NCBI GenBank assembly: GCA_016185625.1
Contig: JACPND010000033.1
Span: forward strand, 1,496-65,495
Length of the DNA: 64,000 bases
Reading direction: 5' to 3'
Source of the DNA: Candidatus Woesearchaeota archaeon
Lineage (GTDB): Archaea; Nanobdellota; Nanobdellia; Woesearchaeales; GW2011-AR9
The notes under the pieces are model-generated. The model did not search any database and was not told where the DNA came from. It saw only the letters and a program-made list of their open reading frames with translations. Position 1 is the stretch's first letter. Every line of letters begins with the position of its first letter. This document shows, one piece after another, positions 1 to 64,000 of this stretch. The position numbers were made by a program, and so were the translations under genes.

Positions 1-143
1 CTTTTGAGGATAAATTGTAGCGGTTCCTCATATAATTCTCCCGGTTTTACACCAACAAATGTGACAACATAATCTCCAAAAATATCAACCGCAGTAGCAC
101 TGGAATATTGTTTAGGAAGGAATTTATACGGCTTTCCCACCAA
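1..143 (-). CDS. partial ORF running off window start (C-terminal part missing); hypothetical
   Basis: Open minus-strand frame ...KSKAEIASELVGKPYKFLPKQYSSATAVDIFGDYVVTFVGVKPGELYEEPLQFILK continues past coordinate 1; only TTG/GTG start candidates near 138-143. Confidence 0.25.
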   Translation of the reverse strand, partial: MVGKPYKFLPKQYSSATAVDIFGDYVVTFVGVKPGELYEEPLQFILK

Positions 144-173
144 TTCAGAGGCAATTTCAGCTTTTGATTTTTA

Positions 174-533
174 TTGAGGTTTACCAAAATGACCACAAAA
201 ATACTCGTAGCACTTGATGAATATGATAAATCTAGATTTCAACCTCATAAAGATTTAGGGATAATCGTAGAGAAAATCATCCCTCTGGGCAGACCGTTCT
301 GTATTGATATAGGATGTCCTCGGGACACTCTTCCCACGTACTGGTGGGTTTTTGGAAAAGAAAGCCATATTTTGAATGAGCTATTACAACGAAATTTACC
401 GCCAGAAGCTAACGCCTACTCTTATTCAGAATTTAGTATTCGTTTAAATGATTGCGGACAAAGTAGTTATTTAGATTCTGAATCTAAGAGTGATCATCAT
501 ATTGTAGCTGTCCAGCTTTATCGGTTAGAGTAG
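174..533 (+). CDS. hypothetical protein (119 aa)
   Basis: ORF track; no recognisable motifs. Confidence 0.3.
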   Translation: MRFTKMTTKILVALDEYDKSRFQPHKDLGIIVEKIIPLGRPFCIDIGCPRDTLPTYWWVFGKESHILNELLQRNLPPEANAYSYSEFSIRLNDCGQSSYLDSESKSDHHIVAVQLYRLE

Positions 534-652
534 TTTGTATTCCCGTTTGGGTTTGAATACGCCGGTAATACTTCAGGATATTGAAGTATTACATAAAATC
601 ATTATATTTTTAACCACAGAAAATCTTATAAAGATGTTTTCTAACGCCCCCT

Positions 653-2275
653 GTGTCGCCGGATAATATGCAATGGATTGTGGTAACGGGTGGTAATCTT
701 TCTGGTTTAGGCAAGGGAATTGTTTCCGGCTCCATCGCCAAACTTCTTGAACCGCATAAAATTGTGAATGTAAAGTGTGATGGGTATTTGAATGTTGATC
801 CCGGGACAATCAATCCGTTTGAGCATGGGGAAGTGTTTGTGCTGGAAGATGGTGGGGAAGTGGATATGGATTTTGGGCATTATGAGCGTTTTACCAACCA
901 TACCAGCAAGTCCAGCCATAATCTGACCTCGGGGAAAATTTTTGATGCAGTAATCACCAAAGAGAGAAAAGGAGAATATTTAGGGAGAACGGTGCAGATT
1001 TTTCCCCATGTCATTGACGAAATTAAACGGCGATTGCTTTCTATTGTAGAGGAAGAGAAACCTGATGTGATGATGGTAGAGATAGGCGGGACGATTGATG
1101 ATATTGAAGAGAGTTGGTTTGTGCGGTCTATCCGTGAGTTGAGCCATGATTTCCCTCATCGAATGACGTTTTGTCATCTGGCGTATGTGCCGTTTTTATC
1201 AGGAGTGGATGAAGTGAAAACAAGGCTGGTGCAGACGAGTGTGGAGAGCCTGTTGCAGAAAGGAATCAGGCCGGATGTGGTCATCTGTCGGGCAGAGAAA
1301 CGGATGACCGCCGAGGCAAAAGAGAAAATTGGAAGATTTTGCGGCATTTCGGCGGAGGCAGTCATCAGTGATCCGCAGTCGGAGACAATTTATGAATTGC
1401 CGTTGATTTTTGAAGAGGAAGGATTACGAAAATATTTGGAAAAAAAGCTGGGGTTACAGACGAATCCAAGGTTAGAAGAGTGGAAAGCCATGGTGGAGCG
1501 GATTAAAAATAAAGAGCAGGCGGTAGAGGTCGCTATTTGCGGGAAATATACGGGATTAAAAGATGCATATGCAAGTATTATGGAGAGTTTAGTGCACGCG
1601 GGGGCATTTCATAAAGTGCATGTGCAGTGGCATTTTATCGATACGACGGATATTTGTTCACATGATGATGTGAAGCGAAAGCTGCAGGGGATGCAGGGAA
1701 TCATCATTCCAGGGGGATTTGGACGGCGAGGAACGGAAGGAAAAATCCGGGTAGCGCAGTATGCGCGGGAAAACGATATTCCTTATCTGGGACTCTGTTT
1801 AGGATTGCAGATTGCCGTGATTGAATTTGCACGGAATGTGTGTGGGTTGGCAGGAGCGAACAGCACAGAATTCGTGGAAGAGGGGGCAATGGTAGAGCAT
1901 CCGGTGATTGATATTTTGCCGGGGCAGAGAAAAGTGCAGCAGAAAGGGGCAACGATGCGGTTGGGCACCTATACAGCAAAATTAATGGAGGGAGCGACGG
2001 TGCATCGGCTTTATGGGAGAACTGAGGTGTCAGAGAGACATCGGCATCGATATGAAGTGAATCCGAAGTATCATGCTCTCTTGCAGCAGCAGGGGATGAT
2101 CTTTTCCGGGACGTCTGTAGACGAAGATGGCACGACGTTAGTGGAATTTATGGAGTTGCCAAATAACGTGTTTCGCGGCACGCAGGCACATCCAGAGTTT
2201 AAGTCGAGATTGATTCATCCGGCACCGTTGTTTGTGGGATTTGTCGGAGATATTCTCCGTACTTCCCAAAAGTGA
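653..2275 (+). CDS. pyrG: CTP synthase
   Basis: N-terminal synthetase domain (VTGGNLSGLGKGIVSGSIAKLL, DGYLNVDPGTINPFEHGEVFV) plus C-terminal class-I glutamine amidotransferase domain (GLCLGLQ, HRHRYEVN). Confidence 0.95.
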   Translation: MSPDNMQWIVVTGGNLSGLGKGIVSGSIAKLLEPHKIVNVKCDGYLNVDPGTINPFEHGEVFVLEDGGEVDMDFGHYERFTNHTSKSSHNLTSGKIFDAVITKERKGEYLGRTVQIFPHVIDEIKRRLLSIVEEEKPDVMMVEIGGTIDDIEESWFVRSIRELSHDFPHRMTFCHLAYVPFLSGVDEVKTRLVQTSVESLLQKGIRPDVVICRAEKRMTAEAKEKIGRFCGISAEAVISDPQSETIYELPLIFEEEGLRKYLEKKLGLQTNPRLEEWKAMVERIKNKEQAVEVAICGKYTGLKDAYASIMESLVHAGAFHKVHVQWHFIDTTDICSHDDVKRKLQGMQGIIIPGGFGRRGTEGKIRVAQYARENDIPYLGLCLGLQIAVIEFARNVCGLAGANSTEFVEEGAMVEHPVIDILPGQRKVQQKGATMRLGTYTAKLMEGATVHRLYGRTEVSERHRHRYEVNPKYHALLQQQGMIFSGTSVDEDGTTLVEFMELPNNVFRGTQAHPEFKSRLIHPAPLFVGFVGDILRTSQK

Positions 2276-2375
2276 AAGATACTGTATCTTTAACGAATGA
2301 ATGATCCTCCAAGTTCTGGCGGATTGATCGCCGTGTACTCATCATATTTTGCTGTGTTCATAGTGCCAATTCGTC

Positions 2376-2557
2376 GGCTTTGTGTAAAAAGTCACTTTGT
2401 TTAGGGGTGCAGTGCCTGTTATCGATTTTTCTTTGTTTTTTCTCAGGCATATTTTAGATTTCTCGGATTAAAATCGATTCCTAACTTTGTCTTACGAATC
2501 GACGAATCGCAAAGTAACAGGCACTTCTTCGCATCCCCCTACTTTTTACACAAAGCC
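2376..2557. mobile_element. MITE-like element, family A (182 bp)
   Basis: 17-bp terminal inverted repeats GGCTTTGTGTAAAAAGT / ACTTTTTACACAAAGCC; internal long imperfect palindrome; flanked by 9-bp near-identical direct repeat CAATTCGTC / CAATTCATC. Confidence 0.55.
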
Positions 2558-2635
2558 CAATTCATCTTAAACTTTTGTGTTTTAAGCTTATGCTGATACT
2601 GACTTTAAATGGAAAACGCAAAAGCTGAATCATCG

Positions 2636-2793
2636 GCACTATCCAAAAAGTGAGTGATAGCAGGCCGTCTGACCAACCAAAAACCAGATCCATTTTAGGA
2701 GGTCTGAATAGTTTTTGGCCATTAACTAGGGCATATTGTCCTTTTGGTCAGACACTTACTGGCCAAGCCATCACTCACAAAACAGATAGCGCC
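2636..2793. mobile_element. MITE-like element, family B (158 bp, complete short copy)
   Basis: ~24-bp TIRs GGCACTATCC..GTGAGTGAT / ATCACTCACAAAACAGATAGCGCC; internal palindrome (GTCTGACCAA / TTGGTCAGAC); perfect 8-9-bp target-site duplication GAATCATC(G) on both flanks. Confidence 0.7.
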
Positions 2794-2852
2794 GAATCAT
2801 CGTAAGCTATATATAGTAAAACATATTTCTAAAAAGAAAAAGAGGAGAGATT

Positions 2853-3752
2853 GTGGTCCTAGAACATCTATTTCCGGAAGACTGGCTGGAGAATAAGGGT
2901 AGATATGCGTTTATTCTTGGCGCTATCTATGCCATTATCGGATTGCTGATTGCCAGTGTGCTGTTTCCTAGCGACCCGGCTCTTGTCGCCGTCGCATTTA
3001 CTTCTATGCTCTTGCTGCCAGAATTATACAAGATTTTTTCTATCGAAGAGCGTAATGAAACTATCCAGCGGCGTGTGACCTTGAAGGCGCTCTGGCAGAC
3101 AGATATTGAAATCGTGCGGATTTATGTGTTCCTCTTCCTGGGGATTTTGTTTGTCTATGCCCTGGGTGCGATTTTTCTGCCTAATTTACAGGCCAACACG
3201 CTGTTCAGAGAGCAGCTGGAAATCCGTTTTGGAGAAGGATTTTCCGGCCAAGCGATTGCCGGACAGGCAGTGGCGGGCGGCTTCTCCATGGATTTGTTCT
3301 TCGATCTCTTAAGCAATAATTTCCTAGTGTTAATCGCCTGCTTTATCTTAGCCTTGCTGGCAGGAGACGGGGCAATTTATCTGATTACCTGGAACGCTTC
3401 AGTCTGGGGGACTATTTTCGGTGTGACCGCAAAATTAGCAGGACAGTTTGGCGGCGGTGAGCATACGTTAGCACTGTTTGGAATCATCATGTTGATCGTC
3501 TTCCCCCATATGATTATAGAAGGGATTTCCTATTTCCTCGCGGCGATTTCCGGCTCGGTGATTTCCAAGGGCGTGCTGTTGGAAGAATTTGCCTCGGATC
3601 GGTTCTGGGAAGTTTTTGGATTTAATCTTTATTTATTCCTGGCAGCATTAGTCTTCGTAGTCTTAGGTGCACTGGTAGAAACCTTTGTGTTGGATAACGT
3701 TGATATTTATATGCAGATTATCCAGCAAAGTTCTGCTGCTTTTGGCCATTGA
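2853..3752 (+). CDS. SpoIIM/DUF95-family integral membrane protein
   Basis: Multi-pass TM; LLSNNFLVLIACFILALLAGDGAIYLITWNASVWG resembles stage II sporulation protein M family core. Confidence 0.55.
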   Translation: MVLEHLFPEDWLENKGRYAFILGAIYAIIGLLIASVLFPSDPALVAVAFTSMLLLPELYKIFSIEERNETIQRRVTLKALWQTDIEIVRIYVFLFLGILFVYALGAIFLPNLQANTLFREQLEIRFGEGFSGQAIAGQAVAGGFSMDLFFDLLSNNFLVLIACFILALLAGDGAIYLITWNASVWGTIFGVTAKLAGQFGGGEHTLALFGIIMLIVFPHMIIEGISYFLAAISGSVISKGVLLEEFASDRFWEVFGFNLYLFLAALVFVVLGALVETFVLDNVDIYMQIIQQSSAAFGH

Positions 3753-3774
3753 GCGTATTGCCAACCCCTTTTTC

Positions 3775-4593
3775 TTAATGCTCAAAAGGCTTACAAATAT
3801 CATAGAAATCACATTTCCCGCTGGACCACTTGCAGAGCGGCCCGGCACAGCGTGGATAATGTTTGATATCTTCCGATTGGGAAGTGTGCTTATGGATCAG
3901 TTCAATCTCCCGTTTGGCCAACGCCACTAATTCCTGGTCCACATCCATCCATTTTAATTTGTGGCGCAGAAAGAAAATGCCTACTTTCGAAGGCATGACC
4001 CCATGTTTTTCATAATACAATAACGAGTATATCGCCAGTTGCAGCTTGATGCTGTCCTTGAATTCAGAGGTGCTATTTGTTTTATAATCAACAATACGAA
4101 CTTCATTTTCTAAATGATGGATAGCATCGATAAAACCGTGGACGGAATACCTATCTGACGTAAATTCCAGCTCCCTGATCGGCGTCAGCAGATGGAAGGC
4201 GTCCGGAACAGCCAGATTCTTTTGCTGTACAGTCATTCCTAATTCCCGGATGAAATGGTTGGTCCAGTTCATCAGCATAAGCATGGTCTCTTCAAAATAG
4301 AATTTTTCCTGATCTGAATTCAAATTCAGCGCTTTTAATTTTGGCTGGTAGTCTTTCCAATAGTGCAGGAACAGTTTTTGGATGGCTTCGCGGCATCTAA
4401 GAGCAAAATTATCAGCACTCCATGCAGACACGTCAATGTCATAAAAATTCTCTAACGTGGAATGCGCGATATTCCCGCGCACCTGATGGATGTTTGGCAG
4501 CGTAGGAAATTTAGCAATATATTGGTAATAATATTTGCGGGGACACTGCTTGAACGTATTGATGGAAGACGGCGATTCAACTCTTTTTGCCAT
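3775..4593 (-). CDS. Cas4/RecB-like PD-(D/E)XK nuclease with Fe-S cysteine cluster (stand-alone)
   Basis: N-terminal Cys (FKQCPRKYYYQY), motif II/III GFIDAIHHLENEVRIVDYKT, QxxxY (QLAIYSLL), C-terminal C-x4-C-x6-C (CAGPLCKWSSGKC). ORF extends to 4755 but the conserved domain begins at the Met at 4593. Confidence 0.7.
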   Translation of the reverse strand: MAKRVESPSSINTFKQCPRKYYYQYIAKFPTLPNIHQVRGNIAHSTLENFYDIDVSAWSADNFALRCREAIQKLFLHYWKDYQPKLKALNLNSDQEKFYFEETMLMLMNWTNHFIRELGMTVQQKNLAVPDAFHLLTPIRELEFTSDRYSVHGFIDAIHHLENEVRIVDYKTNSTSEFKDSIKLQLAIYSLLYYEKHGVMPSKVGIFFLRHKLKWMDVDQELVALAKREIELIHKHTSQSEDIKHYPRCAGPLCKWSSGKCDFYDICKPFEH

Positions 4594-4852
4594 GGGCACC
4601 TCGTTTTTGTGGGCAACTGGGAACAGGTTTATATGACTTGTGGTATATATTAAGTCTACCTGCTGGCCGTTAGCTTCGTGCTTTCCTTGCTTGGCATCTG
4701 GTCCAAAAAAGGTTTTTTTATCTCCAAGAAAGCGCCATCTAATTCTCATTAACAAAAGTAATTCTCAGCTAACTTCTTGGCCTAGCAGGCAGACTCAACT
4801 TAATAGACGTCTTGTGCAAAGGTTTATAAATACGCTCTGGGGTGGGAGAAGC

Positions 4853-5164
4853 ATGCCAGAACAAGTTGCCGAAGAAATCATCCGTGTACGTCTGCCTATA
4901 GGACAAGAAGTGCTGGGCATCGTGCAGCAGCGCCTCGGTGGCAGCCGGATGCGCGTGACCTGCCTGGATGGAAAAGAGCGCATCTGTCGGATTCCGGGAA
5001 GACTGCGCCGGGCCTTGTGGGTGCGTGAAAATGATGTGGTTATTGTTGAACCATGGGAACTGGGCGGCGACGAGAAAGGCGACGTGGTGCATAAGTATCG
5101 CGGAAAAACAGAAGTGGAATTCTTGCGCAAAAGGGGATATCTTAAAGGATTGGAAGAATTGTAG
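4853..5164 (+). CDS. eif1a: translation initiation factor 1A (aIF-1A/eIF1A)
   Basis: S1-like OB-fold protein, RVRLPIGQEVLGIVQQRLGGSRMRVTCLDGKERICRIPGRLRRALWVRENDVVIV; start at the Met of MPEQVAEE inside the longer ORF 4640..5164. Confidence 0.9.
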   Translation: MPEQVAEEIIRVRLPIGQEVLGIVQQRLGGSRMRVTCLDGKERICRIPGRLRRALWVRENDVVIVEPWELGGDEKGDVVHKYRGKTEVEFLRKRGYLKGLEEL

Positions 5165-5319
5165 ATTAGAAAGATTGGGCACTGTCCGTTTTGTGAGTGA
5201 TGTGCCGATGTGTGCAGTGAGGGAGAAGGCATAATGCTGTTCGGAGGTTGGATTAGCACTATAAACGCAGCGAGATGCTGTGAAATCACTACGATTAATC
5301 CACCAGAACTGCGGCACAG

Positions 5320-5399
5320 CAGTCACTCACAAGATGAGGCAACGACCTCATCTGTGCACCAGTGAAGTAGTTTCTTTACTTTGTGTTTTGGATAGTGCC
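5320..5399. repeat. fragment of MITE family B
   Basis: Contains CACTCACAAG ... GGCAACGACC ... GAAGTAGTTTCTT ... GTTTTGGATAGTGCC blocks shared with copies at 2636, 6841, 18293, 49228. Confidence 0.4.
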
Positions 5400-5491
5400 A
5401 AGGATTGTAACCATTATCTTTGAGAATAGAATTCTGAGAATAGAAATTCCACTAGCAATATGCTTATATAGGCAACCCCATTAAAACGTAG

Positions 5492-6028
5492 TTGATGAGA
5501 CGAGCAAAACTTCTGGCATATACCGTTTTGTCGCTGGCCCTGCTTGTCGGCCTGCTGCAGATTTTCATCGAAAAAAGCGGGAAGTTCTTTGTCTTAGAGT
5601 TTGCAGGAACCTTCCTGATGCTGCTACTCATATTGGTTGGGTTCATTGGTTACAGCTTACGGTGGGGAGAACGTTTGTTCTTCCTGGTAAGTGTTTTTTA
5701 TCTGGGAAATCTGGTTTTAGTCTGGTATTTTAAGGGAGCGTTCTATGTCATCCTGGCCTTGCTGGCACTGGTGCTATTTGGGTTGAGCTTTCCGCGCCAG
5801 AAATTACTATCATCGGATCAACCGGCGTCAGCGAAACCTGCAGCGAAATTTACCCCGGGGAAATATGTCGCCAGTGCACGAAGCAATGTATACCATGAGC
5901 CGAAATGCGACTGGGCAAAAAAGATTGATCCCACACGGCAGGTCTGGTTCCAAAGCAAAGAGGAAGCGGAAGAAAAGAAATATATGCCGCACAGCTGTCT
6001 GACTACTTCTTCCACGAAATCAGAATAA
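5492..6028 (+). CDS. membrane protein with C-terminal Ada-type zinc-binding-like motif
   Basis: 4 predicted TM helices, then VYHEPKCDWAKKIDPTRQVWFQSKEEAEEKKYMPHSC (YHxPxC..N.vwF.S.eeA...Y.P...C pattern). Confidence 0.45.
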   Translation: MMRRAKLLAYTVLSLALLVGLLQIFIEKSGKFFVLEFAGTFLMLLLILVGFIGYSLRWGERLFFLVSVFYLGNLVLVWYFKGAFYVILALLALVLFGLSFPRQKLLSSDQPASAKPAAKFTPGKYVASARSNVYHEPKCDWAKKIDPTRQVWFQSKEEAEEKKYMPHSCLTTSSTKSE

Positions 6029-6431
6029 TACCGATAACGCTGAGGGTTATTGCCGTATCCGCAACATTAAATGCCGGCCAGAAGCCAAAATCAATAAAAT
6101 CTATCACATAGCCCAGAAATAGGCGGTCAATGAGATTTCCTATTACACCTCCTAAAAATATTCCCCACAGGACAAAAAGAATTTTCTTATCGGCTGCCAG
6201 TTTTGTATGATGATAGATGACGATGATAGCGACAAGGAGCGAAATGATCGTTAGCACCCCAGTATAATTCTGCAATATGCCAAATCCCGCACCGGTATTT
6301 TTGACGAGGTGAATTTGCAGGAGAGTGAGATCCAGCGCAGAATCTGTAACCGCCGCCAGATATTTTGTAAGCTGATCCAGCAACACTACACCAACAGCAA
6401 TAAGCCAGAACAGCCCATGACGATTTACCAT
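6003..6431 (-). CDS. lspA: lipoprotein signal peptidase II
   Basis: LDQLTKYLA..., conserved NxGAAFG-like block (NTGAGFGIL), FNVADTAITLSVIGIIL; 4 TM helices. Confidence 0.8.
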   Translation of the reverse strand: MVNRHGLFWLIAVGVVLLDQLTKYLAAVTDSALDLTLLQIHLVKNTGAGFGILQNYTGVLTIISLLVAIIVIYHHTKLAADKKILFVLWGIFLGGVIGNLIDRLFLGYVIDFIDFGFWPAFNVADTAITLSVIGIILISWKK

Positions 6432-6796
6432 AATTTTTTGTCTTTGCGCTGTTGCTCAATATTGGCCAGACGCTGATCTAGCGAGGCCAGCAGCGCTTTG
6501 ATGGTATCCAATTTGCTGTTGATGAGTTCCAGCTCGCGATTGGGAAAAGCGGCGGCACTGGGACCGGGGTACCGGGATGACGCAACAGGCGTGGGTGTTA
6601 ATGGCCTGCTGAATGGTGAGGCAGTCGTTGCCGCTGGAGGCTCTTCCTGAAACGGCGACTTTTCCTGATAGCCGGGCCATTCGCCGGGAGCCGGTTCTGA
6701 ATGAGCAGTTTCTTTTTCTGCAGCCTCCTTCTCTACCAGCTTGTCAAAATCAAACTCGTCCTCTTTTCTCCAGAATTTTAATTTTTCAAAGACCAT
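6425..6796 (-). CDS. hypothetical protein, Pro-rich linker plus C-terminal coiled coil; overlaps lspA start (operonic)
   Basis: ORF track; low-complexity P/S/A-rich middle, LELINSKLDTIKALLASLDQRLANIEQQ heptads. Confidence 0.4.
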   Translation of the reverse strand: MVFEKLKFWRKEDEFDFDKLVEKEAAEKETAHSEPAPGEWPGYQEKSPFQEEPPAATTASPFSRPLTPTPVASSRYPGPSAAAFPNRELELINSKLDTIKALLASLDQRLANIEQQRKDKKLW

Positions 6797-6840
6797 TTTT
6801 AGAGTAATGCCGAAGAAGTTTTTAACTCTTTTGCTTTTAG

Positions 6841-7050
6841 GGCACTACGGTTTTGTGAGTGATGGCTAGGCAATGTGTGAGCCGAGACGGGAAACCTATC
6901 CCGTCTTGCAACGATCCCTTCTTGCGTCAGCGTTCGATGTACACGTCAAAAGCGAGAGAGGGTCACTGCGTTCTCTAGTTACTTACACTTCGTTCCAGCA
7001 ACAGATGGCTGTGCTTCACTTCAGGAAGCTGAAGTATCACTCAAGAATTC
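6841..7050. repeat. MITE family B, long variant (degenerate copy)
   Basis: Begins with TIR GGCACTACGGTTTTGTGAGTGAT; shares GGGAAACCTATCCC.TCTTGCG...GTGCTTCACTTCAG.AAGC blocks with the 36840 copy. Confidence 0.5.
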
Positions 7051-7343
7051 TACCGTATCGGTATCCTCAGGAACTTCTTGCATTCGAAACAGGAAATGAT
7101 CACTTTCCCGCCACGGGTTCGTATTCTCACATTCACCCCTGGCATTAAGTATTTATAACAATGCTTACAGAAACACCGCTTTAATTCTTTAGGGATCCGC
7201 ATCCGGTTCTTCATGGCGATTTTTCTGGCAAGAGTGACGTAACGATTGGCTAAAGCTTGGTCAGAAGAGAAGGATTGCTGGGCTAAAGTAAAGAGGTCAT
7301 TAATCTTTTCTAAAGCAGTATCCTTATTTTTAATCGGTTTCAT
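7050..7343 (-). CDS. rnp4: RNase P protein subunit Rpp21/Rpr2
   Basis: C-terminal zinc ribbon CFCKHC...CFECKKF with basic N-terminus typical of Rpr2. Confidence 0.75.
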   Translation of the reverse strand: MKPIKNKDTALEKINDLFTLAQQSFSSDQALANRYVTLARKIAMKNRMRIPKELKRCFCKHCYKYLMPGVNVRIRTRGGKVIISCFECKKFLRIPIR

Positions 7344-7418
7344 CGTTTATTTGGAAAGATGGGCCGCTTTATTAAATTTCCCAGAAAAAAATATAAAAGA
7401 GCCGCATTTTAGAGAACT

Positions 7419-7727
7419 ATGCCCCGCGGACGCCCCACCAGAAGCCAGATCCGGCAGAACGTTGTGGAAATATTGTACTATCTGGAAAAAGGATATGGGT
7501 ATCAGATCAGCAAGATTTATCTGGCCATTTTTCCCAAAGTTACCCAGCGCAGCATCTATTACCATCTAAAAAGGGGAGTTTTGACCAAAGAGATCGAAGT
7601 GCAGAAGATTGCCCAGGAGAAAGGAGATTTTTCCTGGGGGCCGGATGTAGAAAAGACCTATTACACACTGGGCAAGCTGGCGAAGCCGAAAGGAGATACC
7701 AGAGTAAAAGAGTTTTTGAAAAAGTAA
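7419..7727 (+). CDS. small winged-helix DNA-binding protein (PadR-like?)
   Basis: ILYYLEKGYGYQISKIYLAIFPKVTQRSIYYHLKRGV wHTH-like. Confidence 0.45.
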   Translation: MPRGRPTRSQIRQNVVEILYYLEKGYGYQISKIYLAIFPKVTQRSIYYHLKRGVLTKEIEVQKIAQEKGDFSWGPDVEKTYYTLGKLAKPKGDTRVKEFLKK

Positions 7728-7740
7728 AACCCTGAAAAAG

Positions 7741-8067
7741 ATGATAAGGATGACGTTTGCGGAAAAAGTGTACGATGTGGTGCGGAAAGTGCCGAAAGGG
7801 AAAGTAACGACCTATAAAGCGATTGCCAAAGCGTTGAATACCAAAGCCTATCGAGCAGTTGGGCAGGCGTTGCGCTGCAATCCGTATGCGCCGGAAGTGC
7901 CCTGCCATCGGGTAATATGTTCTGACGGAAGTATTGGCGGATTTGAAGGAAAGAAAAAGGGTAAAGAAATCCAGAAAAAAATAAATTTATTGCAGGATGA
8001 AGGGATGGCGATAATTAATAATAAAATCGATAAGCGCTACTTTTTCAAACCCCCAGCATCTCCCTGA
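7741..8067 (+). CDS. ogt: methylated-DNA-protein-cysteine methyltransferase (DNA-binding/active-site domain)
   Basis: VPKGKVTTYKAIAKAL...PCHRVICSDGSIGGF (PCHRV active site). Confidence 0.85.
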   Translation: MIRMTFAEKVYDVVRKVPKGKVTTYKAIAKALNTKAYRAVGQALRCNPYAPEVPCHRVICSDGSIGGFEGKKKGKEIQKKINLLQDEGMAIINNKIDKRYFFKPPASP

Positions 8068-8329
8068 GTTCGTCGCTCGGCTGCCAGGGCGGCTCAAAGG
8101 TGACTTCAATTTCTACTTTTTTCGCTCCTTTCTCTTTGATTTGCGTCTCCAAGTCAGAGACCATCTGCGGGCCATACGGACACATCGGCGAGGTAAAGGT
8201 CAATTTTATATATACTTCCCCATCATCGATTTTTGATTCGTAAATCAAGCCCAGCGTCCAGATGTCGATATATAACTCCGGGTCAACATAGTTTTTGAAG
8301 ATTTCCAGCAGCTGTTCTTTGGTGATCAT
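8045..8329 (-). CDS. sufT: DUF59/MIP18-family Fe-S assembly protein (SufT-like)
   Basis: VDPELYIDIWTLGLIYE...TFTSPMCPYGPQM motif; last gene of the suf operon. Confidence 0.7.
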   Translation of the reverse strand: MITKEQLLEIFKNYVDPELYIDIWTLGLIYESKIDDGEVYIKLTFTSPMCPYGPQMVSDLETQIKEKGAKKVEIEVTFEPPWQPSDELREMLGV

Positions 8330-9069
8330 GTAAACCCCCGTTGTTCAATTTTTTTTGCCAACTCGTACGATCCCTGCGCCACGATTTTCCCTTGCTGTAT
8401 TATACTTACTTCATCAGGCATCAAATATTCCAAAAAGCGATTATAATGCGTGATGACAATAAGGCTCATTGCCGGACGGAGTTTTCGCGCCTGCTGAATT
8501 CCCTCGGCAACGATCTTGATGGAATCAACATCAAGCCCGGAATCCGTTTCATCGAGTAGTGCATATCTCGGCTGGAGCACAATTAATTGCAGCATTTCTG
8601 TTTTTTTCTTCTCTCCGCCAGACAATCCTTCATTGAGATGGCGGCGGCTGAAACTAGAATCCATGTTCAAGAGCGACATTTTCTCTTTAAGCAGCGCATG
8701 GAACTCCACCACATTGAGCTGTTTTTCATGGATAGTGTTATACGCCGTGCGCAGGAAACTGCCGATGGTCACTCCTGAAATTTCCGTGGGATATTGGAAA
8801 GAAAGAAACAACCCGGCTTTAGCTCGAAGATGCGTCTTTTCATGAGTTAGGTCTTTCCCATCCAACAGTACTTTTCCTGAGGTTATTTTATATTTTGGAT
8901 GGCCCATGAGGGCATTGGCCAAGGTTGATTTACCGGAGCCGTTCGGCCCCATCAGCGCATGGATTTTTCCGGAATGGAACGTCAGTGAAACTCCTTTAAT
9001 AATTTCTGTACCCTCCACTTCAACATGAAGGTCTTTTATTTCCAGTGTCATTTGCCTCCCCTCTCCCAT
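8326..9069 (-). CDS. sufC: Fe-S cluster assembly ATPase SufC
   Basis: Walker A GPNGSGKST, ABC signature LSGGEKKK, Walker B LLDETDSGLD. Confidence 0.95.
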   Translation of the reverse strand: MGEGRQMTLEIKDLHVEVEGTEIIKGVSLTFHSGKIHALMGPNGSGKSTLANALMGHPKYKITSGKVLLDGKDLTHEKTHLRAKAGLFLSFQYPTEISGVTIGSFLRTAYNTIHEKQLNVVEFHALLKEKMSLLNMDSSFSRRHLNEGLSGGEKKKTEMLQLIVLQPRYALLDETDSGLDVDSIKIVAEGIQQARKLRPAMSLIVITHYNRFLEYLMPDEVSIIQQGKIVAQGSYELAKKIEQRGFT

Positions 9070-9515
9070 AGTTCAATGCCTTTCAGCAGCGCTTTCAGTG
9101 AAAGCAACGCACAGCGCAGGCGCACTGTACTCAAGGGTATGCCTAACATCCCCACCACATCGTCTCTCGTCATTTTTTTTACTTCTTCCAGTGATTTATT
9201 CTTTATTTGATCGGTCAGCAGGGAGACGGATGCCTGGCTGATGGCGCAGCCCGTGCCGGTGAAAGCGGCATCCCCAATAAAGTTATTTCTTATCGTCACA
9301 TACATGATAACATCATCCCCACAGAGCGGATTGAATTCGCGACGGCTGAACGTGCAATGATCCATCTTTCGTTTGTTATGTGGATTTTTATAGTGGTCAA
9401 TAATGTTTTCACGATAGATCTCCTGTTCTTCCGTTAATGGCCCGTCGCCGATCTGATTCTGGTCGAATGCCGCTTTTTGTTTTTGGTATTTGTTTATCAT
9501 CTTAAGGATCCTCAC
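9048..9515 (-). CDS. sufU: SUF-type Fe-S scaffold/sulfur acceptor SufU (IscU/NifU-like)
   Basis: NPLCGDDVIMYV, TGTGCAISQAS, RLRCALLSLKAL conserved Cys blocks. Confidence 0.8.
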   Translation of the reverse strand: MRILKMINKYQKQKAAFDQNQIGDGPLTEEQEIYRENIIDHYKNPHNKRKMDHCTFSRREFNPLCGDDVIMYVTIRNNFIGDAAFTGTGCAISQASVSLLTDQIKNKSLEEVKKMTRDDVVGMLGIPLSTVRLRCALLSLKALLKGIELWERGGK

Positions 9516-9528
9516 GGTAAATATTGCT

Positions 9529-10797
9529 TCATCCGAACAACTCCTGCGCTTTTTTGACGGCCTTCACCAGTGCATCAACGTCGTCGTCGGTATTATAAAA
9601 ATAAAACGAGGCACGTGTCGTTCCGGCAATTCCCAGTTTTGCCATCAGCGGCATGGCGCAATGATGGCCGCCACGGACGGCAATACCCTCTTTATCGAGA
9701 ACTTCACCAAGATCATGAGGATGAATTCCTTCTATGACAAAGGAAATTACGGGACCGCGAAGCAGTGTTGGCTGTTTGAGTGATGTTGGTGGGTTTGATG
9801 CCGGCCCGATGATTTGTAATCCGGAAATCCCTGATAATTTCTTCAGTGCATAAGCCGTAAGCGTATGCTCATGATCTTCTATGTTATCCATTCCCACTTT
9901 TTCCAGATAGCGGATCGCTTCCATCAGGCCAACTGCACCGGCAATGTTGGGTGTGCCGGCTTCAAATTTCCCAGGGAGATCGTTCCAGCTGGAATCGTCC
10001 CAACGCACTTCACGGATCATGCCGCCGCCATAGTGAAATGGTTTCATCTTCTGTAAAAGATGTTTTTTACCGTACAATACGCCCATGCCCGTAGGACCGC
10101 ACATCTTGTGGCCGCTAAAGGCAAGAAAATCACAATCCAGCTTTTTGACGTCAATAGACTGATGAGGAACTGACTGCGCGGCATCAACGACAAAAATCGC
10201 GCCGACATCGTGCGCCAGTTTCACTAATTCCGGAACTGGATTGATGGTGCCGAGAACATTAGACATCTGCGTCACAGACACAATTTTCGTTTTTGTCGTT
10301 ATCATTTTCTTGGCCTGCCTCAGATCTAAACAGTAATCTTTAGTCAGAGGAATGAATTTCAATACCAGATTTTTCTCTTTGGCGATCTGCTGCCAGGGAA
10401 CAAGATTGCTGTGATGTTCCATTTCTGTAAGAATGATTTCGTCGCCCTTTTCCAGATCAGTGCACAGCGAATAGGCCAACAGATTCAGGCTGGCGGTGGT
10501 TCCGCTGGTGAAAATCACTTCTTCAGCTTCTGCACCAATAAACTTGGCGACCACCTCATGTGCCTGTTCATACAGAGTTGTGGCTCGCTGCGATAACACA
10601 TGAACTGCCCGATGGACGTTGGCATTGTGCTTTTCGTAATAGTCGTTCATCGCCTGCAATACTGGTTTTGGCTTTTGGGTGGTGGCGCTATTATCCAGAT
10701 AAATCAGGCGTTTTCCATAGACTTTCTGCTGCAGAATAGGGAAGTCTGTGATAGAAAAAACAGGGAGTACATTTTTTACTTTTGTAGTTTGGTTCAT
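9529..10797 (-). CDS. sufS: cysteine desulfurase SufS (class V aminotransferase)
   Basis: PLP Lys motif FSGHKMCGPTGMG, RGGHHCA active-site Cys region. Confidence 0.95.
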   Translation of the reverse strand: MNQTTKVKNVLPVFSITDFPILQQKVYGKRLIYLDNSATTQKPKPVLQAMNDYYEKHNANVHRAVHVLSQRATTLYEQAHEVVAKFIGAEAEEVIFTSGTTASLNLLAYSLCTDLEKGDEIILTEMEHHSNLVPWQQIAKEKNLVLKFIPLTKDYCLDLRQAKKMITTKTKIVSVTQMSNVLGTINPVPELVKLAHDVGAIFVVDAAQSVPHQSIDVKKLDCDFLAFSGHKMCGPTGMGVLYGKKHLLQKMKPFHYGGGMIREVRWDDSSWNDLPGKFEAGTPNIAGAVGLMEAIRYLEKVGMDNIEDHEHTLTAYALKKLSGISGLQIIGPASNPPTSLKQPTLLRGPVISFVIEGIHPHDLGEVLDKEGIAVRGGHHCAMPLMAKLGIAGTTRASFYFYNTDDDVDALVKAVKKAQELFG

Positions 10798-11846
10798 GTT
10801 GGTAAGGTTCTGGTTGGGATTTGTGAATACACTTTTTCTAAAAAGCCGTCAATGATAGTTCTCTTCGCATTTTCTTCATCCAATCCCCGGCTGAGGAGAT
10901 AAAAGAGCTGCTCCTTATCGATCTGGCTGATGGAAGTGCCGTGCGAGCAGCTGACTTGATCGTTCTCCACGTCGAGAATGGGCACGGCATCGCAGCGGGC
11001 GTTTTCCGCCAGTAATAATGCGTCGGCCCGCTGATGGCCGGAACTCTGTTCGGCTTGTTTTTCAATGTTGATTGTGCCGCGGAAAATGGCTTTGGCCTGA
11101 TCATCAAGAACACCGCGGGCCACCATGATGCTTTTGGTATGCCTGGCTTGATGGACAGCTTCTATATTCATATCGCATTGGTTTTGTGCCTGGCCGACAA
11201 AAGCAGTATACGTCTTTGCTTCTGCTCCTATTCCGGTAAGATACGATCTTAATTGCAGTTGAGACAATGTTCCAGCGTGAACAACATCAATCCAGGTAAT
11301 AGAAGAATTTTGTTCCAGTTTGGCGCGGCGATGGACAAAGGAAAGCGATGATGTGCCAGAAGATTTACCTGTGGAGCAGAACGTGAGATTGCTGTCAGGA
11401 TGCAAAAAGATTTCGGTGATGTGAGTTTGAACTTTGGATTCCTGGACGATGGTGGCGCGGGAATTCTCCTCAGCGATAATCAGGAAATGTTCCACCCCGT
11501 CATTTCCGGAAATAAGGAGAGGTTGTTCAATAATCGTATTTGCCGGAATGACAATAACGGAAGCATGTCGGAGATGGGCATAGTGAAGGGCGGTTATGGC
11601 GTTTTCATTTTTAGGAACTAGTGAAGAAAAATAGTTCTGGTATTGAGAAGTAGAAGTGAGGGGGACTATTTTCACCCGCGGATCAGCGTGAATCTCCGGC
11701 ACAGAAGAATGCAACGAATGCACAAAGGCCTGCCAATCTTCCTCTGCCAGATGGACGCTCAATCCTGAACCATAGCGGAATTGCGGCGCAGCGGCTAGAT
11801 CATTATTCTCGGTATTGATTGCTGTCAGAGTCGATTCCATGTTCAC
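10794..11846 (-). CDS. sufD: Fe-S cluster assembly protein SufD
   Basis: SufB/D beta-helix C-terminal region (LLSRGLDEENAKRTIIDGF). Confidence 0.8.
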   Translation of the reverse strand: MNMESTLTAINTENNDLAAAPQFRYGSGLSVHLAEEDWQAFVHSLHSSVPEIHADPRVKIVPLTSTSQYQNYFSSLVPKNENAITALHYAHLRHASVIVIPANTIIEQPLLISGNDGVEHFLIIAEENSRATIVQESKVQTHITEIFLHPDSNLTFCSTGKSSGTSSLSFVHRRAKLEQNSSITWIDVVHAGTLSQLQLRSYLTGIGAEAKTYTAFVGQAQNQCDMNIEAVHQARHTKSIMVARGVLDDQAKAIFRGTINIEKQAEQSSGHQRADALLLAENARCDAVPILDVENDQVSCSHGTSISQIDKEQLFYLLSRGLDEENAKRTIIDGFLEKVYSQIPTRTLPT

Positions 11847-11855
11847 GAAACACCT

Positions 11856-13241
11856 TCAGAACCCTTCAATCTCCATTTCGATCAATCTGTTTAACTCCAC
11901 GGCATATTCCAGCGGCAGCGCTTTGACAATCGGCTCAATGAATCCGTTGACGATCGTGCGCATGGCCTGCTCTTCCGTCAAGCCGCGGCTCATCAGGTAA
12001 TAGATCTGCTCTTCACCAATTCGACCGACGGAAGCTTCATGTGCAACTTTAACGTCGTTATGATCAATTTTCATGTAAGGATATGTTTTGGATATTGATT
12101 CTTTATCCAGCAGGAGTGCATCACATTGGACATGGGAGATCGTATTTTTTGCGCCGGAGGTAACCCGGACCAGTCCTCGATAAATAGATTTTCCGCCGTT
12201 TTTACTGATGCTCTTCGCCTGGATCACCGAACTAGTGTTGGGCGCGACGTGGATGACTTTTGAGCCGGTATCCTGCTCTTGTCCTGTTCCGGCAAAGGCA
12301 ATGCCTAAACTTTCAGAGCGCGCACCCTCGCCGATGAGGACGGAACAGGGATAGAGCATTGTGCATGCAGATCCCATATTGCCATTTAACCAGCGCACCG
12401 TTGCGTTCTTATGCACAATCGCGCGTTTGGTGTTTAAATTATAGACATTCTTGCTCCAGTTCTCGATGCTGGAGTAGGTCATTTTTGCGCCTGGCAGCAC
12501 GTGCAGTTCGACGCAGCCGGCATGCAGGGAATTGGTGCTGTATCTAGGCGAACTGCACCCCTCAATATAATGCAATTCCGCCCCTTCATCGACAATAATC
12601 AAAGTGTGTTCGAACTGTCCGCCTTTCTGCGCATTCATGCGGAAATAGGCCTGTAGGGGGAGTTCTACTTTTACGCCATTAGGAACATAAATAAACGTAC
12701 CGCCGCTCCAGACTGCGGCATGCAGCATGATGAATTTATGGTCGTTGACCGGAATGCAGGAAGTCATGAAATATTTTTTCACCAGCTCTGGATATTTCTG
12801 CACCGCCACATCCATGTTTTCAAAGATGACGCCTTTTTCTTTCAGTGATTTTTCGATATTGTGATACACCACGCTGGAATCATACTGCGCTCCGACGCCA
12901 GAGAGAACTTTTTTTTCTGCTTCGGGAAGGCCCAGCCGGTCAAATGTTTTTTTTATTTCTGCCGGAACTTCGTCCCAGTTGCTGGTTTCTGTGGCATTGG
13001 GATCAATATAATAAATAATATGGCGTAAATCTAAGTCAGAGAGATCCGGTCCCCATGTAGGGATTGGTGTTTCGAGAAAGTATTTGAGCCCGAGCAATCG
13101 CTTCTGGAGCATCCAGTCCGGCTCATTCTTGGATTTGGAGATTAACTGCACGATCTCTTCATTTATTCCTGGTTTCGCGGTAAACCTGGCTTGATGGACA
13201 TCAGCCTCTTCGAGCAGGACACGAGCCATGGCTTCCGTCAT
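11856..13241 (-). CDS. sufB: Fe-S cluster assembly protein SufB
   Basis: SufB hallmark blocks (HVAPNTSSVIQAKSI, CDALLLD, YYLMSRGLTEEQAMRTIVNGF). Confidence 0.95.
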   Translation of the reverse strand: MTEAMARVLLEEADVHQARFTAKPGINEEIVQLISKSKNEPDWMLQKRLLGLKYFLETPIPTWGPDLSDLDLRHIIYYIDPNATETSNWDEVPAEIKKTFDRLGLPEAEKKVLSGVGAQYDSSVVYHNIEKSLKEKGVIFENMDVAVQKYPELVKKYFMTSCIPVNDHKFIMLHAAVWSGGTFIYVPNGVKVELPLQAYFRMNAQKGGQFEHTLIIVDEGAELHYIEGCSSPRYSTNSLHAGCVELHVLPGAKMTYSSIENWSKNVYNLNTKRAIVHKNATVRWLNGNMGSACTMLYPCSVLIGEGARSESLGIAFAGTGQEQDTGSKVIHVAPNTSSVIQAKSISKNGGKSIYRGLVRVTSGAKNTISHVQCDALLLDKESISKTYPYMKIDHNDVKVAHEASVGRIGEEQIYYLMSRGLTEEQAMRTIVNGFIEPIVKALPLEYAVELNRLIEMEIEGF

Positions 13242-13639
13242 GAGCAGCTCCGAATAGGGATCAGTGGTTGATGGCAGCCGACAAGCTTAGGATCGCAGCC
13301 GGAAGGAAGATCAGAAAATAATTTGTGGATTTGGCAGAGGGCATTGGTATTGCGGATAAATCGCAGCAGGCGCTGGGTTTCTTTTAGGTAACTTAAACGG
13401 TCGGTAACGAGAGCTGCGGATTTCTTTATTTCGGCAAGGGTCTGTTCATCGAAATCAATCTGGCTTCCCCGCTTATTGCTGGTGTATTGGCTGATGGCAG
13501 ACGTATTGATCATCAGCAATGAAGCGATATCTTTCTGCTTCAGGCCTCGTTCTTTCAGCCCTAGAGCGATATGTCTACGTAACGAGGGGATGACGTAAAA
13601 CGTCTCGATTTCCTGAGGCAGGAGGAGTTTCTTAACCAT
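13238..13639 (-). CDS. HTH transcriptional regulator with C-terminal Cys cluster, first gene of suf operon
   Basis: HTH (QKDIASLLMINTSAISQYT) followed by C..H...C....C.H Cys/His-rich tail; overlaps sufB start by 4 bp. Confidence 0.5.
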   Translation of the reverse strand: MVKKLLLPQEIETFYVIPSLRRHIALGLKERGLKQKDIASLLMINTSAISQYTSNKRGSQIDFDEQTLAEIKKSAALVTDRLSYLKETQRLLRFIRNTNALCQIHKLFSDLPSGCDPKLVGCHQPLIPIRSCS

Positions 13640-13772
13640 AGTTAACTTTTGGGAGGGGTTATTTATAAATGTTGTGATGTTCTATACTCAGCCTATTATG
13701 CTACTGTACAGAAGAGAAAACTATTCTTTCTTGTGCCAGCGAGAGAGTTTCATAGTAGCTTTTTGCTGACTC

Positions 13773-15593
13773 TTACTCTAACCTATAGAAAATATCCTCC
13801 GTCGGATGCCTGTACAACGGCTCTTTCAGTCTCTTCTGATCTAAAATATGCCCGATAAGGCCAATACTTCGAGCTAACCCAAACAGCCCATTCATGTACC
13901 CGATTTCAATCATCTCATTTATTTCCTCAGCATTGAATTGTCCGCAGGAAACTAACGCATCGACAAACAACGCCCCGAGGCATCCATCTACATTCAAAAT
14001 TAGGTTCTCTGCTTTCTGGGTGGTTATTTTTTCTACTTTTAGAGCATAGTTAAGGTATTCAGTATTCGGCAAATTCTTTCTGGCAAAATCTTTCAACAAT
14101 TCTACCCTTTTATCCGGATTGCGCTTTGATTTGACCAGATGCCCTATCCCAGGAATAAGAATCCTTTTCTGTTTCATCTCTTCTACAAACTGCTCTGGCG
14201 AAATATTTTTATCAACAGCGTCCTTAAAATACCTGCTAGCGTCATCAATCGCTCCGCCAAAGCGAGGGCCAATGGTTAATAATCCTGAACATAACGCAGA
14301 AATAACATCTTTTCCTGCCCTGGCGGCGACAATGGCATTGTGCGCTCCACTCACCGCCGGGCCGTGGTCAGCGCAAAGAACCAGACATAACTCTAAAAAT
14401 TTGGAAAAATACGGCGGCAAGCTCTTCTTAAACCATAATAAGCCTATAACCTCGCCAAGAGAATAATTTTGTTTGATTATTGCACTCACCGGAATAGTTC
14501 CATACGTCGGCTCTTCACCGATGTCGGAAGAGATAGTCGTGGTGAAATGGGTGGCTTTGCGAATAAGCCCTCGTTTGAGCGCAATGTCAAAATCCAGCGG
14601 CAATGATGGCCGTTGAGATTCAGGTGCGGGGATAATTATTCCTTGTTGAACTAAATGCTGATATTGATGCGCAAGGGTCTTTTCCAAATCCTCAAACGAA
14701 GCAGGAACAAGTATGCCCGCTTCTCGAAGCGCTTTATTCTTCGCCGCAGCGCTTTCTTCTTCTTTTCCTGCTTTTGCACCCGCATGGCCAAACTGTACTT
14801 CCCAGGGGAAGAGAGAGGCGCAAGTACCAGTAACCCACATGAGGATGGGCTTGGTGAGCTTGCCCGTTTTTTTCGCTTCGATGATCTCATATTCCTGTCT
14901 TCCGCCTAATTCTCCCAGTCCAACAATAAGTTTAATATCCAGATCGGCTTCAAAGCGTAACATGTGGTCGAGTAACGTCGAGCCGGGATAGAGATCTCCA
15001 CCAATGGCGATACCTTCTTTGATGCCATCTGTCGCACGGGCAAGGATATTAAATAATTCATTCATCATGCCTCCAGATTTCGAGACGAGGCCGACGCTTC
15101 CGGGGCGATATAATCTTGCGCGAAGTAGATTTTCCATTCCCCCCCCGGCATAACCGCCGATTCTGAAAGAACCGGCAGCAATCCCTCCTACTGTAGAAGG
15201 GCCAATGACCATTTTTTTTTCTTTTTGAGCAAGAGCGATGAGTTCTTTCGTCTCCCGTTCCGGCACGCCTTCAGCAACGATAACGGCCGTTTTTATTGAT
15301 GGGAATGATAAAGCTTCTTTTGACGAAGTGAAGGCTGATCGAAAAGAGGCAAAATTAATCAGGACGTCTGCCTGAGGATGTTTTTCTGCCGCTTCGGCGA
15401 AGGATTCGTAGACGGGGAGGGTTATTTCTTTTGCTCCAAAAAAGGCCTTATGAACTCCATTTCGTCCAGGATGGACAATCGCCGCGATGCTGGGAAGAGT
15501 TCTCTGGCAGACATAATCAAAGTCCAGCATCTGCTGGATGGGAAAAGCTTTGAGATTGTAGAAGATGGCTTGTGTCGTTTTCGTAAAGTTCAT
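13773..15593 (-). CDS. aclA: ATP-citrate lyase alpha subunit (CoA-binding, CoA-ligase and citryl-CoA lyase domains)
   Basis: Succinyl-CoA-synthetase-alpha-like region with phosphohistidine loop (GHAGA) and citrate-synthase-like C-terminus GHILDQKRLKEPLYRHPTEDIFY (matches human ACLY C-terminus). Confidence 0.9.
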   Translation of the reverse strand: MNFTKTTQAIFYNLKAFPIQQMLDFDYVCQRTLPSIAAIVHPGRNGVHKAFFGAKEITLPVYESFAEAAEKHPQADVLINFASFRSAFTSSKEALSFPSIKTAVIVAEGVPERETKELIALAQKEKKMVIGPSTVGGIAAGSFRIGGYAGGGMENLLRARLYRPGSVGLVSKSGGMMNELFNILARATDGIKEGIAIGGDLYPGSTLLDHMLRFEADLDIKLIVGLGELGGRQEYEIIEAKKTGKLTKPILMWVTGTCASLFPWEVQFGHAGAKAGKEEESAAAKNKALREAGILVPASFEDLEKTLAHQYQHLVQQGIIIPAPESQRPSLPLDFDIALKRGLIRKATHFTTTISSDIGEEPTYGTIPVSAIIKQNYSLGEVIGLLWFKKSLPPYFSKFLELCLVLCADHGPAVSGAHNAIVAARAGKDVISALCSGLLTIGPRFGGAIDDASRYFKDAVDKNISPEQFVEEMKQKRILIPGIGHLVKSKRNPDKRVELLKDFARKNLPNTEYLNYALKVEKITTQKAENLILNVDGCLGALFVDALVSCGQFNAEEINEMIEIGYMNGLFGLARSIGLIGHILDQKRLKEPLYRHPTEDIFYRLE

Positions 15594-16801
15594 GTAATCA
15601 CTTCCATGGCCTTGTCGACAATATCGACCATCGGCGTATCCGGGCCTTGCACAAGCATAGGGATCCCTATCTCTTTTCCTGCTTGTTCCATCAGTTTCAA
15701 TCCTTTCTCGTAATTCGGCCCGCCACGGCGGACAAAAATAGAGACTTTCCCCCAGTGTAATTTTTCTTGATATTCTCGAAGCGCTTGGATAATCCCCATG
15801 AATGTTTTTTCCACGTCAGTGAAATTGGCGATTGCTCCGCCGATAATCAGTACTTTTCCCCGCGGATGATACTCTTTGGTCACGAGCTCCAGAATAGTTT
15901 TGGCATACAGATAGGATTCTTCCGTGGTGGGGTTGCCGGAATATTCACCATAATTGGCAATTTCCTCCTGTCGCCCGAGATTGGCAATCGTGTCAAGAAA
16001 AATAATGCTCGCACCGCCTCCTGAGAGAATGTTCCAGATCCTTCCCTGAGGATTAAGAACGGTTAATTTGAGCGAGGCGCCGCTCTCGGCGTCCAGTTTG
16101 CGGATGAATTGCTCTTCAGGATAGACTTTTTGTCCGAAGGGAATGGGAAAATCAAAATCGCTCCAGAGCTTAGGACAGTCATCGACCTGGGCTACGCAGT
16201 CGAGAAGATGGATTTGATGGTTGTTATTAGAAACAGCGAAAGGATTTATTTCCAGATAGGTAAAATGAAAAGAGCGGTACAGTTTATACAGATTTTTGAA
16301 AAATGGAATATGGTGTTGTGGAATTATGGCGAAGTCAACCTCTTCTATGTTTACGCCAGAAGGTATTTTGATGGTCTTTACTGTATTCCATCGTTCTTCG
16401 ATGTTAAAACCACCAACTTCTGAAAAATAGATTATATCACTATCCCGTTCAGAGATGATCGCCAGGTAATATTCTTCCTGATGTGGAATAAATGGTTCGA
16501 GAAGGAAATGAGTAAGTGTGTCAGTCGCTTTGCCAAGGCTAATTAGTTTGTTTCGATGTTGTTCTAAAAATCTCAAAACTTCATCAAAACTCACCTCCGC
16601 CAAGACTAGATTATACTGTTTTCGCTTGCCGAAGAGCTGGTCTGGTTTAATCACTAGTTTTTCCCGGAGCAGCCAGGGATACAATGATGGCAATTCCTGA
16701 ATCTTTGTTTCAGGCGTGATGAGAACCGCTTTATACTCTAGGTTAAGCTGCCTGGCAATCAGGTTCTTGGCATCGAATTCTCGGATCTTGCGGCGGGCCA
16801 T
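15590..16801 (-). CDS. aclB: ATP-citrate lyase beta subunit (ATP-grasp/citrate-binding)
   Basis: Collinear with ACLY N-terminus: VIKPDQL, FLLEPFIPH, FTYLEINPF, GASLKLTVLNPQGRIWNILSGGGASIIFLDTI, LANYGEYSGNP, GKVLIIGGAIANFTDV, IFVRRGGPNY. Confidence 0.9.
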   Translation of the reverse strand: MARRKIREFDAKNLIARQLNLEYKAVLITPETKIQELPSLYPWLLREKLVIKPDQLFGKRKQYNLVLAEVSFDEVLRFLEQHRNKLISLGKATDTLTHFLLEPFIPHQEEYYLAIISERDSDIIYFSEVGGFNIEERWNTVKTIKIPSGVNIEEVDFAIIPQHHIPFFKNLYKLYRSFHFTYLEINPFAVSNNNHQIHLLDCVAQVDDCPKLWSDFDFPIPFGQKVYPEEQFIRKLDAESGASLKLTVLNPQGRIWNILSGGGASIIFLDTIANLGRQEEIANYGEYSGNPTTEESYLYAKTILELVTKEYHPRGKVLIIGGAIANFTDVEKTFMGIIQALREYQEKLHWGKVSIFVRRGGPNYEKGLKLMEQAGKEIGIPMLVQGPDTPMVDIVDKAMEVIT

Positions 16802-16925
16802 GGGAGATTTTAATGAGCTTTGTTTTAATCGATCCTGTTTTAAAAGCTTCTGAAGCTGGACGTCATTAAACTTTTAAGTAGTAACTGCACCGATGTTTAT
16901 AAAGATTCGCTAAAAGGGATAATGA

Positions 16926-17356
16926 TTAAATCCTCTCTCTTTTTGATTTATAATCCCTCTCTTTCTCCCTTCTTCTCGCTTCCTCTACAGAAGAGGTATA
17001 CACCTCCTCGCTGAGCCGAAACCATTCCAGACTTAATTGGTGCATCAGCGCCAGAAATTCATCAAAGGTGATGATCTTTTTCTTGACAGATTCCAGTAAA
17101 ATGTACACTGTGCCACACGGCTCCAGTCCCATTATTTTCGCCGCCAGGCGCGCAGATTTCTCCTCGAGTAAGACTGTGCGCCCTGTTCTTGTGCCAGCAG
17201 AATGACAGATTTTTCACCAACATCAAGATCAAAAGGTATCTTTATCTGTTTCTTTATCTCTTTGATTTTTATCCATCCTGCAAGGATTTCTCTCTCTACC
17301 AGAAAAGCATCGCTGTGGTTACGTTCTTTTCCTTTATCGACAACTTCCTCTTTCAC
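16926..17356 (-). pseudogene. PIN-domain (DUF3368-like VapC-type) gene, N-terminally truncated and frameshifted
   Basis: Two abutting ORFs; reading through in the alternate frame restores ...DVGEKSVILLAQEQG/RTVLLEEKSARLAAKIMGLEPCGTVYILLESVKKKIIT, the canonical PIN C-terminal half; no Met and no first-Asp block upstream. Confidence 0.5.
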
Positions 17357-17418
17357 TTCCGAAGTAATATATACAGTTTTCCATTACGTTTAAAAAACCC
17401 AATTCCTTTTCAGGCTAT

Positions 17419-17874
17419 ATGACCGTCTGTGAGCTCTGCGGCAAAGCGACTGAATTATTCGTTGCAGAGATTGAAAACGTTGATTTGAACGTGTGTTCCG
17501 GCTGTGCTAAATATGGAAAAATCAAGCGGAGGCTGAGCCATGAGCCAGTGTATACCCGGCCTAAAATCGTCCAAGAAAAGCCTGAATTCAAGATCATAGA
17601 TAATTTTTCTCAGCTTCTCCGCCAGGCACGGGAGAGAAGCGATCTGACACAGGAAGATTTTGCGAGATTTCTGCAGGTGAAAGAGAATGTCGTTTCCAAA
17701 TGGGAGCAGGGATCATTACGGCCGGATGTGGAGACGGCGGAACGTATAGGGAAGATTCTGAGAATCAATATGGTAGAGAAAGAAGAGAAAATCTCTGCAA
17801 CAACGGCATTAGAGAAGAAGAAAGGTGATGAATTGACGTTAGGAGATTTCGTGAAAGTGAGAAAACGCCATTAA
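17419..17874 (+). CDS. mbf1: archaeal multiprotein bridging factor 1 (Zn-ribbon + HTH_XRE)
   Basis: N-terminal CELCGK...CSGCAKYG zinc ribbon, C-terminal HTH (LTQEDFARFLQVKENVVSKWEQG). Confidence 0.8.
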   Translation: MTVCELCGKATELFVAEIENVDLNVCSGCAKYGKIKRRLSHEPVYTRPKIVQEKPEFKIIDNFSQLLRQARERSDLTQEDFARFLQVKENVVSKWEQGSLRPDVETAERIGKILRINMVEKEEKISATTALEKKKGDELTLGDFVKVRKRH

Positions 17875-18251
17875 GCCAACAAAACACCGCTCAGTGACCC
17901 TTTCTGCCCCGGGCGGCTGGTTATTTTAGTGCGGCCAAGTTCGGTTTCGACAACTGCTCCTTTAGTCATGATGTTTCGACGCACTAGATGGGGATTTGCG
18001 GGATTTTCGACCACATTGAGAATTTTGGTCTTGGCGACTTTGCCGGCTTTATCCGCAACATTAATCTCATTAGTGGTGAGAATTTGGTATTTGTGATGTC
18101 CTCCGGGAGTGCGCTCACAGCGGACCTCTTTTTCGGCATCAACTCGCGTATTGGCAGGAATGCCTGCAAGTTCAAAATTGCGTTTGGTGCGCTGATAGTG
18201 ATACCTGCCGCCAGATGGTTTTCGTGTGGATCGTCGTTGTGATCGTGCCAT
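17871..18251 (-). CDS. rps8e: ribosomal protein S8e
   Basis: MARSQRRSTRKPSGGRYHYQRTKRNFELAG... typical eS8. Confidence 0.9.
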   Translation of the reverse strand: MARSQRRSTRKPSGGRYHYQRTKRNFELAGIPANTRVDAEKEVRCERTPGGHHKYQILTTNEINVADKAGKVAKTKILNVVENPANPHLVRRNIMTKGAVVETELGRTKITSRPGQKGSLSGVLLA

Positions 18252-18292
18252 GGACGTTTAGTTTAGTGTGCGCTTTTTAAAGGTTTCGCCAA

Positions 18293-18640
18293 TCGAGCAC
18301 TATCCGTTTTGGGATGATAGTAGCGCCAAGACACAAAATGTGGTCGTTGCCACATTGGTGCACAAACGAAGTAGTTTCTTCGTTTCGTGTGTAGCTGAAG
18401 CAGAGCTATAGTACAGGAACAAGTCCGATTTTCTTCTGAAATTCCAATCGTAGCGGAAAATCGGCTTCAGCGACGCAGAATGGGATTTCCGTCCCATTTG
18501 CGCAGAAGGGGAAACTACCCCTTCTTGCGCCGGAGGGAAAACTATCCCTCCGAGCGGAATATCCCTTCGTGCGTTCTCTGTAAGAGACATCCCTCTGTCA
18601 GCTCGATGTTAAAATCGAAGAAGCTCAATTTTAATGATGG
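18293..18640. mobile_element. MITE family B, long variant
   Basis: Starts with TIR GCACTATCCGTTTTGGGATGAT; ~96% identical over ~110 bp (then ~85% for ~40 more) to the reverse complement of 49330..49478; internal self-complementary GGGAAACTACCCCTTCTTGCGCCGGAGGGAAAACTATCCCTCC blocks. Confidence 0.6.
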
Positions 18641-18687
18641 TAGTGCTTCACATTACTGAAGTATTACGATTTCATCTGGCCCATACA

Positions 18688-19446
18688 TCAATACACCTTC
18701 ATGACTTTCCGCAAGGCCACACTAAAGATAATTGATAGAAAGATGTATATTCCCAGCCATCCCGGCTGCCAGCCGAAAATGTCAAACTCTCCCAACGGCC
18801 GTAGTTTGTTGTAATTAATCTTGAGGGAAGTTATGTCCGAATGCTTGTACGCCTCTAGGGGCAATTCATAACTTAAACTTCGGGTAATCAGCACTTTTTT
18901 GCTCTGTTCAATGTTGGCTGTTTTTACGGTGATGGTGTGCTCTCCTTCCGAACTTTTCAGGTTCCACGTCGCCTCGCTATTTATGTTCTGTGTTACCGGA
19001 CTCATCAATTCCGTTCCTTCGTCCGCCACCAGTTCGGCATCACCCGTCAACCCTTTGGCAAACGTCGCGGTGACGCTGTAGGTCTCTCCCGGATAAATCG
19101 GCTCATACGCCAGATGCCCGTTCATCCAGCCAAAAATAAGGATTATCGGCAGGAAAGTGATGAGTGTCGGCTTGAACGAATGCTTCATGTACTCAAAATT
19201 TTTCTTCATGGCTTCTTTCTGGATTTTCATCATCTCGCTAGGATTATCTTTAAGTTCTTTCATGCGCTGCTGATACTCCTTCTGCTCGTCTTTTAGCTGC
19301 TTCATCAATATCTGATTGGTGAAATATTTATAGGCCAGCACGATGATCAATGAAATAAGGAAGGAGACGATAACCGTCCCCCAGAACGGATTCCATTCTA
19401 GCACGGGCAAGAGTACGGGGTTAAAGACCGAATCTAAAAAGGCCAT
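18688..19446 (-). CDS. DUF106-family membrane protein (archaeal YidC/Oxa1-like insertase) with extra extracytoplasmic domain
   Basis: TM-coiled-coil (KQLKDEQKEYQQRMKELKDNPSEMMKIQKEAMKKNFEYMK)-TM architecture typical of DUF106; canonical position downstream of secY/adk. Confidence 0.65.
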   Translation of the reverse strand: MAFLDSVFNPVLLPVLEWNPFWGTVIVSFLISLIIVLAYKYFTNQILMKQLKDEQKEYQQRMKELKDNPSEMMKIQKEAMKKNFEYMKHSFKPTLITFLPIILIFGWMNGHLAYEPIYPGETYSVTATFAKGLTGDAELVADEGTELMSPVTQNINSEATWNLKSSEGEHTITVKTANIEQSKKVLITRSLSYELPLEAYKHSDITSLKINYNKLRPLGEFDIFGWQPGWLGIYIFLSIIFSVALRKVMKVY

Positions 19447-19486
19447 ATTTGAATGTTTTTTTACGAGGATTTAAAAACGTTGTGGA

Positions 19487-20644
19487 TTAAAGTAGAATAT
19501 TCGTAGCGCAACGTGGACCAAAACCTTCATCTAAGAGTGCTCGTGCTTTTACTGTAAGAATTGAACTGTTAATTATTCGTTCCATGCTCTCTCTTGTTTT
19601 TGACGCGTCCTCTGTCATCAAAATTCTGTGGTCGGGCAGTACCAAAAAATTTGCGGGACAAGCGTTGGTTTCTTCTTTTGGGATTTTAACTAAAGTAATG
19701 CCGTATCTCTTTTCTATTGTCTTAAAAATTTCCCTATTAGCATGGTAAAAAGCAGGGTCTACAACTGCCATAGTTTCATTGGCAGATAGATTTAAACCGC
19801 CGACATGATAATCGATGTGCCCGAGAGTATCATTCAAATCTTCTGCCCAAGAAAAACCTTTAAGGAGTGGATTTGATCCACGGTAGCGTACTGTTCTTTC
19901 TTGTCCGATTGGCGATACAAAATAAACAGGGGTGCCATCCCATTCAAAATCGTTTGTTTTTAATCCCAGTCTTTCTTGAAGTTTGGTTGAAGCAAGAATG
20001 AATTGACCAAAATCTACCCAACAGCCTCCCTCTCCCCAGGGACTGGAATAAATACTTTTCCCGGCAAGATAATCCTCACCATGGTTGAGAAATTGTACAA
20101 AAAAGTTTGGTAGAAACCATGGCCCATCTGTTCGTAATTGTTCTAAAATCTTCTGTTTTAATGGTTCGGATGTACCTGGTTTGTAGGCGGCATCGAGAAC
20201 AAAAGATCGACCTTTGAATGGCCCAGAGTGAAAATAGAGAGAATTCTGATGGACAGAGAAGTCGTCTCTCGGGCTCCAGCTTCTTCCAAATCCTCCTTGG
20301 GGGTAATGAGATATATAAAAAAACGGAATCTCTTCTTCGGAGCATATCTCGTACATCTCCCAAGTACAATTACGAAACTTGTTTGTTCCTTCTGATTTGA
20401 GAATTGCATCTAGAGAATCAGTAGTTTCCTCATAAAGTCCAACCCTTACGTAGTATCCCTCGGTTTTTAGTTTTCGAGCAATCTTTAGAATTTCTGCGTT
20501 ATTTTGACCACACCACCTAACTACGCCATAGTCTAGATAAACATCACTAAAAGATGGCAGAAACACTATTGGTCGTCTATAAAAGCCAGAAACGGTCGTA
20601 TCAGTGGTATACTCACTTGGTCCATTGGCCTTGATCTGATTCAT
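19487..20644 (-). CDS. agmatine deiminase / Porphyromonas-type peptidylarginine deiminase-like protein (guanidino-group-modifying enzyme fold)
   Basis: C-terminal half has GHIDYHVGG, NFLVLPDHRIL and GFGPRCATNIL (C-terminal catalytic-Cys block), resembling AguA TNGHVDD / NFLI / GGGNIHCITQQ. Confidence 0.4.
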   Translation of the reverse strand: MNQIKANGPSEYTTDTTVSGFYRRPIVFLPSFSDVYLDYGVVRWCGQNNAEILKIARKLKTEGYYVRVGLYEETTDSLDAILKSEGTNKFRNCTWEMYEICSEEEIPFFYISHYPQGGFGRSWSPRDDFSVHQNSLYFHSGPFKGRSFVLDAAYKPGTSEPLKQKILEQLRTDGPWFLPNFFVQFLNHGEDYLAGKSIYSSPWGEGGCWVDFGQFILASTKLQERLGLKTNDFEWDGTPVYFVSPIGQERTVRYRGSNPLLKGFSWAEDLNDTLGHIDYHVGGLNLSANETMAVVDPAFYHANREIFKTIEKRYGITLVKIPKEETNACPANFLVLPDHRILMTEDASKTRESMERIINSSILTVKARALLDEGFGPRCATNILL

Positions 20645-20706
20645 GAAATACGTATTTAGTGCCTTATTTATAAATATTTTGTTATGTTACTATCCTTAAG
20701 AAGTAC

Positions 20707-22095
20707 CTATTCCATAAACTTCTTCATCGCCGGATGCATGTCCATCATGTGCTGCTTGGCAATCTCTTCATACAATTTGTAGACAATCATGACCGCCAAT
20801 AAAATGCCCGTTCCCTGAGAGAGGGCGCCAGACAGATCCGCTACCGCAGCAAGCAGTCCAATCGATGCTCCGCCGACAATGGTGAGGGGCCAGATGTACC
20901 GCTTTAAGATATGTTCTAATACCCGTTCATCTCTTCGGAAGCCGGGAATCTGCAGCCCACTATTTAAAATCTGTTTCGCCTGCGAGCGGGCGTCCATATT
21001 TGCGGTCTGCACCCAAAAGATGCTGAAGACGACAGCTCCGGCCATCATCAGTATAATGTAGGCTGCTGCTTGTCCCAGCTGCGACAGGCTAAAGCTTCCC
21101 TTAATGATATTCTGCACTAAATCAGGCGGATTGATCCAGTACACTAAGCCGCTGATGGGCGCATTCCCCGAGAACGTTCCAAAGAGCGGATAGCCCCAGC
21201 TTTCTAACAATCGCCCAAACAGCTGTATATTCGCCAGCAAGGCTGCGACTAAAATGACCGGAATGTTTGACGTATAAAAAAAGTTCAGCGGCCAGCGGAT
21301 GCCGTATCCCCGAACTCTGCCAAAAGAGAGAGGGATTTCTACTTTCATCGCCTGCCCGAACACGCAGACCGCAAATACTGCTAGGGTCGCAATCACAGCA
21401 GCTAACTGCAAGCCGGCGGTGGTCAAGTCGCCGACAGCTAAAGATTGAAATAACGCCGGTATGGCGCCAGAGGCAATTTCCGGATTCGTGGGAGAGGGTA
21501 AAAAATTAAACGCCCGAATGAAGATCTGCTGGGCTACGCCGGCGGCAATAAACAGCGAAATACCCGAGCCAAAGCCCCATTTTGAAACCACTTCATCCAT
21601 GAACATGATTAATAATCCACCGAGAATCAGCTGAAAGATTAACACCAGCTCTAATTCGAAAAACGCCGGAGTGCCCGCCAGCTGCGACGAGGGAGCCAGT
21701 CCGCCCATCAGGACATAGACCGCAGCTTCAAAGATGATAAAAAAGACCGAGAGTAATTTCTGCACTCCCTGAAATTTTTTCCTTCCTTCCGGTGTTGCGG
21801 TATCAAACTTGACCATCCCCGTTCCCACCAACAATTGCAGGACGATGGACGAGGTTACCAAAGGCCCTATCCCTAAGCTGATGATGGAACCAAATGATGC
21901 TCCTAAAATGATGGATAAAAATTCAAATTGCTGCAGGGCGTTTTCCCCCAGACCAAACAAAGGCACCAATCCCAACACGAAAAAAAGCACCAACGTGATC
22001 AGCGTCCATTTCAACTTTTCCTTGAAAGGCAGCTTTTTCTGCTGCGGGCCCCGTACTTCCGGGAAATGACCAATGAGATTGTCGAGAAAGGACAT
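20707..22095 (-). CDS. secY: preprotein translocase subunit SecY
   Basis: 10-TM SecY/Sec61alpha with conserved plug and TM blocks. Confidence 0.95.
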   Translation of the reverse strand: MSFLDNLIGHFPEVRGPQQKKLPFKEKLKWTLITLVLFFVLGLVPLFGLGENALQQFEFLSIILGASFGSIISLGIGPLVTSSIVLQLLVGTGMVKFDTATPEGRKKFQGVQKLLSVFFIIFEAAVYVLMGGLAPSSQLAGTPAFFELELVLIFQLILGGLLIMFMDEVVSKWGFGSGISLFIAAGVAQQIFIRAFNFLPSPTNPEIASGAIPALFQSLAVGDLTTAGLQLAAVIATLAVFAVCVFGQAMKVEIPLSFGRVRGYGIRWPLNFFYTSNIPVILVAALLANIQLFGRLLESWGYPLFGTFSGNAPISGLVYWINPPDLVQNIIKGSFSLSQLGQAAAYIILMMAGAVVFSIFWVQTANMDARSQAKQILNSGLQIPGFRRDERVLEHILKRYIWPLTIVGGASIGLLAAVADLSGALSQGTGILLAVMIVYKLYEEIAKQHMMDMHPAMKKFME

Positions 22096-22137
22096 GATCA
22101 GGCAATAATGACCTCACATTTATGTGATTTGTGCAAC

Positions 22138-22572
22138 TTATGCAATAACGACTTCACCGCCAGCCTCTTCCAATTTTTGCTTGGCCTTTTCACTACAATA
22201 CTGACAACTGATTTTCCATCTGCCCGGTGTTCCTGAACCCAGTAGTTTCTGATAGCCCAAGGTTGCCAGGTCAATAACCACTCGGTCTTCCTCTTTGGCA
22301 ATCTTCTTCTCTGCGAGCAACTGGGTAATCTTTTTGGGAGTAAAATAATCAAAATTGATGCTTTCTATTCTTGCTGTCACCGATTTGCTGGTGAATCCAT
22401 GCCGTCCCAGCTGCAAGGGCATGCCGGCTTTCTTCTGTCCGGCTCTCTTCCCTGTTCCAGCATTACCTCGTCCGCCACGGCTACCAGCGCCCCTCCGCTT
22501 TTTCCGGGCGCCATGGCCGTGATTACTTCGGCCGCGGTATCGTCCTGATTTCTTTCGTTTGTTGACCACCAT
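22138..22572 (-). CDS. rpl15: ribosomal protein L15 (uL15)
   Basis: Gly/Arg-rich N-terminus GRSNHGHGARKKRRGAGSRGGRGNAG typical uL15. Confidence 0.9.
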   Translation of the reverse strand: MVVNKRKKSGRYRGRSNHGHGARKKRRGAGSRGGRGNAGTGKRAGQKKAGMPLQLGRHGFTSKSVTARIESINFDYFTPKKITQLLAEKKIAKEEDRVVIDLATLGYQKLLGSGTPGRWKISCQYCSEKAKQKLEEAGGEVVIA

Positions 22573-22573
22573 G

Positions 22574-23194
22574 TTAATTCACTCCTCCAAACAGTGGAGA
22601 CAGCTTAGTCAGAAAAAGAGGAGCCAGCAGGAACCACACGATAGTAATTATAATCAATGAAATAATTGTAGGGATGACATACATTAAAATAGCTTTGGTT
22701 CTGCTAATGCTGTGAACCTTTTCTGTTCCGAGTACCAGCAATATAAACGACCAGATCCAAGCTGCAAAGCTAACCAAAGGAATCCATCCTAAGATAAGGG
22801 TAGGGGTTCTGGCATATACCACTAATTCAAAAGTCTTGGCATACTTGTTTTTTCCCCTGAATATGAGAATCCATGCGTGAACTATTCCTGCCATGGCAAA
22901 AATAAGACCCAATCCTAGGATGTAGGTCCAGATAGAGTTAAAAAAAACTTTACTCACACTAAATTTTGTCATTGCGGCCGAAATTATCGGACCAAAAACA
23001 GGCATTGCCAACAAAGAAGGTGCAATCAGAAAAAAAAGAATCAAGCTGATGATAGCAGACATTACTGTCGCAAAAAGAGAAAGTGCTGCGAAATAACCAA
23101 AAGCGAAATCAAGATGATTATCACCTTTCCCGACGCGTTCAAAGAAAGAAGCTGGTTCCGTAAGTACTTTCTGTATGACTTTGAAGATATTCAT
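22574..23194 (-). CDS. Yip1-like multi-pass membrane protein inserted in r-protein operon
   Basis: 5 TM helices, Yip1-domain-like topology; no r-protein homology. Confidence 0.45.
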   Translation of the reverse strand: MNIFKVIQKVLTEPASFFERVGKGDNHLDFAFGYFAALSLFATVMSAIISLILFFLIAPSLLAMPVFGPIISAAMTKFSVSKVFFNSIWTYILGLGLIFAMAGIVHAWILIFRGKNKYAKTFELVVYARTPTLILGWIPLVSFAAWIWSFILLVLGTEKVHSISRTKAILMYVIPTIISLIIITIVWFLLAPLFLTKLSPLFGGVN

Positions 23195-23195
23195 G

Positions 23196-23618
23196 TTACA
23201 GCATCCTCTTGATTAGATCATCCATCTTCTCCTTCCGATATCCCAAGGCGCCGCCGGCAACAAAAGCCATCTTAATCCCCTTGCGGCCAAATCCTTTGCG
23301 AGGTGGATTTAATCTGAAATAGGGCTTATATTTCTTACCTTTATGTTCCAGTACAGCATATGAATATTTTTTCTTGGCATCCGTTGTTCTTGACAAAAAC
23401 GGTTCTCCCCGGACTTTCACCAGCTCTTCAAACATCTCCTCGGAAATTTCTCCCCAGGTAACCATATCTTTTACTTTTTGAATCATCCCACGATAGGCTG
23501 GCGTATCAGGCACTATCACGCAGAAATTTTTCCGCCCAAGACGCAGTGTATGCAGCGTATCCTTGACTGGCTGCGTCAGGCCGACTGCTCCACGCACTAA
23601 AACTATCGCGAGTTTCAT
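23196..23618 (-). CDS. rpl30: ribosomal protein L30 (uL30)
   Basis: MKLAIVLVRGAVGLTQPVKDTLHTLRLGRKNFCVIV. Confidence 0.9.
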   Translation of the reverse strand: MKLAIVLVRGAVGLTQPVKDTLHTLRLGRKNFCVIVPDTPAYRGMIQKVKDMVTWGEISEEMFEELVKVRGEPFLSRTTDAKKKYSYAVLEHKGKKYKPYFRLNPPRKGFGRKGIKMAFVAGGALGYRKEKMDDLIKRML

Positions 23619-24373
23619 AAAGTGATCCTTCCTTCCACGATGCCCAGCCGATCAATGTCATCGAGCTTGATTTTTACACGAGAAAGCTGTTTCAACGCAT
23701 CCATTAAAGCCATGATAAGATTCAATTTTGTTCCGGTCTGTCCATCCGTTTTGCTCCAGACATCTTTGATGCCCGCTAAAGCCAGAATCTTGGCGCATTC
23801 TTTCTCGACACACAACCCCTTCCCTTTCGGTGCTGGAATCAGTTCCACCTCTGTCGAGCCGCATTTCCCTCTCACGGCAAAAGGAATGGAATGCGGTTGC
23901 TTGCAGCTGCATTGCCAGCTGCCGCATCCCCGTTTGATGCGAATAAGATGGACGCGGGCATTTCGCCGGGATTTGTCACGTGAGGGCACTGTTTCCTTGC
24001 TTTTGCCCGTGGCCAGACCAACATATCCGTTTTTATTGCCTACGACACAGCAGGTCATGAATTTGATTTTATTCCCTTCTTCCGTCTTTTTCTGCGTCTG
24101 CCTGAAGATCCGGCGCTGACCGCCTCCAAATTTTCCCTTGGCTTGCCCAATCAGCAATAGATCCTCCTGTAAATCAGGAACCAACGCCGTGGTAATTTCC
24201 TGTTCCATGATGCGCTCGTGGCGGTTGAAAATATCATCAATATCCTTAATCGTGCCATCCTTCACCAGCAGGCCTAGTCTCGTCCGTGGTTTCCAGAGTG
24301 TCTGGACTTCCGGAGCTTCCTCTATGGTTTCAAGGATGGGCTTGGGTACTTCAATTTCTTCTGTGTTTACCAT
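23615..24373 (-). CDS. rps5: ribosomal protein S5 (uS5)
   Basis: dsRBD-like plus S5 C-terminal domain; GKFGGGQRR...CCVVGNKNGYVGLATGKSKE. Confidence 0.9.
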   Translation of the reverse strand: MVNTEEIEVPKPILETIEEAPEVQTLWKPRTRLGLLVKDGTIKDIDDIFNRHERIMEQEITTALVPDLQEDLLLIGQAKGKFGGGQRRIFRQTQKKTEEGNKIKFMTCCVVGNKNGYVGLATGKSKETVPSRDKSRRNARVHLIRIKRGCGSWQCSCKQPHSIPFAVRGKCGSTEVELIPAPKGKGLCVEKECAKILALAGIKDVWSKTDGQTGTKLNLIMALMDALKQLSRVKIKLDDIDRLGIVEGRITL

Positions 24374-24452
24374 GGTATTTTTTCTCTGTTTACTTTGTTG
24401 GGTCTTTGGTTGATTTTTTGTTATTTTTTTTAATTTTTTTGTGGATTTTTTA

Positions 24453-25001
24453 TCAAATCTTTTTCTTTACATGCTCAAAGGCCTCGCTGATTTTTGCTGG
24501 TTCTATTTTGTTTTTTAAATATTGCGCAAATTGATGGCCTTTGGGGATTGCCATGCTGATATGCTTCCCACTGATCCTTTCTGCTGAGGGAAGCACTTCT
24601 TTGGCATGAGGAACATGCAGACCGGCATCCACGACGCCTTTGAGGAAGGCAAAAATGCGGCCTCCGTGGATCGGCGAGCGCAACCCGGTGTCCAACGCCG
24701 CTTCCTGTACGCCGGCTTTCAGCGCTTTTTTGCCTAATAATAATCCGGTGAGATAGGTTGCAGGCATATTTTTAAGGGAATAGTTCCAGCCTAATTTTAC
24801 GAGAGCGACGGAATCTGCCGCTGCGAGGACTTTGTCTCCTTGGGGCTGAAATTGAATCACTTGTCCGATGACTTTCCGTCCGGTAAGGCGCACCACCACC
24901 CGTGGTTTCTGTGAGAGCAACAAACGTAATCGTTGGTGATAGTTTGTCTTCTGCTCACGTCGACGCCGATACGGGACTGGTTTGATATTGGCAGGTTTCA
25001 T
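24453..25001 (-). CDS. rpl18: ribosomal protein L18 (uL18/L5e)
   Basis: YRRRREQKTNYHQRLRLLLSQKPRVVVRLTGRKVIGQV. Confidence 0.9.
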   Translation of the reverse strand: MKPANIKPVPYRRRREQKTNYHQRLRLLLSQKPRVVVRLTGRKVIGQVIQFQPQGDKVLAAADSVALVKLGWNYSLKNMPATYLTGLLLGKKALKAGVQEAALDTGLRSPIHGGRIFAFLKGVVDAGLHVPHAKEVLPSAERISGKHISMAIPKGHQFAQYLKNKIEPAKISEAFEHVKKKI

Positions 25002-25035
25002 GGTTTTATTTTTTGATGTTTTATCTTTTGAGATC

Positions 25036-25479
25036 TTATTTTTTTATTAGATTATGCTCCGTGAGCCAGAGCTTGATATGTCTTTTGTTCCTGAAAAATC
25101 CGCCTTTGCTTTTGAGGTACAGGTCCTGGTAATCGTGGGGCGTCAGGAGTTTTTTGTCGCGCAGCTCCTGCAGAAAGATCCGCTGCACGCGAATCCTGTT
25201 GATCCATTGTCTTTTTCTGGTCACGATCGCAAAGCGGGTGCCTTTCTTGCTTCCTTTCCCGCGCTGCCGCCCTTTACGCTTCTGTACCATTTTCACTCGC
25301 GCTGGTCCCCGGGAATGAAAAGGAGTGCGCTCAGCGGTAATTTTATGGATGGCAATCAAACCGCGGATATCGGCCCGCGTAATGGCTTTGCGGATATCTT
25401 CCAGGGCTTCTGGAGCGAATCTTACTTTATGGGGAGAGATGTTCAATATTTTTCCTGCAAGTATTTTTTTGGCGTCCAT
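25036..25479 (-). CDS. rpl19e: ribosomal protein L19e
   Basis: MDAKKILAGKILNISPHKVRF...typical eL19. Confidence 0.9.
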   Translation of the reverse strand: MDAKKILAGKILNISPHKVRFAPEALEDIRKAITRADIRGLIAIHKITAERTPFHSRGPARVKMVQKRKGRQRGKGSKKGTRFAIVTRKRQWINRIRVQRIFLQELRDKKLLTPHDYQDLYLKSKGGFFRNKRHIKLWLTEHNLIKK

Positions 25480-26114
25480 TATTGTCTCTTGATCAAGGTT
25501 TTTTCTGCCAGTTCACGCTGTTCTTTTTTGAATTCGTCTTGTTCTTTTTTCAGGTCCTCTGCGGATTTTTCTTCCGGCAAGTCTTTCTTGGCCTTTTTCT
25601 CTTGCGCTTTTTTATCTTCCGCTTTTTTCTTCCGCTCTTCCTGTTTCTGTTCCTTGGATTTCGCGCGTTCGGCTTGTTTTTTCTTGCGCTCTTGCAGCGA
25701 AGCGGCGATGTTTTCCAGTTCTTGCTGCGGATTTTTGAGAGATAGTATCGTCATTTTTTTCGCCAAGGCTTTTTGGATCAATTGCAGCCGCTTTTTGGCG
25801 CCGACGGTGGAGCCGATGATTACGCCCTGTTTTTGCGCGTCAACGGCATCTAATTGTGAAACCGCATGAATAAGCACTGGTTCCAGACCAGAAGGGTGCA
25901 GCCCATAGGCTTCCCGCGGCGAGCCGTAACCCGGGCGGGGTATGGCCGGCCTTCCTTTATGCCGCTGGCGGACCGCAGAATGCCGCCCCTGCGGATAACG
26001 CCACTTGGTTTCGACGCGCTTGCTGAAATGACTTTCCCGGATAACAAAAGCTGGCATCCGCCGTTTGGCTGCTTTTCGAACAGTGAGAGCTGCGGGAGCT
26101 GATGTCGTTTTCAT
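25479..26114 (-). CDS. rpl32e: ribosomal protein L32e with ~80-aa K/E-rich C-terminal extension
   Basis: WRYPQGRHSAVRQRHKGRPAIPRPGYGSPREAYGLHPSGLEPVLIH core; tail KKKQAERAKSKEQKQEERKKKAEDKKAQEKKAKK... Confidence 0.85.
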   Translation of the reverse strand: MKTTSAPAALTVRKAAKRRMPAFVIRESHFSKRVETKWRYPQGRHSAVRQRHKGRPAIPRPGYGSPREAYGLHPSGLEPVLIHAVSQLDAVDAQKQGVIIGSTVGAKKRLQLIQKALAKKMTILSLKNPQQELENIAASLQERKKKQAERAKSKEQKQEERKKKAEDKKAQEKKAKKDLPEEKSAEDLKKEQDEFKKEQRELAEKTLIKRQ

Positions 26115-26665
26115 GCTGAGACCGCCTTACTCGATTTGCTGGTGATATATATTCCATCCTGAAAAATGCGGATATCACGATTGGTGATGCGGCAGAGCAG
26201 TTCAATTTTGGCAGCGGCCTGTCCGGCAATTTCAATATCGGGGCTGGACACAGTCACTTCTGTACCATCAACTTTAACTGTTACACCTGCAGGCAGCGCC
26301 ATCTTTCTAGGCTTGTGCTCCCCCAGGAAATTCTTGACTATTAATTCCTGTCCCGCCACCGCAACGGTCATGGGGAAATGCCCAGAGCAGATTTTGAGCT
26401 TATAGAGATGAGGCTCTTGCACGCCCTGAATCAGGTTAAGTATGTGTGCGCGATAGCAATGTAAGATAGTTTTTTCTCTTCTGGTGTTGCGTCGAGATTC
26501 TAATTCCATCTTGTTTCCCTGCATGCTGACAGTCATAGTGATTCGCGGGTCGTGGAAGTCGCGTTTGGTTTCTCCTTTCGGGCCTTTGACCGTCAACAGC
26601 GTTCCTTCTAATTTCGCGGAAACACCCGGAGGCAATACCAATTCCCGAACCATTTTTTCAGTCAT
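26111..26665 (-). CDS. rpl6: ribosomal protein L6 (uL6)
   Basis: Two uL6 alpha/beta repeats. Confidence 0.9.
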   Translation of the reverse strand: MTEKMVRELVLPPGVSAKLEGTLLTVKGPKGETKRDFHDPRITMTVSMQGNKMELESRRNTRREKTILHCYRAHILNLIQGVQEPHLYKLKICSGHFPMTVAVAGQELIVKNFLGEHKPRKMALPAGVTVKVDGTEVTVSSPDIEIAGQAAAKIELLCRITNRDIRIFQDGIYITSKSSKAVSA

Positions 26666-26696
26666 GTGTAATCATCTGCAATGCCTTTAGTAACCT

Positions 26697-27095
26697 TTAA
26701 TAACAATAGGCAATCAAACGTCCTCCTACATTTTTTTCTTTGGCTTGCGCATGCGTCATCAGGCCAAGAGGCGTGGAGACGATGATGATGCCAAATCCTT
26801 TTGCCGGCAAATACCGCTTCTCCCATTTCTCAAACTGATGCTTTTTGCTGGAGAAGCGCGGCTTGATAGCGCCAAGGTTATTGATATTTCCCAATAAATT
26901 AATTTTCAACAGGCCTCCCTGTTCGTTGGCGGCTTCTTCAAAGGCTCCGAGATAGCGCTGCTCGTTCAGAATCGTAAGCACATACTTCACCATCTTTGAA
27001 GCAGGAGCTATGCTCGTCTCTTTCTTGCCAACGCGTTCTGCGTTGTTGATTTTTGCCAATGCTGATGCTAATGAGTCGTTTAACATGGTAATCAT
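26697..27095 (-). CDS. rps8: ribosomal protein S8 (uS8)
   Basis: MLNDSLASALAKINNAE...GFGIIIVSTPLGLMTHAQAKEKNVGGRLIAYCY; true start is internal to the 165-aa ORF, directly after the S14 stop. Confidence 0.85.
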   Translation of the reverse strand: MITMLNDSLASALAKINNAERVGKKETSIAPASKMVKYVLTILNEQRYLGAFEEAANEQGGLLKINLLGNINNLGAIKPRFSSKKHQFEKWEKRYLPAKGFGIIIVSTPLGLMTHAQAKEKNVGGRLIAYCY

Positions 27096-27322
27096 CCAAA
27101 TTTTTTGAAGCCTAAGCCCACGGACATTTCCCGGAAGCAATGGCGGCAGAGATGCAGACCGTATTTTGCGATATGCGCACCCAATCGTCCGCAATTCTTG
27201 CAGTGGCGGAGGGCGATGCCGCAGGATTTTTTTCGGGGAGAGTTGAACTTCTCGTACTTGGCTTTCTTTACGGGCTTGGCATTCAATTGCTTAAACACCT
27301 TCCGATAGTCACTGGTGGTCAT
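27092..27322 (-). CDS. rps14: ribosomal protein S14 (uS14, Zn type)
   Basis: CKNCGRLGAHIAKYGLHLCRHCFRE zinc-ribbon. Confidence 0.9.
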   Translation of the reverse strand: MTTSDYRKVFKQLNAKPVKKAKYEKFNSPRKKSCGIALRHCKNCGRLGAHIAKYGLHLCRHCFREMSVGLGFKKFG

Positions 27323-27323
27323 C

Positions 27324-27848
27324 TTATTTTTCTACCCCCCCTATTTTCACTCCCAGTTTTTCCTGTGCGAAGGCGATGGCATCTTCCGCTGAAATGCGAT
27401 GAAGCTTTCCCACGGCATGCGGGTGTATTTTTCTCAGTTTTACCCGGTAGCCTGCGCGCTGGAGCGTAACGGCCACTTCCATCCCCATGATTTTAAGTTC
27501 CGGATCATATTCCAGTCCTTCTACGTCAATGTACTCAGGAACGCCAAAGCTAAAATTTCCATTCTGATCAAAGGAGCGGGCAGGAAGGGCGTACTCGCGT
27601 GCCGCCAATAGACGCTTCAGCAACGGCTCGGCATCTCTTCGTATGGTGACCGTGCAGCCCACCACTAATCCCGGACGCAGGCCCCAGTTGGGAATCCTCC
27701 GTTTGGTAAAGGTCTTGAGGGGAGTGAGCGGCGTCAGTTTTTGCAACAGCTTCAATCCCCGCTTTACCTTTTCATCATCTTTTGAGGTACCTATATTTAA
27801 TGTGATTTTTCCGATCCTGATTCCGCGCATAAGATTTGTTTTTTTCAT
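27324..27848 (-). CDS. rpl5: ribosomal protein L5 (uL5)
   Basis: uL5 fold, IRIGKITLNIGTSKDDEKVKRGLKLLQKLT. Confidence 0.9.
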   Translation of the reverse strand: MKKTNLMRGIRIGKITLNIGTSKDDEKVKRGLKLLQKLTPLTPLKTFTKRRIPNWGLRPGLVVGCTVTIRRDAEPLLKRLLAAREYALPARSFDQNGNFSFGVPEYIDVEGLEYDPELKIMGMEVAVTLQRAGYRVKLRKIHPHAVGKLHRISAEDAIAFAQEKLGVKIGGVEK

Positions 27849-27893
27849 GTTATTTTTATTTCATTATTCTTTTTATCTCATTTATTCTCCGAA

Positions 27894-28571
27894 TCAGAGA
27901 GTGATCATGGGTTTTTTGTCGCCTACCACAAATAAGTATTGAGTCAGCGTTTCTACATCCTGATTATCTCTGGTATATACTGCGTTCTTGCCTTTGAGTT
28001 CTTTTATCACGCCAGTATCCCCGGCATGCTTTCCTCTCATCAGGAACACGGAGGACTCTTTTTCGAGCGGCAGCACTTTCTGGACGCTCAGCTCCGGCAG
28101 GGAAACCGCCAGTGTGTCTCCGACGGCCGCTTTTTTGTCAAAGAGGATATTTCTCCCATCGTGGAGATGCAGCTGCACTTTGCCGCCTTTGACGGCACTC
28201 TTGCCCACCACTTTGCAGAGCTTGAGGGTGCTTTCTTCAACTTCAATTTTCTTGAGGGTTAACCGGCCTTTTTTATCAAGAGAGAGACGATATGCTTCCT
28301 GTACGTCCGGAAGGCTCATCGTATCAAACAAACCTATAGGAAAATGCGGATCCAGCTGGCGTTTGCCGTCGATTAAGATTGATTTTGTCCGCAGCATTTT
28401 CTGCACTTCATTCATCGTGCTGGCGTGCTTCAATATATCTCTGAGAAGGTATCCCAGGGGGAGGCACAACTCCAGCGGATGCGTTCCTGGATTTGGCTTG
28501 GCTATGAAGATCTTCTGACGATCAATCATCCAGGTGCGGGGTGCGATGATGCGTTTCAAGTGATTTTTCAT
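27894..28571 (-). CDS. rps4e: ribosomal protein S4e
   Basis: MKNHLKRIIAPRTWMIDRQKIFIAKPNPGTHPLELCLPL typical eS4 N-terminus. Confidence 0.9.
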   Translation of the reverse strand: MKNHLKRIIAPRTWMIDRQKIFIAKPNPGTHPLELCLPLGYLLRDILKHASTMNEVQKMLRTKSILIDGKRQLDPHFPIGLFDTMSLPDVQEAYRLSLDKKGRLTLKKIEVEESTLKLCKVVGKSAVKGGKVQLHLHDGRNILFDKKAAVGDTLAVSLPELSVQKVLPLEKESSVFLMRGKHAGDTGVIKELKGKNAVYTRDNQDVETLTQYLFVVGDKKPMITL

Positions 28572-28963
28572 TTTTTCTCCAACTTAATTTCTTTCTTAGG
28601 CATTCCCAGGCGTTTTTTGTCACCTAATTCCATCTCAATAACCAGGAGATTGCTGGGCTGTAATGGAAAAGGAACTTTTGTTCCATCCTTCCGGATTGCT
28701 TCGATGCCTACAATAAACACCTTCTCACGTTTCAGATTCACGCGCTCGACTTTGCCTTCTTTCTTGCGGTGTTCTCCGCGCAGGATCCGAACCTTATCGC
28801 CCGTCCGCAGCTGGACACTTCTGGTTTTATGCTTCTGGCGCAGTTCCGTAGAGAGATGCGCATGCATTAATTTCTGTCGGAGATGCAGGGGAGCATTCGC
28901 CCGGTATTTACGCTGTTTGCGCGGCTGCTTGCTGCTGTTCCAGGAGGCGTTGAATTTGGTCAT
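28568..28963 (-). CDS. rpl24: ribosomal protein L24 (uL24)
   Basis: KOW motif GDKVRILRGEHRKKEGKVERV. Confidence 0.9.
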   Translation of the reverse strand: MTKFNASWNSSKQPRKQRKYRANAPLHLRQKLMHAHLSTELRQKHKTRSVQLRTGDKVRILRGEHRKKEGKVERVNLKREKVFIVGIEAIRKDGTKVPFPLQPSNLLVIEMELGDKKRLGMPKKEIKLEKK

Positions 28964-29361
28964 AAGGCAATGCTGGCTAATTTAGCGACGGCAGGCCAGC
29001 GTTCTGCCACTTCTTTAGCAATAGGCCCCTTGATGAAAGTCCCTTTAGGATTGCCTTTTTCGTCTTTAAGCACGACACAGGCATTATCTTCAAATTGCAC
29101 ACGCGTCCCATCCGGGCGGCGGAACTCTTTTCGCTGCCGTACGATGACCGCAGGCACCACGGTTTTTCTCATCTCTAATTTCCCTTTTTTCACGGCGCAC
29201 ATGACTAAGTCGCCGATGCTTGCCGACGGCACTCGGCCGCGGACAGTTTTATGCCCGACAACGCAAAAGATTTTGACGACCTTGGCGCCGCTGTTGTCAC
29301 AGGCATCGACTCTGGCCTCGTGCGGCAGTGCTCGGGTGAAACGGGCTTTAAGCGCTTTCAT
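28960..29361 (-). CDS. rpl14: ribosomal protein L14 (uL14)
   Basis: CDNSGAKVVKIFCVVGHK... Confidence 0.9.
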   Translation of the reverse strand: MKALKARFTRALPHEARVDACDNSGAKVVKIFCVVGHKTVRGRVPSASIGDLVMCAVKKGKLEMRKTVVPAVIVRQRKEFRRPDGTRVQFEDNACVVLKDEKGNPKGTFIKGPIAKEVAERWPAVAKLASIAL

Positions 29362-29744
29362 GGTTTTGTCTCCACTTTAACAATGACATGATGAATGGTC
29401 TTGCTTAATGGGCGGGTGCGTGCTGCGATTACGGTATCTCCGATGTTGGCGTTGATGCAACGAGGATTATGGACGCGCAGTCGCGAACGGCGTATTTCAT
29501 GCCGTTCATATTTTTGCACATAATGGGGCCTGAACCATTCAATCGTCGCCGAACGGTTGATGTCTTTCTTGACTACCTTTCCATTGAAGAGTTCTGTCTT
29601 TACGTTAATCTCCCCGTGAAACGGGCATTTCCTATCTGCACATTCTGTCTGGGGTGCAGGCATTCCCAACACGTCTGTTTTCATGTTCTGCTTTGTTTTC
29701 ATCTTTTCAGGTTTTATCTTCCGGTCTTTTAGTAATCTTGACAC
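29358..29744 (-). CDS. rps17: ribosomal protein S17 (uS17)
   Basis: CADRKCPFHGEINVKTELFNGKVVKK OB-fold; real start probably an internal Met (overlap with Rpp29 otherwise). Confidence 0.85.
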   Translation of the reverse strand: MSRLLKDRKIKPEKMKTKQNMKTDVLGMPAPQTECADRKCPFHGEINVKTELFNGKVVKKDINRSATIEWFRPHYVQKYERHEIRRSRLRVHNPRCINANIGDTVIAARTRPLSKTIHHVIVKVETKP

Positions 29745-29949
29745 CAGATAGTATCTGGCTTCCTACGCGAAAGGTGATCGCGTTCTTGAGCAGCGTCCGG
29801 ATTTTTTGATCCGCGCCACGGACTTTAAGCGTGAACTTAGTCTCATCGAGCACCATGTTTTTTCCCGTTTGTATGTTGGGATTAGTTGAGGAGATGATTT
29901 CAATCTCCTTACCGATGAGCATCTTGGCCCTATTTACCACCAGGATCAA
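29707..29949 (-). CDS. rnp1: RNase P protein subunit Rpp29 (Pop4)
   Basis: KMLIGKEIEIISSTNPNIQTGKNMVLDETKFTLKV Sm-like Rpp29 core; canonical position between L29/SUI1 and S17. Confidence 0.7.
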   Translation of the reverse strand: MILVVNRAKMLIGKEIEIISSTNPNIQTGKNMVLDETKFTLKVRGADQKIRTLLKNAITFRVGSQILSGVKITKRPEDKT

Positions 29950-30260
29950 CCCGATCCCGATGCAATTTCTATCGTCTCTTCAGGGAAGCCGAGTTCCACC
30001 AGTGCCAGCTTCATGCGAACTTTATGGTCGCCCTGCAATTCGATTTGCCCGGTTTTTGCCGTTCCGCCGCAGGCAAACTTTGATTTGAGCTTGCGGAAAA
30101 TCTCATCGAGATTGGCTTCCTTTTCGATGCCCGTGACCATAGTATAGACTTTCCCGAATTTTTTCTTTTCCAGGCGAACGGTTATTTTTTGCTGTTCGCG
30201 CGCAATGACCTCGCAGACGCAGAGGTCCTGGGGCAGGCCACATTGATTACATACTGCCAT
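29946..30260 (-). CDS. sui1: translation initiation factor SUI1 (aSUI1/eIF1)
   Basis: N-terminal Zn knuckle CNQCGLPQDLCVC plus SUI1 domain (RLEKKKFGKVYTMVTGI...QGDHKVRMK). Confidence 0.85.
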   Translation of the reverse strand: MAVCNQCGLPQDLCVCEVIAREQQKITVRLEKKKFGKVYTMVTGIEKEANLDEIFRKLKSKFACGGTAKTGQIELQGDHKVRMKLALVELGFPEETIEIASGSG

Positions 30261-30263
30261 GGC

Positions 30264-30485
30264 TTATTTTGGGTTAGCCTCCTTTTCCCGCTGCACCATA
30301 TTGATGCGGGCGATATTTTTCTTGAGCTGCTTCAGCTTTCCTGGGCTGGCGGGATTGGCGCCCGTCGCCACCTGGACATTGAGTTTCAGGAGTTCTTTTT
30401 TAAACTCTTGCTTTCTCATGGTGAGTTCAGCGCCCGTCAGTGATCGGAATTCTTTAGCTTGTTTCATCTTTGGCCTCTTCGGCAA
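30264..30485 (-). CDS. rpl29: ribosomal protein L29 (uL29)
   Basis: LTGAELTMRKQEFKKELLKLNVQVATG. Confidence 0.85.
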   Translation of the reverse strand: MPKRPKMKQAKEFRSLTGAELTMRKQEFKKELLKLNVQVATGANPASPGKLKQLKKNIARINMVQREKEANPK

Positions 30486-31299
30486 CTGGTTCTGCGGCTG
30501 CTTCTGCCGCTTCTTCTTTACTTTCTGTTGCGGGCGCTATTTCTGTCATAGTTTCTTTTATAGTTTCTGTTACAGTCCCCTTAATTTTTTCCTTTTTCTC
30601 TTCCCTCGCTTCTTTTGCTTTCTTTGGCCTCTTCGCGATGGTCTTTTTCTTTAGCTTTTCCTCTGTTTTTTCTGCTTTTATCTCTTCAACTTTTTCGTCG
30701 AGAGCTTCCTTGATGTTGATGCGGTCTGGTAATTCCACATCGGGCGGCATGATGGCTACTTTGATGCCGATAATGCCTGATTTCAATAGCGCCGCAGCTT
30801 GGGCCCGCTTGACCCCTTCAATAGACACGTCTCCGCATTTTTTCAGATATCCATTATAAAAACGCCAGCTCTTGGCACGCGCACCAGGAATTTTCCCAGA
30901 GAGGATGATCTCTACACCCAGCGCACCGGATTTCATCACGTTTTCCATCATCTTATGGCCCACGCCCTTGAAACGAGCCGAGCCAAATTTCTCCAGCGAA
31001 CTGGCAATCCGTTCCGCCACAATCTTTGGATCAAGGAAAATATCTTTCACTTCTTCAATCTCTATCTGAGGATTCTCCAACTGGAATTCTTTCTTCAGGG
31101 TTCTGGTCAATTCCTTGATGTTTGATCCTTTGGAACCGACAATCAAGCTGGGCTTGGCTGTTTGGATGATGATTTTTTCTCCTAACGGGATTTTTTTGAG
31201 ACGGATATGAGAGACGCCGACATTACTTAGTTTTTGCTCGATGTACCTTTTGATGTAATATTCCTTTGTTTTCTGAACAATAAATCCGCGTTCAATCAT
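30454..31299 (-). CDS. rps3: ribosomal protein S3 (uS3) with ~75-aa K/E/A-rich C-terminal tail
   Basis: KH domain (IIIQTAKPSLIVGSKGSNIKEL) plus uS3 C-terminal domain; tail EKTEEKLKKKTIAKRPKKAKEAREEKKEK... Confidence 0.9.
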   Translation of the reverse strand: MIERGFIVQKTKEYYIKRYIEQKLSNVGVSHIRLKKIPLGEKIIIQTAKPSLIVGSKGSNIKELTRTLKKEFQLENPQIEIEEVKDIFLDPKIVAERIASSLEKFGSARFKGVGHKMMENVMKSGALGVEIILSGKIPGARAKSWRFYNGYLKKCGDVSIEGVKRAQAAALLKSGIIGIKVAIMPPDVELPDRINIKEALDEKVEEIKAEKTEEKLKKKTIAKRPKKAKEAREEKKEKIKGTVTETIKETMTEIAPATESKEEAAEAAAEPVAEEAKDETS

Positions 31300-31838
31300 T
31301 TCTGTTCACCTTTCTGCTCGCCGATCGGTCTCTCCGTCTTTTCCTTCTTTTCTGCTTTTTGCTTTTCTCGGCTTTTCTTTTGGGCCTCTTGTTTTCTTTC
31401 CTGTACTTCTATCTCTAGATGAGTATGCTTGTGCGCGACCTGATGTCGTCCGCCCGTACGGGGAATGTTGGCTTTATTTGCTAATACTTTAGTGATCTTG
31501 AGACTGGCTACATTCATGCCTTTGAACTGGGCGTTGGCTTCGACGGAGCCAATCAATTTGAGGAACTGCTGTACGGCTTTCTGAGGGTAACTTCCGGCGG
31601 CCATGCCCGGCTTATGGCCCAAGTCCATGATAGCGCGTCGGAAGGGAACGGCTCGCGTAAATTCTGCCACTTCCTGCAGCATTTTTTTGGCCTGTTCGGT
31701 GCTTTTATAGCGCACAAAATTGCTGATTTCCACGCTTTGCTTCGTCGAGATAGGAAGATTCTTGATGCTCGCGCGGGCAATGACTGGTTCTGTAGCCGCG
31801 GTGGTTGTTTTCGTAGACTGATCCATTTTCGTTGCCAT
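31296..31838 (-). CDS. rpl22: ribosomal protein L22 (uL22) with K/E-rich tail
   Basis: uL22 core; tail ERKQEAQKKSREKQKAEKKEKTER. Confidence 0.9.
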   Translation of the reverse strand: MATKMDQSTKTTTAATEPVIARASIKNLPISTKQSVEISNFVRYKSTEQAKKMLQEVAEFTRAVPFRRAIMDLGHKPGMAAGSYPQKAVQQFLKLIGSVEANAQFKGMNVASLKITKVLANKANIPRTGGRHQVAHKHTHLEIEVQERKQEAQKKSREKQKAEKKEKTERPIGEQKGEQK

Positions 31839-31840
31839 GT

Positions 31841-32221
31841 TTATCGTGCTGAGACTGCTTTGCTTGAGCGTGTCGCACCGATACCAGCTGCGCTATGGCT
31901 GACTGATTTTCTGGTTTGGGCGAATTCGCCCAGGCGATGACCCAGCATTTCTGAGGTGATGATGACCGGAACAAATTCTCTTCCAGCATGAACCTTGATG
32001 GTCTTATCGAGCAATTGCGGCACAATCACCATATCCCGGCAGTGGGTTTCGATGTTGACCTGATTTTTCTGCACGTTCCGCAGCAGTATTTTTTCCTGTT
32101 CGGTGAAGCCTTTCTTCAGCGCCCGGCGTGATCGGGAGGGAATCCATCTCATGAACTCCTTGAGGTCTAATTTTCGTACGTCCTCTTCCGTCAGTCCGTG
32201 CCAGCGTAATTCTTTTGCCAT
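31841..32221 (-). CDS. rps19: ribosomal protein S19 (uS19)
   Basis: HAGREFVPVIITSEMLGHRLGEFAQTRK. Confidence 0.9.
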   Translation of the reverse strand: MAKELRWHGLTEEDVRKLDLKEFMRWIPSRSRRALKKGFTEQEKILLRNVQKNQVNIETHCRDMVIVPQLLDKTIKVHAGREFVPVIITSEMLGHRLGEFAQTRKSVSHSAAGIGATRSSKAVSAR

Positions 32222-32241
32222 GGTGTTGCCAATAACCTCAC

Positions 32242-32946
32242 TTACATCTTCCTGCGCCCCGTCCTGCGGGGAGCGATTTTACCGACTTTTCGTCCGGGAG
32301 GTGCATCCCGCGGCGATTGCGTGGGACGCCCTTTGACCTTTGATGATTTTCCGCCAAATGGATGGTTGACTGCGTTCATGGAAATACCGCACACATGAGG
32401 ATAAAATTTATTGCGTGCGGCCATTTTCCAGTGCCGTGTTCCGGCTTTAAGGAAGGGTTTTTCAGTTCTGCCTGAACCAGCCACCGTGCCTATTGCCGCG
32501 CGGCATTCCGGCAGGAATACTTTTTCTTTTTTGGAGGGAAGTATGATGGTGATGCCTTGTTCTGTTTTCGCGACGATACGGGCTGCCGTTCCTGACGAGC
32601 GCACTAATTTTCCGCCGTCACCGGGATGAAGCTCGATATTATACACCAAGGTTCCTTCGGGAATGGCTTTCAGCGGGAGCACATTTCCTTCCCGGATTTC
32701 GGCATTCTCGCCCAATTCCAGGGCTTGCCCGATCTGGATATTTTGGGGGGCAATCGCTAAATTGATGGTTCTATCTGGATATTCTACTTCTAGCAGTGGA
32801 GCACTATGGCCGGCACAATGTACGATATCAACAACTTTTCCCGTAGGCTGAGAGGGATGTTGGGCCGATCCTTGAAAGCCATGGCTTCGGCTGCGAAAAG
32901 TCGGGCTTCCCCGTCCTCGTCGTTGTTGGATTAAGTTTTTACCCAT
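32242..32946 (-). CDS. rpl2: ribosomal protein L2 (uL2)
   Basis: GAGRTEKPFLKAGTRHWKMAARNKFYPHVCGISMNAVNHPFGGK hallmark. Confidence 0.95.
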   Translation of the reverse strand: MGKNLIQQRRGRGSPTFRSRSHGFQGSAQHPSQPTGKVVDIVHCAGHSAPLLEVEYPDRTINLAIAPQNIQIGQALELGENAEIREGNVLPLKAIPEGTLVYNIELHPGDGGKLVRSSGTAARIVAKTEQGITIILPSKKEKVFLPECRAAIGTVAGSGRTEKPFLKAGTRHWKMAARNKFYPHVCGISMNAVNHPFGGKSSKVKGRPTQSPRDAPPGRKVGKIAPRRTGRRKM

Positions 32947-33029
32947 GTAAACCGTACCGCTTTACCATGCCTGTGGTGCGGCGTTCGCTTCGCTTAGCCC
33001 CACTCGTTAGGTATAGCTTTTCCTCCATT

Positions 33030-33308
33030 TTAGATCAGCCCTAAATCTGCACTGACATCGCTGGCCAGATGCTCCGGCCGCAATTTGACATACGCTTTTT
33101 TGATGCCACGCATGGAATTATGCACATTGACCGCCGCTACCCGCACTTTAAAGAGCTCTTCGATCGCTCGTTTCACGTCTGATTTTGTCGCGTCGGAAGA
33201 TACGGCGAACACCAGTTTGTTTTCAAACTCGATCTGCCGGATGCTCTTTTCGCTGGAGAGGGGGCTTTTGATGATTTTATACGGATCAAATGTTTTTATG
33301 GTTTCCAT
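33030..33308 (-). CDS. rpl23: ribosomal protein L23 (uL23)
   Basis: IIKSPLSSEKSIRQIEFENKLVFAVSSDATKSDVKRAIEELF. Confidence 0.9.
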   Translation of the reverse strand: METIKTFDPYKIIKSPLSSEKSIRQIEFENKLVFAVSSDATKSDVKRAIEELFKVRVAAVNVHNSMRGIKKAYVKLRPEHLASDVSADLGLI

Positions 33309-33309
33309 G

Positions 33310-34116
33310 TCAGTTAAATAATTTTTGTTTTTGCAATGTTTCCACGGCGCTTTCTGTCCACAAGGTGGCTCGTCCCGGCATTGCGCCCGGCGCGAGCAAT
33401 TCGGCGTTTAACGATTGGACCTGTACAATATCCACGCCAGCGATGTTTCGTACTGAGCTGAGCAAAGGACATTTTCCGCCGACGACAATCAGCAGGCTTT
33501 TTTTCTTATGATAACGCCGGCCGCGCCATTTTCCTTTTCCCGCGCGAACTTTTTTCACTTCTCCCCGCTGCAGTTCCTGTTCAAATCCCAGCGTGAGCAA
33601 GGCTTTGGCCACATCTTTGGTTTTGTTCAACTGCTCGAAACTTGTGGGTAGGAGGAAAGGATATTCCATCGGGATTTTGTGGCCGCGCTGGGTAACGATA
33701 GTTTTATTGACAGTTGCCGCGATGGCGGAGCGAATAGCTTTTTGCCTCTCTTTATCGTTGATTTTTTGTTCCCAGATTTTTATCGCTTTCGGCGGATGCG
33801 CTCGTCGTCCGCCAACTGTCTGCGGCGAAAATGCGCCAATCCAATTCATTCTCGTTCCGCGGTGGGAATGCACTTTCCGCGCTACTCTGCTGATACCAAA
33901 ACCATAACTGGTCTTATAATCACGCCGCCGCTTGCTTACGTTAACGGAATGGCGTAATCCGGCCATGGGCGAAGCGCCATACCGCTGACGAGCAGCACTT
34001 TGAATCGCCAATACCGCCCGCTTAATGAGATCGGGACGATACGCTTCGCTAAATTGCGCAGGAAGCTCGCGTTCTCCGGCTTTCTTTCTGGTTGCATCGA
34101 CAATAGGTAGTTTCAT
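33310..34116 (-). CDS. rpl4: ribosomal protein L4 (uL4)
   Basis: uL4/L1e family length and conserved blocks. Confidence 0.9.
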   Translation of the reverse strand: MKLPIVDATRKKAGERELPAQFSEAYRPDLIKRAVLAIQSAARQRYGASPMAGLRHSVNVSKRRRDYKTSYGFGISRVARKVHSHRGTRMNWIGAFSPQTVGGRRAHPPKAIKIWEQKINDKERQKAIRSAIAATVNKTIVTQRGHKIPMEYPFLLPTSFEQLNKTKDVAKALLTLGFEQELQRGEVKKVRAGKGKWRGRRYHKKKSLLIVVGGKCPLLSSVRNIAGVDIVQVQSLNAELLAPGAMPGRATLWTESAVETLQKQKLFN

Positions 34117-35072
34117 GATTGTGAAATATATTGTATTTCCGGCATTTCCTTGGGAATGAATTGATCCGGCCGCATGGGCTGAGTGAGTACGAGCGCTCGT
34201 TTTTGTGGACCGACGATGGAGCCTTTTACTAATACATAAGGATTCTTGATTTGGCCGTAATGTGTGTTGCCGCCGGTTTTATTGACTTCCGCTGGATTTT
34301 TGCTGATTTTCAGGATTTGTTTGTTATATTCCGTACGGAAGTGATACCCCATTTTCCCGCCTTGCGGAACTGTGAACAGAATTCTATTTGGGTGCCAAGA
34401 TCCTAATGTGGCGATGCCCCGCTTGGTTTTTTCTGCTTTATGCTGTCGCAGATGAGCGCCAAAGCGCTTGACCGTTCCCTGATAGCCTTTTCCCCTGGTC
34501 ACTCCTTTCACGTCGACCAGATTATACCCCTGAAGCACTTCTTCCACCTGTAATTCTTTGCCCACCATCTCCTGTGCATATCGGAGTTTCTCGTCTTTAT
34601 TTCCGCCTAAGGCGATTTCGATGAGTTTTGGTTTTTTCGTGCCGACAGAGGTCAATTTCGGCTGTGACTGCACCAACAGGCGCAGATCATCAAATTGTGC
34701 AGGAATCTGGCCGTGGTTTTTGATGGGAAGAGGAAATTTTCGGGATAATTCTTTTTCCGGCTTTTCGGTCAAAAGCGTTCCGCATTTTTGGATGCCCCAC
34801 AGATCCTGTTTGTAGAAAGCTATTCCCGCCACTTTCATGGGCGGACATTCGATGATTGTGACGGGCAGTGCAACGGTCTCATTTTTGGTCATGGACTTGC
34901 CATAATTATCGACGGCCATGACGTGCGTCATGCCCGCTTTAAAGCCGATAAAGGCTAAGGGCTTGACTTTGGAATTGGCTGGCCAGGAGCGGACGCGGAC
35001 TAAAGAATGCCGAGAGCGCTTTCTAGGCCAGAACTGCATGCTTCCTAATCGTGGATGATGTATCCTTCCCAT
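34113..35072 (-). CDS. rpl3: ribosomal protein L3 (uL3)
   Basis: FKAGMTHVMAVDNYGKSMTKNETVALPVTIIECPPMKVAGI, first gene of cluster. Confidence 0.95.
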   Translation of the reverse strand: MGRIHHPRLGSMQFWPRKRSRHSLVRVRSWPANSKVKPLAFIGFKAGMTHVMAVDNYGKSMTKNETVALPVTIIECPPMKVAGIAFYKQDLWGIQKCGTLLTEKPEKELSRKFPLPIKNHGQIPAQFDDLRLLVQSQPKLTSVGTKKPKLIEIALGGNKDEKLRYAQEMVGKELQVEEVLQGYNLVDVKGVTRGKGYQGTVKRFGAHLRQHKAEKTKRGIATLGSWHPNRILFTVPQGGKMGYHFRTEYNKQILKISKNPAEVNKTGGNTHYGQIKNPYVLVKGSIVGPQKRALVLTQPMRPDQFIPKEMPEIQYISQS

Positions 35073-35130
35073 TGCTGATATTTATTACTTATTATTCTAT
35101 ATTACTTATTATTGTCCTGCGTAACGGCCT
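35073..35130 (-). promoter_or_regulatory. candidate archaeal TATA/BRE promoter of the ribosomal supercluster
   Basis: A/T-rich TAATAAATAT-type box ~20-30 nt upstream of the rpl3 start on the minus strand; largest intergenic gap (250 bp) upstream of the cluster. Confidence 0.3.
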
Positions 35131-35323
35131 TTTCCTAGCACCCATCAAAGAAATGATTCCGTGATGCTTGCTTTTTCAGGCTATTCGACCAGATTATTTA
35201 GCGGATAAGGCCAGTGTAATCAGGGTCTAGGACGATTTTTGATTTGGAACGAAGGTTGTTTATAAAGGTATCTGTTGTGTTTTTTAAAGACGTTATATCT
35301 CAATATTCGGATCTTACATAATT

Positions 35324-36745
35324 TCAAAACGGCTTTTTCCCACCGACACAAAACGTACACAGATTTTCAGGAGACAGACCAGCTTTTCTAAACGCTTCCA
35401 TCTCCCCCCTCGGCGAGAGGTAGAGCATCGTCAATCCTACTTCTCTGCTGATCTCATCCTGAGTTCTATTTCTCCCCCCAACTCGGGCAATAAAGTTGTC
35501 TTCCGTCGGCATGTCCACACCATACCTGCATCCTCTCGGCTCGCCGTCAGCACCGATAATTCCCAGCAGGGGCGTATAATTCAGAATTCGTGCTTCTTTT
35601 ACCTGGGCAACATCACAAAGTAAATGGCGAACTCTTCGAGCGACGTTTCCCCGCACCGTGCTGTCTTCAATCGCCAGCAGGACTTTTCCCCGTATCCGCT
35701 CCAGCACGTGGGGGAAGAGGTGTAAATTATTGCCAATGGAGTTCTCACGTTCTGTTTCCGTCGAGCCAAGAAAAGAGCGTTCGGTATTTTTTTTATAAAA
35801 CACTGGAAGAAAAGGCAGGCCCAACTCACCGGCGTACGTCAGCGCTGCATCTTCCGGGCAATACGGAACATAGGTAACGTAATCAACATTCTGAAAAGGA
35901 AATTCCTCGGCGCATTGTCTTCCTAAAGATTGACGTACGGTCCGTACACTGACACCATTCATAATGGAATCTGCATCAGCAAAATAATTATATTGAAAAT
36001 GACAAAATGCCGGCTGAGGATTAATTACTTTTTCTTTACGGAAATTTCCCTGCTGGTCAAAATAGTAGATCGAACCGGGAGTTAAATCCTCCACCATTTT
36101 CGCGCCATTCTTCCGCAGGGCAATATCCTCAGAGGCAGCCAGATACTTCCCTCCTTTTTTCCCCAAGACCCCAGGCATAATCCCCGTCCGGTCGCGAAAA
36201 ACCATCACTTCTTTCCGCCGTTTGTCAGCAATCGCAGCAGTATAGGCTCCTGGGATAGTCTGTACAATTTCCCGCTCATTACCGGCAAGATATTTCTGCA
36301 GAAGTGCTTCGGTATCGCAGGCCGTCTTTAAGAGACTTTTATCAACAGCGACAAGATATTCCTCATTTACTTGCCCGTTGTGGACGATAGCTGCCAGACA
36401 GTCCTGCACAAAGACGTGATCCCCACGATCGATAACCGTGCCGCCGATGGTGTGAGGATGTGCATCTTCCAGGATTTTGTCTTTTCTTCCCCGCGTCGCA
36501 TAGCGGACATGGCCAAGAAAGGTGCGGTAATTGGTATCAGGAAAAATACGATGCAGATCTTCCAGGGTAAAATCGAACTGATTTACTTTTCCTACCCACT
36601 TTAAGACGTCGATGCGCTGATCACTAACGGCAGCGATGCCGGCGGCTTCTCTTCCCCGATGCTGAAGCGATTGTAACGACGAATAGAGGTCATGTAATGT
36701 GTGCGTCACGGCTAAACCGCAATGGTCTTCAATCACTTCTGACAT
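35324..36745 (-). CDS. purF: amidophosphoribosyltransferase (PurF)-family class-II glutamine amidotransferase
   Basis: Ntn Cys after short propeptide (MSEVIEDH-CGLAV), HRGREAAGIA, PRTase motif LAIEDSTVRGNV, C-terminal Cys pair. Confidence 0.7.
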   Translation of the reverse strand: MSEVIEDHCGLAVTHTLHDLYSSLQSLQHRGREAAGIAAVSDQRIDVLKWVGKVNQFDFTLEDLHRIFPDTNYRTFLGHVRYATRGRKDKILEDAHPHTIGGTVIDRGDHVFVQDCLAAIVHNGQVNEEYLVAVDKSLLKTACDTEALLQKYLAGNEREIVQTIPGAYTAAIADKRRKEVMVFRDRTGIMPGVLGKKGGKYLAASEDIALRKNGAKMVEDLTPGSIYYFDQQGNFRKEKVINPQPAFCHFQYNYFADADSIMNGVSVRTVRQSLGRQCAEEFPFQNVDYVTYVPYCPEDAALTYAGELGLPFLPVFYKKNTERSFLGSTETERENSIGNNLHLFPHVLERIRGKVLLAIEDSTVRGNVARRVRHLLCDVAQVKEARILNYTPLLGIIGADGEPRGCRYGVDMPTEDNFIARVGGRNRTQDEISREVGLTMLYLSPRGEMEAFRKAGLSPENLCTFCVGGKKPF

Positions 36746-36839
36746 GATAGTGAAGAAGAAGAAGAAGACAGAACTTTAAATGTATTATTGTTGGAGATTA
36801 TGGAGATTTGGCAATACTTTAGCAATATGAAGCACCACC

Positions 36840-37170
36840 ATCCTAAGATCGAGCTCTCTCAATAAATACCTCGAGCCGACAAGAGGGTTGTCTGTTGCTG
36901 ACAAGCAACTGTTACCGTTAGGTAACTCACGAACGCTAGTGACTTGACACGAACGGAGCATAGCGGAGTGACTAGACTCACGGAAAACGCACGAAGGGAT
37001 ATTCCGCCCGGAGGGATAGTTCACTGAGTGGGATAGTTTTCCCACTGGTGCGCCAAAGGGAAACCTATCCCTTCTTGCGTCAGCTCTCGACCTATACTTC
37101 GAAAGCGAGAAGAGGGTGGTGCTTCACTTCAGAAAGCCAAAGTATTACAAGATTCGTTTGAGAATTACTT
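36840..37170. repeat. mosaic copy of MITE family B long variant plus repeat-D block
   Basis: Contains GGGAAACCTATCCCTTCTTGCGTCAGC...GTGCTTCACTTCAGAAAGCC (as at 6880-7050), a reverse-complement of the 18515-18590 block, and GTAACTCACGAACG.TAGTGACTTG (rc of repeat D). Confidence 0.5.
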
Positions 37171-37260
37171 TTCCTGCACTTTCCTCCTTACTGATTCAAT
37201 TTGCGGCTTACGATTTCTTGAGAAAAGTATATAAATGATTGTTTCTTAACAAAAAATAGA

Positions 37261-37884
37261 ATGAATAAACGAAAATCTTTTGTTACATTTCTTCTTCTGT
37301 TATCTCTATTTTTATTATCCTGTATTCCTGAAAAATCCATCCAAAAAAAAACTATCGTCACCGATACTAATCAGTCATATGGTGAGGGTTCAGAAGAGGA
37401 ATATTATACAGATTTAGCCATGGTAGAAAGAAATCAAACACTCTGCACTAAGATTTTAAAGGAGAGTTCTAGAGATGCTTGTGTTAGCCGTGTGGCTATT
37501 GCGTTAGAGAGCACTTCTATTTGTCAGCAAGTGAATGATGTGTTTGTAAAAAACGATTGCGTCCTCGCAGCCAGTGCTAATTTACTCTGTATGAAAAAGC
37601 AGGAACAAGAAGAAAAAGACCTATGCTATATTGGCGCAGGGAGAGTTCGAAAAGATCTTTCAAGCTGCAATCGAATTGTAAATAACGACTATAAAGATTC
37701 GTGTATAGCTGTGGTGGCACGAGAAACTCAAAACATTCGTTTATGTGCAGAAATTAACACTAAAGAAAATAGTGATTGGTGCTATTTAGTGTTAGCGGAC
37801 GACACTCAAAATATTTCACTCTGTCAAAAAATCGTTGATATAGACCTTCGCCGCAGATGTTTAGGAATGCAAGAAATTTCTTGA
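37261..37884 (+). CDS. secreted/lipoprotein with tandem Cys-containing repeats
   Basis: Signal peptide plus lipobox-like LLSC; reiterated motif (S/N)(I/L)C..I....(D/N)xC(V/I/Y)...A roughly 8 times. Confidence 0.45.
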   Translation: MNKRKSFVTFLLLLSLFLLSCIPEKSIQKKTIVTDTNQSYGEGSEEEYYTDLAMVERNQTLCTKILKESSRDACVSRVAIALESTSICQQVNDVFVKNDCVLAASANLLCMKKQEQEEKDLCYIGAGRVRKDLSSCNRIVNNDYKDSCIAVVARETQNIRLCAEINTKENSDWCYLVLADDTQNISLCQKIVDIDLRRRCLGMQEIS

Positions 37885-37931
37885 CAAAGAGATTTTCCAA
37901 GCCATAGCGACAAGTTTCATTCGTTCTAATT

Positions 37932-38159
37932 CTACCTTTCCTGTACTTTCCTCCTCACCGATTCGACGCGAGGAACCGTTTTAAACAGAAAATCGTGCCC
38001 CGATCCCTCAAATTCGACTTTGATCCAGTTCTCTTTTCCGCAGTCACAGGGGATATTCTTATAATGCTGCCCCGCATCCCAGGAAGAATTCCATTCCGCC
38101 AACTCCTTGCGGCAATACAGACATCTATTGTCTCGGAACTCATAAGGTATATGCTCCAT
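37932..38159 (-). CDS. small zinc-ribbon protein (hypothetical)
   Basis: CLYCRKE...CDCGKENW four-Cys arrangement; start at the internal Met of the 129-aa ORF. Confidence 0.35.
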   Translation of the reverse strand: MEHIPYEFRDNRCLYCRKELAEWNSSWDAGQHYKNIPCDCGKENWIKVEFEGSGHDFLFKTVPRVESVRRKVQER

Positions 38160-38205
38160 ATAGGAACAGAAACAGAGAATGTTTAAATAGGTTACGAAAT
38201 GATGA

Positions 38206-38817
38206 TTGGGCATGGAATTACTTTTAACCTCAACAGGACTGGCAAATGAAATAATCAGAGACCAATTTCTCAAACTAATTAGGAAAGCAGTTTCCACCAT
38301 CAAAGTCATCTTTATCCCCACTGCTTCCAGAACTAAAGAAAAATTAAATTACGTTCAAGAAGCAAAACAAGAACTCCTTGATCTGGGTGTTCTGCGTAAA
38401 AACATTAAAACTGTAAATCTGGATACAAAAGTAAATTACGCTGAAGTGAAAAACTATGATGTGATCTATGTTTGTGGAGGAAATACGTTCTTTTTGCTGA
38501 AAAAGGTAAGAGAGACAGGTTTTGATAAAATTATTGCCAAATTTGTCCACGAGAATAAATTATATTTTGGTGTAAGCGCCGGAAGTATTATCGTTTGTCC
38601 AAACATAGAAATAGCCAGCCTGGGAGACGAGAATGATGTTGGGCTTAAAGATTTGACGGGGCTGGGATTAGTTGATGTCGTGGTTTCTCCACAGTATAAT
38701 ATCAAAGAAAAATCGTATTTGTTTAGCATCGTAAGGTCAAAATCCCATCCCTATCAACTGCGAGAGCCGCAGGGGGACTTGCCCCATCCGGGGATGCGGC
38801 TCCAGCGATATTTATAG
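38206..38817 (+). CDS. peptidase S51 (dipeptidase E-like) class-I glutamine-amidotransferase-fold protein
   Basis: VIYVCGGNTFFLLKKVRETGFDKII...YFGVSAGSIIVCPNIE (Ser-His-Glu S51 arrangement). Confidence 0.6.
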   Translation: MGMELLLTSTGLANEIIRDQFLKLIRKAVSTIKVIFIPTASRTKEKLNYVQEAKQELLDLGVLRKNIKTVNLDTKVNYAEVKNYDVIYVCGGNTFFLLKKVRETGFDKIIAKFVHENKLYFGVSAGSIIVCPNIEIASLGDENDVGLKDLTGLGLVDVVVSPQYNIKEKSYLFSIVRSKSHPYQLREPQGDLPHPGMRLQRYL

Positions 38818-38962
38818 ACGAGGATTTTGAAGATGCTAAACAAATACGAAAAATCAATAATTGAGAAATTCAAGCAAAAATCTAAAATACCCCTAATTAC
38901 TATAACTGATAATCAGGCTTTGCTCGTTACAGATAGTGACAAGAAATTGATGGAGGCATGAC

Positions 38963-39871
38963 ATGAAATATTACTTGACCACGCTCTTCGGCTGCCAGAT
39001 TCTGGATGAGAAACTGCAGATCATCGAAACCATCCCTCTTTCCGATTGGAGCAAGCGCGAGCAGGCAGAAGAGAAAGCCCGGAAAAAAGCCAGCCCGCTT
39101 CCTCCAGAAAAAATTCCAGAAGCTTTGGCCTTATTCAAAAATAAAAAGTATTTCCGAGACTTTTACCAGAAGAATCTGGAACTGACCAAAAAAGCGATCA
39201 AAAATGCAATCGCCGAAGATCAGTTGATTATCCAGGCCAGCGCCAATATGAATGAATTGGATAAAGTAGCGAATCTTCTCAGCAAGCGCCTGCAGGAATG
39301 GTACAGCTTATACTTCCCGGAACTGTTGGAAAAAATCAATTCGCCGGAAGGATATGCCAAACTGGTGACGGGAAAAACCAAAGCGCAATCACTTCAAGAG
39401 CTGGGATTGACAGAAACGATGGGCGCTGATCTTGATAAAATCCATGTGGATGAAATATTGCGGTTGGCTGAGCAGATAACGCAGCTCTATCATCTCCGCC
39501 GGCATCACGAAGAGTATTTGCAAAGGGTCATGCTAAAATACTGCCCTAATCTGCTGGAATTAGCCGGCGTGAGCATCGGCGCAGGATTGATCGAGTTAGG
39601 GCGAAGCTTGAAGCGCTTGGCGCTGCTGCCGGCATCAACTATCCAATTATTGGGAGCGGAGAAAGCGCTCTTTCGTCATATCACGACCGGCGCAAGAAGC
39701 CCCAAACATGGGATAATTTTTGCCCATCTTTTGGTGCAGAAAGCCAAAAACAAAGGGCGCGTGGCGAGAATATTGGCGGATAAATTGTCGTTGTGCGCGC
39801 GGCTGGATTATTTTAAAGGAGAGTTCAAGGCGAAGGAGTACAGGAAGGAATTGGAAGGGAAATTGAAATAG
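38963..39871 (+). CDS. nop5: box C/D snoRNP protein Nop5 (Nop56/58), compact form
   Basis: NOP domain (AGVSIGAGLIELGRSLKRLALLPASTIQLLGAEKALFRHITTGARSPKHGIIFAH). Confidence 0.8.
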   Translation: MKYYLTTLFGCQILDEKLQIIETIPLSDWSKREQAEEKARKKASPLPPEKIPEALALFKNKKYFRDFYQKNLELTKKAIKNAIAEDQLIIQASANMNELDKVANLLSKRLQEWYSLYFPELLEKINSPEGYAKLVTGKTKAQSLQELGLTETMGADLDKIHVDEILRLAEQITQLYHLRRHHEEYLQRVMLKYCPNLLELAGVSIGAGLIELGRSLKRLALLPASTIQLLGAEKALFRHITTGARSPKHGIIFAHLLVQKAKNKGRVARILADKLSLCARLDYFKGEFKAKEYRKELEGKLK

Positions 39872-39971
39872 TGCCCTACCTATCTTGTTCCCACCTTGGT
39901 TCACAAATACCTAAAATTAGGGAATAATCCCTAAAAATAGGGAAATATTTATAAATTATCTCCCCCCTCAG

Positions 39972-40898
39972 GTGTACATGACTAAGCTACTATCATTAAC
40001 TGCCTCCAAACTGCTTCGGGTTCTGCTGGAAAACCCTTTAAAAGAATTTAAAGAGATTGAACTCATCAACACTGCAAAAATTGGCAAAGGGGCAGGAGCA
40101 GAACACATCAAAACTCTGATTGGCGAAGGAATAGTGCTAGAGCAAAGAGTGGGAAAAGCCAGAATAGTCTCTCTCAACTTAAAATCTCTCCTCTTCTTTT
40201 TTCTTAAAAATATGCTTGACCGGCAGAAAGTAAACCTTCTTTCAAAATCAAGATTGGCAGCAGTGTCGATGTTCAAACGAGAAGTGCAACAACATACGTC
40301 CTTGCTCATTCTGTTTGGCTCTACCATCGCTGGAACAGCAACGGCTCACAGCGATATTGATATATTAGTAATAAGCAAAAGTCACTCTATAATCCACGCT
40401 GCCCGTACCAAAACAGAAGGCGCATTTGGTGAAAGATTAAATCTCCATGTTTATCGTTTGCAAGATATACGGTCGAAAATTACAGACGATCCCTTTCTCA
40501 GAAATGTCCTACTACAAGGGGTAATTTTAATGGGATACGATGCCGCCACAAACCTCTTTCACCTATTAGCAAAAAACGAAAGAAAAAATTTCCAGCGAAT
40601 AGATTATTTTAAGGAAAGAATAGCCGCAGCCAAACGCAATTATGTCCGTAAAGATTATGGCGCTGCTCAGGAAATAATAAGTCATTTACAAGAACAGCTG
40701 ATCTTCTATATATTGGCTGACCAAAAAATACCGTATCAAAGTAAAAAAGATGCTGTACAAGCAATACAAAAACTACCAGAAGGAGAATTGTTGAGTAAGG
40801 TAAAGAGAGCATCTTTAAATGAAAAGATTGATAAATTGGAGGAGTTCATAAGAGAAATGTTGATAAGAATAACCCTAGAGGAAGAATATGGATTCTAA
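39972..40898 (+). CDS. minimal nucleotidyltransferase (MNT, Pol-beta superfamily) with N-terminal wHTH and C-terminal helical extension
   Basis: LILFGSTIAGTATAHSDIDILVIS (GS..x..DxD NTase motif); 4-bp overlap with downstream HEPN gene. Confidence 0.75.
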   Translation: MYMTKLLSLTASKLLRVLLENPLKEFKEIELINTAKIGKGAGAEHIKTLIGEGIVLEQRVGKARIVSLNLKSLLFFFLKNMLDRQKVNLLSKSRLAAVSMFKREVQQHTSLLILFGSTIAGTATAHSDIDILVISKSHSIIHAARTKTEGAFGERLNLHVYRLQDIRSKITDDPFLRNVLLQGVILMGYDAATNLFHLLAKNERKNFQRIDYFKERIAAAKRNYVRKDYGAAQEIISHLQEQLIFYILADQKIPYQSKKDAVQAIQKLPEGELLSKVKRASLNEKIDKLEEFIREMLIRITLEEEYGF

Positions 40899-41271
40899 GC
40901 AGCAAATAAAGGAAGATTTAGAAAGGGCTGAAAAAGCATTGCAATCTGCAGAAAGGAATTTTGATGAGAAAGATATGTTTACTTCTGCCAATAGGCTTTT
41001 TGTGGCTTGTGAAAGCGCTATTTATGCTCTATTAAAATTAAAATACGGCTCTATTTCTATGAGCCGGGAACGGATTTTAACTAGACTAAAAGATGTCGAC
41101 GCGCACATGAAAGAAATTTATGACCTAAGTTATGATTTGCGGGTACAGGCGGATTATGGAAGGCAATCAAAAATAAAGCCTTTGACAGAGCAGAATGTGA
41201 AATTTATTTTAAATGAAGTCACTCAAATTATCCAAAAGGTTAAAGATATCATTGAAACATCAATGCCATGA
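40888..41271 (+). CDS. HEPN-domain protein (putative RNase toxin partner of MNT)
   Basis: All-helical 127 aa; R-x6-H motif RLKDVDAH in the expected C-terminal third. Confidence 0.65.
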   Translation: MDSKQQIKEDLERAEKALQSAERNFDEKDMFTSANRLFVACESAIYALLKLKYGSISMSRERILTRLKDVDAHMKEIYDLSYDLRVQADYGRQSKIKPLTEQNVKFILNEVTQIIQKVKDIIETSMP

Positions 41272-41939
41272 TCAAAATAACCACCCACAAGATCTTTGAA
41301 CTCTACACCGATGGAAAGAGATTGTACACCAAAAGCATCCTGCCAGGGAAAGCGCATTTTGAAGAGCGCTTGATTCATCAGGGCATGGATGAATACCGTG
41401 AATTCGATCCGCGGCGCAGCAAACTGGCCGCAACGATCATGAAAGGCTGTACCAATGCCGGAATCCGGAAGAACGATGTGGTATTATATCTGGGCGTGTC
41501 ACATGGATATACGGCATCATTTGTTTCAGACATCGTGGGAAAAGATGGATTGATATTCGGCATCGATCCGGCGTTCCGCGTGATGCGCGATTTAATCTTT
41601 CTTTCTGCCCATCGCCAGAACCTTGTGCCGCTCTTGGCAGACGCTAACCATCCGGAAGAGTATGCCGGAAGAGTCTGTCAGGCAGATGTTGTCTATCAGG
41701 ATATTTCCCAGCGCAATCAGGCAGATATTTTCATCCGTAACTGTACGATGTTCCTGAAGAAAGGCGGTTATGGATTATTGGCCGTCAAAGCGAGAAGCAT
41801 TGACATCAGGCGCAAGCCGCGACAGATATTTGAAGAAGTGCGGAAGATGCTGGAAAAGGAATTCACCGTGATTGATTTTCGGATTTTAGAACCGTATGAG
41901 AAGGATCATTGCATGATTATTGTGAAGAAAGGGAATTGA
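41268..41939 (+). CDS. flpA: fibrillarin, rRNA/tRNA 2'-O-methyltransferase
   Basis: LYLGVSHGYTASFVSDIVG (SAM motif I), full fibrillarin collinearity. Confidence 0.9.
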   Translation: MIKITTHKIFELYTDGKRLYTKSILPGKAHFEERLIHQGMDEYREFDPRRSKLAATIMKGCTNAGIRKNDVVLYLGVSHGYTASFVSDIVGKDGLIFGIDPAFRVMRDLIFLSAHRQNLVPLLADANHPEEYAGRVCQADVVYQDISQRNQADIFIRNCTMFLKKGGYGLLAVKARSIDIRRKPRQIFEEVRKMLEKEFTVIDFRILEPYEKDHCMIIVKKGN

Positions 41940-42029
41940 GTGGCAGATAAATTTATGAGCTATTTTTGGTATAAAATGCAGAATATTTATACTGAATCTT
42001 TATAAACTATTACTTATTTCTTTGTTATC

Positions 42030-42518
42030 ATGGTTGATAGTGATGTCCAACGTGCGTATGATCAAGTGAAATTTACCCTGTTTGATAAAAGTGGGGGGCT
42101 CATTCCAAAAATAGAGAGTGAACGCTGGAGAAAAATAAAAGTGCGAGATGTTCTTAGCGGATTTGAGAATGTGGACGAAAACCTAACGATGCTCTTTAAG
42201 GAAGTAGAGAAAGTGTGGGTAAAGGTGGAGGCTGAAGCTAAAAGGACCAGAAAGGTACTAAGCCTTAAAGGAACACGAAACACCTTGGCCGAGGTGGAAG
42301 TAAGAATCAAAGGGATCAGAAACGCATTGGAACAGTCGAAGAAGATAGTGGAACGCTATGATGTTTCACAACCTTATTCTTATATGAAGGATGTAGCTTT
42401 GGTAAATACAAAGCACCAACCCGAGGAACTCTTTCCGGCTGCCGCTCATTGGACGAGGAATCATTTTCCCTATATTTACACCGCCTTGCAGCAAGCGAAC
42501 TTGATCAAGAGAGAATAA
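42030..42518 (+). CDS. hypothetical protein (162 aa)
   Basis: ORF track with AT-rich promoter-like region upstream; no motif. Confidence 0.35.
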   Translation: MVDSDVQRAYDQVKFTLFDKSGGLIPKIESERWRKIKVRDVLSGFENVDENLTMLFKEVEKVWVKVEAEAKRTRKVLSLKGTRNTLAEVEVRIKGIRNALEQSKKIVERYDVSQPYSYMKDVALVNTKHQPEELFPAAAHWTRNHFPYIYTALQQANLIKRE

Positions 42519-42566
42519 ATTCTTTTGCAGTAAACCTTTTTATACTTCATCGTTTTAATCTGATGC

Positions 42567-42830
42567 ATGACCCTCGTCAACGAAGCAGCCTATATCTACG
42601 TCTACTCCAAGAAACTGCGCTCCTTGCACGGTGATGTTATAGACCTACAGAAAGATGCTAGGGGATATCACGAGAAATTTATTTCCACCAAAAACGAAAA
42701 ATTCAAACAAAAATATGATTATGCCCTAAAAAAGATGAAAGAACGCCTGCAGGAATATCATGTGGTTTTAGCGAAAATCAACCATCATCAGATCGCCTTT
42801 GCCGGACAGTTGCAGAAGATGAGGGTGTGA
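42567..42830 (+). CDS. hypothetical coiled-coil protein (87 aa)
   Basis: ORF track; overlaps next gene by ATGA. Confidence 0.3.
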   Translation: MTLVNEAAYIYVYSKKLRSLHGDVIDLQKDARGYHEKFISTKNEKFKQKYDYALKKMKERLQEYHVVLAKINHHQIAFAGQLQKMRV

Positions 42831-43087
42831 TGAAAAAGAAAGAGAGCATCATACCAGAACTAACGCTTGGAAAATACCGGCATTACAAAGGCCATTTCTA
42901 CGAAGTCGTCGGTGTCGCCCGGCACAGCGAAACACGGGAAGAATTGGTTGTTTATCGCGCTCTGCATGATTCTACAGAATTCGGAAAAAAGGCGTCATGG
43001 GTCAGGCCGAAAGCCATGTTTTTAGAGAGAGTGGTGGTGGATGGCAAAGAAGTTCCTCGTTTTACGTATGTGGAATTGGTCAAGTAA
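42827..43087 (+). CDS. DUF1653-family protein
   Basis: GKYRHYKGHFYEVVGVARHSETREELVVYRALHD...WVRPKAMFLE matches DUF1653 signature. Confidence 0.6.
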   Translation: MMKKKESIIPELTLGKYRHYKGHFYEVVGVARHSETREELVVYRALHDSTEFGKKASWVRPKAMFLERVVVDGKEVPRFTYVELVK

Positions 43088-43112
43088 AAAAAACTTACAT
43101 TTGAAAAATCAT

Positions 43113-43346
43113 TTATTCCTTCTTCTTTATCTGTATAATACTCACCGGACAGACATCTGCCGCTTCCTGATTTGATGCACGTTCAGCTTCCGTCTCAATA
43201 TCCCGTTCCCAATGGTCATCGACCTGTTTTGCGCCTTTGAGCTGCGCCAATCCCTGCTCTTCCATCTCCCAGAAATCAGGAGAGACGGCTGCACACGCGC
43301 CGCAGCTGATACAGTCTTTCTTAATGTGAACAATTGTGTGTGTCAT
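43113..43346 (-). CDS. small single-cluster 4Fe-4S ferredoxin
   Basis: CISCGACAAVSP ... CPVSII (Fer4_13-like). Confidence 0.7.
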   Translation of the reverse strand: MTHTIVHIKKDCISCGACAAVSPDFWEMEEQGLAQLKGAKQVDDHWERDIETEAERASNQEAADVCPVSIIQIKKKE

Positions 43347-43445
43347 CAGTACTGCGAAAAGTGGCAGATTTATAAGATTTGTGCAGGAGGCGGACCAACT
43401 CTCCCCACCAAAAAGCTTATATAAACAGTTTTATTTATCTCCATC

Positions 43446-44393
43446 ATGAAAAAGAGAGGATTGTTTTTACTGTTAGCGGTAGTTCTTATTCTCCTTGTTT
43501 CCTGCCAGCGCGTGCCGCAAGGACAGCAGCCACTGGAAACCGCCGCCGCATTAAAACTGGTCCAATCTGGCACGCAGGGTGTGGAAATTTTGACGCTCGC
43601 TAATTATCCTCCTGCTTTGGTCTACGATCAAAATGAGTTAGTGACCATCGTCGAAGTCAAAAACAAAGGCAACCATGATCTTACTCAGCAGGACTGTTTC
43701 GTGCAGATAACTGGCTTCGACCCCAACATCATCCGCGGCGGATTTAACATCCCCCGTTCCTGTGCAGAAAATGTCAATATCTTGGAAGGAAAAAATGTCT
43801 ACAATGTCGAAGGGAGCTCCAATCAACTGGAATTCCGTGCTCCGACGGTGAACTTACCGTCCGGCGTGTTTGAATACAATCCGGTATTGAATTTTGTTAC
43901 CTGTTATAATTATCATACTACGGCCAGCCCTTCGGTCTGCGTCGATCCTTTATTTTATCAAGTGACTTCACAGCAAAAGACCTGTCTGCCTCATAATGTG
44001 GGTACGGGCGGCGGCCAGGGCGCTCCGGTGGGTATCAGTTATGTTGGCGTGAACATGGTCGGCAGCAAAGCCATTTTTGAACTGAATGTCGTTAATTATG
44101 GAACGGGACGTGTCCTGAGTCCGTATGCCGGCATCCAGAACTGCGGTGAAGCTTCAGTATCGTATACTGACCTCGATAAAGTAGGATATAAAGTCCAGTT
44201 GAGCGGCGGAAGCCTGATCGACTGCAAGCCGAGAGACGGCTTTGTCCGCTTAGTGAACAACCAGGGAAAGATTGTCTGCCAGTTCAGCATTCCCGGCGCC
44301 TCGGCTTACGAAACGCCTTTGTTAGTTGATTTGGATTACAGCTATATCCAATCATATCAGAAGCCGGTGAAGATTATCAAGACACCGGAGTAA
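43446..44393 (+). CDS. secreted Cys-containing lipoprotein (hypothetical)
   Basis: Signal peptide with LVSC lipobox; ~10 Cys, beta-rich. Confidence 0.45.
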   Translation: MKKRGLFLLLAVVLILLVSCQRVPQGQQPLETAAALKLVQSGTQGVEILTLANYPPALVYDQNELVTIVEVKNKGNHDLTQQDCFVQITGFDPNIIRGGFNIPRSCAENVNILEGKNVYNVEGSSNQLEFRAPTVNLPSGVFEYNPVLNFVTCYNYHTTASPSVCVDPLFYQVTSQQKTCLPHNVGTGGGQGAPVGISYVGVNMVGSKAIFELNVVNYGTGRVLSPYAGIQNCGEASVSYTDLDKVGYKVQLSGGSLIDCKPRDGFVRLVNNQGKIVCQFSIPGASAYETPLLVDLDYSYIQSYQKPVKIIKTPE

Positions 44394-44410
44394 GAGTAAA
44401 TAATGAGACT

Positions 44411-45352
44411 ATGCTCTGGGCAAATCTTCTTTTTTTTGGAATGGCAACGGCCATTTTATTTTTTTCCGGCATTCGACTAGTAAAAAGTTTAGTGGTACTA
44501 TCACGACACTTCCGTGTCCAAGAGTTCACCATTGGATTTATCGTCATGGCCGTGGCTACTTCGCTTCCTGAGCTCTTTGTAGGAATAGCCGCGGCATTTC
44601 AGAAGAATACATCGCTGGCTCTGGGAAACGTGATCGGCTCAAATATTGTTGATCTGACACTCATTGCCGGTATCGGTATTGTGCTGGTGCGTAGTTATCC
44701 CATTAAAACCCAGGAAACCAAGAGAGACGCTTTTTTTATGGTGGGCATGGCTCTGCTTCCTTTAGTCTTAATGTTTATCGGCGGACAAATTTCACGTCTT
44801 GATGGCGCAGTTCTGATAGTTGGTTTCGTAGGGTATATTTATCACCTGCTCCGCCGCCGCCGATATTATCCCAAAAAGTTCGTTTCGCCAGGGAAGAAAC
44901 GTATGGTCTGGCACGCCTTTCTTTCACTTGCCAGCCTGGCCGGGCTCATGCTTGGTGCGCACTATGTTGTTAAGTATGGAACATTTCTGGCTGCTGAATT
45001 TGGCTTCTCTTCACTATTGCTGGGCTTGTTCATGATTGCCCTGGCCACGTCGCTGCCGGAACTGGTGTTTGAGACAACGGCTATTCTCAAAAGACATGCT
45101 GAGTTGGCGCTCGGCGATCTGATTGGTTCGGTGATTGTGAATTCCTCTCTCGTTCTGGGAGTGACGGCATTGATCTACCCTATTTCTGCAGATTATCTGT
45201 TGGCGTTGAGTACGGGGGTGTTTATGCTGCTGGTCTGTTTCGTATTTGCGACGTTTATTGAACTGGGTCAAAAGCTCCACTGGAAGCAGGGAATCACGCT
45301 GATCTTCTTATATATCTTTTTTGTGATTTTGGAACTTTTCATAAAGCCGTGA
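44411..45352 (+). CDS. Na+/Ca2+ exchanger (CaCA/YrbG family)
   Basis: Two alpha-repeats GNVIGSNIVDLTLIAG and GDLIGSVIVNSSLVLG. Confidence 0.85.
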   Translation: MLWANLLFFGMATAILFFSGIRLVKSLVVLSRHFRVQEFTIGFIVMAVATSLPELFVGIAAAFQKNTSLALGNVIGSNIVDLTLIAGIGIVLVRSYPIKTQETKRDAFFMVGMALLPLVLMFIGGQISRLDGAVLIVGFVGYIYHLLRRRRYYPKKFVSPGKKRMVWHAFLSLASLAGLMLGAHYVVKYGTFLAAEFGFSSLLLGLFMIALATSLPELVFETTAILKRHAELALGDLIGSVIVNSSLVLGVTALIYPISADYLLALSTGVFMLLVCFVFATFIELGQKLHWKQGITLIFLYIFFVILELFIKP

Positions 45353-45363
45353 GGTGTTGATTT

Positions 45364-45567
45364 CAATTGATGGTGTGAAGGACTCAGGTATAGTAGCTTA
45401 TTTTCTACTTATTCAGAGCTGAACCGGGTCAAACCTGTGGAAAACCTGCTTTGTTTATTCTCGACGGTTTTCCATTCTGTTCCTGTAAAAAGGCGTAGCA
45501 GGTTTGACAACAATCTGGCCAAGCTCCTCTTTTTCACTTCAGAAAGAGAGTTCTACTACCATCAATT
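45364..45567. mobile_element. palindromic MITE-like element, family C
   Basis: 10-bp TIR AATTGATGGT/ACCATCAATT; nested stems GGTATAGTAG/CTACTACC, GTCAAACCTG/CAGGTTTGAC, TGGAAAACC/GGTTTTCCA. Confidence 0.4.
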
Positions 45568-46157
45568 ATGAACTTTGTAATCCGTATGTTTTGATTATGG
45601 TGATCTTCCAAAACTATTTGCACAGGTGGACAATAAAAGGGGGAACCTTGATGAACAAGAATTCGTAGCTATCGTAAGTTTAATTGTTGGAGCGGACGCT
45701 TCCTATTTATTTCAAAAAGCTGGAGTAATTTAAAACACTTCTGAAATAAGCTGATACGTAACATTTCATGAGAAAATCTTATATAATCCTCTTCAAACTG
45801 GTTCGCTGATGCAAGAAATTCCCTCAGAATACCCCGGACAGTATGTTGCACTCATAGTGATTGTGAATTATTTTCGAACATTTGTGCACTTTCCTATACT
45901 AATAAGCAGATGTGTAGAATAATGTTTGACACATTAGCTATACCAAAGGACATAAATAATTCAAGTCACTTCGTTCGTGAGTTGCCTGATGGCAACTATA
46001 CAAAAGTTATGTCCTTTGTATATAGCAACTGTTAATAATTGTCTAAACACGAGAAATTGGCGTGCAATTTCTGTGCCCAAAAGTGTATCCAAATAAAATG
46101 CTCACCTTTAAGTACATGCCCACAAAAAAGAAGCAGACAGTCACTGGATAACCTATT

Positions 46158-47087
46158 ATGAAAGCCCCTGAAATCGTCGGCATCGAACCGCAGAACTGGT
46201 TCAACAGCAGGCCGCTTACCCTGAAACAGCTTCGCGGAAAAATAGTGCTTTTAGACTTCTGGACCTATTCCTGCATCAATTGCCTGCGGACACTTCCGGC
46301 ATTAAAAGAGATGTGGCGAAAGTACCAGGATAAAGATGTTGTCATTATCGGCATCCATACGCCGGAATTTGAATTTGAGAGAGACCTCAGCAATGTCCGC
46401 AAAGCCGTCAAGAAGCAGGGCTTAGAATATCCGATAGCCAGCGATCCGGAACGATTTAACTGGGATAATTATGGGAATCAATATTGGCCGAGAGCCGCGT
46501 TGATCAGCGCTGACGGGGAAATCATTATGGAGCATGTCGGCGAATCCGGCTACGACGAGATCGAGCAGAAAATTATTGCCGAATTGAAAAAGATGGGAAA
46601 ATTGAACTCAGGAACACCGCTGCACGAAGAAAAACACTATCATCATCCCGAAATCTCACCAGAGATCTATGCCGGCAGTTCCCGCAACGAGGGATTAGGT
46701 TCACGGCAGGTCTGCACGGCCAAAGGCTGTGAGGAATATTACGATCCAGGCAAGCATCGGAGAAATGTGATCTACTTGCAGGGCGACTGGAAGCAGTATG
46801 CAGAATATTTGGAATTTAGGGAAGAGAAAGGGTATATTCTCCTGCCGTATTTTGCCCGGGAAGTGAAGGTCGTTCTTTCGGGAACGGGATTGGCGGAAGT
46901 GTTATGGAACGACAAACCACTCGGCAAATACGCCGGAAAGGACATCGCAATGAAGAACAATAAAAGTTACGTCAAGATTGACGGTTCAGATCTGTATCAT
47001 CTGATTCAAAATGAGGAATTTCAGGAAGGCATAGTGAAGATCATTCCCTTTTCCAGGATGAAAGTGTATGCGTTTACTTTTGGGTGA
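46158..47087 (+). CDS. thioredoxin-fold thiol-disulfide oxidoreductase (TlpA/redoxin-like) with extra C-terminal domain
   Basis: WTYSCINCLRT CxxC active site in redoxin fold; ~150-aa C-terminal domain of unknown function. Confidence 0.7.
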   Translation: MKAPEIVGIEPQNWFNSRPLTLKQLRGKIVLLDFWTYSCINCLRTLPALKEMWRKYQDKDVVIIGIHTPEFEFERDLSNVRKAVKKQGLEYPIASDPERFNWDNYGNQYWPRAALISADGEIIMEHVGESGYDEIEQKIIAELKKMGKLNSGTPLHEEKHYHHPEISPEIYAGSSRNEGLGSRQVCTAKGCEEYYDPGKHRRNVIYLQGDWKQYAEYLEFREEKGYILLPYFAREVKVVLSGTGLAEVLWNDKPLGKYAGKDIAMKNNKSYVKIDGSDLYHLIQNEEFQEGIVKIIPFSRMKVYAFTFG

Positions 47088-47244
47088 GGATGAGGGCGGA
47101 TAAAGTGGGTTATACAACATCTTACTTGCCCCGCTTTTGATGTAAAAATTCTACCAAGTACCCCGTTGTTTAGTGCAGATAATTCCTTCATTTTTTGATT
47201 GCTGCAATGCACTTATAAGTAATTTTTTCGCTTCAGGCGTTAAA

Positions 47245-47346
47245 GTCTTTGCCAAATCCTCTGTGCAGATGCAGATACAGCAGTCGCAGCATGGACAGAC
47301 GCCGCCTTTGCAGCATTGTTCTTTTTTTTCATCTTTTCCATTTTGC
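47245..47346 (-). CDS. possible small peptide (33 aa) downstream of ccdA
   Basis: GGAGGT 7 nt upstream of ATG; MEKMKKKNNAAKAASVHAATAVSASAQRIWQRL; lies in a CTGC-repeat tract. Confidence 0.2.
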
Positions 47347-47356
47347 TTACCTCCAA

Positions 47357-48226
47357 TTATTTTAAAAAAGGGAAAAATATCTTTACAAAAATCTGGTTTC
47401 CTTCAAGGGTTAACAAGGCAATGGCTAAGCCAATAACGATCATCACCACTGCCGCAACCTTTTTGATAATGGGTGCAGCTGCTATGAGATAAGGGGTCAA
47501 GGCATTCTTAAACAACCCGGCAAGGACTGTCAATAAAAACATCAACAGTCCCATCGTGAGCGAAAAGATGAGAAAGGCAGTAATTGCACCGGCAAAGCTG
47601 GCGCTGGCAAACGCATACAGAAGCAATCCCAGCATAATGGGCCCAGTACAGCCGATTGCTGCACCGTTATATAATAAGCCATAGAAAAAAATACTTTTGG
47701 TAAATCCTTTTTCTGCCATCAGGCGATAAATCCATGAAATATTAATGCTCTTCCCCAACAAAGTAAAAACTCCTAAGCTTGCTATTAGTATCCCGGCAAC
47801 AATACGAACACCAAGGATAATGGCAATATCTTGTCGCGGATCTTTGGCAAAGGGAGTAGCAGCTCCCAGCGCCGCAATCGTTACCCCGACGATCATGTTT
47901 ACTACAACGATACCTGTTGCGCCAACCAGTCCCAGATATGCTGATTGCCGGAAGGTTTGTGCTTTGGTCAGTTTTCTTACTCTCCCTCCTGTCAAAAAGT
48001 GCGCAACATATCCCGGCAGCACCGTAAATGCGCACGGACTAAAGAAAGCCGCGAGACCAAAAATAATGCTTAATATTATGAGAGGAAATGCCCCCAGACG
48101 TTCGGGCATCATAACGTTATAGATTGCTCCTAAAAATCCAAAATAGTAACCTAAAAATCCAATGAGCACTACCGCAACCAAGACGTATAAAGAATAAATT
48201 AATAATTTTTTATTTTCTGATCCCAT
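47357..48226 (-). CDS. ccdA: CcdA/DsbD-family thiol-disulfide transporter (cytochrome c biogenesis-type)
   Basis: Multi-pass TM with SPCAFTVLPGY motif. Confidence 0.75.
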   Translation of the reverse strand: MGSENKKLLIYSLYVLVAVVLIGFLGYYFGFLGAIYNVMMPERLGAFPLIILSIIFGLAAFFSPCAFTVLPGYVAHFLTGGRVRKLTKAQTFRQSAYLGLVGATGIVVVNMIVGVTIAALGAATPFAKDPRQDIAIILGVRIVAGILIASLGVFTLLGKSINISWIYRLMAEKGFTKSIFFYGLLYNGAAIGCTGPIMLGLLLYAFASASFAGAITAFLIFSLTMGLLMFLLTVLAGLFKNALTPYLIAAAPIIKKVAAVVMIVIGLAIALLTLEGNQIFVKIFFPFLK

Positions 48227-48659
48227 CTTTCTTCCCTCTTAAATTTAATACCATACCTAATAGTAATCCTAGGAGTGAGATATAATAGACTGGGTTTGAC
48301 ATCATCACAAATATGCCGATATAGATCAGAATTGAGCTAACAATAATCAAGATTAGAGGAAATTTCTGTTGGTGGAATCTGTAGGAAAAATAGGTGCTTA
48401 TGATGCCAACGAGCAATAACACTATTAAAATGGATTCTAAGATTTTTAAGTCAATTCTGGTTAAAAATCCTAAACCGATGAAATTAAGCAATTTTAATGA
48501 AAAATTAACACCATTTGCAGACATTGCTCCCATAGCAACTGCCCCAGTAGCCGCTATTGTCGTGGTCATTATTGCCATACAGCCCAACGACGCGATGGCG
48601 CTGCCGGTGCTGCAACAGGCACAGGCTATTTTTGTCGATAATAATCTATTTTTTGGCAT
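48210..48659 (-). CDS. small membrane protein with CACC motif (MerT-like?)
   Basis: KIACACCSTGSAIASLGCMAIM then 3 TM helices; overlaps ccdA start by 17 bp (operonic). Confidence 0.4.
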   Translation of the reverse strand: MPKNRLLSTKIACACCSTGSAIASLGCMAIMTTTIAATGAVAMGAMSANGVNFSLKLLNFIGLGFLTRIDLKILESILIVLLLVGIISTYFSYRFHQQKFPLILIIVSSILIYIGIFVMMSNPVYYISLLGLLLGMVLNLRGKKDGIRK

Positions 48660-48871
48660 TTTTGCTTTGCACCGAACAATAATAATCTCTTCCAGCAAGG
48701 ACGTCAGCTTTATATATTATACCTACTTTCTATTGTATAGTATAAGAACTATTTAAATCCAGAGGTTTGAAAATGGAAAGTAACAATACTTACAAAATAG
48801 AAAGTAAAGCCCTAAAAAATCAAAGATCTTTGGGGCACAGAAAATTAGAAGAATTTTCTCGTGACTGCAAG

Positions 48872-49195
48872 ATGCGTTCAGCTACAGGATATTGTCCTCG
48901 CCCTCTTGAAACCGCTTCTGCATTTTTGAGCAAAAAATGGACAATTTCAATGGTAATAACCATCGGCAATTTTAAGAAATTGAGATTCAATGATATTGAA
49001 CGAAGACTTGAGGACATAACTGCAAAAACACTTACGGACAGATTAAAAGAGTTAGAAAAAGAGCAAATTGTTATGAGAAAGGTCTATTCAGAAATTCCTC
49101 CAAGAGTGGAGTATTCTTTAACTAAAAGAGGAAGAAGATTAATGAAAGCACTAATCCCGCTTATTCACTGGGCTGAAAATGCATCATCTCGATAA
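48872..49195 (+). CDS. HxlR-family transcriptional regulator
   Basis: CPRPLETASAFLSKKWTISMV...RFNDIERRL..ITAKTLTDRLKELEKEQIVMRKVYSEIPPRVEYSLTKRG; divergent from the ccdA operon. Confidence 0.75.
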   Translation: MRSATGYCPRPLETASAFLSKKWTISMVITIGNFKKLRFNDIERRLEDITAKTLTDRLKELEKEQIVMRKVYSEIPPRVEYSLTKRGRRLMKALIPLIHWAENASSR

Positions 49196-49227
49196 TTTAC
49201 TTTCACATCATCTTTTTATCTCATTCT

Positions 49228-49478
49228 TTGCTTAAAAATTCAACTAATCAACGCAAAGATTCGTACACCCCACGAATCTACAGACCTAGCCGCAGCGTAG
49301 TCCGGAGAGGTTCAATCAAAATCCTCTATAGAAGAAAATCGGATTTGTTCCCACACTATGGCTCTGCTTCAGCTACACACGAAACGAAGAAACTACTTTG
49401 TTTGTGCAACAATGTGGCAACGACCACATTTTGTGTCTTGGCGCTACTATCACTCACAAAACGGATAGTGCCGTTTTG
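49228..49478. mobile_element. MITE family B, long variant (inverted relative to the 18293 copy)
   Basis: Ends ATCACTCACAAAACGGATAGTGCC; ~96% identical over ~110 bp to the reverse complement of 18293-18410. Confidence 0.6.
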
Positions 49479-49516
49479 AGCAAAACTTTATAAACAAACC
49501 CCCATCCAGAAAGAAA

Positions 49517-49936
49517 ATGATACCGCAAGTCAACACTCAGGAACTGATTACCCGCGCCAGCGGAGAATTGAAGAAGCAAAAGCTGGTGCAGCCCCCTGAA
49601 TGGGCTAGATTCGTGAAAACCGGCCGCGAAAAATCCCGCATGCCCGACAACCCTGATTGGTGGTATATGCGTTCAGCAGCCGTTCTCAGAAGCGTCGCCA
49701 AGCTCGGCCCTGTGGGAACGGAAAAATTGCGCCGCAAATTCGGCGGAAGGAAAGACCGCGGACATCAGCCAGATCGTTTTTTCAAAGCCGGCGGCTCCAT
49801 TATCCGGGAAATCTTACAGCAGCTGGAAAAATCAGGATTAGTTGCTCAGGCCGCCAAAGGCGTTCACAAAGGAAGAGTATTGACACCGAAAGGAACATCA
49901 TTCTTAGCAAAAATGAACAAACATGGCACGATATAA
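49517..49936 (+). CDS. rps19e: ribosomal protein S19e
   Basis: PPEWARFVKTGREKSRMPDNPDWWYMRSAAVLRSV typical eS19. Confidence 0.9.
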   Translation: MIPQVNTQELITRASGELKKQKLVQPPEWARFVKTGREKSRMPDNPDWWYMRSAAVLRSVAKLGPVGTEKLRRKFGGRKDRGHQPDRFFKAGGSIIREILQQLEKSGLVAQAAKGVHKGRVLTPKGTSFLAKMNKHGTI

Positions 49937-50096
49937 AGACCCCGCTCGCAAAAAGCGGTTAATCAAAGCAGGTACACAGACTAAATGGGCGCCGTTCTGG
50001 ACGGTGTTCAAGATTTATGGCAAAGGGAAGAAAGTCCATCCCTCCCGCCACACCGCAATCAAGCGCAGCTGGCGCAGGACCAAATTAAAAGCATAA
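49923..50096 (+). CDS. rpl39e: ribosomal protein L39e (57 aa, below ORF-track cutoff)
   Basis: MARYKDPARKKRLIKAGTQTKWAPFWTVFKIYGKGKKVHPSRHTAIKRSWRRTKLKA; overlaps rps19e stop. Confidence 0.8.
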   Translation: MARYKDPARKKRLIKAGTQTKWAPFWTVFKIYGKGKKVHPSRHTAIKRSWRRTKLKA

Positions 50097-50115
50097 TTGA
50101 ATTTAAAGCAACAAT

Positions 50116-50523
50116 ATGGCCAAAAAAGAAACCACCATTATAGAACGAACGTACACCGTCCCTTTACGCAGGGAATTTCTCAAAGCACCGCAATATCGCA
50201 GGGCAAAAAAAGCCGTGACCGCACTGAAGCAATTTCTGGAAAAGCACATGAAATCAAAAAATGTAAAGTTGGGCAACGAGGTAAATCTGGAACTGTGGAA
50301 ACACGGCATCAAGAATCCTCCGCATCATGTAAAAGTTACTGCCACCAAGAACGAAAAAGGAGAAGTGACTGTTGAATTGTTCGGCCTGAAAAAAGAAGCT
50401 CTTCAAAAAGAAACGAAAAAAGAACGCCAGAAAGAGAAAAAGACAGAAAAAGCAGAAGAGGCCAAAAAAGAAGAAAAGACTGATAAAAAAGCAGAAAAAA
50501 CAGAACTTAAACCTTCTGAATGA
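50116..50523 (+). CDS. rpl31e: ribosomal protein L31e with K/E-rich tail
   Basis: ERTYTVPLRREFLKAPQYRRAKKAVTALKQF core; tail KETKKERQKEKKTEKAEEAKKEEKTDKKAEK. Confidence 0.85.
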   Translation: MAKKETTIIERTYTVPLRREFLKAPQYRRAKKAVTALKQFLEKHMKSKNVKLGNEVNLELWKHGIKNPPHHVKVTATKNEKGEVTVELFGLKKEALQKETKKERQKEKKTEKAEEAKKEEKTDKKAEKTELKPSE

Positions 50524-51464
50524 TCTTTATCAAAAAAGACGCCATTGGCGAAGTGGGGAAGAAGCCGGAAGAGCGTACGACTATAGAATTATTAAAGTAT
50601 GCCCTTATTAACCTCGACAAGCCGAAAGGGCCGACCTCGCATCAGGCTTCTGATTACGTCAAGAAAATTCTTCACGTTGATAAAGCCGGACATTCCGGTA
50701 CGCTTGATCCTCAAGTTACGGGTGTGCAGCCTGTCGCCATAGGAAAAGCGACCAGGATCACCCAGTTTTTGCTCACCGCGCCCAAAGAATACGTCGGCGT
50801 GATGCATCTGCACCAGGAAGTGGAGGAGAAGTTATTACACAACACCATTCAACAATTCATCGGCAAGATCCAGCAGCTCCCTCCAGTTAAAAGTGCCGTC
50901 AAACGACAGCTTCGTACACGTGAGATTTATGAATTTGAGATTCTCGAAATGAAAGAAAAGGAGGTTCTCTTTCGGGTGAAATGCCAGGCAGGAACATACA
51001 TCCGTAAGTATTGCCATGACCTGGGCCAAGCTTTAGGTGTAGGCGCCCACATGGCCGAATTAAGAAGAACACAAGCCGGGCCGTTCACTGAAAAAGACAA
51101 TTTGGTCACACTCAACGACCTGCAGGACGCATTGTATTTTCATAAAGAAGAAGGGAATGATAAATTTCTGCGATATTGCCTTCAACCAATAGAAAACGCT
51201 GTAAAACATCTTTCCAAATGCTGGATTTTTGATACCACCATTTCCAGCGTCACGCACGGCCGGGATGTTGCCGTTCCCGGAATCAGCGCATTAGATAATT
51301 TTCGGAAGGGAGAACTGGTGGCAGTCCTAACATTAAAAGGGGAATTAGTCGCCATCGGCGAAGCCTTGATGTCGGCGGTGGAGATTAACACGCAGGAGAA
51401 AGGATTGGCGATAAAAGTGGAAAAGGTATTTATGGAAGCAGTTACCGTAAACCCGCTGCAGTAA
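50520..51464 (+). CDS. cbf5: tRNA/rRNA pseudouridine synthase Cbf5 (TruB family with PUA domain)
   Basis: TruB catalytic block HSGTLDPQVTGV plus C-terminal PUA. Confidence 0.9.
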   Translation: MIFIKKDAIGEVGKKPEERTTIELLKYALINLDKPKGPTSHQASDYVKKILHVDKAGHSGTLDPQVTGVQPVAIGKATRITQFLLTAPKEYVGVMHLHQEVEEKLLHNTIQQFIGKIQQLPPVKSAVKRQLRTREIYEFEILEMKEKEVLFRVKCQAGTYIRKYCHDLGQALGVGAHMAELRRTQAGPFTEKDNLVTLNDLQDALYFHKEEGNDKFLRYCLQPIENAVKHLSKCWIFDTTISSVTHGRDVAVPGISALDNFRKGELVAVLTLKGELVAIGEALMSAVEINTQEKGLAIKVEKVFMEAVTVNPLQ

Positions 51465-51479
51465 GATTTCTCAGTACCC

Positions 51480-52076
51480 TTATTTCAGTTCAATCACCAT
51501 CCCATTCCAGCCGGGATTGACGATCTTCGTGCCATTAATGAGATCCACTTTTCCCACTGTCTCATGCAGATGGCCGCAGACGACTAATTTAGGCTTGATG
51601 CGATCAATGAATTGGCGATAGTCAACATTCCCGACATACCCCCTTTCCAAGAGATCGACAGCCGTGCCATACGGCGGCATATGGCAGACAAAGACAATTT
51701 TCTCACCATTAAACTCGCTGTACCATTCACGGGCAATCTTGCGGAAGCGGGCATCCTCCTGCGCAAACCCGCCTTCACCATATCCGAGAAAACGATAGCC
51801 ATTGGCTTCAAACGACTGCCTATGGAAATTAATGCAAAGGGAAAATTCCTCTGCGGCATCCGTCAGCAGCGCATCACTTTCATGATTGCCGGGAATGCAG
51901 TAGAATTTCTTTCCGGTCTGCTGGAAGCTCTGGAGCACAAGCGACAGGCCAGCGCCCATCTTAGTAAAATCGCCGCACGTCATCACCAAATCAATATCTG
52001 GTTCAGAAGCCCTCTTTACCAGAGCTTTCAGTGTGGGTTGATGGGCATGAAGATCGGTAAAAAATAAAATTTTCAT
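51480..52076 (-). CDS. calcineurin-like metallophosphoesterase
   Basis: DLH, GDF, GNHE, GHLH metal-ligand motifs in order. Confidence 0.8.
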   Translation of the reverse strand: MKILFFTDLHAHQPTLKALVKRASEPDIDLVMTCGDFTKMGAGLSLVLQSFQQTGKKFYCIPGNHESDALLTDAAEEFSLCINFHRQSFEANGYRFLGYGEGGFAQEDARFRKIAREWYSEFNGEKIVFVCHMPPYGTAVDLLERGYVGNVDYRQFIDRIKPKLVVCGHLHETVGKVDLINGTKIVNPGWNGMVIELK

Positions 52077-52651
52077 CTCGTCAGGTGGGCCACGCGGATG
52101 GCCATTTCCCGGACAGGATACACTTTACTCAACTGCTTTCGTATGCCACCCTGGATTTTTTGGCCGACTAAATTTTGAATGAAAGACAAAAAATCACCTT
52201 TCATCAGCTCTTCAGTCAGTAACGTCCTTAACAGAGTGCGGATACTCGTGCATACCTGTCGCTGACAATGTGCTATGGTCACGACGAGCGTCTTAATCTG
52301 AACTTTTCGGCCATCGGCGACCGTAACTATAAAAGAATCATCCAGGCGGGACGTGCTTTTACGCACCATGCGCTTGATGTAAGAAGGCGTCATTTCATAG
52401 CCGATAGCCTCGGTCTGAAAATTATTTCCCTGCATCTCTTTGACCTGGAAAGAAACATAAACGTGCTGGTCTTTCATACCGCCGGTAATTTCTCTCAAGT
52501 TAACCCGGAGCGTCCGGCCTATACCAACTTGTGCATCAGGCAAGTAAAACTCGCCTATTTCCTTGGAGCCAAACGCCGCAGGAGCGAGAATCTTGTACCA
52601 GTTCTTCTTCTTTGCTTTGATTCTGCTTACTTTTTTTTCTTCTTCAGCCAT
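52073..52651 (-). CDS. rps3ae: ribosomal protein S3Ae (eS1)
   Basis: KKKNWYKILAPAAFGSKEIGEFYLPDAQ typical S3Ae N-terminus. Confidence 0.9.
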   Translation of the reverse strand: MAEEEKKVSRIKAKKKNWYKILAPAAFGSKEIGEFYLPDAQVGIGRTLRVNLREITGGMKDQHVYVSFQVKEMQGNNFQTEAIGYEMTPSYIKRMVRKSTSRLDDSFIVTVADGRKVQIKTLVVTIAHCQRQVCTSIRTLLRTLLTEELMKGDFLSFIQNLVGQKIQGGIRKQLSKVYPVREMAIRVAHLTR

Positions 52652-52875
52652 TGGAGATTGTGAGAAAGAGGCTTATTTAAAAAGGCTTCGCTTTTTTGTA
52701 ATACTTCACTATTCTGAAGTTCAGCAAAGTCGTCTTGGCCGTTAGTCAAGCCGTCTCGTTCGTGACATTCCTGACGGAACGCGACGCCGATTTCTAGATG
52801 TGTTTATGGCCAGAAAATAGCAGATTTCAGTACCCTCTGGAAAATTCGTGACCGCCTGAAAGAGGCAGGAAAAGA

Positions 52876-53209
52876 AGAAAAAATTTGGAATGCACTTTAA
52901 CATCAGTTAAATCAAAAAGGATATTTTGGTACAAAGCTTAAAGCTAAAGATGTTCTGGATAAAACAATGGTAAAAGTGGGAAGAGGCCAGGAACTTACTC
53001 TGAGAGAGATTGAAAGAAATAAAAAAATATCTCATGTTCGCGCACCAGGGGAAAGGCCATTTAGCGTGATGAAAAGAATATTTCATGGCGGCCGTACATT
53101 TGTGAAAACACTTCATCGTGTGTCTATCAAAGAAATGTTCAGATGTTTTGCATTTGATTTGTATCAGCTGGTGACACTCAGGCGCAGAGAGCTAGCGAAA
53201 GCTCTCTGA
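52876..53209 (+). pseudogene. IS5-family DDE transposase, C-terminal fragment only
   Basis: ...GYFGTKLKAKDVLDKT...ISHVRAPGERPFSVMKRIFHGGRTFVKTLHRVSIKEMFRCFAFDLYQLV matches IS5 C-terminal consensus (VEHxFGxxKRxFGxxKxRYRGL....LxxNLxRL); upstream frames broken by stops. Confidence 0.6.
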
Positions 53210-53449
53210 GAACATTGAAAAAAGAGAAAATGAAGAAAAAGATGAAGAGTAGAGAAGAAAAAGAGAGAATTCTACACTGAATTTAAAGAAAAATCAATTT
53301 TATCTCGAAAAAGAGGGGTTATTCAAAGCATTTTATATGACTGGAGTGCCTATGCCTTGCACGGCAATAGGTATAACTTCACAGAAACTATGCCGGATCA
53401 GATTGAACACGGATGATGAGGATCAGAAATATAAAATAAAAAAATAGGC

Positions 53450-53692
53450 TTATCGCCTCTTCTTTCGTCCTCGAGCCATCTTCGCCCGGCAGACATTTCC
53501 TTTACCGTCAATGAAATAGAGGTATCCTTTTACCTTTTTCACACCGACTTTGGCCACGAGTTCTTTCTTGACTTTTCCTTTCGTTCGGCCGGCTCTGCTC
53601 ATCGCAGCGCGGGAGACATTCCCCTGCTTATCGACGAAATACAAATACCCTTTTGCTTTCTTGACTCCTGATTTTGCTACAACTTCAGCCAT
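53450..53692 (-). CDS. small basic protein made of two tandem ~38-aa repeats (hypothetical nucleic-acid binder)
   Basis: VAKSGVKKAKGYLYFVDKQGNVSRAAMSRAGRTKG / VAKVGVKKVKGYLYFIDGKGNVCRAKMARGRKKRR. Confidence 0.4.
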   Translation of the reverse strand: MAEVVAKSGVKKAKGYLYFVDKQGNVSRAAMSRAGRTKGKVKKELVAKVGVKKVKGYLYFIDGKGNVCRAKMARGRKKRR

Positions 53693-54387
53693 GTAAATCC
53701 CTCCTTTTTTCGGTCATTCTACCGTTTTTATAGACGGAAAGAAAGGCTGATAGTATATAAAGGTTTCTGTTTTGACGACGATTACGACGTATTACTCTCG
53801 CTTGACAACTCCCTTTCACGGAGAGGGCACGCTTTGATGGCCTGTGCGCAAGATGCCAGGATCCGGCAACTTTTAAACCAAAGAGTTTTAAACTAAAAAG
53901 TTTATAATTTGTGCCATTTTGCTGTAAAGCTTTTAAAGTGTACACTATTCGACTTACCAAAGAGGTTCTTAGAGAATATTATGACTAATGCTATAGTAAA
54001 ACAAAGTACTGGTAGTCTTGAACGGGTAGTTGCACTTACCAAAGTTCCCAAGATGTGTACTGACAGAGTGTTAATGTATAGAGGGAATATTCCGCGTCTG
54101 GCAAAGAGAAGACTAAGGGGAGAGCTACATGATGACTCAGATGATGAATATTATAGACGAGGCTCAGACCACTTTCTGGTCTCCAATTGATTTTCCGTCA
54201 AGAGCAGCATTTAAAATTTTAACATCTTCTAAACCGCCAAGGACGACCATAGGACTTGACCAAGTCGTGCGAGCCGGAGGGTATACATTTGCAAAAAAAA
54301 CAGTATCAACCAGCTCTGCAAAAAGCAGCAGAAGTGATTAAGAAAGATCCAGACACGATGACGTTGATGAGATTGATGTGAAAGAAT

Positions 54388-55155
54388 TTATGAAGAAACA
54401 CCCAACCCATTCAACACACTCTCCGTCCCTAAAATTTCTTCAGCATCAAGAGCATCATTTAGATTAATCACGCCTTTCACAAACTTCTCCTGGTCGTCCA
54501 ATCCCACACGGGGACAGGCCGTATTCACCCAGATTTCTATGAACGGAAAATTCTCCAGCTGATCAAAAGAGACGACATTGTCAATAAAATAATAAAATTT
54601 CTTGTTAGGATATTTCTTTTCCAGCAGCAGCGCCGGACGGAACTGCTCCTGGCCTGGCTTAATCGTCACCATCACGCCGACAGTCTGAGCGCTCAGGAAC
54701 TTCATCAAGGCCCCTCTGTACTTTCGTAGAATCACTTTTACATCGGCAATGCCCAGCACCGTCATCTTCTTCTGGATCGGATCATTGCAGACGATTTCTT
54801 TCACCTCATTCCTCTCCTTCTGCCGATAGACTAACGCCAGCGGATGGAACTTCCCATCACCAATATAAAGATAACAATCAAGCTCTGCCAACTCTTTTTC
54901 GGACAGATTCAGCGACTGATGATAATTGTCGCAGCCCAATAACTGCCCTCGCAGATGCGTTCTGTCAGCTTTGGACGTGATTATAGTAATCCCTGCCCCT
55001 TCCAATTGTTTTTTAATCTCATCTAATGCATTCACAAACTGCACTGATGCATATAATCCGACAACAGAATATTTTTTCTTCTTCAGATAGCGCAGCGTCT
55101 CTTCTGCTAATTTCACTTCTCCAGAATACGGCGCATCAAGAAAGAGGACGTCCAT
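54388..55155 (-). CDS. dph2: diphthamide synthesis Dph2 (2-(3-amino-3-carboxypropyl)histidine synthase), domains 2-3
   Basis: GQLLGCDNY and VNTACPRVG Cys blocks, YLYIGDGKFHPLAL motif. Confidence 0.75.
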   Translation of the reverse strand: MDVLFLDAPYSGEVKLAEETLRYLKKKKYSVVGLYASVQFVNALDEIKKQLEGAGITIITSKADRTHLRGQLLGCDNYHQSLNLSEKELAELDCYLYIGDGKFHPLALVYRQKERNEVKEIVCNDPIQKKMTVLGIADVKVILRKYRGALMKFLSAQTVGVMVTIKPGQEQFRPALLLEKKYPNKKFYYFIDNVVSFDQLENFPFIEIWVNTACPRVGLDDQEKFVKGVINLNDALDAEEILGTESVLNGLGVSS

Positions 55156-55425
55156 TTACCATCCCTCTTTCTTATGAAACGGATTATGCCCCCAGGAAAT
55201 CAGCAGATCCACACCCATCCGATTCAGTCCCTGCGGAATATCACAGGCGCCGAAATTGCTTCCCAGCCAGATCAAGACCCGTGCGCCGGTTTCCGTGCGG
55301 ATTCGTTCTTCTATCTCCGCAGCCATTGGCTTCATTCCGTCCGGCAGTTGGATGCACACAGTTTTAGCCTGGCTAGACCTAATGCGGGCAATTGCTTTCT
55401 CCAGTTCTGGTTTATAAAGTGCCAT
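55156..55425 (-). CDS. dph2: Dph2 N-terminal domain as a separate cistron
   Basis: KTVCIQLPDGMKPMA...GSNFGACDIP...GVDLLISWGHN = Dph2 domain 1; in-frame TAA immediately followed by the ATG of the next cistron (TGGTAAATGGAC on the minus strand). Confidence 0.7.
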   Translation of the reverse strand: MALYKPELEKAIARIRSSQAKTVCIQLPDGMKPMAAEIEERIRTETGARVLIWLGSNFGACDIPQGLNRMGVDLLISWGHNPFHKKEGW

Positions 55426-55462
55426 CGGAAATTTTTTATACTCTTTCTTTATATAGTTTCCT

Positions 55463-56032
55463 ATGTATGGGTATACCAGGCAATTTATCGATACCTTCAG
55501 GGACTATCGCTCGGAAAAATTCGAAAACGTGGGGAAATTCTTTCTCCGTGCCGGCATTACGGCAAATAACGCTACCACGCTCTCTTTTTTGTTCGGCCTG
55601 TTCGCGGTGTATTACCTCTTTCAGAATCATCTGCTGTTTGTAATCTTCGTCCTTCTGCATCTGCTCACCGATGCGCTGGACGGCGTGATTGCCCGGGCTG
55701 CCTCGCCAACAACGTTTGGAAAATATCTGGATTACGCCACTGACCAGCTCATTCATCTGTTAACCATCGTCAAAATAGGATTTTATCTGGATGATTATTA
55801 CGCGTTCATCATTGCGGGACTCTTGATCCTGGCACAGTTAGTGTATATTCTCTCCAAGTGTACGGCCCCAGTATTATTTCTAAGAACAGTGACGTTACTT
55901 CTGCTGTCGTTGAACATACCAACACTCTCTTTTTTACAGCTGCCGACGATTGCCTATTTGGCGACGGGAGTGACAGCCGCGTACTCATTGATGCTGCAGG
56001 TGCAGTTTTACATGAAGAAAAGAGACTGGTGA
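55463..56032 (+). CDS. CDP-alcohol phosphatidyltransferase (archaetidyl-headgroup synthase type)
   Basis: D-x2-DG-x2-AR motif LTDALDGVIAR, 5-6 TM helices. Confidence 0.8.
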   Translation: MYGYTRQFIDTFRDYRSEKFENVGKFFLRAGITANNATTLSFLFGLFAVYYLFQNHLLFVIFVLLHLLTDALDGVIARAASPTTFGKYLDYATDQLIHLLTIVKIGFYLDDYYAFIIAGLLILAQLVYILSKCTAPVLFLRTVTLLLLSLNIPTLSFLQLPTIAYLATGVTAAYSLMLQVQFYMKKRDW

Positions 56033-56040
56033 AAAGCTTT

Positions 56041-56922
56041 TCATCCCATCATCGCCGGCAACACCAGTTCCTCACGCAGCGGCTGCAGTTCAAAGAGTGT
56101 CTGCCTTTTAGGAATAGTGATGCGACAGCCATGATAGGTTCTTCCCCGATAATACTCGATGCTGTGCCGCGACCAGTATTCTGCCTGCGGGTAGCCTTGC
56201 CGCAATGCTGCCAAGAACAATTCCAAAAATTGCTGTGCTGTCCGTTCCTGTGTAAATCGTGGCAAAAGAATCTCCTGTGTCCCGTGATTATTGATCCGCA
56301 ATTTATGGTCCAAAATCCCTTCCACAAAGCGCTCTACTACTTTTATATCAGCGCTTTCAACTGCCCTCTCCAAAAAATTCAAGCCCAGAGCTTCATACGA
56401 CTCATGGACCAGTCGTCCACGGGAAAGGCCCATCAATTCCAAGACACGCATATACGGCCGTCGCAGTACAAAACAGTGGGAACGCTGTGGTTTGGTAACT
56501 GTACTTCCCAGCTTATCATAAATATCTTTTCTCGATGGCGTGATCTCTGCCTTCCCTGTAACACTAATCGAACCTCCGGCAATAATTGACGCTGCGAGAT
56601 AGGCCAATCCGGGAACGGCCGCATCCTCGTCCGACAAACCCTGATGGCGAAGCAGATTCATATGATAAGGAGAAAGCGGATCTTCTCGCAGCTGGTCCAA
56701 CGAGCGGATGCTTTGCGGCTGTTGTCCCTGTTCCCACGCTTCTTTCAACTCTTTGGAAAGGAAAGGCACATCAACATCCGGAGCCTGATACTTGTGCTCA
56801 TACGGAACATGCACCAATCCGTGCGTAACCGCACTCAAATATTCCAGTCCATAATCCTGCCGTTGGCCATCAAACGACCGGATCCAATCTTCAAGTGTAA
56901 AAAGCATCAGCCGCAAAAACAA
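56041..56922 (-). CDS. hypothetical protein (293 aa)
   Basis: ORF track; the overlapping opposite-strand 243-aa ORF looks non-coding (C-rich, overlaps a lipid gene). Confidence 0.4.
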   Translation of the reverse strand: MFLRLMLFTLEDWIRSFDGQRQDYGLEYLSAVTHGLVHVPYEHKYQAPDVDVPFLSKELKEAWEQGQQPQSIRSLDQLREDPLSPYHMNLLRHQGLSDEDAAVPGLAYLAASIIAGGSISVTGKAEITPSRKDIYDKLGSTVTKPQRSHCFVLRRPYMRVLELMGLSRGRLVHESYEALGLNFLERAVESADIKVVERFVEGILDHKLRINNHGTQEILLPRFTQERTAQQFLELFLAALRQGYPQAEYWSRHSIEYYRGRTYHGCRITIPKRQTLFELQPLREELVLPAMMG

Positions 56923-56943
56923 GGCTTGTTTTATAAAGATGCC

Positions 56944-57462
56944 TCAAAACTTCGTCTCTCTTATCTTCAATAAATATCCGATATAATTCACACCTAAATG
57001 TAAAATCGGACTTACCACCAATAACATCACTACGACCTCGATCGGTGCCACATACAGGACAAAAAAACCGATTATTCCGCCAAACACAAAATCCGCCTGA
57101 TCCCAGGGAATCCATGGCTCGCCAGGAGGAATTCCATTTTTCCTTTTATAATAACTCTTCACCAAATCTCCCAGAATCGCGCCCGCACCCATGAAAAAGC
57201 CACTCCACCAGGGAAAGCCGGCATAATCTATCAACAAAAAGCCGCGAAATCCACTGGCATAGGCATATTTCTGAATCGCAAAGACCATTCCGCCAAAAAG
57301 TGTAGCGACAACTAACCCTCTCCAGGTCTTATGCGCTCCAAACCATCTCTCAGACACCGGCTGGGCACCAAACGGAATCCAGCGGAGTAACACTGGCGCC
57401 ATGTTGGCAACATACGCCGGAAGGAAAAAGTACAATGATTTCAGCAACAGATCTGCAATCAT
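56944..57462 (-). CDS. carS: CDP-archaeol synthase CarS
   Basis: ~170-aa 5-TM protein with HKTWRG motif and GDL..S..KR C-terminal block. Confidence 0.75.
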   Translation of the reverse strand: MIADLLLKSLYFFLPAYVANMAPVLLRWIPFGAQPVSERWFGAHKTWRGLVVATLFGGMVFAIQKYAYASGFRGFLLIDYAGFPWWSGFFMGAGAILGDLVKSYYKRKNGIPPGEPWIPWDQADFVFGGIIGFFVLYVAPIEVVVMLLVVSPILHLGVNYIGYLLKIRETKF

Positions 57463-57671
57463 GCCCCAGAAAAAACAACACCTATATTTAAATTATTGTT
57501 TTTGGCGTTGATGTAAAAAAAGATATTTAAAAAAAAAGAAAAAAAATCATAAAGTAATTATCGTCTTTTCTTAGCTTTCTTTGCCATTATCGTTCACCTC
57601 TTTGTTAACAATAGTGGGAAGTAAGATTTATTTCTTTTTAAACGTTTCCTTTTTTGAACCAATTTCCAAAT

Positions 57672-58367
57672 TTATCGACGAGAAATTTTTTTCTTAAAAA
57701 CAGCAGGATTATTGCTGGCGATGCCGTCAATCCCCCAACTTTCAAATTTGTCGACGAGAGAAGGCTTGTCCACTACCCAGACCGAAACGCAAAAGTTCTG
57801 TTGATGAGCCAGATCAATGAAAGTTTTATTTACCACTTTGTACAATCCGACAAGCCATTCTACCCGAAGATCTTTCGCCCGACGGAGAAATCTCGTCCGA
57901 TTGAATATTCTATCTTTAAAGATCAGTCCCGTGGTTATCGACGGATCCAGTATTTTGATGGCGGCTAATGTCTCCGCACTGAAAGAGATAACCTGCGGAC
58001 GTGCTCCCGCCTTAATTATTTCCTGCACGACAACCTCTTCCATGCCCGGATCTTTGATCTCTACCTGCGGAAGAACTTTGCTTTTCTTGGCTAAAGATAA
58101 GAACTCGGCCAAGGTCGGCAGTTTCTCGCCTTTTCCGGCATCCAAACCTCGTAATTGAGCGAGGGAGAAATCTTTGACCAGACCTTTCCTATTGGTCGTA
58201 CGGTTCAGTGTCTGATCGTGGATGACGATAACTTGATGGTCTTTGGTCAGCCGAACATCGCATTCGATGGCATTGACGCCCATAGTGATGGCTTTCTTCC
58301 AAGAGCGTAAGGTATTCTCCGGTTCATAGTGGGGTGCGCCCCGGTGTCCTACATTCAGAAAAGCCAT
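57672..58367 (-). CDS. ugpQ: glycerophosphodiester phosphodiesterase
   Basis: [44 protein letters not shown] motifs. Confidence 0.85.
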
Positions 58368-58454
58368 GGTACTGCTATTTTTTCTGAATTTAAAAATATT
58401 GCCATAAACTTTAAAAACAGAACTACATTGAGAGACACATTTGGAGGTTCAATC

Positions 58455-59006
58455 ATGGTATCCGGAACAATTATCGGCATTATTATTGGAGCAGTCGTAC
58501 TATTATTTGTGATTTACATCTACAACAGCCTGATCAAGTTAAAGATGCGGGCGAGCAATGCCTGGTCGCAGATTGACGTGCAGCTCAAGCGCCGATACGA
58601 CTTGATTCCTAATTTAGTGAATACGGTCAAAGGCTATATGAAACACGAGAAAGGCGTGCTGGAAGAAGTCACGAAAGCACGAACCTCCCTGATGAGCGGA
58701 TCGATGCAAGCTAAGGCGAAAGCTAATAATCAGATTACCGAAGCTTTGAAGAGCATCTTTGCTGTGGCAGAGAACTATCCGCAGTTGAAAGCTAGTGAGA
58801 ATTTCAGGATCTTGCAGGAAGAGCTATCCGGCACTGAATCGAAGATTGCCTATGCCCGGCAGTTCTATAATGACACCGTGATGCAGCTTAACCAGGCGAT
58901 TCAGTCTTTCCCGACTAATATCTTTGCCAAGCTCTTTGGCGCCCAGCAGCGGGAATTCTTTGAAGCGGCCGAAGGGGAACGGAAGAACGTCAAAGTGGAA
59001 TTTTAA
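58455..59006 (+). CDS. lemA: LemA-family membrane protein
   Basis: N-terminal TM plus LemA domain ([33 protein letters not shown]); GGAGG RBS 7 nt upstream of the internal Met. Confidence 0.8.
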
Positions 59007-59011
59007 TCCTC

Positions 59012-59911
59012 ATGGGCTTGTATGAAGAGATTGCAGGAAATAAGCGCAGGACTTTCTTGCTATTATTTTTCTTTTTTGGATTGGTGGTTTTTCTAGGCTT
59101 GGTCATCGGCCTGATGTACGGCAATCAGTATTTCGGCCTCGGTCTGGCGCTGGTGATCGGTGTGGTGTATTTTTTGATCAGCTATTTCGCTGGCTCTTCG
59201 ATGATTCTAAGCATGACCGGCGCACGGGAAGCGACGAAGCCGGAGTACACGCATCTGATTAACACTGTGGAAGGATTGGCGGTCGCTGCGGGATTGCCCA
59301 AACCGCCGAAAGTGTATGTGATAGATGATTCAGCCTTGAATGCTTTTGCCACGGGCCGGGATCCGGAACACGCCACGATTACCGTCACCACCGGCTTATT
59401 GCAGAAGATGAATCGGTTGGAACTGGAAGGCGTGATTGCGCATGAGATGTCGCACATCAAGAATTTTGACATCCGGGTGATGATGCTGGCGGCAGTGCTG
59501 GTGGGATTGACTGTCTTGTTATCTGACTTTTTATTGCGCTCATTTCTCTGGGGCGGCAAGCGGGATCGCGAGCAGAATCAATTAGGGGTAGTGTTGATTA
59601 TTGTCGGTATTGCGTTAGCGATTCTGGCGCCATTAATCGGAGAATTAATCAAGTTATCCGTCTCCCGGAAACGGGAATTTTTAGCCGATGCCTCCGGTGC
59701 CTTATTGACGCGATATCCGAAGGGATTGGCGGATGCGCTGCGGAAAATAAAACACGATCCTGATCCGTTAGTGGATAAAGCGAATAAGGCGACGGCACAT
59801 CTGTTCATTTCTATGCCCTTCCGCCATGACGGGAAAACGAGCCTGATGCAGAATCTATTCAGCACGCATCCGCCGATTGAGGAAAGGATTAAGAGATTGG
59901 AAGGGATGTGA
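59012..59911 (+). CDS. htpX: M48/HtpX-like zinc metalloprotease
   Basis: HEMSHIKNFD zincin motif between TM segments; paired with lemA. Confidence 0.85.
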   Translation: MGLYEEIAGNKRRTFLLLFFFFGLVVFLGLVIGLMYGNQYFGLGLALVIGVVYFLISYFAGSSMILSMTGAREATKPEYTHLINTVEGLAVAAGLPKPPKVYVIDDSALNAFATGRDPEHATITVTTGLLQKMNRLELEGVIAHEMSHIKNFDIRVMMLAAVLVGLTVLLSDFLLRSFLWGGKRDREQNQLGVVLIIVGIALAILAPLIGELIKLSVSRKREFLADASGALLTRYPKGLADALRKIKHDPDPLVDKANKATAHLFISMPFRHDGKTSLMQNLFSTHPPIEERIKRLEGM

Positions 59912-60375
59912 ATCAATGCTCTCTTGACGAAGTAACTATCAATTCCCACAAATAAGATCCTAAACCGCCTACAAAAGCAAGAACTGAGACAGGGTCAAAA
60001 CTGCATTGCGTACCCGTGTATACAAATGCCAATACTATTAATGATAGCTGAAGAATTCTAAACGTTATTAAAAGAGCCATTGTAAAATTATGCCTATTGC
60101 GCCGATAAGACCAAGGATTAAGAATACTATTTCCATAACGAAAGCAAATTTTCTAAATCCATGGAGTTGGGAGAGTTCTATGTTTTCTACCATTTTTATC
60201 TGAAAAGAACCTATTTATTTAAATTTTCCGCATTTTTTTTAATAATTATGTGGGTTGCAAAATTTAAAATCAAGCGTAAAGCAGAATCGAAGCTTAGGCG
60301 TATTTCCCTCCAGAGGGCTGGCATATGACAGCATAAAGAATAAATAGTGGTTAAAATTTTCTTTCGAAATGGTAA

Positions 60376-60528
60376 CTCAAAAACTCTTTTGGTCCAACCC
60401 CTATCAGACCGAATGCACTGCAACCGTAACCGGAATCAACGGCAATAGAATACGTCTTTCCATCCCGGTCTATCCAAGTCACTTCGTTCGTGGGTTGCCT
60501 GACGGCAACGACCGGTGGTAGGGCGCTC
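60376..60528 (+). pseudogene. possible decayed alaX-like (tRNA_SAD N-domain) gene remnant
   Basis: MVTQKLFWSNPYQTECTATVTGINGNRIRLSIPVYP resembles AlaX-M N-terminus (KLYY.D.Y..EF.A.V....GN.V.LD.T.FYP); terminates after 50 codons, downstream frame lacks HxxxH. Confidence 0.25.
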
Positions 60529-60838
60529 GCAACGTTTGACAAAGCACTCCTGCTCAAAAAAAGCATGCATACAACTGAATTTGTGAAGCTTCTTTCTGCT
60601 GAAACACGGAAAGAGATACGGGAAGTTCCCAAGAAAGAATGGGTTGAGTTCGCAACGGGTGTGCAGAAAGCAGAATGGAAGCGGAAGAAATACTTGACAC
60701 AAGCGTAGCTCTTGACCATAAAGAAGGGATAATTACCATCTTCACACTGGGGATGGTGATTTTGAGCGAATAAAACTGGTGGAACTGAAATTTTTTTTGA
60801 AGTGAAATAACCGCGAAATTTCTCAAGAATCCATTTGC

Positions 60839-63478
60839 TTAAATCTCCTTAATCTTCCTCAGCGTTTCTTCAAAGTATTTCTTCTTTTCTTTCAGCGCCG
60901 TGGGACTTCCGCCGCCATGCCAGGTAAAGCGCGGCCGGACTTGGATGGGAAACAGCCGTTCATTGGCATCGTCAAAGACAATCGCCGATCCGGTTACTTT
61001 GGGCAATTGATCTAATTCCTGATCTAATCCTTTGCGCATGTAACTTTGCATCAGCTGTCCCAGCGCTTCGACATCGAGACGTGCCGTCAGGCGGTGGGCA
61101 AGAACAATATCCGACTGTGTCATTACGTCAGTGTGGATTTTCCCGGGCTGCTGCGATGCCAAAATTAACGAAATGCCCGGCTGACGGCCTTCGCGTAAAA
61201 TGGTGACCAGCGCATCGGTGGCAGCAGTCTTCCCTTCTTTTGGCAAAAGTTCATGCGCTTCATCCAACCCCAGCCAGACCAATGGCTCTTCTAATTTTTC
61301 TTCTGTTTCTTTGGAAAAATAATGCAGCGCGGCATCGACAGTACGAAATTCTTCAGCTTTTCTTGCTACCATGCGTTGATTGAACAAGGAGCGGCAGATC
61401 AGGCCAACCACCAGCGCTTTGATGCTCCAGCCGGAGGCCATGACGGCATAGGGGCTTAAATCCAGCACCGTGACCTGCCCTGCGGAGATAATATCTTTTA
61501 ACGGCGTTCCTTGTTTGGAGAAAATTTCCCACTCGTGGGCTTTTTCAAACTGATTGACAACGATGCTCTTGACGACTTTGTCGCTTTCCGGATCGTTTTG
61601 AAATTCCCGGATCAACTGCTCGATTTCGTAACTGACGCCGGCTCGATTTAATCTCTGAACCACTTTTGTAATCAAGACGCCTTCGGCGGAATTGACATTG
61701 ATTTCAAAAGCATTGCACCAGTCTTCCGGATTGACATCGAGGGGTTGGATGGAGAAGGAGAAATCAGTAGGGATGCCTTCCTCTTTAAAGCGGTTGAAAA
61801 AGCCGGAGGGCGTGTAGATTTTCACAGCTAATGATTTGGGATCAAATCCCCATTGCTTGGCTAGTTCCGCATCCTGAAAGTTTGGATACTTCATCGTCCA
61901 ATAGATGCCCATAGTATCCAGAAGAACGATAGAAAGGTTTTGCTTGATTTCCGCAGGGAGATCGGATAATCCTTCAGCGATGGCGCCCAGCGAGTAGGAG
62001 TTGTGAACGATAATATCATTTGCAACAAAGTTATGTGTTTCTGGAACAGTTAAATCATAAACTTCAAATTCTCCTTCTAATAATTTCATAGAGGTGATTT
62101 CATCCCAAAAGATATCCGAACTGGCAAATTTGGAAAGCAAATCAGATTCATCGGCTAGGGCGACTTGTAGCAAGGTCTGCCGTGAAGGGGAATAATGAAT
62201 CCTTTCACGCATAGCTTTAGGATGTGCATAGCCTAATTTTCTACCAACTTCAGCCCAATTGTCTGGTCGATATAACTCCCAGATCTCTTTAGGAATAGTA
62301 TCAATGTTAGGATTTCTTTTAATGGATGGGGCTTCTTTAAGAGCAAAACAGGCCCGTTCTTCTTTTATTCCATAAAAACCAATTTCTTGTAAGTATTGGT
62401 TAACATTTTCATCATAAACTTCTAATTCATGAGACTTAAATATTTTTCCATTCAATTTAATGTTTTTATTTCTAATCTTTGAAAGAACTCCGAATCTTAA
62501 CAGTAGGTGTTGAACGCCATCAATAATTTCTTTTGAAGAAGAACAATAACTTACAAACCAATGTCCTGCTTTTTTATAAATCGTTCCGTCACATGAGAAT
62601 AACCGATTGAGGAACAGACTTAACTGATGTTTTGGCAATTGGAAGATCTCTTTTGGAATGAATTTTGTCAATGAATTTTTATTATACAAACCAAAACGCC
62701 CTATCCAGTTTCTAATGGAAGAATGAGCAAACTTGGGACCAGCATTAAATCTGCCTAAAACATCTTTTTTACTCTGCTCGGACATGACTTTTTTAATTTG
62801 ACTGACGCGGTAACAACCTTTTTTACCATGCAAATCAACTCTTAAATTAGAATCAAGATACGTTACAGACTGCTTGAATTCTTGCAATATCTTTTCATCC
62901 ATATTGGAAAAAAGCACAAAACCTTTACCTAAATGTCCCTCAGCAATCAAATAAGCTAATAATCTGATTTCATGTTCTGGCATAGAATTTTCCCCAAAAG
63001 CTTCTACTTTTCGTGGTGTCGCAATTCTAGAGCCGAAACCTAGTTTTCCGGCCGGAACCCATCCTTTTACAGTTAAAAGAGGGTGTTCTGATGTAAGTTT
63101 AATGGATCTTCCACTCCTTAAACCAATCTCGATAAGCCGGTTTACCGGTCTTTTGAAGAAGTTACTTTTCTGTCCTTGTTTAATCTTAAGATCTTCGTCA
63201 AGAGTAAAAATATCCTGATCATTATTCTCTAAATCTTTGATTTTAGCTACTGAACCATCATTGAGAGTTATGAGGGTGTCTCCGTGTAGACATTTCCCAC
63301 TTCCCCTTTTGCCGACAATAAACACCACGTGCGCACCAGCAATATCCATAAACACAGGATTGGAAAGAGATGTCGTCTGACCCATCTGGATATACTGCTT
63401 GCCGACGAGGATAGTTCCCTCTTTGCCGTATTTCTCAACGTCCTTCTTACTTCTCCCGATGATGACCTCAAAGACCAT
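60839..63478 (-). CDS. HerA/FtsK-superfamily (DUF87/AAA_10-type) P-loop ATPase interrupted by an intein
   Basis: Extein: Walker A VVFIVGKRGSGK|S (reconstituted), VLDLSPY, Walker B LVWLGLDEAHELL, REGRQPGISLILASQQPGKI...DIVLAHRL. Confidence 0.75.
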   Translation of the reverse strand: MVFEVIIGRSKKDVEKYGKEGTILVGKQYIQMGQTTSLSNPVFMDIAGAHVVFIVGKRGSGKCLHGDTLITLNDGSVAKIKDLENNDQDIFTLDEDLKIKQGQKSNFFKRPVNRLIEIGLRSGRSIKLTSEHPLLTVKGWVPAGKLGFGSRIATPRKVEAFGENSMPEHEIRLLAYLIAEGHLGKGFVLFSNMDEKILQEFKQSVTYLDSNLRVDLHGKKGCYRVSQIKKVMSEQSKKDVLGRFNAGPKFAHSSIRNWIGRFGLYNKNSLTKFIPKEIFQLPKHQLSLFLNRLFSCDGTIYKKAGHWFVSYCSSSKEIIDGVQHLLLRFGVLSKIRNKNIKLNGKIFKSHELEVYDENVNQYLQEIGFYGIKEERACFALKEAPSIKRNPNIDTIPKEIWELYRPDNWAEVGRKLGYAHPKAMRERIHYSPSRQTLLQVALADESDLLSKFASSDIFWDEITSMKLLEGEFEVYDLTVPETHNFVANDIIVHNSYSLGAIAEGLSDLPAEIKQNLSIVLLDTMGIYWTMKYPNFQDAELAKQWGFDPKSLAVKIYTPSGFFNRFKEEGIPTDFSFSIQPLDVNPEDWCNAFEINVNSAEGVLITKVVQRLNRAGVSYEIEQLIREFQNDPESDKVVKSIVVNQFEKAHEWEIFSKQGTPLKDIISAGQVTVLDLSPYAVMASGWSIKALVVGLICRSLFNQRMVARKAEEFRTVDAALHYFSKETEEKLEEPLVWLGLDEAHELLPKEGKTAATDALVTILREGRQPGISLILASQQPGKIHTDVMTQSDIVLAHRLTARLDVEALGQLMQSYMRKGLDQELDQLPKVTGSAIVFDDANERLFPIQVRPRFTWHGGGSPTALKEKKKYFEETLRKIKEI
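62000..63292 (-). other. intein (431 aa) with LAGLIDADG homing-endonuclease domain inside the Walker A motif
   Basis: Starts CLHGDTLITLNDGS right after GSGK; LAGLIDADG-like blocks LLAYLIAEGHLGKG and LNRLFSCDGTIYKK; ends ...NDIIVHN followed by +1 Ser (SYSLGAI). Confidence 0.75.
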
Positions 63479-63563
63479 ACGGTAGAGAAAGTAAAGAAGA
63501 TTAAAAAGGTTGTGGCGAGGTTGGAAGATTCAATATCCTCCTATTCCCACGCAAAGTTTCACT

Positions 63564-63983
63564 TTATGCCAGCAATTCATCCGTCACGATGTTCACTCGG
63601 CTCGGCTCTTTGACTTTGCTGCTGGTGCCGATCACATGGCGGATGCCGACACGCTCCGCTAAGCGAATCAAATCAATATCTACCGCTCCGTCAATCGCTA
63701 AGGCATACACGCCGCCTTCTAAGCTTCTCAACGTCGTCGCCAGTTCTGTCAAAGGAACCTTGCCTAAGATATTTAATTTTTGATCAAAGATGCACGCCCC
63801 GTGGGTGCCAAAGAGATCTTCCAAAGTTTTCTTGAACAGTCCTTTTTCTTCTTCAGCAAGCCTTCTGGGAGCTTCAGTCGGACTCGGCCGGGCAAAAGGC
63901 TGCGACCGTGGTTGCTGCATGGCTGGACGAGCTGGCATCGGTGATCCTGCCTGTCGCTGCGGCATCGGAGGCCGTTGGCCCAT
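63564..63983 (-). CDS. hypothetical protein, P/Q-rich N-terminus plus conserved C-terminal alpha/beta domain; may extend past window end
   Basis: ORF track; ALAIDGAVDIDLIRLAERVGIRHVIGT block. Confidence 0.3.
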   Translation of the reverse strand: MGQRPPMPQRQAGSPMPARPAMQQPRSQPFARPSPTEAPRRLAEEEKGLFKKTLEDLFGTHGACIFDQKLNILGKVPLTELATTLRSLEGGVYALAIDGAVDIDLIRLAERVGIRHVIGTSSKVKEPSRVNIVTDELLA

Positions 63984-64000
63984 CCGTTTGGTGCCGTTTT

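Follow-up and report, generated by a model that had tools for sequence, protein, structure and literature searches.

A predicted toxin-antitoxin-type MNT-HEPN module with its own putative operator in the variable slot between nop5 and flpA of Woesearchaeota

Genes and putative promoter elements between nop5 and flpA

The DNA analysed here, in the following referred to as the window, is a stretch of 64,000 nucleotides from a Candidatus Woesearchaeota archaeon in which nop5 does not immediately precede flpA, the two being separated by an interval of 1,396 nt that accommodates two further genes. The upstream flank is formed by the conserved nop5 gene (38963–39871, + strand), which encodes a 302-aa aNOP56/Nop5 protein (PF01798 Nop, E = 2e-51, 175 bits); the NCBIfam aNOP56 model scores 248 bits with this protein, below its cut-off of 452, and the match begins at model position 101. 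The conserved downstream flank is flpA (41268–41939, + strand), coding for a fibrillarin of 223 aa (PF01269, E = 8e-73, 245 bits; NCBIfam NF003276, 249 bits with a cut-off of 113). Between them lie the gene of a long minimal nucleotidyltransferase (MNT; 39978–40898, + strand; 306 aa), the predicted antitoxin and regulator, and that of a 127-aa HEPN-T protein (40888–41271, + strand; PF05168, called UPF0332 in some sources), the predicted toxin and AMPylation target. The initial annotation of this DNA had placed all four genes on the same strand, with an overlap of 11 nt between the nucleotidyltransferase (NTase) and HEPN genes and one of 4 nt between the HEPN gene and flpA, and the open reading frame coordinates bear this out; the latter overlap reads ATGA and joins the HEPN stop to the flpA start. 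It had also let the MNT begin at GTG 39972, giving 308 aa. The long NTase reading frame as such stands, its start and length do not: as the identical database protein comprises 306 aa and a TATA box is found ~26 nt upstream of ATG 39978, we prefer this codon, which is probably the true start.

The two-gene cassette is compositionally foreign, with a GC3 of 0.31–0.34 compared to 0.55–0.57 for the flanks in the window, and the same is true of the cassette at locus L011. No RNA family, such as a box C/D sRNA, was detected with Rfam at E ≤ 1 across positions 38000–43500, and no tRNAs were found within the window.

Upstream of the MNT gene, a TATA-box-like TTTATAAA can be read from the sequence (39948–39955, + strand). 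It is preceded by two operator-like palindromes, to which no strand is assigned, namely TACCTAAAATTAGGGA (39908–39923), which deviates from the consensus by two mismatches in a DNA pattern search, and TCCCTAAAAATAGGGA (39928–39943), which matches it exactly and ends 4 bp before the TATA box. In whatever context they occur, family members are preceded by two to three such tandem palindromes (consensus TTCCCTAAAAATAGGGAA; 16–18 bp) that abut the TATA box. Nearly all family members have a counterpart of the first palindrome, at about −70 relative to the ATG; the second site, at about −51, is kept irrespective of context, even at protein identities as low as 32%, and a TATA box of the form TTTATAAA or TTTAAATA lies at about −31 upstream of all of them. 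Of the 55 palindrome sites in 998 kb of retrieved DNA, 52 are followed by a long-MNT gene at a distance of at most 140 nt, while the remaining three precede truncated copies; the architecture is essentially exclusive to this gene. We read the tandem palindromes and the TATA box as a putative autoregulated promoter with a predicted operator, to which the winged helix-turn-helix (wHTH) domain of the MNT would bind, as their co-conservation suggests. The resulting transcript would be near-leaderless.

The long nucleotidyltransferase and its HEPN partner

The architecture first proposed for the MNT, a wHTH followed by a GS...DxD nucleotidyltransferase and a helical tail, is upheld both by the alignment and by the AlphaFold model (pLDDT 88.9). 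The wHTH (aa 7–66), the best-conserved portion of the alignment, is connected by linker helices (aa 71–106) to a pol-beta NTase core (aa 107–185), and the C-terminal tail (aa 205–304) is a degenerate HEPN-like domain of five helices. In Pfam, the protein matches NTP_transf_2 (PF01909) with 32.2 bits (cut-off 21) and Polbeta with 30.1 bits (cut-off 26.9). Its NTase motif reads G114-S115-x10-D126-x-D128, and the four named residues are invariant across 45 aligned sequences, S115 and D126 being separated by exactly 10 residues. The check whether the additional domains recur in other genomes was run, and the unusual length noted initially turned out to mark a distinct, recurrent three-domain family. 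The best PDB sequence matches of the core are MntA antitoxins (5yep, 9xbd), and the MntA equivalog model (NCBIfam NF047752) reaches 31.3 bits, which is under its curated cut-off of 60. A further resemblance is to component A of PDC-M05, a candidate defence system in PADLOC: PDC-M05A matches the wHTH and NTase part (aa 3–186) at E = 2.8e-20. Its profiles, however, span ~200 positions and leave the HEPN-like tail uncovered, and the HEPN partner matched no PDC-M05 model in PADLOC, where only HEPN_IX was hit, at E 0.026.

Both proteins score above the Pfam thresholds (for the HEPN protein PF05168 with 30.8 bits, cut-off 22), and their initial assignment as HEPN and NTase proteins is thereby confirmed by profile searches. 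The R-x6-H motif (R66...H73) that had been put forward as the HEPN active site has to be rejected, as position 73 is Q, E, K, S or P in relatives and as the pair sits in the insert between helices 2 and 3 and not at the end of helix 3. With this motif wrong, the label "RNase toxin" expresses an interpretation of the HEPN protein and not a reading of its sequence. There is no invariant histidine among the 43 aligned homologues and the RX4H RNase motif is absent. Invariant are R23-N24, N35-R36, C41-E42 and S81-Y-D-L-R85-V-Q-A-D89-Y90-G as well as, in the 43-sequence alignment, the tyrosines Y78, Y82 and Y90, and in the AF2 model (pLDDT 91.5) R85..Y90 lies where helix 3 ends. A Foldseek search with this model returned AF0298 (2hsb) as the top match (TM 0.78), with the solved HepT toxin structures ranking below HEPN-T structures. 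A profile search of the HEPN protein against PDB sequences gave no significant match (LmuC at E 0.026), and Pfam gave no match to PF01934 (DUF86).

At four loci (L007-9, L067, L071 and L083) the HEPN gene is broken beside an intact MNT gene, an asymmetry that carries a sampling bias as the MNT served as the entry point to most loci. Where HEPN has decayed, its final codons next to flpA persist along with the MNT and the promoter. Decay of the HEPN gene next to an intact MNT gene fits the HEPN protein being the predicted toxin.

The PF01909 MNT gene lies directly upstream of the PF05168 HEPN gene, the MNT keeps GSx10DxD, and the HEPN protein combines the lack of RX4H with a conserved tyrosine. 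This is the constellation of the Class II HEPN/MNT pairs (PF05168/PF01909), which have a conserved Tyr and a retained GSx10DxD (Yao et al., 2020, PMC7641770) and correspond to the HEPN-T/MNT pairs described by Anantharaman et al. (2013, PMC3710099). In HEPN-T proteins the motif, located where helix 3 ends, has D in place of H (PMC3710099). The likeness to Class II includes the Tyr beside an Arg/Asp site at this helix end, the AF0298 fold and the mobile, patchy distribution. In contrast to Class II, the MNT described here measures 306 aa rather than <150 aa and carries a wHTH at its N-terminus and a degenerate HEPN-like domain at its C-terminus, a conserved tandem-palindrome predicted operator abuts the TATA box, and one clade is site-locked upstream of flpA. 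With HepT/MntA the cassette shares the MNT-first two-gene order, the GSx10DxD adenylyltransferase motif and, in the mechanism proposed below, neutralisation through a tyrosine that lies next to the HEPN active site and is AMPylated. It differs in that the HEPN protein belongs to PF05168 and not to DUF86/PF01934 (or PF08780), that RX4HXY is absent and that the wHTH and a predicted operator are built in, whereas MntA has no DNA-binding domain; autoregulation of MntA is not described in the 2020 paper. As to the tail, HEPN domains fused to an MNT are inactive (PMC3710099). In FhepTA (PMC13000451) the fused HEPN domain is the active toxin, and the tail of the long MNT differs from it in lacking the R..DY motif of the HEPN partner.

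Distribution of the cassette and probable exchange of its alleles

According to the initial annotation, nop5 and flpA are normally adjacent. This does not hold for the present lineage: among 47 species-representative relatives the two genes are contiguous in 15, separated by a short non-coding gap in 3 and by at least one gene in 29. The interval is hence a general variable slot in Woesearchaeota, occupied in ~60% of species, and its other occupants include CYTH, MazG and NUDIX proteins. The flpA-anchored survey found the cassette itself in the slot in one of the 47. That relatives universally carry the insertion, a possibility considered at the outset, is thus not the case, as most are without it.

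Within the long-MNT family, one clade (198/200 bootstrap, 99%; neighbour-joining, 200 replicates) is found directly upstream of flpA in at least nine distinct genomes, whose fibrillarins are 69–76% identical to that of the window. The overlap of HEPN stop and flpA start is usual among these loci, and flpA linkage, predicted blind in three cases, held true in two. The order MNT, then HEPN is observed at essentially every locus having downstream DNA. The cassette also occurs upstream of nop5 (locus L001) and at another genome site (locus L092), while distant paralogues neighbour PemK, VapB, HepT/MntA and AbiEii genes in toxin-antitoxin or defence islands. The family is restricted to metagenome-assembled genomes of Woesearchaeota and Nanoarchaeia (DPANN), with HEPN relatives in Methanoperedens; no relatives of the cassette were found in viruses in IMG/VR. 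A literature search retrieved no publication that combines HEPN, MNT and fibrillarin or that deals with the nop5-flpA gene order in these archaea.

Cassettes and hosts diverge discordantly, and they do so in both directions. The loci L010, L028 and L012 have fibrillarins that are 95–97% and Nop5 proteins that are 90–94% identical, but MNTs that share 51–57%; L010 and L001, in turn, have MNTs that are 81% identical, but fibrillarins that share 73%. At the DNA level, close relatives are ~90% identical in the flanks and 45–65% in the cassette, with breakpoints at gene boundaries: identity amounts to 85–95% up to the nop5 stop codon and jumps from ~50% to ~90% exactly at the HEPN/flpA junction. 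Since close hosts carry diverged cassettes and the flanks show sharp breakpoints, we conclude that alleles are exchanged at the variable slot. Judging by sequence, the phylogeny of the cassette is decoupled from that of its host, host relatedness being measured here by pairwise identities and not by host-tree topology. Very fast evolution of the cassette could in principle add to the discordance, but would not explain MNTs that are 81% identical in distant hosts.

The cassette had initially been described as a mobile module captured in the operon. Part of this stands, namely that it is a mobile toxin-antitoxin-type MNT-HEPN pair of foreign composition, with mobility indicated by the patchy occurrence (1/47), the GC3 contrast, the host-decoupled phylogeny and the paralogues among toxin-antitoxin genes. 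A one-off capture does not, as the cassette recurs in at least nine genomes. Because a dedicated branch recurs at the slot and is swapped between genomes, the module represents neither an isolated insertion event nor a permanent component of the operon.

Proposed function and alternatives

From our point of view, it is reasonably probable that the cassette represents an autonomous, self-regulated Class II MNT-HEPN toxin-antitoxin-type module of a small DPANN family that resides in the variable nop5-flpA slot. A wHTH dimer would bind the palindromes and repress the cassette promoter, the NTase would AMPylate a conserved HEPN tyrosine, for which Y90 beside R85/D89 is the candidate, and the HEPN-like tail of the MNT may dock onto the HEPN partner. 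AMPylation and docking together would then neutralise a growth-inhibiting, RNA-directed activity of the free HEPN protein. Alleles are presumably exchanged between lineages by homologous recombination via the conserved nop5 and flpA flanks. Given the overlap of the HEPN stop with the flpA start, transcription of flpA might at least partly begin at the cassette promoter and its translation be coupled to the cassette, which would make a clean loss of the cassette harder.

A different explanation would be that the pair is a split nucleotidyltransferase for small molecules or proteins, like the kanamycin and lincosamide enzymes, instead of a toxin-antitoxin system. The HEPN protein and the tail would then bind the substrate (an antibiotic, a metabolite or a protein) and the wHTH would provide induction by it. 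An NTase followed by a C-terminal helical (HEPN-derived) domain is indeed the fold of KNTase ANT(4') and LinB (ANT/Lnu), but membership at the sequence level is missing, as the NCBIfam ANT models score 12–19 bits against cut-offs of 193–550 and match the NTase N-terminus alone; the wHTH and the separate conserved HEPN gene are extra in comparison to the ANT families. In addition, the sequence matches among solved structures are MntA antitoxins, the order of MNT first and HEPN second is that of toxin-antitoxin pairs, and the gene neighbours belong to such systems. Decay of HEPN only would also wreck a two-subunit enzyme, yet the MNT remains intact. We hence regard a split enzyme as improbable.

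One could also speculate that the pair has been domesticated as a box C/D accessory, with the wHTH-NTase regulating flpA, or with nucleotidylation, RNA binding or processing by the two proteins directed at fibrillarin, Nop5, guide sRNAs or rRNA, and that this function ties the pair to flpA. The lasting adjacency to flpA in a well-supported clade, across genomes with 69–76% fibrillarin identity and with the usual stop/start overlap, could mirror such a functional link. HEPN is about as conserved as fibrillarin (64–78% versus 69–76% identity), its decay leaves the MNT, the promoter and the last HEPN codons next to flpA, and other slot occupants (CYTH, MazG, NUDIX) are likewise nucleotide-handling enzymes. 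However, close relatives with contiguous nop5-flpA do without the cassette, the same promoter and operator precede paralogues unconnected to flpA, and the cassette is also located upstream of nop5 and elsewhere in the genome. Moreover, its alleles are swapped between hosts and HEPN is dispensable at four loci, and domestication therefore seems unlikely to us. Similarly doubtful is the more specific idea that the flpA-linked clade constitutes a toxin-antitoxin-derived regulator, with the autoregulated promoter and the overlap as the main route of fibrillarin expression or with the pair acting on the box C/D RNP. If true, the state of the MNT-HEPN switch would set the capacity for 2'-O-methylation of rRNA and tRNA. 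An essential enzyme of RNA modification would then be controlled by a toxin-antitoxin derivative in genome-reduced DPANN archaea, a built-in dependency that would explain the persistence of the clade at one site across genera.

A single ancient insertion that became a permanent component of the operon, was passed on vertically and was lost frequently and independently would account for the monophyly of the flpA-linked MNTs and for their identical position in diverged genomes. Simple vertical inheritance with losses is, however, contradicted by the pairwise identity matrices, which are discordant in both directions, and by the sharp breakpoints that appear at the flanks when hosts with ~90% DNA identity are compared. 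The foreign composition in the window and at L011 argues against it as well, as does the search for operator remnants (deletion scars) in cassette-free nop5-flpA intervals, which found none. We consider this reading largely refuted and very doubtful. That a mobile toxin-antitoxin module was captured recently and only once, at a chance site lying between nop5 and flpA, would agree with the foreign composition in the window and with the lack of the cassette in the closest species representatives, but is refuted by the recurrence of the same clade at the same site in at least nine genomes, with the slot occupied in 29 of 47 relatives, and is highly improbable.

If the cassette is the self-regulated Class II module that we favour, its three-domain MNT would regulate its own transcription as in type II systems and neutralise its partner enzymatically as in type VII systems, both of which are predictions. 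For Class II pairs, neither toxicity nor neutralisation nor AMPylation has been shown by experiment (PMC7641770). The family provides a tractable Class II (PF05168) example for which an operator and an AMPylation tyrosine are predicted and a series of HEPN-null alleles exists in nature, and it thus becomes directly testable whether such pairs are toxin-antitoxin systems. The textbook nop5-flpA pair turns out to be a variable slot whose conserved, essential flanks would act as recombination anchors, in parallel to bacterial defence-island hotspots, but here in genome-reduced archaea. A mobile module with its own promoter just upstream of, and coupled to, an essential gene may further illustrate a plausible route by which selfish elements persist. 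A related situation is known from Thermus thermophilus HB8, where an MNT-HEPN module that is absent from strain HB27 lies inside the lysine-biosynthesis operon (Makarova et al., 2009, PMC2701414). In both cases the pair interrupts a housekeeping operon and some relatives have it while others lack it; in Thermus, however, it represents a strain-specific single event, whereas the flpA-linked clade is found repeatedly at one slot in many genera, and its alleles are replaced.

The HEPN/MNT pair between nop5 and flpA

The genes nop5 (38963-39871), the long NTase gene (39972-40898), the HEPN gene (40888-41271) and flpA (41268-41939) all lie on the + strand exactly where the initial annotation had placed them, and its four assignments are upheld by Pfam scores above the gathering threshold, namely 175 bits for Nop (PF01798), 32.2 bits for NTP_transf_2 (PF01909; cut-off 21) and 30.1 bits for Polbeta (PF18765; cut-off 26.9), 30.8 bits for HEPN (PF05168; cut-off 22) and 245 bits for fibrillarin (PF01269). 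The NTase gene shares 11 nt with the HEPN gene, which in turn shares 4 nt (ATGA) with flpA. The likelier NTase start is ATG 39978 rather than GTG 39972. A Candidatus Woesearchaeota MAG has an identical protein of 306 aa in its annotation, which puts the window in a DPANN archaeon. The NTase core reaches 31 bits against the NCBIfam MntA equivalog model, under its cut-off of 60, and residues 3-186 match the PADLOC candidate-defence model PDC-M05A (E = 2.8e-20).

Together with about 49 full-length homologues (295-315 aa, 32-67% identity) in Woesearchaeota and 'Nanoarchaeota' MAGs, the long NTase forms a compact family. E ≤ 1e-30 was reached by only 21 of 1.84 billion library representatives, followed after a gap by several hundred shorter (~200 aa) wHTH-NTase proteins. 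In the AlphaFold model (pLDDT 88.9), residues 7-66 fold into a wHTH, which two linker helices join to the NTase core (residues 107-185); a five-helix tail (residues 205-304) follows. Conservation in a 45-sequence alignment is highest in the N-terminal wHTH, and G114, S115, D126 and D128, an exact GSx10DxD, are invariant. The tail (40590-40889) keeps only the first HEPN-type polar cluster (R..N221-Y222...D226); the window HEPN has two invariant ones, of which R23-N24...D29 sits in the helix-1/2 turn and R85...D89-Y90 where helix 3 ends.

For the HEPN partner at least 94 homologues were found, part of them labelled 'UPF0332'. No histidine is invariant in a 43-sequence alignment, and the R66-x6-H73 motif proposed in the initial annotation does not hold up, H73 being replaced by Q, E, K, S or P in relatives. 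Invariant are D10, R13, R23, N24, T32, N35, R36, F38, C41, E42, K50, G54 and Y78 as well as the block S81-Y-D-L-R85-V-Q-A-D89-Y90-G. The model (pLDDT 91.5, pTM 0.86) places R85…Y90 at the helix-3 end and into the loop before helix 4; since HEPN active-site motifs reside where helix 3 ends (PMC3710099), this Arg/Asp/Tyr cluster occupies the canonical active-site position. The best Foldseek match of the model is AF0298 (TM 0.78), followed by other HEPN-T structures, with characterised HepT toxins ranking below these.

Few mobile two-gene modules in archaea are as abundant as MNT-HEPN modules. As at nop5-flpA, such a module is also inserted into a housekeeping operon, that for lysine, in Thermus thermophilus HB8 (PMC2701414), and given this abundance and precedent the cassette is not a new kind of system. 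Judged from its sequence, it is a Class II pair in the scheme of Yao et al. (2020; PMC7641770), because PF05168 and PF01909 occur together with a retained GSx10DxD, a conserved tyrosine and no RX4H; the same authors explicitly call the toxin-antitoxin status of Class II not validated. New are the three-domain wHTH–NTase–pseudoHEPN protein in the antitoxin position, the conserved, predicted operator of tandem palindromes, a well-supported clade that, across genera, keeps to one chromosomal slot beside an essential gene while its alleles are exchanged, and the interruption of the nop5–flpA pair in most Woesearchaeota. We found no published link between HEPN/MNT and fibrillarin, nor any description of this gene order.

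Predicted operator, proposed mechanism and HEPN decay

The 100-nt spacer 3' of nop5 contains two palindromes not noticed previously, TACCTAAAATTAGGGA (39908-39923) and TCCCTAAAAATAGGGA (39928-39943), and a TATA box, TTTATAAA (39948-39955), about 26 nt upstream of ATG 39978. Upstream of every long-NTase member examined stand two or three copies of TTCCCTAAAAATAGGGAA with a spacing of about 20 bp (roughly −71 and −51), abutting the TATA box at roughly −31; this layout is independent of genomic context and persists at protein identities as low as 32%. The fetched DNA (998 kb) contains 55 copies of the palindrome at ≤2 mismatches, 52 of them no more than 140 nt upstream of a long-NTase gene; the remaining three are upstream of NTase copies truncated by contig ends or the analysis filter. 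Since this arrangement is both conserved and specific to long-NTase genes, the cassette is an autonomous transcription unit with a private, predicted operator. The co-conservation suggests that the wHTH binds the palindromes, and their placement against the BRE/TATA region points to a repressor site.

From our point of view, the locus is probably best explained by a composite of structure, genomics and toxin-antitoxin biochemistry, the first two being much more secure than the last. The wHTH would repress the cassette promoter, and the NTase would AMPylate a tyrosine of the HEPN, for which Y90 is the best candidate owing to its analogy with HepT Y104 (PMC7641770) and a prediction in PMC3710099. 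The HEPN-like NTase tail may dock onto the HEPN, by analogy with the dimerisation control of fused MNT-HEPN proteins (PMC13000451), and free HEPN, without the histidine, would inhibit growth through RNA. Finally, flpA would share the transcript that starts at the cassette promoter, and its translation would be coupled to that of the HEPN gene.

In four sets of loci (L007-9, L067, L071 and L083) the HEPN gene is pseudogenised and the NTase ORF intact, which corresponds to at least three independent losses. L007-9 and L067 carry internal frameshifting deletions that both start after codon 24 and spare the final codons together with the flpA junction (ATGA); L071 has an internal deletion, and L083 an insertion or frameshift plus D89N. 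An intact HEPN beside a broken NTase was not seen among the loci examined, and because most of these were retrieved through the NTase, the HEPN-first asymmetry is suggestive rather than proven, as is its argument against the older idea of the HEPN as antitoxin. The pseudogenes at L007 4272-4391 and L067 4693-4914 share the deletion start codon (after ...SAERN) and have similar remnants, but the adjoining NTase genes are only 49% identical, a possible sign that recombination broke within the cassette and brought a different NTase to an old HEPN remnant.

A variable slot with exchangeable alleles

A fibrillarin-anchored scan with one genome per species yielded 51 loci, nearly all from Woesearchaeota/Nanoarchaeia MAGs (fibrillarin 43-77% identical), 47 of which hold both nop5 and flpA. 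Contrary to the initial expectation that the two genes are normally adjacent, other genes split them in 29 of the 47; they are contiguous (gap ≤ 91 nt) in 15 and separated by a 207-225-nt non-coding gap in three, and the cassette occupies the slot in only one (L028). Pfam assigns the recurring occupants to CYTH (12 loci), MazG (8) and NUDIX (3-4); in addition, the interval holds a pentapeptide-repeat protein, in 6 loci a membrane protein of 125 aa, and several proteins of no named family. Whichever gene precedes flpA usually abuts or overlaps its start. These counts make nop5–flpA a lineage-wide variable slot with the cassette as one patchy occupant. Most occupants are nucleotide-phosphohydrolase-type enzymes, and CYTH and MazG often co-occur; examples of occupied intervals are L011 1444-2396, L021 7144-8023 and L014 7492-8004.

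Among related loci, the order Nop–MNT–HEPN–Fib is found in L010/L065 and L093, Nop–210 aa–MNT–HEPN–Fib in L028/L068/L069, Nop–209 aa–242 aa–MNT–HEPN–Fib in L012/L013, Nop–CYTH–MazG–MNT–HEPN–Fib in L011, Nop–…–MNT–(HEPN remnant)–Fib in L007-9 and L067, and MNT–HEPN–Fib on the contig of family member P0003; L001 instead carries the pair just upstream of nop5. Cassette-bearing genomes are only 69-76% (fibrillarin) and 52-70% (Nop5) identical to the window. All nop5/flpA-linked NTases form one clade (bootstrap 198/200; neighbour-joining, 63 family members), and every copy clearly without a nearby flpA falls outside it. Of three unexamined clade members whose context was predicted from the tree, two proved flpA-linked (P0008 and P0003); the third, P0014 (L092), did not, lying beside a helicase-nuclease gene (DEAD/ERCC4 domains) and ABC-transporter genes. 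Members outside the clade reside in toxin-antitoxin or defence neighbourhoods: L002 has two copies among PemK, reverse transcriptase, UPF0175/DUF3368 and VapB, an AbiEii gene and a short HTH-NTase gene lie ~3-4 kb downstream in L004, and others adjoin extra MNTs, a canonical MNT+HepT(DUF86) pair or an AF2212-like gene. The tandem cassettes of L002, a Woesearchaeota contig (5001-6283 and 7461-8748; 42-45% identical to that of the window), enclose the UPF0175/DUF3368 pair within a dense toxin-antitoxin island of a small DPANN genome.

The divergence of the cassette does not track that of the host, and the mismatch runs in both directions. Among L010, L028 and L012, fibrillarin is 95-97% and Nop5 90-94% identical versus 51-57% for the NTase and 60-75% for the HEPN, and among L007, L093 and L067 the values are 90-92% (fibrillarin), 80-83% (Nop5) and 49-55% (NTase); between L010 and L001, conversely, fibrillarin (73%) and Nop5 (59%) are set against NTase (81%) and HEPN (75%). 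At the DNA level, L010 shares ~85-95% identity with L028 or L012 in nop5, flpA and the genes beyond, versus 45-65% within the cassette; the changes fall at the nop5 stop and at the HEPN/flpA junction. The cassette of the window is also compositionally foreign (GC3 of 0.34 for NTase and 0.31 for HEPN versus 0.57 for nop5 and 0.55 for flpA); L011 shows a like contrast, low-GC hosts none. No viral contigs carrying cassette relatives were found. The simplest reading is a pool of diverged alleles of one clade, site-locked yet exchanged among lineages by homologous recombination via the conserved essential flanks.

One could alternatively imagine that the cassette has become a domesticated partner of the box C/D machinery, as its persistent linkage to flpA and the retention of promoter-proximal parts after HEPN loss would suggest; its patchy distribution, relocation and allele swapping, however, together with identical cis-elements in paralogues unlinked to flpA, render this unlikely. 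Pure vertical inheritance is effectively refuted by the host/cassette discordance and the DNA identity transitions at the flanks, and so is the unique recent insertion envisaged initially, as the same flpA-upstream position recurs in related loci.

Nop5 and the flanking genes

The Nop5 of the window has 302 aa; its match to the NCBIfam aNOP56 equivalog (417 positions) begins at model position 101 and scores 248 bits, below the 452-bit cut-off, which suggests that the N-terminal (fibrillarin-binding) domain is much reduced in this lineage; more distant relatives align only from about residue 45-70 of the window protein. Upstream of nop5 lies a peptidase S51 gene (dipeptidase E-like; 38206-38817, +; E = 1e-37), and a short S51-like fragment upstream of nop5 in L001 too indicates that part of the wider neighbourhood is conserved. 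A 119-aa antisense ORF (39968-40327, -) over the 5' part of the NTase gene, low-complexity and rich in cysteine and serine, most probably represents a shadow ORF cast by the AT-rich coding strand. The downstream flank encodes a DUF1653 protein (42827-43087, +; E = 1e-26) and an 87-aa ORF of no Pfam family (42567-42830, +), which is conserved (31-47% identity) from a few hundred nt to ~3.5 kb 3' of flpA in many related loci (L007, L010-L012, L017, L019, L020, L026, L027, L030 and others). In L007 its homologue directly follows a short 193-aa NTase gene, and the 87-aa ORF may be part of another small two-gene module.

Follow-up and report, generated by a model that had tools for sequence, protein, structure and literature searches.

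The locus described here lies in a stretch of 64 kb from a metagenome-assembled genome (MAG) of Candidatus Woesearchaeota; this whole stretch is called the window below. An earlier note on this DNA had placed four open reading frames at the locus, and all of them are present on the strands it gave. A gene for an HxlR-family regulator (48773..49195, plus strand) diverges across a control region (48660..48772) from a minus-strand cassette, which consists of the genes of a MerC-like membrane protein of 149 aa (48210..48659) and of a mer-type CcdA-like protein of the DsbD family (47357..48226), followed by an unannotated gene for a Cys-rich peptide (47151..47341). The peptide gene is conserved and is recognised by tblastn, codon bias and homologs, but was missed by the earlier note as well as by the annotation. 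Convergent to the cassette runs the gene of a DipZ-type redoxin (46158..47087, plus strand). The genes of the MerC-like and CcdA-like proteins have 17 nt in common, as they do in two of the related loci (L002 and L003). As judged from the sequences, the cluster is similar to that half of the mercury-resistance operons of bacteria which serves transport, with two Cys-lined membrane proteins, a nine-Cys mini-protein and a presumed thiol-sensing repressor, and has no mercury reductase nearby. It is a variant of a known system and not a wholly new one. The window holds no MerA (phmmer with all ORFs; best tblastn E-value 5.4), and comparison of its full length with Rfam yielded no RNA elements.

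The assignment of the regulator to the HxlR family in the earlier note is confirmed by PF01638 (E = 1.4e-25, 89.4 bits at a cut-off of 20.8), and the divergent arrangement is kept in 10 loci. The NCBI annotation lets a shorter protein of 107 aa begin at 48872, while most cluster mates have 119 aa. The start is probably at 48773 (MESN...), and includes a conserved upstream cysteine that the start at 48872 leaves out. The N-terminus carries a Cys pair, C-[KR]-M-[KR]-x(3-4)-G-Y-C-P, that is conserved in 13 HxlR homologs at the same divergent position, and the cysteine of GYCP-x-PLE is kept in 13 out of 13 cassette-linked homologs. YodB and HypR are thiol-sensing HxlR-family repressors of Bacillus, and the GYCP cysteine appears to take the position of their sensing cysteine at the N-terminal helix. 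To our knowledge, regulators of the HxlR/YodB type are known as sensors of electrophiles and oxidants, not of metals, and a literature search for a metal-sensing HxlR found none. Sensing of formaldehyde, for which HxlR proteins use a Cys-x-Lys mechanism, was judged unlikely, since the residue at +2 from the aligned cysteine is R, K, Q, I or C and not a conserved lysine. The control region contains two TATA-like boxes, at 48710-48721 for the minus-strand operon and at 48750-48757 for hxlR, and between both an inverted repeat, TACT-N11-AGTA, at 48724-48742. Additional GAAAGTA copies are found at 48776-48782 and 48800-48806. Palindromes of the form TA(C/G)T-N11-A(G/C)TA stand beside an AT-rich box in the window and in five further loci (L019, L031, L032, L041 and L042), and we regard the repeat as a putative operator.

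The small membrane protein, for which a start at 48659 is likely (MPKNRLL, as in its homolog P0001), has four helices, the N-terminal CACC motif that the earlier note had pointed out, a GCM cysteine in TM1, a Met/Ala/Gly-rich loop and an IGLGFL motif. The note had called it MerT-like. This does not hold: neither MerT (PF02411) nor MerP or HMA is matched by any window protein at E<=0.1 in Pfam or NCBIfam, and a borderline match to MerC was obtained. PF03203 is matched over profile positions 10-108 with an E-value of 6.6e-6 and 27.1 bits, just below the cut-off of 27.6; the NCBIfam scan gave no MerC match (NF033784), and two homologs (P0001 and P0002) have precomputed PF03203 matches. By sequence, the protein is probably a divergent member of the MerC family. 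It has three to four close homologs and 71 profile matches. The cysteine motif is conserved in part: among the four close homologs, the CC and a cysteine 11 residues on (CC-x10-C) are invariant, while the first cysteine of CACC is not.

In the CcdA-like protein, a core of six TM helices is preceded by an additional N-terminal helix. C65, within FFSPC, and C193, within GCTGP, are invariant in 16 of 16 homologs; they lie in TM1 and TM4, one in each half of the 3+3 helix repeat, and align with the two cysteines of the CcdA of pI258. The SPC motif reported in the earlier note is thus present (C65), but the designation as CcdA/DsbD has to be narrowed, as the protein is closer to the mer-operon branch than to canonical CcdA. 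Against Pfam (PF02683 and PF13386 were tested) it reaches 18.0 bits for DsbD_2 at a cut-off of 24.9, and 9 of the 16 homologs, which are 50-73% identical, match DsbD_TM (best E-value 6.8e-10). In hhalign, it scores 99.2% (31% identity) against the CcdA of Staphylococcus pI258-type mer operons and 29.6% against a canonical Woesearchaeal CcdA. This is in good agreement with the family HMM, which gives the mer-operon (pI258) CcdA 85 bits and other DsbD-type ORFs no more than about 30 bits; its matches at E<=10 do not include the canonical CcdA ORFs in L020 (233 aa), L041 (270 aa) or L040 (407 aa). Among plasmids, the CcdA-like gene is matched best by the CcdA genes of the Staphylococcus merR-TlpA-CcdA-merT-merA operon. 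On these comparisons, the protein probably belongs to a branch of the DsbD family near the mer-operon CcdA and far from the canonical one. A weak tblastn signal for a second CcdA in the window (22634-23068) was rejected, as the membrane ORF that it marks has no cysteine and is flanked by ribosomal-protein and SecY-like genes.

The peptide gene runs from 47341 to 47151 on the minus strand, and its reading frame is interrupted. It reads MEKMKKK/EQCCKGGVCPCCDCCICICTEDLAKTLTPEAKKLL..., where the Cys frame can be reached solely by a -1 shift at A_AAA_AAG (47329-47321) or by a change of the A8 run to A9. This frame, which lacks its own start codon, continues for 59 codons without a stop and is 83% identical to the homolog in L022, whose peptide finds the window in tblastn with an E-value of 3.7e-23. 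Third-codon-position bias indicates that the gene is coding, and it is under purifying selection. The identical A8 run occurs in the independent contig L044, a second strain variant, and the RNA fold 3' of the slippery site is no better than that of shuffled sequences (z = -0.06). The family comprises peptides of about 44 aa with nine cysteines; its 35 clusters are all "hypothetical" or unnamed, and the peptide matches nothing in Pfam or NCBIfam and no known metallothionein family.

The redoxin carries a CxxC motif (CINC) and a C-terminal domain of about 150 aa, as had been described. This domain had been taken as novel, yet it is already known: PF17991 (Thioredoxin_10, the C-terminal domain of DipZ) matches residues 167-309 with an E-value of 5e-24 and 85.9 bits. 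AhpC-TSA and Redoxin match residues 18-131, which form a TlpA/ResA-like thioredoxin fold with WTYSCINC, and in comparison with the structures of Mycobacterium tuberculosis DipZ (2HYX and 5CYY) an E-value of 4e-39 was obtained for 2HYX. The protein begins with MKAPEIVGIE and has no signal peptide, membrane anchor or hydrophobic N-terminus, so that the extracytoplasmic location given in the earlier note is unsupported for the redoxin. There is an in-frame stop codon 6 nt before the ATG, and an ORF-poor gap of 800 bp precedes the gene. A lost anchor or a former canonical CcdA gene upstream was rejected, as no remnants are found in 45353-46157. Linkage of the redoxin to the cassette is loose. A redoxin of the same DipZ type occurs as a neighbour in L020 alone, where it follows a canonical CcdA and does have an anchor; in L013, L017 and L043, the cassette has other TlpA-like redoxins in its vicinity. 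The window cassette itself encodes no anchored or secreted thioredoxin-like partner. Two lipoprotein genes (37261 and 43446), which the note had counted among the parts of the module, were discarded: they are unlinked to it, not homologous to each other and without homologs in any of 43 related loci.

Approximately 33 related loci were found. They combine an HxlR or a Cys-tailed ArsR regulator, the nine-Cys peptide of about 44 aa (present in 14 of them), CxxC membrane proteins and/or a MerC-like protein, and a CcdA-like protein. The linkage of the small membrane protein with CcdA recurs in these relatives: the pair is found in 8 loci and in natural fusions (P0117, 398 aa, and P0128, 420 aa), which is far beyond chance. 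The P0117 operon has the order ArsR - fusion - 41 aa - MerA, and its MerA scores 509 bits against the NCBIfam equivalog cut-off of 454, has GGTCVNVGCVPSK and ends in SCCV. A bona fide MerA adjoins the CcdA-like gene in L004, L017, L029 and L033, with the order MerA - MerC-like - CcdA-like in L017 and L033 and CcdA-like - MerA in L029. HMA proteins follow the CcdA-like gene in L016 and L030, and P0145 is a fusion of an HMA with a MerC-like domain. The Cys-tailed ArsR subfamily (LKxC...K[FY]CxxLCC) heads MerA operons (L004 and L043) as well as MerA-less peptide cassettes (L011, L020, L025 and L027). L043 has both kinds of unit, namely HxlR with peptide - CxxC membrane protein beside ArsR - MerA - TlpA-like - CC membrane protein, and next to them CopZ and a P-type ATPase. 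A regulator of the BlaI/CopY family stands upstream of the peptide in L040, and another one is located nearby in L041. Thioredoxin-fold genes (TlpA-like, Grx, DUF929 or TrxR-like) are found near the cassettes of L001, L006, L013, L020 and L040.

The earlier note had left the function between disulfide-bond formation and the handling of Hg or Cu. Comparison favours the handling of metals, because of the fusions with MerC, the true MerA and HMA neighbours and the closeness to mer CcdA; disulfide formation is favoured less. With moderate confidence, we read the locus as a mer-type cassette for soft metals without mercuric reductase, in which a relay of cysteines would lead to a cytoplasmic thiolate sink. 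The metal is most likely Hg(II), but may also be Cu(I) or Cd(II). We infer the substrate, the direction of transport, the role of the peptide as a sink and the chemistry of sensing, and the following course of events is conceivable. The MerC-like and CcdA-like proteins would be co-translated from their overlapping genes and jointly form a membrane path lined with cysteines and methionines. C65 and C193 within the inverted 3+3 repeat, which provides alternating access in CcdA, might carry the metal across as a bis-thiolate. In the cytoplasm, it would be passed to the nine-Cys peptide as a thiolate sink or chaperone, and the CxxC of the redoxin, a protein without signal peptide, may receive metal as well. 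The HxlR/YodB-like repressor would sit on the TACT-N11-AGTA operator between the TATA boxes and be released when its Cys pair is metallated or oxidised. Several facts count against this soft-metal reading. The frame of the peptide gene is broken in the window, HxlR/YodB regulators are known for electrophiles and oxidants, MerA is adjacent in just 4 of about 33 CcdA-like loci, and the MerC-like and CcdA-like proteins stay just under the Pfam thresholds for MerC and DsbD. Furthermore, CcdA/DsbD proteins are established biochemically as carriers of electrons, not of metals. Against Hg(II) in particular speaks the absence of MerA from the window, and a cell that imports Hg(II) without reducing it would seem to harm itself if it did not sequester the metal very effectively. 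Cu(I) would be as compatible as Hg(II) with the Met-rich loop and the HMA and CopZ neighbours.

The main reading of the earlier note was a trans-membrane thiol-disulfide reducing pathway, which we consider rather unlikely. A thioredoxin-fold protein in the cytoplasm, which here would be the DipZ-type redoxin, would give electrons to the CcdA-like protein, and this would hand them on either to the Cys pairs of CxxC membrane proteins, the MerC-like one among them, or to proteins of the surface. The system would be turned on by the HxlR/YodB-like regulator under disulfide or electrophile stress, and in mer operons such a pathway would serve solely to keep Hg-binding thiols reduced. The DsbD_TM and DsbD_2 matches, the two invariant membrane cysteines, the YodB-like CP cysteine of the regulator and the recurring thioredoxin-fold neighbours agree with it, as does DipZ, which itself is a CcdA::redoxin fusion. 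However, the CcdA-like protein is remote from canonical CcdA and near the mer-operon type, it is fused to a MerC-family domain instead of a thioredoxin domain, and it has MerA, ArsR-type metalloregulators and HMA proteins as neighbours. A nine-Cys cytoplasmic peptide is not known from any Ccd or Dsb pathway. Moreover, L020 has a separate canonical CcdA and the anchored DipZ-type redoxin beside its cassette, which suggests two distinct systems.

A different thiophilic metal could be handled or taken up instead, be it Cu(I), Zn(II), Cd(II) or As/Sb, with the peptide as metallothionein or chaperone and with MerA as a neighbour in general metal-resistance islands and not on account of a shared substrate. 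The MxGM loop of the MerC-like subfamily is typical of Cu(I)/Ag(I) sites, and CopZ and a P-type ATPase, the HMA proteins, the BlaI/CopY-family regulators and the lack of MerA in the window point in the same direction. We nevertheless hold this to be improbable, as MerC-like and CcdA-like genes lie inside the MerA operon and not merely near it in L004, L017 and L033, the nearest annotated relative is the mer-operon CcdA, and the same ArsR subtype heads MerA operons and MerA-less cassettes. Finally, the missing start codon of the Cys frame, the redoxin without the anchor that its L020 homolog has and the ORF-poor gap upstream of it could be seen as marks of a decaying cassette without current function. 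This we regard as very unlikely: the MerC-like, CcdA-like and HxlR ORFs are intact with all invariant residues kept, the Cys frame has stayed open and close to its L022 homolog, and the A8 state is the same in the second strain variant.

From a wider point of view, DPANN archaea and some CPR bacteria might defend themselves against mercury or other soft metals without MerA, by means of a MerC-like/CcdA-like Cys relay to an undescribed family of nine-Cys peptides (core CCICICT) under a new metal- or thiol-sensing subfamily of HxlR, the peptide being made here exclusively by -1 ribosomal frameshifting or transcriptional slippage at A_AAA_AAG. We put this forward as a tentative proposal, possible if somewhat doubtful as a whole. 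If it is true, the unexplained CcdA-type genes of Gram-positive mer operons are part of a wider family of Cys-relay metal carriers that extends to CPR bacteria and DPANN archaea. The proposal would also add a new family of peptides, likely metal thiolates, and a metal- or thiol-sensing branch of the HxlR regulators, and would mean that ultra-small groundwater symbionts handle mercury-like metals without a reductase. This would bear on mercury cycling in anoxic aquifers and on how "mer-like" genes in metagenomes are read. The deposited MAG annotations are corrected with respect to the missing peptide gene, the start of HxlR and the "hypothetical" CcdA-like and MerC-like genes.

The closest known arrangement is the pI258-type mer operon (pTW20_1, NC_017352.1). 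Its order, merR-TlpA-CcdA-merT-merA, is a precedent for the pairing of CcdA with a Hg transporter; the earlier note had called the pairing of the CACC protein with CcdA not a textbook arrangement. Both loci have a DsbD-family gene beside a small Cys-bearing membrane protein of a Hg-transporter family and a thioredoxin-fold protein, the unit standing under a thiol- or metal-responsive regulator. In contrast to the operon, the window has neither MerA nor MerB, its regulator is an HxlR and not a MerR, the partner is MerC-like and not MerT, the CcdA-like protein has the extra N-terminal helix, a nine-Cys peptide is added, and the redoxin lacks an anchor and shares only 20% identity with the TlpA of pI258. 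Mercury resistance is listed among the roles of the DsbD family (PMC4608589), and CcdA-domain "mercury transporters" are listed in actinomycete mer clusters (PMC12195606). For the CcdA and TlpA genes of mer operons, our literature search returned mentions at the level of annotation and no experimental test of their role. The canonical mer operon differs in the same manner, as it has MerA and a Hg sensor of the MerR or ArsR type. With MerC of the Tn21 type (PF03203), the membrane protein shares four predicted helices, basic cytoplasmic termini and GLGF(L) after helix 1, and its subfamily is found inside MerA operons in L017 and L033. In MerC of Tn21, a canonical CxxC stands just before GLGF, where the window protein has its Met/Ala/Gly-rich loop (VAMGAMSANG); the cysteines (CxxC/CC and "VCM") are located 25-35 residues more N-terminal.

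DipZ (Rv2874; PDB 2HYX and 5CYY) is the known system nearest to the redoxin, and both have a soluble two-domain module of a thioredoxin fold with SCINC and Thioredoxin_10. The window redoxin adjoins a DsbD-family gene, and the pair resembles a split DipZ. In DipZ, however, an N-terminal CcdA-like domain and a soluble part outside the cytoplasm belong to a single polypeptide, while the window redoxin is encoded by a separate, convergent gene without export signal, next to a membrane protein of the mer type and not of the canonical one. The regulator shares with the YodB/HypR-type repressors of Bacillus the HxlR winged helix, an N-terminal Cys-Pro ahead of the LxxKW helix, the divergent arrangement and a palindromic TACT...AGTA site; it differs by a second conserved cysteine 9-10 residues upstream (C-[KR]-M-[KR]), by its archaeal origin and by the genes it would regulate, which are mer-type membrane proteins. 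The peptide, in turn, shares with small prokaryotic metallothioneins such as MymT and SmtA/BmtA a tiny size, a cytoplasmic location, about 20% Cys in CC, CxC and CxxC clusters and a setting among metal-handling genes. What sets it apart from them is the core CCICICT, which is invariant, and an amphipathic helix at the C-terminus.

The window is archaeal; genes for the ribosomal proteins S19e, L3 and L4 as well as for Nop56, fibrillarin and Cbf5 lie on either side of the locus. Here, we observe a redoxin gene on the plus strand (46158-47087), a Cys-rich peptide gene (47341-47151, minus strand) located 3' of a CcdA-like gene (47357-48226, minus strand), the ORF of a small Cys-bearing membrane protein, MerC-like (48210-48698, minus strand), and an HxlR ORF on the plus strand (48767-49195). 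The membrane-protein gene and the CcdA-like gene overlap by 17 nt, and the identical overlap is found in L002 and L003, two of 44 related loci (L001 to L044) that were collected from exact-protein look-ups as well as genome and metagenome scans and annotated by phmmer and motif scans. The start of the MerC-like gene is most likely 48659 (MPKNRLL), modelled on the 87%-identical homolog P0001.

At 100% identity, the CcdA-like protein corresponds to HYX14_05210 (MBI2669214), encoded in a Candidatus Woesearchaeota MAG. It matches DsbD_2 marginally (18 bits), and 9 out of 16 of its homologs match DsbD_TM. Two cysteines, C65 (FFSPC) and C193 (GCTGP), are invariant among the 16 homologs. For the whole family, 199 members or more exceed 50% identity; they stem from Woesearchaeota, Pacearchaeota, Aenigmatarchaeota, Uhrbacteria and other MAGs. 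One relative, P0117, is a MerC::CcdA-like fusion in an operon of the order ArsR, fusion, a 41-aa ORF and MerA. This MerA shows the active-site sequence GGTCVNVGCVPSK and a C-terminal SCCV, and scores 509 bits against a cut-off of 454 for the NCBIfam MerA equivalog.

For the small CACC membrane protein, which the earlier note had called MerT-like, there is no MerT or MerP match; a borderline hit to Pfam MerC takes its place (27.1 bits, slightly below the cut-off of 27.6). A word-indexed search returned only three close homologs, and a full HMMER profile search 71 representatives. Helix 1 of this subfamily carries a Cys in VCM/GCM context, often with CxxC or CC shortly before it; a Met/Ala/Gly-rich loop and an IGLGFL motif, then three more helices, are further characteristics. 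CC-x10-C (CC and a Cys 11 residues downstream) is invariant in the four closest sequences, and the first Cys of CACC varies. Fusions occur with an HMA domain (homolog P0145) and with a CcdA-like protein (P0128, 420 aa).

Of about 33 distinct cassettes, 14 contain a gene for the Cys-rich peptide, whose consensus is MAKKKxCCxGGVCPxCDCCICICTKxLKKxLxPEARKLLxxALA, its CCICICT being invariant. A profile search yielded 35 clusters, all unnamed and all from DPANN (Nanoarchaeota-labelled) MAGs, and neither Pfam nor NCBIfam gave a match for the family. The Cys frame of the window, EQCCKGGVCPCCDCCICICTEDLAKTLTPEAKKLL..., shares 83% identity with a 44-aa ORF of L022 (tblastn, E 3.7e-23). Differences between homologous peptide genes number 946, 729 and 1646 at codon positions 1, 2 and 3, and the amino acid is unchanged in half of the codons that differ. 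As the third position dominates in this way, the Cys frame is the coding frame. The start codon of the window gene, ATG at 47341 with GGAGGT ahead of it, is out of frame with the Cys codons. The 5' sequence reads ATG GAA AAG ATG AAA AAA AAG AAC..., so that access to the Cys frame takes either a -1 shift at A_AAA_AAG (47329-47321) or a run of nine A in place of eight. An independent Logan contig, L044 (peptide at 1149-1290), has the identical A8 run and diverges downstream, its peptide ending in ...LLISALQ*; the A8 state is thus real at the DNA level. The homolog in L043 has an A9 run and is in frame. A hairpin 5 nt downstream of A_AAA_AAG scored no better than shuffled sequences. The A8 run may be explained by programmed frameshifting, by slippage during transcription or by a homopolymer phase-type mutation.

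All 13 cassette-linked HxlR homologs share the motif C-[KR]-M-[KR]-x(3-4)-G-Y-C-P-x-P-L-E. Its second Cys lies at the position of the reactive Cys in YodB/HypR-type sensors, and its first is specific to the cassette-linked subfamily. The start in the NCBI record (48872, 107 aa) drops this first conserved Cys, which the probable start at 48773 (140 aa) retains; most cluster mates have 119 aa. Compared with L021, the window HxlR has 19 inserted residues (ALKNQRSLGHRKLEEFSR) that separate the MESN start from the DCKM motif (region 48773-48871). In the intergenic region, two TATA-like boxes flank TACT-N11-AGTA at 48724-48742, and more GAAAGTA copies overlap the hxlR start. Comparable N11 palindromes adjoin an AT-rich box in L019, L031, L032, L041 and L042. 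We infer repression at this putative operator between divergent archaeal promoters.

In its N-terminal half, the redoxin has a thioredoxin fold resembling TlpA/ResA that carries WTYSCINC. The C-terminal part of about 150 residues had been regarded as novel, but is already known: it matches Pfam PF17991 Thioredoxin_10 (E 5e-24), and the protein as a whole aligns with M. tuberculosis DipZ, of which the soluble part has been crystallised (2HYX, 5CYY; E 4e-39, residues 3-255). An extracytoplasmic placement is unsupported as well, since an in-frame stop directly precedes the ORF and a hydrophobic N-terminus is lacking. The closest locus-level homolog, in L020 (370 aa), has a signal anchor and is placed after a canonical CcdA; upstream of the redoxin in the window, traces of an anchor or of CcdA were not found. 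Among the surveyed loci, the window and L020 are the only two with a DipZ-type redoxin close to the cassette, and L013, L017 and L043 have other TlpA-like redoxins, so that the linkage is loose. The approximately 800 bp 5' of the redoxin (45353-46157) contain no ORF above 60 aa and no Rfam match. A 40-aa Cys-containing ORF with a TTG start, MSKHEKLACNFCAQKCIQIKCSPLSTC..., is located at 46039-46161; its stop overlaps the redoxin ATG (ATGA), and it is absent from the protein collection.

Two Cys-rich predicted lipoproteins (37261-37884 and 43446-44393), both hypothetical at NCBI, had also been counted to the module. They are unrelated to each other, neither has a Pfam match, and no homolog of either was found in the surveyed related loci, which removes them from the module. 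In the 207-aa lipoprotein, a ...C-x(7-12)-C... pattern recurs.

Neighbours of the CcdA-like gene in the survey are divergent HxlR (10 loci), Cys-tailed ArsR (about 6), the Cys-rich peptide (14), a membrane protein of about 160 aa with a transmembrane CxxC of TTCPFC type (12), MerC-like (8, fusions included) and true MerA (4: L004, L017, L029, L033), and these counts are lower bounds because many contigs are shorter than 3 kb. In L043, HxlR stands divergent to the peptide and a CxxC membrane protein, back-to-back with ArsR, MerA (480 bits), a TlpA-like protein and a CC membrane protein; CopZ and a P-type ATPase follow at some distance on this contig. The cysteines LKxC...K[FY]CxxLCC are common to the ArsR of MerA operons (L004, L043) and of MerA-less peptide cassettes (L011, L020, L025, L027). 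In L016 (9290-11089) and L030 (1233-3303), genes for an N-terminal-HMA::membrane-domain protein of about 600 aa and for a 75-aa HMA protein come after the CcdA-like gene. These three observations also tie the cassette to metal handling.

Further genes recur beside cassettes. A dual-specificity-phosphatase-like protein (N-terminal CCQ, HCxxGxGRAPT) is present in L010 (11807-12265), L013 (4402-4875), L017 (2593-3111, inside the MerA operon) and L021 (53-499), and absent from the window. A zinc-ribbon-like Cys-rich protein of about 53 aa (CxxC...C-x3-C...C, weak DUF7128 match) adjoins CcdA-like genes in L001 (231-392, next to a glutaredoxin-like gene), L006 (1256-1414), L018 (8861-9019) and L028 (1325-1495). 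In the HxlR-peptide cassette of L026, a MacB/FtsX-type ABC exporter (two permeases and an ATPase, 4870-7992) lies between the MerC-like and CcdA-like genes, which is suggestive of efflux as a component of some cassette versions. In L014 (811-2166) and L037 (2816-4189), an FAD disulfide reductase other than MerA is encoded divergent or convergent to the cassette; it has GGTCLNRGCIPSK and HPALSEV, lacks a C-terminal CC and could be an alternative redox partner.

The locus is best read as a mer-type cysteine relay that lacks the reductase and would handle a soft metal, with Hg(II) as the most likely one. The MerC-like and CcdA-like proteins would carry the metal through the membrane, the nine-Cys peptide would take it up, the cytoplasmic DipZ-type redoxin would perhaps be a second receiver, and HxlR would sense a thiol-reactive ligand. 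All functional statements on the locus are drawn from comparison with relatives. This relay has its weak points: MerA was not found in the 64-kb window, the peptide gene is frameshifted, the well-established chemistry of CcdA is electron transfer, and YodB-like regulators are usually specific for oxidants and electrophiles. For these reasons, a trans-membrane thiol-reducing pathway is the main rival, which we consider conceivable, if on the unlikely side. A different soft metal, e.g., Cu(I), seems less probable still. That the locus is decaying is very improbable. What the earlier note observed is largely real, and the synteny is conserved in relatives. Of its interpretation, the metal-handling half is supported, and the novel domain, the MerT-like assignment, the extracytoplasmic location and the lipoprotein link are not.

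Among plasmids, the best tblastn matches of the CcdA-like protein are the 'CcdA' of Staphylococcus mer operons, as on pTW20_1, a plasmid with a pI258-type operon of the order merR, TlpA family, CcdA, merT and merA. In hhalign, the probability is 99.2% against mer CcdA (E 2.8e-19, both Cys aligned) and 29.6% against the canonical CcdA of a related Woesearchaeote. The HMM of the CcdA-like family scores mer CcdA with 85 bits and does not detect the canonical CcdA ORFs of L020, L040 and L041 at E<=10. Profile comparison thus sets the family apart from canonical CcdA. An experimental dissection of DsbD/CcdA-type genes of mer clusters was not found in the literature searched. Mercury resistance has already been counted among the roles of the DsbD family (PMC4608589), and CcdA-domain 'mercury transporters' are listed for actinomycete mer clusters (PMC12195606). 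Beside these systems, the present locus would be a MerA-less mer-type transport cassette under HxlR control, with an undescribed Cys-rich peptide.

What the first reader, a model, noticed from the sequence alone, without database searches (positions are those of the whole stretch)
55140..55440. Dph2 encoded as two cistrons joined by TAA-ATG at the domain 1/2 boundary
The minus-strand sequence ...TTT CAT AAG AAA GAG GGA TGG TAA ATG GAC GTC... ends the 89-aa Dph2 domain-1 ORF (it contains the GACD Cys) and immediately starts the 255-aa domain-2/3 ORF. The two are in the same frame and separated by a single stop. All three Fe-S-ligating Cys are intact. It looks like a genuinely split radical-SAM Dph2 with coupled termination-reinitiation rather than random decay. 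A recoded stop or a sequencing error is also possible.
Basis: seen in the sequence. Interest (0 to 1): 0.55.

Follow-up and report, generated by a model that had tools for sequence, protein, structure and literature searches.

The report
Split Dph2 gene, conserved in Woesearchaeota
The diphthamide-synthesis enzyme Dph2 really is encoded here as two adjacent genes (89 aa and 255 aa), but the same split is found throughout the related DPANN archaea and has already been reported, so the finding is real but ordinary.

Summary
On the minus strand an 89-aa ORF (55425..55156) ends in TGG TAA. The next codon, ATG at 55155, starts a 255-aa ORF (55155..54388) in the same frame. Both ORFs match the Dph2 family. 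Joined together they align colinearly with solved Dph2 structures, and all three cluster cysteines are present.

This is a genuine, old gene split. It is not decay, not a sequencing error and not a recoded stop.
- All 240 listed database homologues of the two pieces are stand-alone pieces.
- In 71 related species genomes the N piece is a separate ORF ending in ...GW.
- Those junctions use TAA, TAG or TGA, and the frame offset varies; one base between stop and start is the commonest arrangement.
- In 34 of the 71, unrelated genes or other DNA of 40-2139 nt lie between the halves.
- Both halves are under purifying selection (pN/pS about 0.25).
- Two independent assemblies reproduce the exact TGGTAAATGG junction.

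A split Dph1/2 in DPANN archaea was already reported by Narrowe et al. 2018 and Podar et al. 2013, and NCBI annotates the two proteins separately.

Termination-reinitiation coupling is plausible but untested, and relatives show it is not required. The break probably lies just inside domain 1, before its last strand, not exactly at the domain 1/2 boundary.

The parts
55156..55425 (-). dph2 N piece (ORF1). It is 89 aa plus a TAA stop and encodes beta1-alpha1-beta2, the Cys loop, alpha2, beta3 and the WGH motif of Dph2 domain 1. It carries the first cluster cysteine (Cys61, TGT at 55245-55243).
   Evidence: ORF listed. It scores 38.4 bits against PF01866 and 65 bits against TIGR00322. The exact protein is in NCBI nr as a separate 'diphthamide synthesis protein [Candidatus Woesearchaeota archaeon]' (P0271). 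Cys61 is kept in 71 of 72 aligned sequences. pN/pS is 0.23.
55153..55158 (-). The junction TAA ATG. The ORF1 stop (55158-55156) directly abuts the ORF2 start codon (55155-55153) in the same frame.
   Evidence: Read directly from the sequence. It is identical in two independent assemblies. The same zero-spacing arrangement occurs in relatives L031, L040 and L060. The commonest arrangement in relatives is TAA-N-ATG.
55163..55167 (-). Shine-Dalgarno-like GAGGG inside the last codons of ORF1 (GAG GGA TGG). The GAGG core ends 8 nt before the ORF2 ATG.
   Evidence: A match of 5 nt or more to the anti-16S-tail sequence lies upstream of ORF2 in 29 of 71 relatives, against about 7% of random window positions. 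The window itself has only a 4-nt match, which is weak, and the signal is confounded by the conserved E-G-W codons.
54388..55155 (-). dph2 C piece (ORF2). It is 255 aa plus a TAA stop. It encodes the probable last strand of domain 1 (VLFLDAP) and domains 2 and 3, with cluster cysteines Cys75 (TGC at 54933-54931) and Cys214 (TGT at 54516-54514).
   Evidence: ORF listed. It scores 121.4 bits against PF01866 and 130.8 bits against TIGR03682. The exact protein is in NCBI nr as a separate protein (P0001). C75 and C214 are invariant in alignment A1. pN/pS is 0.26.
55448..55455 (-). TATA-box-like TATATAAA, centred about 27 nt upstream of the ORF1 ATG. It lies in the 37-nt divergent intergenic region shared with the CDP-alcohol phosphatidyltransferase gene (55463..56032, + strand). 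It is the putative promoter of a leaderless two-gene transcript.
   Evidence: Sequence; the neighbouring gene was identified. Promoter function is inferred from the usual archaeal TATA-to-start distance and was not tested.

Best explanation
This is a genuine split gene in a Woesearchaeota (DPANN) archaeon. Dph2 is the [4Fe-4S] enzyme that uses S-adenosylmethionine to perform the first step of diphthamide synthesis on elongation factor 2. Here it is made as two polypeptides.

Shown:
- The 89-aa N piece carries the first cluster cysteine.
- The 255-aa C piece carries the other two cluster cysteines.
- Both pieces are conserved as separate genes across the clade and are under purifying selection.

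Inferred:
- The two genes are transcribed together from a TATA-like promoter just upstream of ORF1, probably as a leaderless mRNA.
- ORF2 is translated either by ribosomes re-initiating at the ATG that abuts the ORF1 stop, or by fresh initiation on the weak GAGG motif 8 nt upstream.
- The two chains then associate non-covalently. The C piece supplies the missing last strand of domain 1, so the iron-sulfur cluster is held by cysteines from two polypeptides.
- The active enzyme is an N2C2 equivalent of the usual Dph2 homodimer.
For:
- Both pieces match Dph2 family models, and the joined sequence is colinear with solved Dph2, with no residues missing or duplicated at the break.
- Searching with the joined sequence, the best 120 homologues (64-100% identical) are all 235-269 aa C pieces, with no fused protein among them.
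- The best 120 homologues of ORF1 are all 87-103 aa stand-alone proteins.
- Among the best 150 representatives of 50%-identity clusters, which go down to 31% identity, only three (284-319 aa) align from about residue 90-105 onward and so look full-length. The rest are C pieces or fragments.
- In 71 species genomes the N piece is a separate upstream ORF on the same strand, ending in ...GW. The stops are TAA (44), TGA (15) and TAG (12). Spacing in the 37 adjacent cases runs from -10 to +21 nt, with +1 the commonest (16 cases). In 34 cases the halves are 40-2139 nt apart.
- The larger gaps hold unrelated genes, including UDG, a YhcG nuclease, HicB, an M23 peptidase, Bro-N and a 2'-5' RNA ligase.
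- pN/pS against 62 relatives is 0.23 for ORF1 and 0.26 for ORF2, with synonymous sites saturated.
- Cys61 is kept in 71 of 72 aligned sequences.
- The junction is identical in two independent assemblies.
- An AlphaFold model of the joined chain has mean pLDDT 88, and its top 15 PDB matches are all Dph2. Residues 80-93 around the junction have pLDDT below 50, consistent with a break in a loop.
- Published reports describe N- and C-terminal Dph1/2 genes in DPANN archaea (PMC6143161; PMC3655853).
Against: - There is no direct evidence that the two polypeptides exist, associate or are active.
- The joined sequence scores 194.8 bits against the archaeal Dph2 equivalog TIGR03682, just under its 202.8-bit cut-off.
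- The AlphaFold model superposes on solved Dph2 only with TM about 0.56. Its domain packing, and therefore the exact structural context of the break, is not reliable.
- The Shine-Dalgarno-like match in the window is only 4 nt, which is common by chance (25% of random positions).
- The rest of the diphthamide pathway (EF-2 target histidine, dph5, dph6) was not looked for in this window.
Confidence: 0.93

Rival explanations
1. Recent nonsense mutation. The gene would be a decaying Dph2 pseudogene in which a sense codon became TAA.
For: In this one genome, a single in-frame stop interrupts an otherwise colinear Dph2.
Against: The break is at the same residue in 71 other species. Both ORFs are intact there, the cysteines are kept and pN/pS is about 0.25. 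No fused form appears among the listed close homologues. An ATG and a purine-rich motif sit exactly where a second cistron would need them.
Confidence: 0.01
2. Sequencing or assembly error that created a false stop.
For: None beyond the a priori possibility for a metagenome-assembled genome.
Against: Two independent assemblies from different runs have the identical 131-nt junction region. The exact ORF1 and ORF2 proteins are each recorded on 7 contigs. Relatives share the split.
Confidence: 0.01
3. Programmed stop-codon read-through or recoding of TAA, giving one full-length Dph2 chain.
For: In this window the two ORFs are in the same frame and separated by one stop, so read-through would give a colinear Dph2.
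Against: Only 3 of 71 relatives share the in-frame zero-spacing layout. Most adjacent junctions shift the frame (+1 in 16 cases, +2 in 7, -1, -4, -10). All three stop codons are used, and 34 loci have 40-2139 nt between the halves, often holding whole genes. TAA ends 33 of 70 long ORFs in the window, so it is the ordinary stop here.
Confidence: 0.02
4. The two polypeptides are joined after translation, by a split intein or other protein ligation.
For: An intein-containing gene is present elsewhere in the window at 60839..63478, so inteins occur in this genome.
Against: The two ORFs together account exactly for the Dph2 length. There are no extra residues at the break to form the halves of a split intein. 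Neither ORF gives an intein match.
Confidence: 0.01
5. Only the C piece is functional. ORF1 would be a dispensable relic, or would have a different role.
For: In the two distant lineages looked at, the gene directly upstream of the C piece is not an N piece, on contigs of 1.3-1.9 kb.
Against: ORF1 is as strongly conserved as ORF2 (pN/pS 0.23 against 0.26). It keeps the cluster cysteine in 71 of 72 aligned sequences. In solved Dph2 that cysteine is one of the three cluster ligands; this point rests on my recollection of the literature, not on a tool result.
Confidence: 0.03

Closest known systems
Split Dph1/2 (separate N-terminal and C-terminal genes) in DPANN archaea, reported by Narrowe et al. 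2018, Genome Biol Evol (PMC6143161)
   Same: Dph2 is encoded by two genes for its N- and C-terminal parts in DPANN genomes. Sources name the identical proteins as coming from Candidatus Woesearchaeota, a DPANN lineage. The paper had to concatenate the two parts for its phylogeny.
   Different: Nothing essential. The paper, as far as its held text shows, does not give the break point, the junction variants or the genes inserted between the halves.
Split Dph2 of the Yellowstone nanoarchaeote Nst1 (genes Nst 222 and Nst 440), Podar et al. 2013 (PMC3655853)
   Same: Dph2 is listed among the split protein genes of a member of the Nanoarchaeota.
   Different: In Nst1 the halves are far apart in the genome. 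Here they abut as TAA-ATG in one operon. Whether the break point is the same in Nst1 was not checked.
Single-chain archaeal Dph2 (P. horikoshii 3LZC/3LZD, M. smithii 6Q2D, Ca. Methanoperedens 6BXM)
   Same: The sequence is colinear, with E-values of 4e-36 to 1e-24. The three cysteine motifs are present. The joined-chain model has the same fold, and its top 15 PDB matches are all Dph2.
   Different: Those enzymes are one chain of about 320-340 residues and form a homodimer. Here the chain is cut after residue 89, so the cluster ligands sit on two polypeptides.
Eukaryotic Dph1-Dph2 heterodimer
   Same: The enzyme is made from two gene products of the same family.
   Different: Dph1 and Dph2 are two full-length paralogues, each with its own cluster site. 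Here the two genes are complementary fragments of a single protomer.
Other split genes of Nanoarchaeota and DPANN (for example reverse gyrase, alanyl-tRNA synthetase and RNA polymerase subunit B in Nanoarchaeum equitans)
   Same: A conserved single-chain enzyme is encoded as two ORFs that are presumed to reassemble non-covalently (list in PMC3655853).
   Different: Different proteins are involved. Many of those halves are unlinked, whereas these are adjacent cistrons.

Membership tests
Dph2 / diphthamide synthesis protein family (Pfam PF01866, TIGR00322) | Sequence match above the curated family cut-off | tested here: met
   Against PF01866 (cut-off 33.2 bits), ORF1 scores 38.4, ORF2 121.4 and the joined sequence 169.4. 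Against TIGR00322 (cut-off 35 bits) the scores are 65, 122.6 and 194.5.
Archaeal Dph2 equivalog (TIGR03682, arCOG04112) | Whole-protein score at or above the equivalog cut-off of 202.8 bits | tested here: not met
   The joined sequence scores 194.8 bits, ORF2 alone 130.8 and ORF1 alone 55.9. The joined sequence misses narrowly. Each piece alone necessarily fails.
Dph2 / diphthamide synthesis protein family | Three conserved cysteines, one per domain, that ligate the [4Fe-4S] cluster | tested here: met
   The GACD, LLGCD and TACPR motifs align with the corresponding motifs of 6q2d and 6bxm. C75 and C214 of ORF2 are invariant in A1. C61 is kept in 71 of 72 aligned ORF1 sequences. That these cysteines are the cluster ligands rests on the published structures, which I recall but could not read here.
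Dph2 / diphthamide synthesis protein family | Dph2 three-domain fold | tested here: met
   The AlphaFold model of the joined chain has pLDDT 88 and pTM 0.82. Its top 15 Foldseek PDB matches are all Dph2, with E-values of 2e-21 to 2e-17. TM is only about 0.5-0.6, so the relative placement of the domains is not reproduced.
Dph2 / diphthamide synthesis protein family | Catalytic activity: SAM cleavage and transfer of the 3-amino-3-carboxypropyl group to the EF-2 histidine | not testable with these tools
   Needs biochemical assay of the co-expressed pieces.
Split Dph1/2 of DPANN archaea (Narrowe et al. 2018) | Two separate ORFs that together cover the N- and C-terminal parts of Dph2 colinearly | tested here: met
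   ORF1 covers Pfam positions 1-59 and ORF2 covers 79-285. The joined sequence covers 1-285 in a single stretch.
Split Dph1/2 of DPANN archaea (Narrowe et al. 2018) | The host is a DPANN archaeon and the split is shared by relatives | tested here: met
   Sources name the identical proteins 'Candidatus Woesearchaeota archaeon'. 71 of the related genome loci, labelled Woesearchaeota, Nanoarchaeota or Nanoarchaeia, have the split. A Micrarchaeota locus (L073) has the unsplit gene.
Translationally coupled cistrons (termination-reinitiation) | The upstream stop overlaps the downstream start or lies within a few nucleotides of it | tested here: met
   TAA at 55158-55156 abuts ATG at 55155-55153.
Translationally coupled cistrons (termination-reinitiation) | Translation of the downstream ORF depends on translation of the upstream ORF | not testable with these tools
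   Needs reporter or ribosome-profiling experiments. Relatives with whole genes inserted between the halves, or with no N piece directly upstream, show that coupling between the two halves is not obligatory.

The most novel reading that the evidence does not exclude
The intercistronic junction of the split dph2 may be a recurrent insertion site for cargo genes in Woesearchaeota.

In about half of the related genomes examined, unrelated genes sit between the halves. These include a UDG-family glycosylase, a HicB-like antitoxin, a YhcG/DUF1016 nuclease, a 2'-5' RNA ligase and an unknown family of about 220 aa. They typically abut the ORF1 stop and the ORF2 start within a few nucleotides. Several loci also carry a 90-140-nt insert that repeats the last ~25 nt of ORF1 (...TTYAAYAARAAGGTGGGATGGTAA), and so repeats the Shine-Dalgarno, stop and start arrangement.

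If real, the duplicated ORF1 tail would act as a portable translation-start cassette for whatever gene lands there.

Separately, the break probably lies inside domain 1. That would make this a natural case of a radical-generating [4Fe-4S] site assembled from cysteines on two different polypeptides. As far as I know this has not been characterised biochemically.
Probability: 0.3. Interest if true: 0.35.

Novelty: already known. Interest (0 to 1): 0.15.

Why it matters
The value is mainly practical.
- Annotators should not flag this locus as a pseudogene or a frameshift.
- Dph2 should not be used as a single-copy completeness marker for DPANN genomes, as Narrowe et al. 2018 already pointed out.

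Biologically it is one more example of a conserved enzyme in small-genome DPANN archaea that works as reassembled fragments. The split enzyme could serve as a natural fragment-complementation system for studying how the unusual Dph2 iron-sulfur site is assembled. It does not open a new question.

Tried and rejected
- tRNA and Rfam scans of the window found nothing that helps identify the organism.
- A single-sequence AlphaFold run of the joined chain gave a poor model (pLDDT 42.7) and was not used.
- An alignment mixing the joined sequence with separate N and C pieces (A2) was mis-aligned by MAFFT and was discarded.
The model finally used therefore has only 4 sequences covering the N piece (A4). 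Its N-domain placement is unreliable (TM about 0.56).
- I tried to read the Dph2 structure papers to get exact domain boundaries (PubMed 20559380, PMC2901178 [a guessed id], PMC3006227, PMC3066188, PMC6066404). None is held, and a full-text search gave nothing useful. The domain-boundary statement therefore remains an inference.
- No supplementary files of Narrowe et al. are held, so I could not confirm which DPANN lineages they list.
- Read-through, pseudogene, sequencing error and intein ligation were considered and rejected. The reasons are given under the rival explanations.
- One dN/dS script timed out and was rerun successfully.

Full report
**1. The observation**

The minus strand reads ...TTT CAT AAG AAA GAG GGA TGG TAA ATG GAC GTC.... 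ORF1 runs 55425..55156 and encodes 89 aa, ending ...HKKEGW followed by TAA at 55158-55156. The very next codon, ATG at 55155-55153, opens ORF2 (55155..54388, 255 aa) in the same frame.

ORF1 matches Pfam PF01866 (diphthamide synthesis) over profile positions 1-59. ORF2 matches positions 79-285. The joined sequence matches positions 1-285 in a single stretch. NCBIfam gives the same picture.

The joined sequence aligns colinearly with solved Dph2 chains 6q2d, 6bxm and 3lzc, with E-values of 4e-36 to 1e-24. The stop occupies a single alignment column, and nothing is lost or duplicated at the break. The three cysteine motifs, GACD, LLGCD and TACPR, are all present. The description is therefore accurate.

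**2. Error, decay, recoding or a real split?**

Database searches answer this.
- Searching with the joined sequence, the best 120 homologues (64-100% identical) are all 235-269 aa C pieces. A fused relative would have scored higher than these, and none is listed.
- Searching with ORF1, the best 120 homologues are all stand-alone proteins of 87-103 aa.
- The exact ORF1 and ORF2 proteins are already in NCBI nr as two separate 'diphthamide synthesis protein [Candidatus Woesearchaeota archaeon]' entries.
- Among representatives of 50%-identity clusters, only three of the best 150 (284-319 aa, down to 31% identity) align from about residue 90-105 onward and so look full-length. The rest are C pieces or fragments.

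I then fetched 73 related loci from species-representative genomes and examined 71 in which both halves could be located.
- In every one, the N piece is a separate upstream ORF on the same strand, ending in ...GW. It is 89-90 aa in 53 of the 72 sequences, counting the window.
- The ORF1 stop is TAA in 44 loci, TGA in 15 and TAG in 12.
- 37 loci have the halves adjacent. The spacing between stop and start is +1 nt in 16, +2 in 7, +3 in 4, 0 in 3 (as in the window), -1 in 2, -4 in 2, and -10, +14 and +21 in one each. The commonest form, TGG TAA G ATG G, puts the halves in different frames.
- 34 loci have 40-2139 nt between the halves.

The larger gaps hold unrelated genes:
- a UDG-superfamily protein;
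- a YhcG/DUF1016 PDDEXK nuclease;
- a HicB-like antitoxin;
- an M23/LysM peptidase and a Bro-N protein, both on the opposite strand;
- a 2'-5' RNA ligase;
- an unknown family of about 220 aa.

These facts exclude read-through or recoding as the way the enzyme is made in this clade. They also exclude a recent nonsense mutation.

Both halves are under equal purifying selection. Against 62 relatives, pN/pS is 0.23 for ORF1 and 0.26 for ORF2, with synonymous sites saturated (pS about 0.82). Cys61 is retained in 71 of 72 aligned sequences. Two independent assemblies, from runs SRR12113385 and SRR12113433, reproduce the junction region base for base, which disposes of assembly error.

The split is not universal in DPANN. 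A Micrarchaeota locus (L073) has an ordinary full-length gene. In two more distant C-piece loci (31-33% identity) the gene directly upstream is unrelated to Dph2, on contigs of only 1.3-1.9 kb. The halves are therefore not adjacent there, and may be unlinked.

**3. Where the break lies**

An AlphaFold model of the joined chain, built on alignment A4 (52 rows, only 4 of which cover the N piece), has mean pLDDT 88 and pTM 0.82. Residues 80-93, which flank the junction, have pLDDT below 50.

Its top 15 PDB matches are all Dph2, with E-values of 2e-21 to 2e-17. TM is only about 0.5-0.6, so the packing of the domains is not trustworthy.

In the model's secondary structure, domain 2 runs strand-helix-strand, Cys loop, helix, strand (YLYIG), the motif GDGKFH, helix, strand (EIVCNDP). 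Domain 1 follows the same order up to strand 3 (LLIS) and the motif WGH. The break comes next, and ORF2 opens with the highly conserved M-x-VLFL(D/E)AP. By analogy, that segment is the fourth strand of domain 1.

I therefore think the cut lies inside domain 1, in the loop before its last strand, and not exactly at the domain 1/2 boundary. If so, the two chains must interlock by strand complementation, and the iron-sulfur cluster is ligated by cysteines from two polypeptides. This is an inference. The model did not call a strand at that segment, and I could not obtain the structure papers.

**4. How it most likely works**

Shown: there are two conserved, selected ORFs that together make a complete Dph2.

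Inferred:
- The pair is transcribed from the AT-rich 37-nt divergent intergenic region shared with a CDP-alcohol phosphatidyltransferase gene. A TATATAAA sits about 27 nt upstream of the ORF1 ATG, which would give a leaderless mRNA.
- ORF2 is translated as an internal cistron, either by re-initiation at the abutting ATG or through the GAGG motif 8 nt upstream.
- The Shine-Dalgarno evidence is weak in the window. A 4-nt match occurs at 25% of random positions. It is somewhat stronger across relatives: 29 of 71 have a match of 5 nt or more, against about 7% at random.
- Stop/start overlaps and abutments are the norm among neighbouring genes in this window, so the TAA-ATG layout is ordinary operon packing.
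- Relatives tolerate whole genes between the halves, so coupling between the halves is not essential.

**5. Comparison with what is known**

Narrowe et al. [quoted passage not shown] They warn against using Dph2 as a completeness marker (PMC6143161). Podar et al. 2013 list a split Dph2 (Nst 222 and Nst 440) in nanoarchaeote Nst1 (PMC3655853). The finding is therefore a correct rediscovery.

What my analysis adds is descriptive: the exact break point, its constancy across many species, the spectrum of junction types, and the gene insertions at the junction.

**6. Verdict**

The feature is real and functional, and it is already known. Interest is low. The mildly novel residue is the apparent insertion hotspot, with a duplicated ORF1 tail, seen in relatives, and the cross-subunit cluster site, which has not been tested.

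Noticed in passing
Related loci, for example L001 2281-2997, L003 1326-2999, L007 1804-2031, L025 1954-2919 (-), L065 1914-2765 (-), L072 2453-3004: In 34 of 71 related genomes the two dph2 halves are separated by 40-2139 nt. The larger gaps hold unrelated genes: a UDG superfamily protein, a YhcG/DUF1016 nuclease, a HicB-like antitoxin, an M23/LysM peptidase, Bro-N, a 2'-5' RNA ligase and an unknown ~220-aa 'MGLVDKLTELD...' family. These usually abut the ORF1 stop and the ORF2 start. The junction looks like a recurrent insertion site.
   Followed up: partly
L021 2865-3000; L071 253-389; L019 2181-2314; weaker in L043, L046, L048, L006: A 90-140-nt insert lies between the halves and repeats the last ~25 nt of ORF1 (TTYAAYAARAAGGTGGGATGGTAA). 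It can be read as a 43-aa ORF ending ...GYFNKKVGW. It contains a conserved CACCTCTTTGG segment, which resembles the complement of the Shine-Dalgarno-like junction, and a palindrome TAAACTTTGTAAAGTTTA. It looks like a decayed partial duplication of the ORF1 3' end. A regulatory hairpin is also conceivable.
   Followed up: partly
window 60839-63478 (-): An 879-aa ORF carries a large intein (residues ~63-495) with a LAGLIDADG homing-endonuclease domain. The host protein's C-terminal part resembles HerA-type helicases.
   Followed up: partly
window 53450-53692 (-): An 80-aa, very basic ORF made of two internal repeats (VAKxGVKKxKGYLYFxDxxGNVxRAxM). It has no Pfam or NCBIfam match. It could be a small nucleic-acid-binding protein.
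   Followed up: partly
window 53700-54387: About 700 nt downstream of dph2 contain no convincing ORF, only short overlapping ORFs of 41-93 aa on both strands. There is no Rfam match. This is unusually long for a window that is about 81% coding.
   Followed up: no
window 56041-56922 (-): A 293-aa ORF (TTG start; 288 aa from the first ATG) lies between the CDP-alcohol phosphatidyltransferase and CDP-archaeol synthase genes. It has no Pfam or NCBIfam match.
   Followed up: partly
L076 and L077 (distant C-piece loci, 31-33% identical): In these more distant lineages the gene directly upstream of the dph2 C piece is unrelated to Dph2, on contigs of only 1.3-1.9 kb. The two halves are therefore not adjacent there. 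This resembles the far-apart halves reported for nanoarchaeote Nst1.
   Followed up: partly
window 55426-55462: The divergent intergenic region between dph2-N and the CDP-alcohol phosphatidyltransferase gene is only 37 nt. It has TATA-like boxes facing both ways, which suggests two leaderless transcripts from a compact bidirectional promoter.
   Followed up: no
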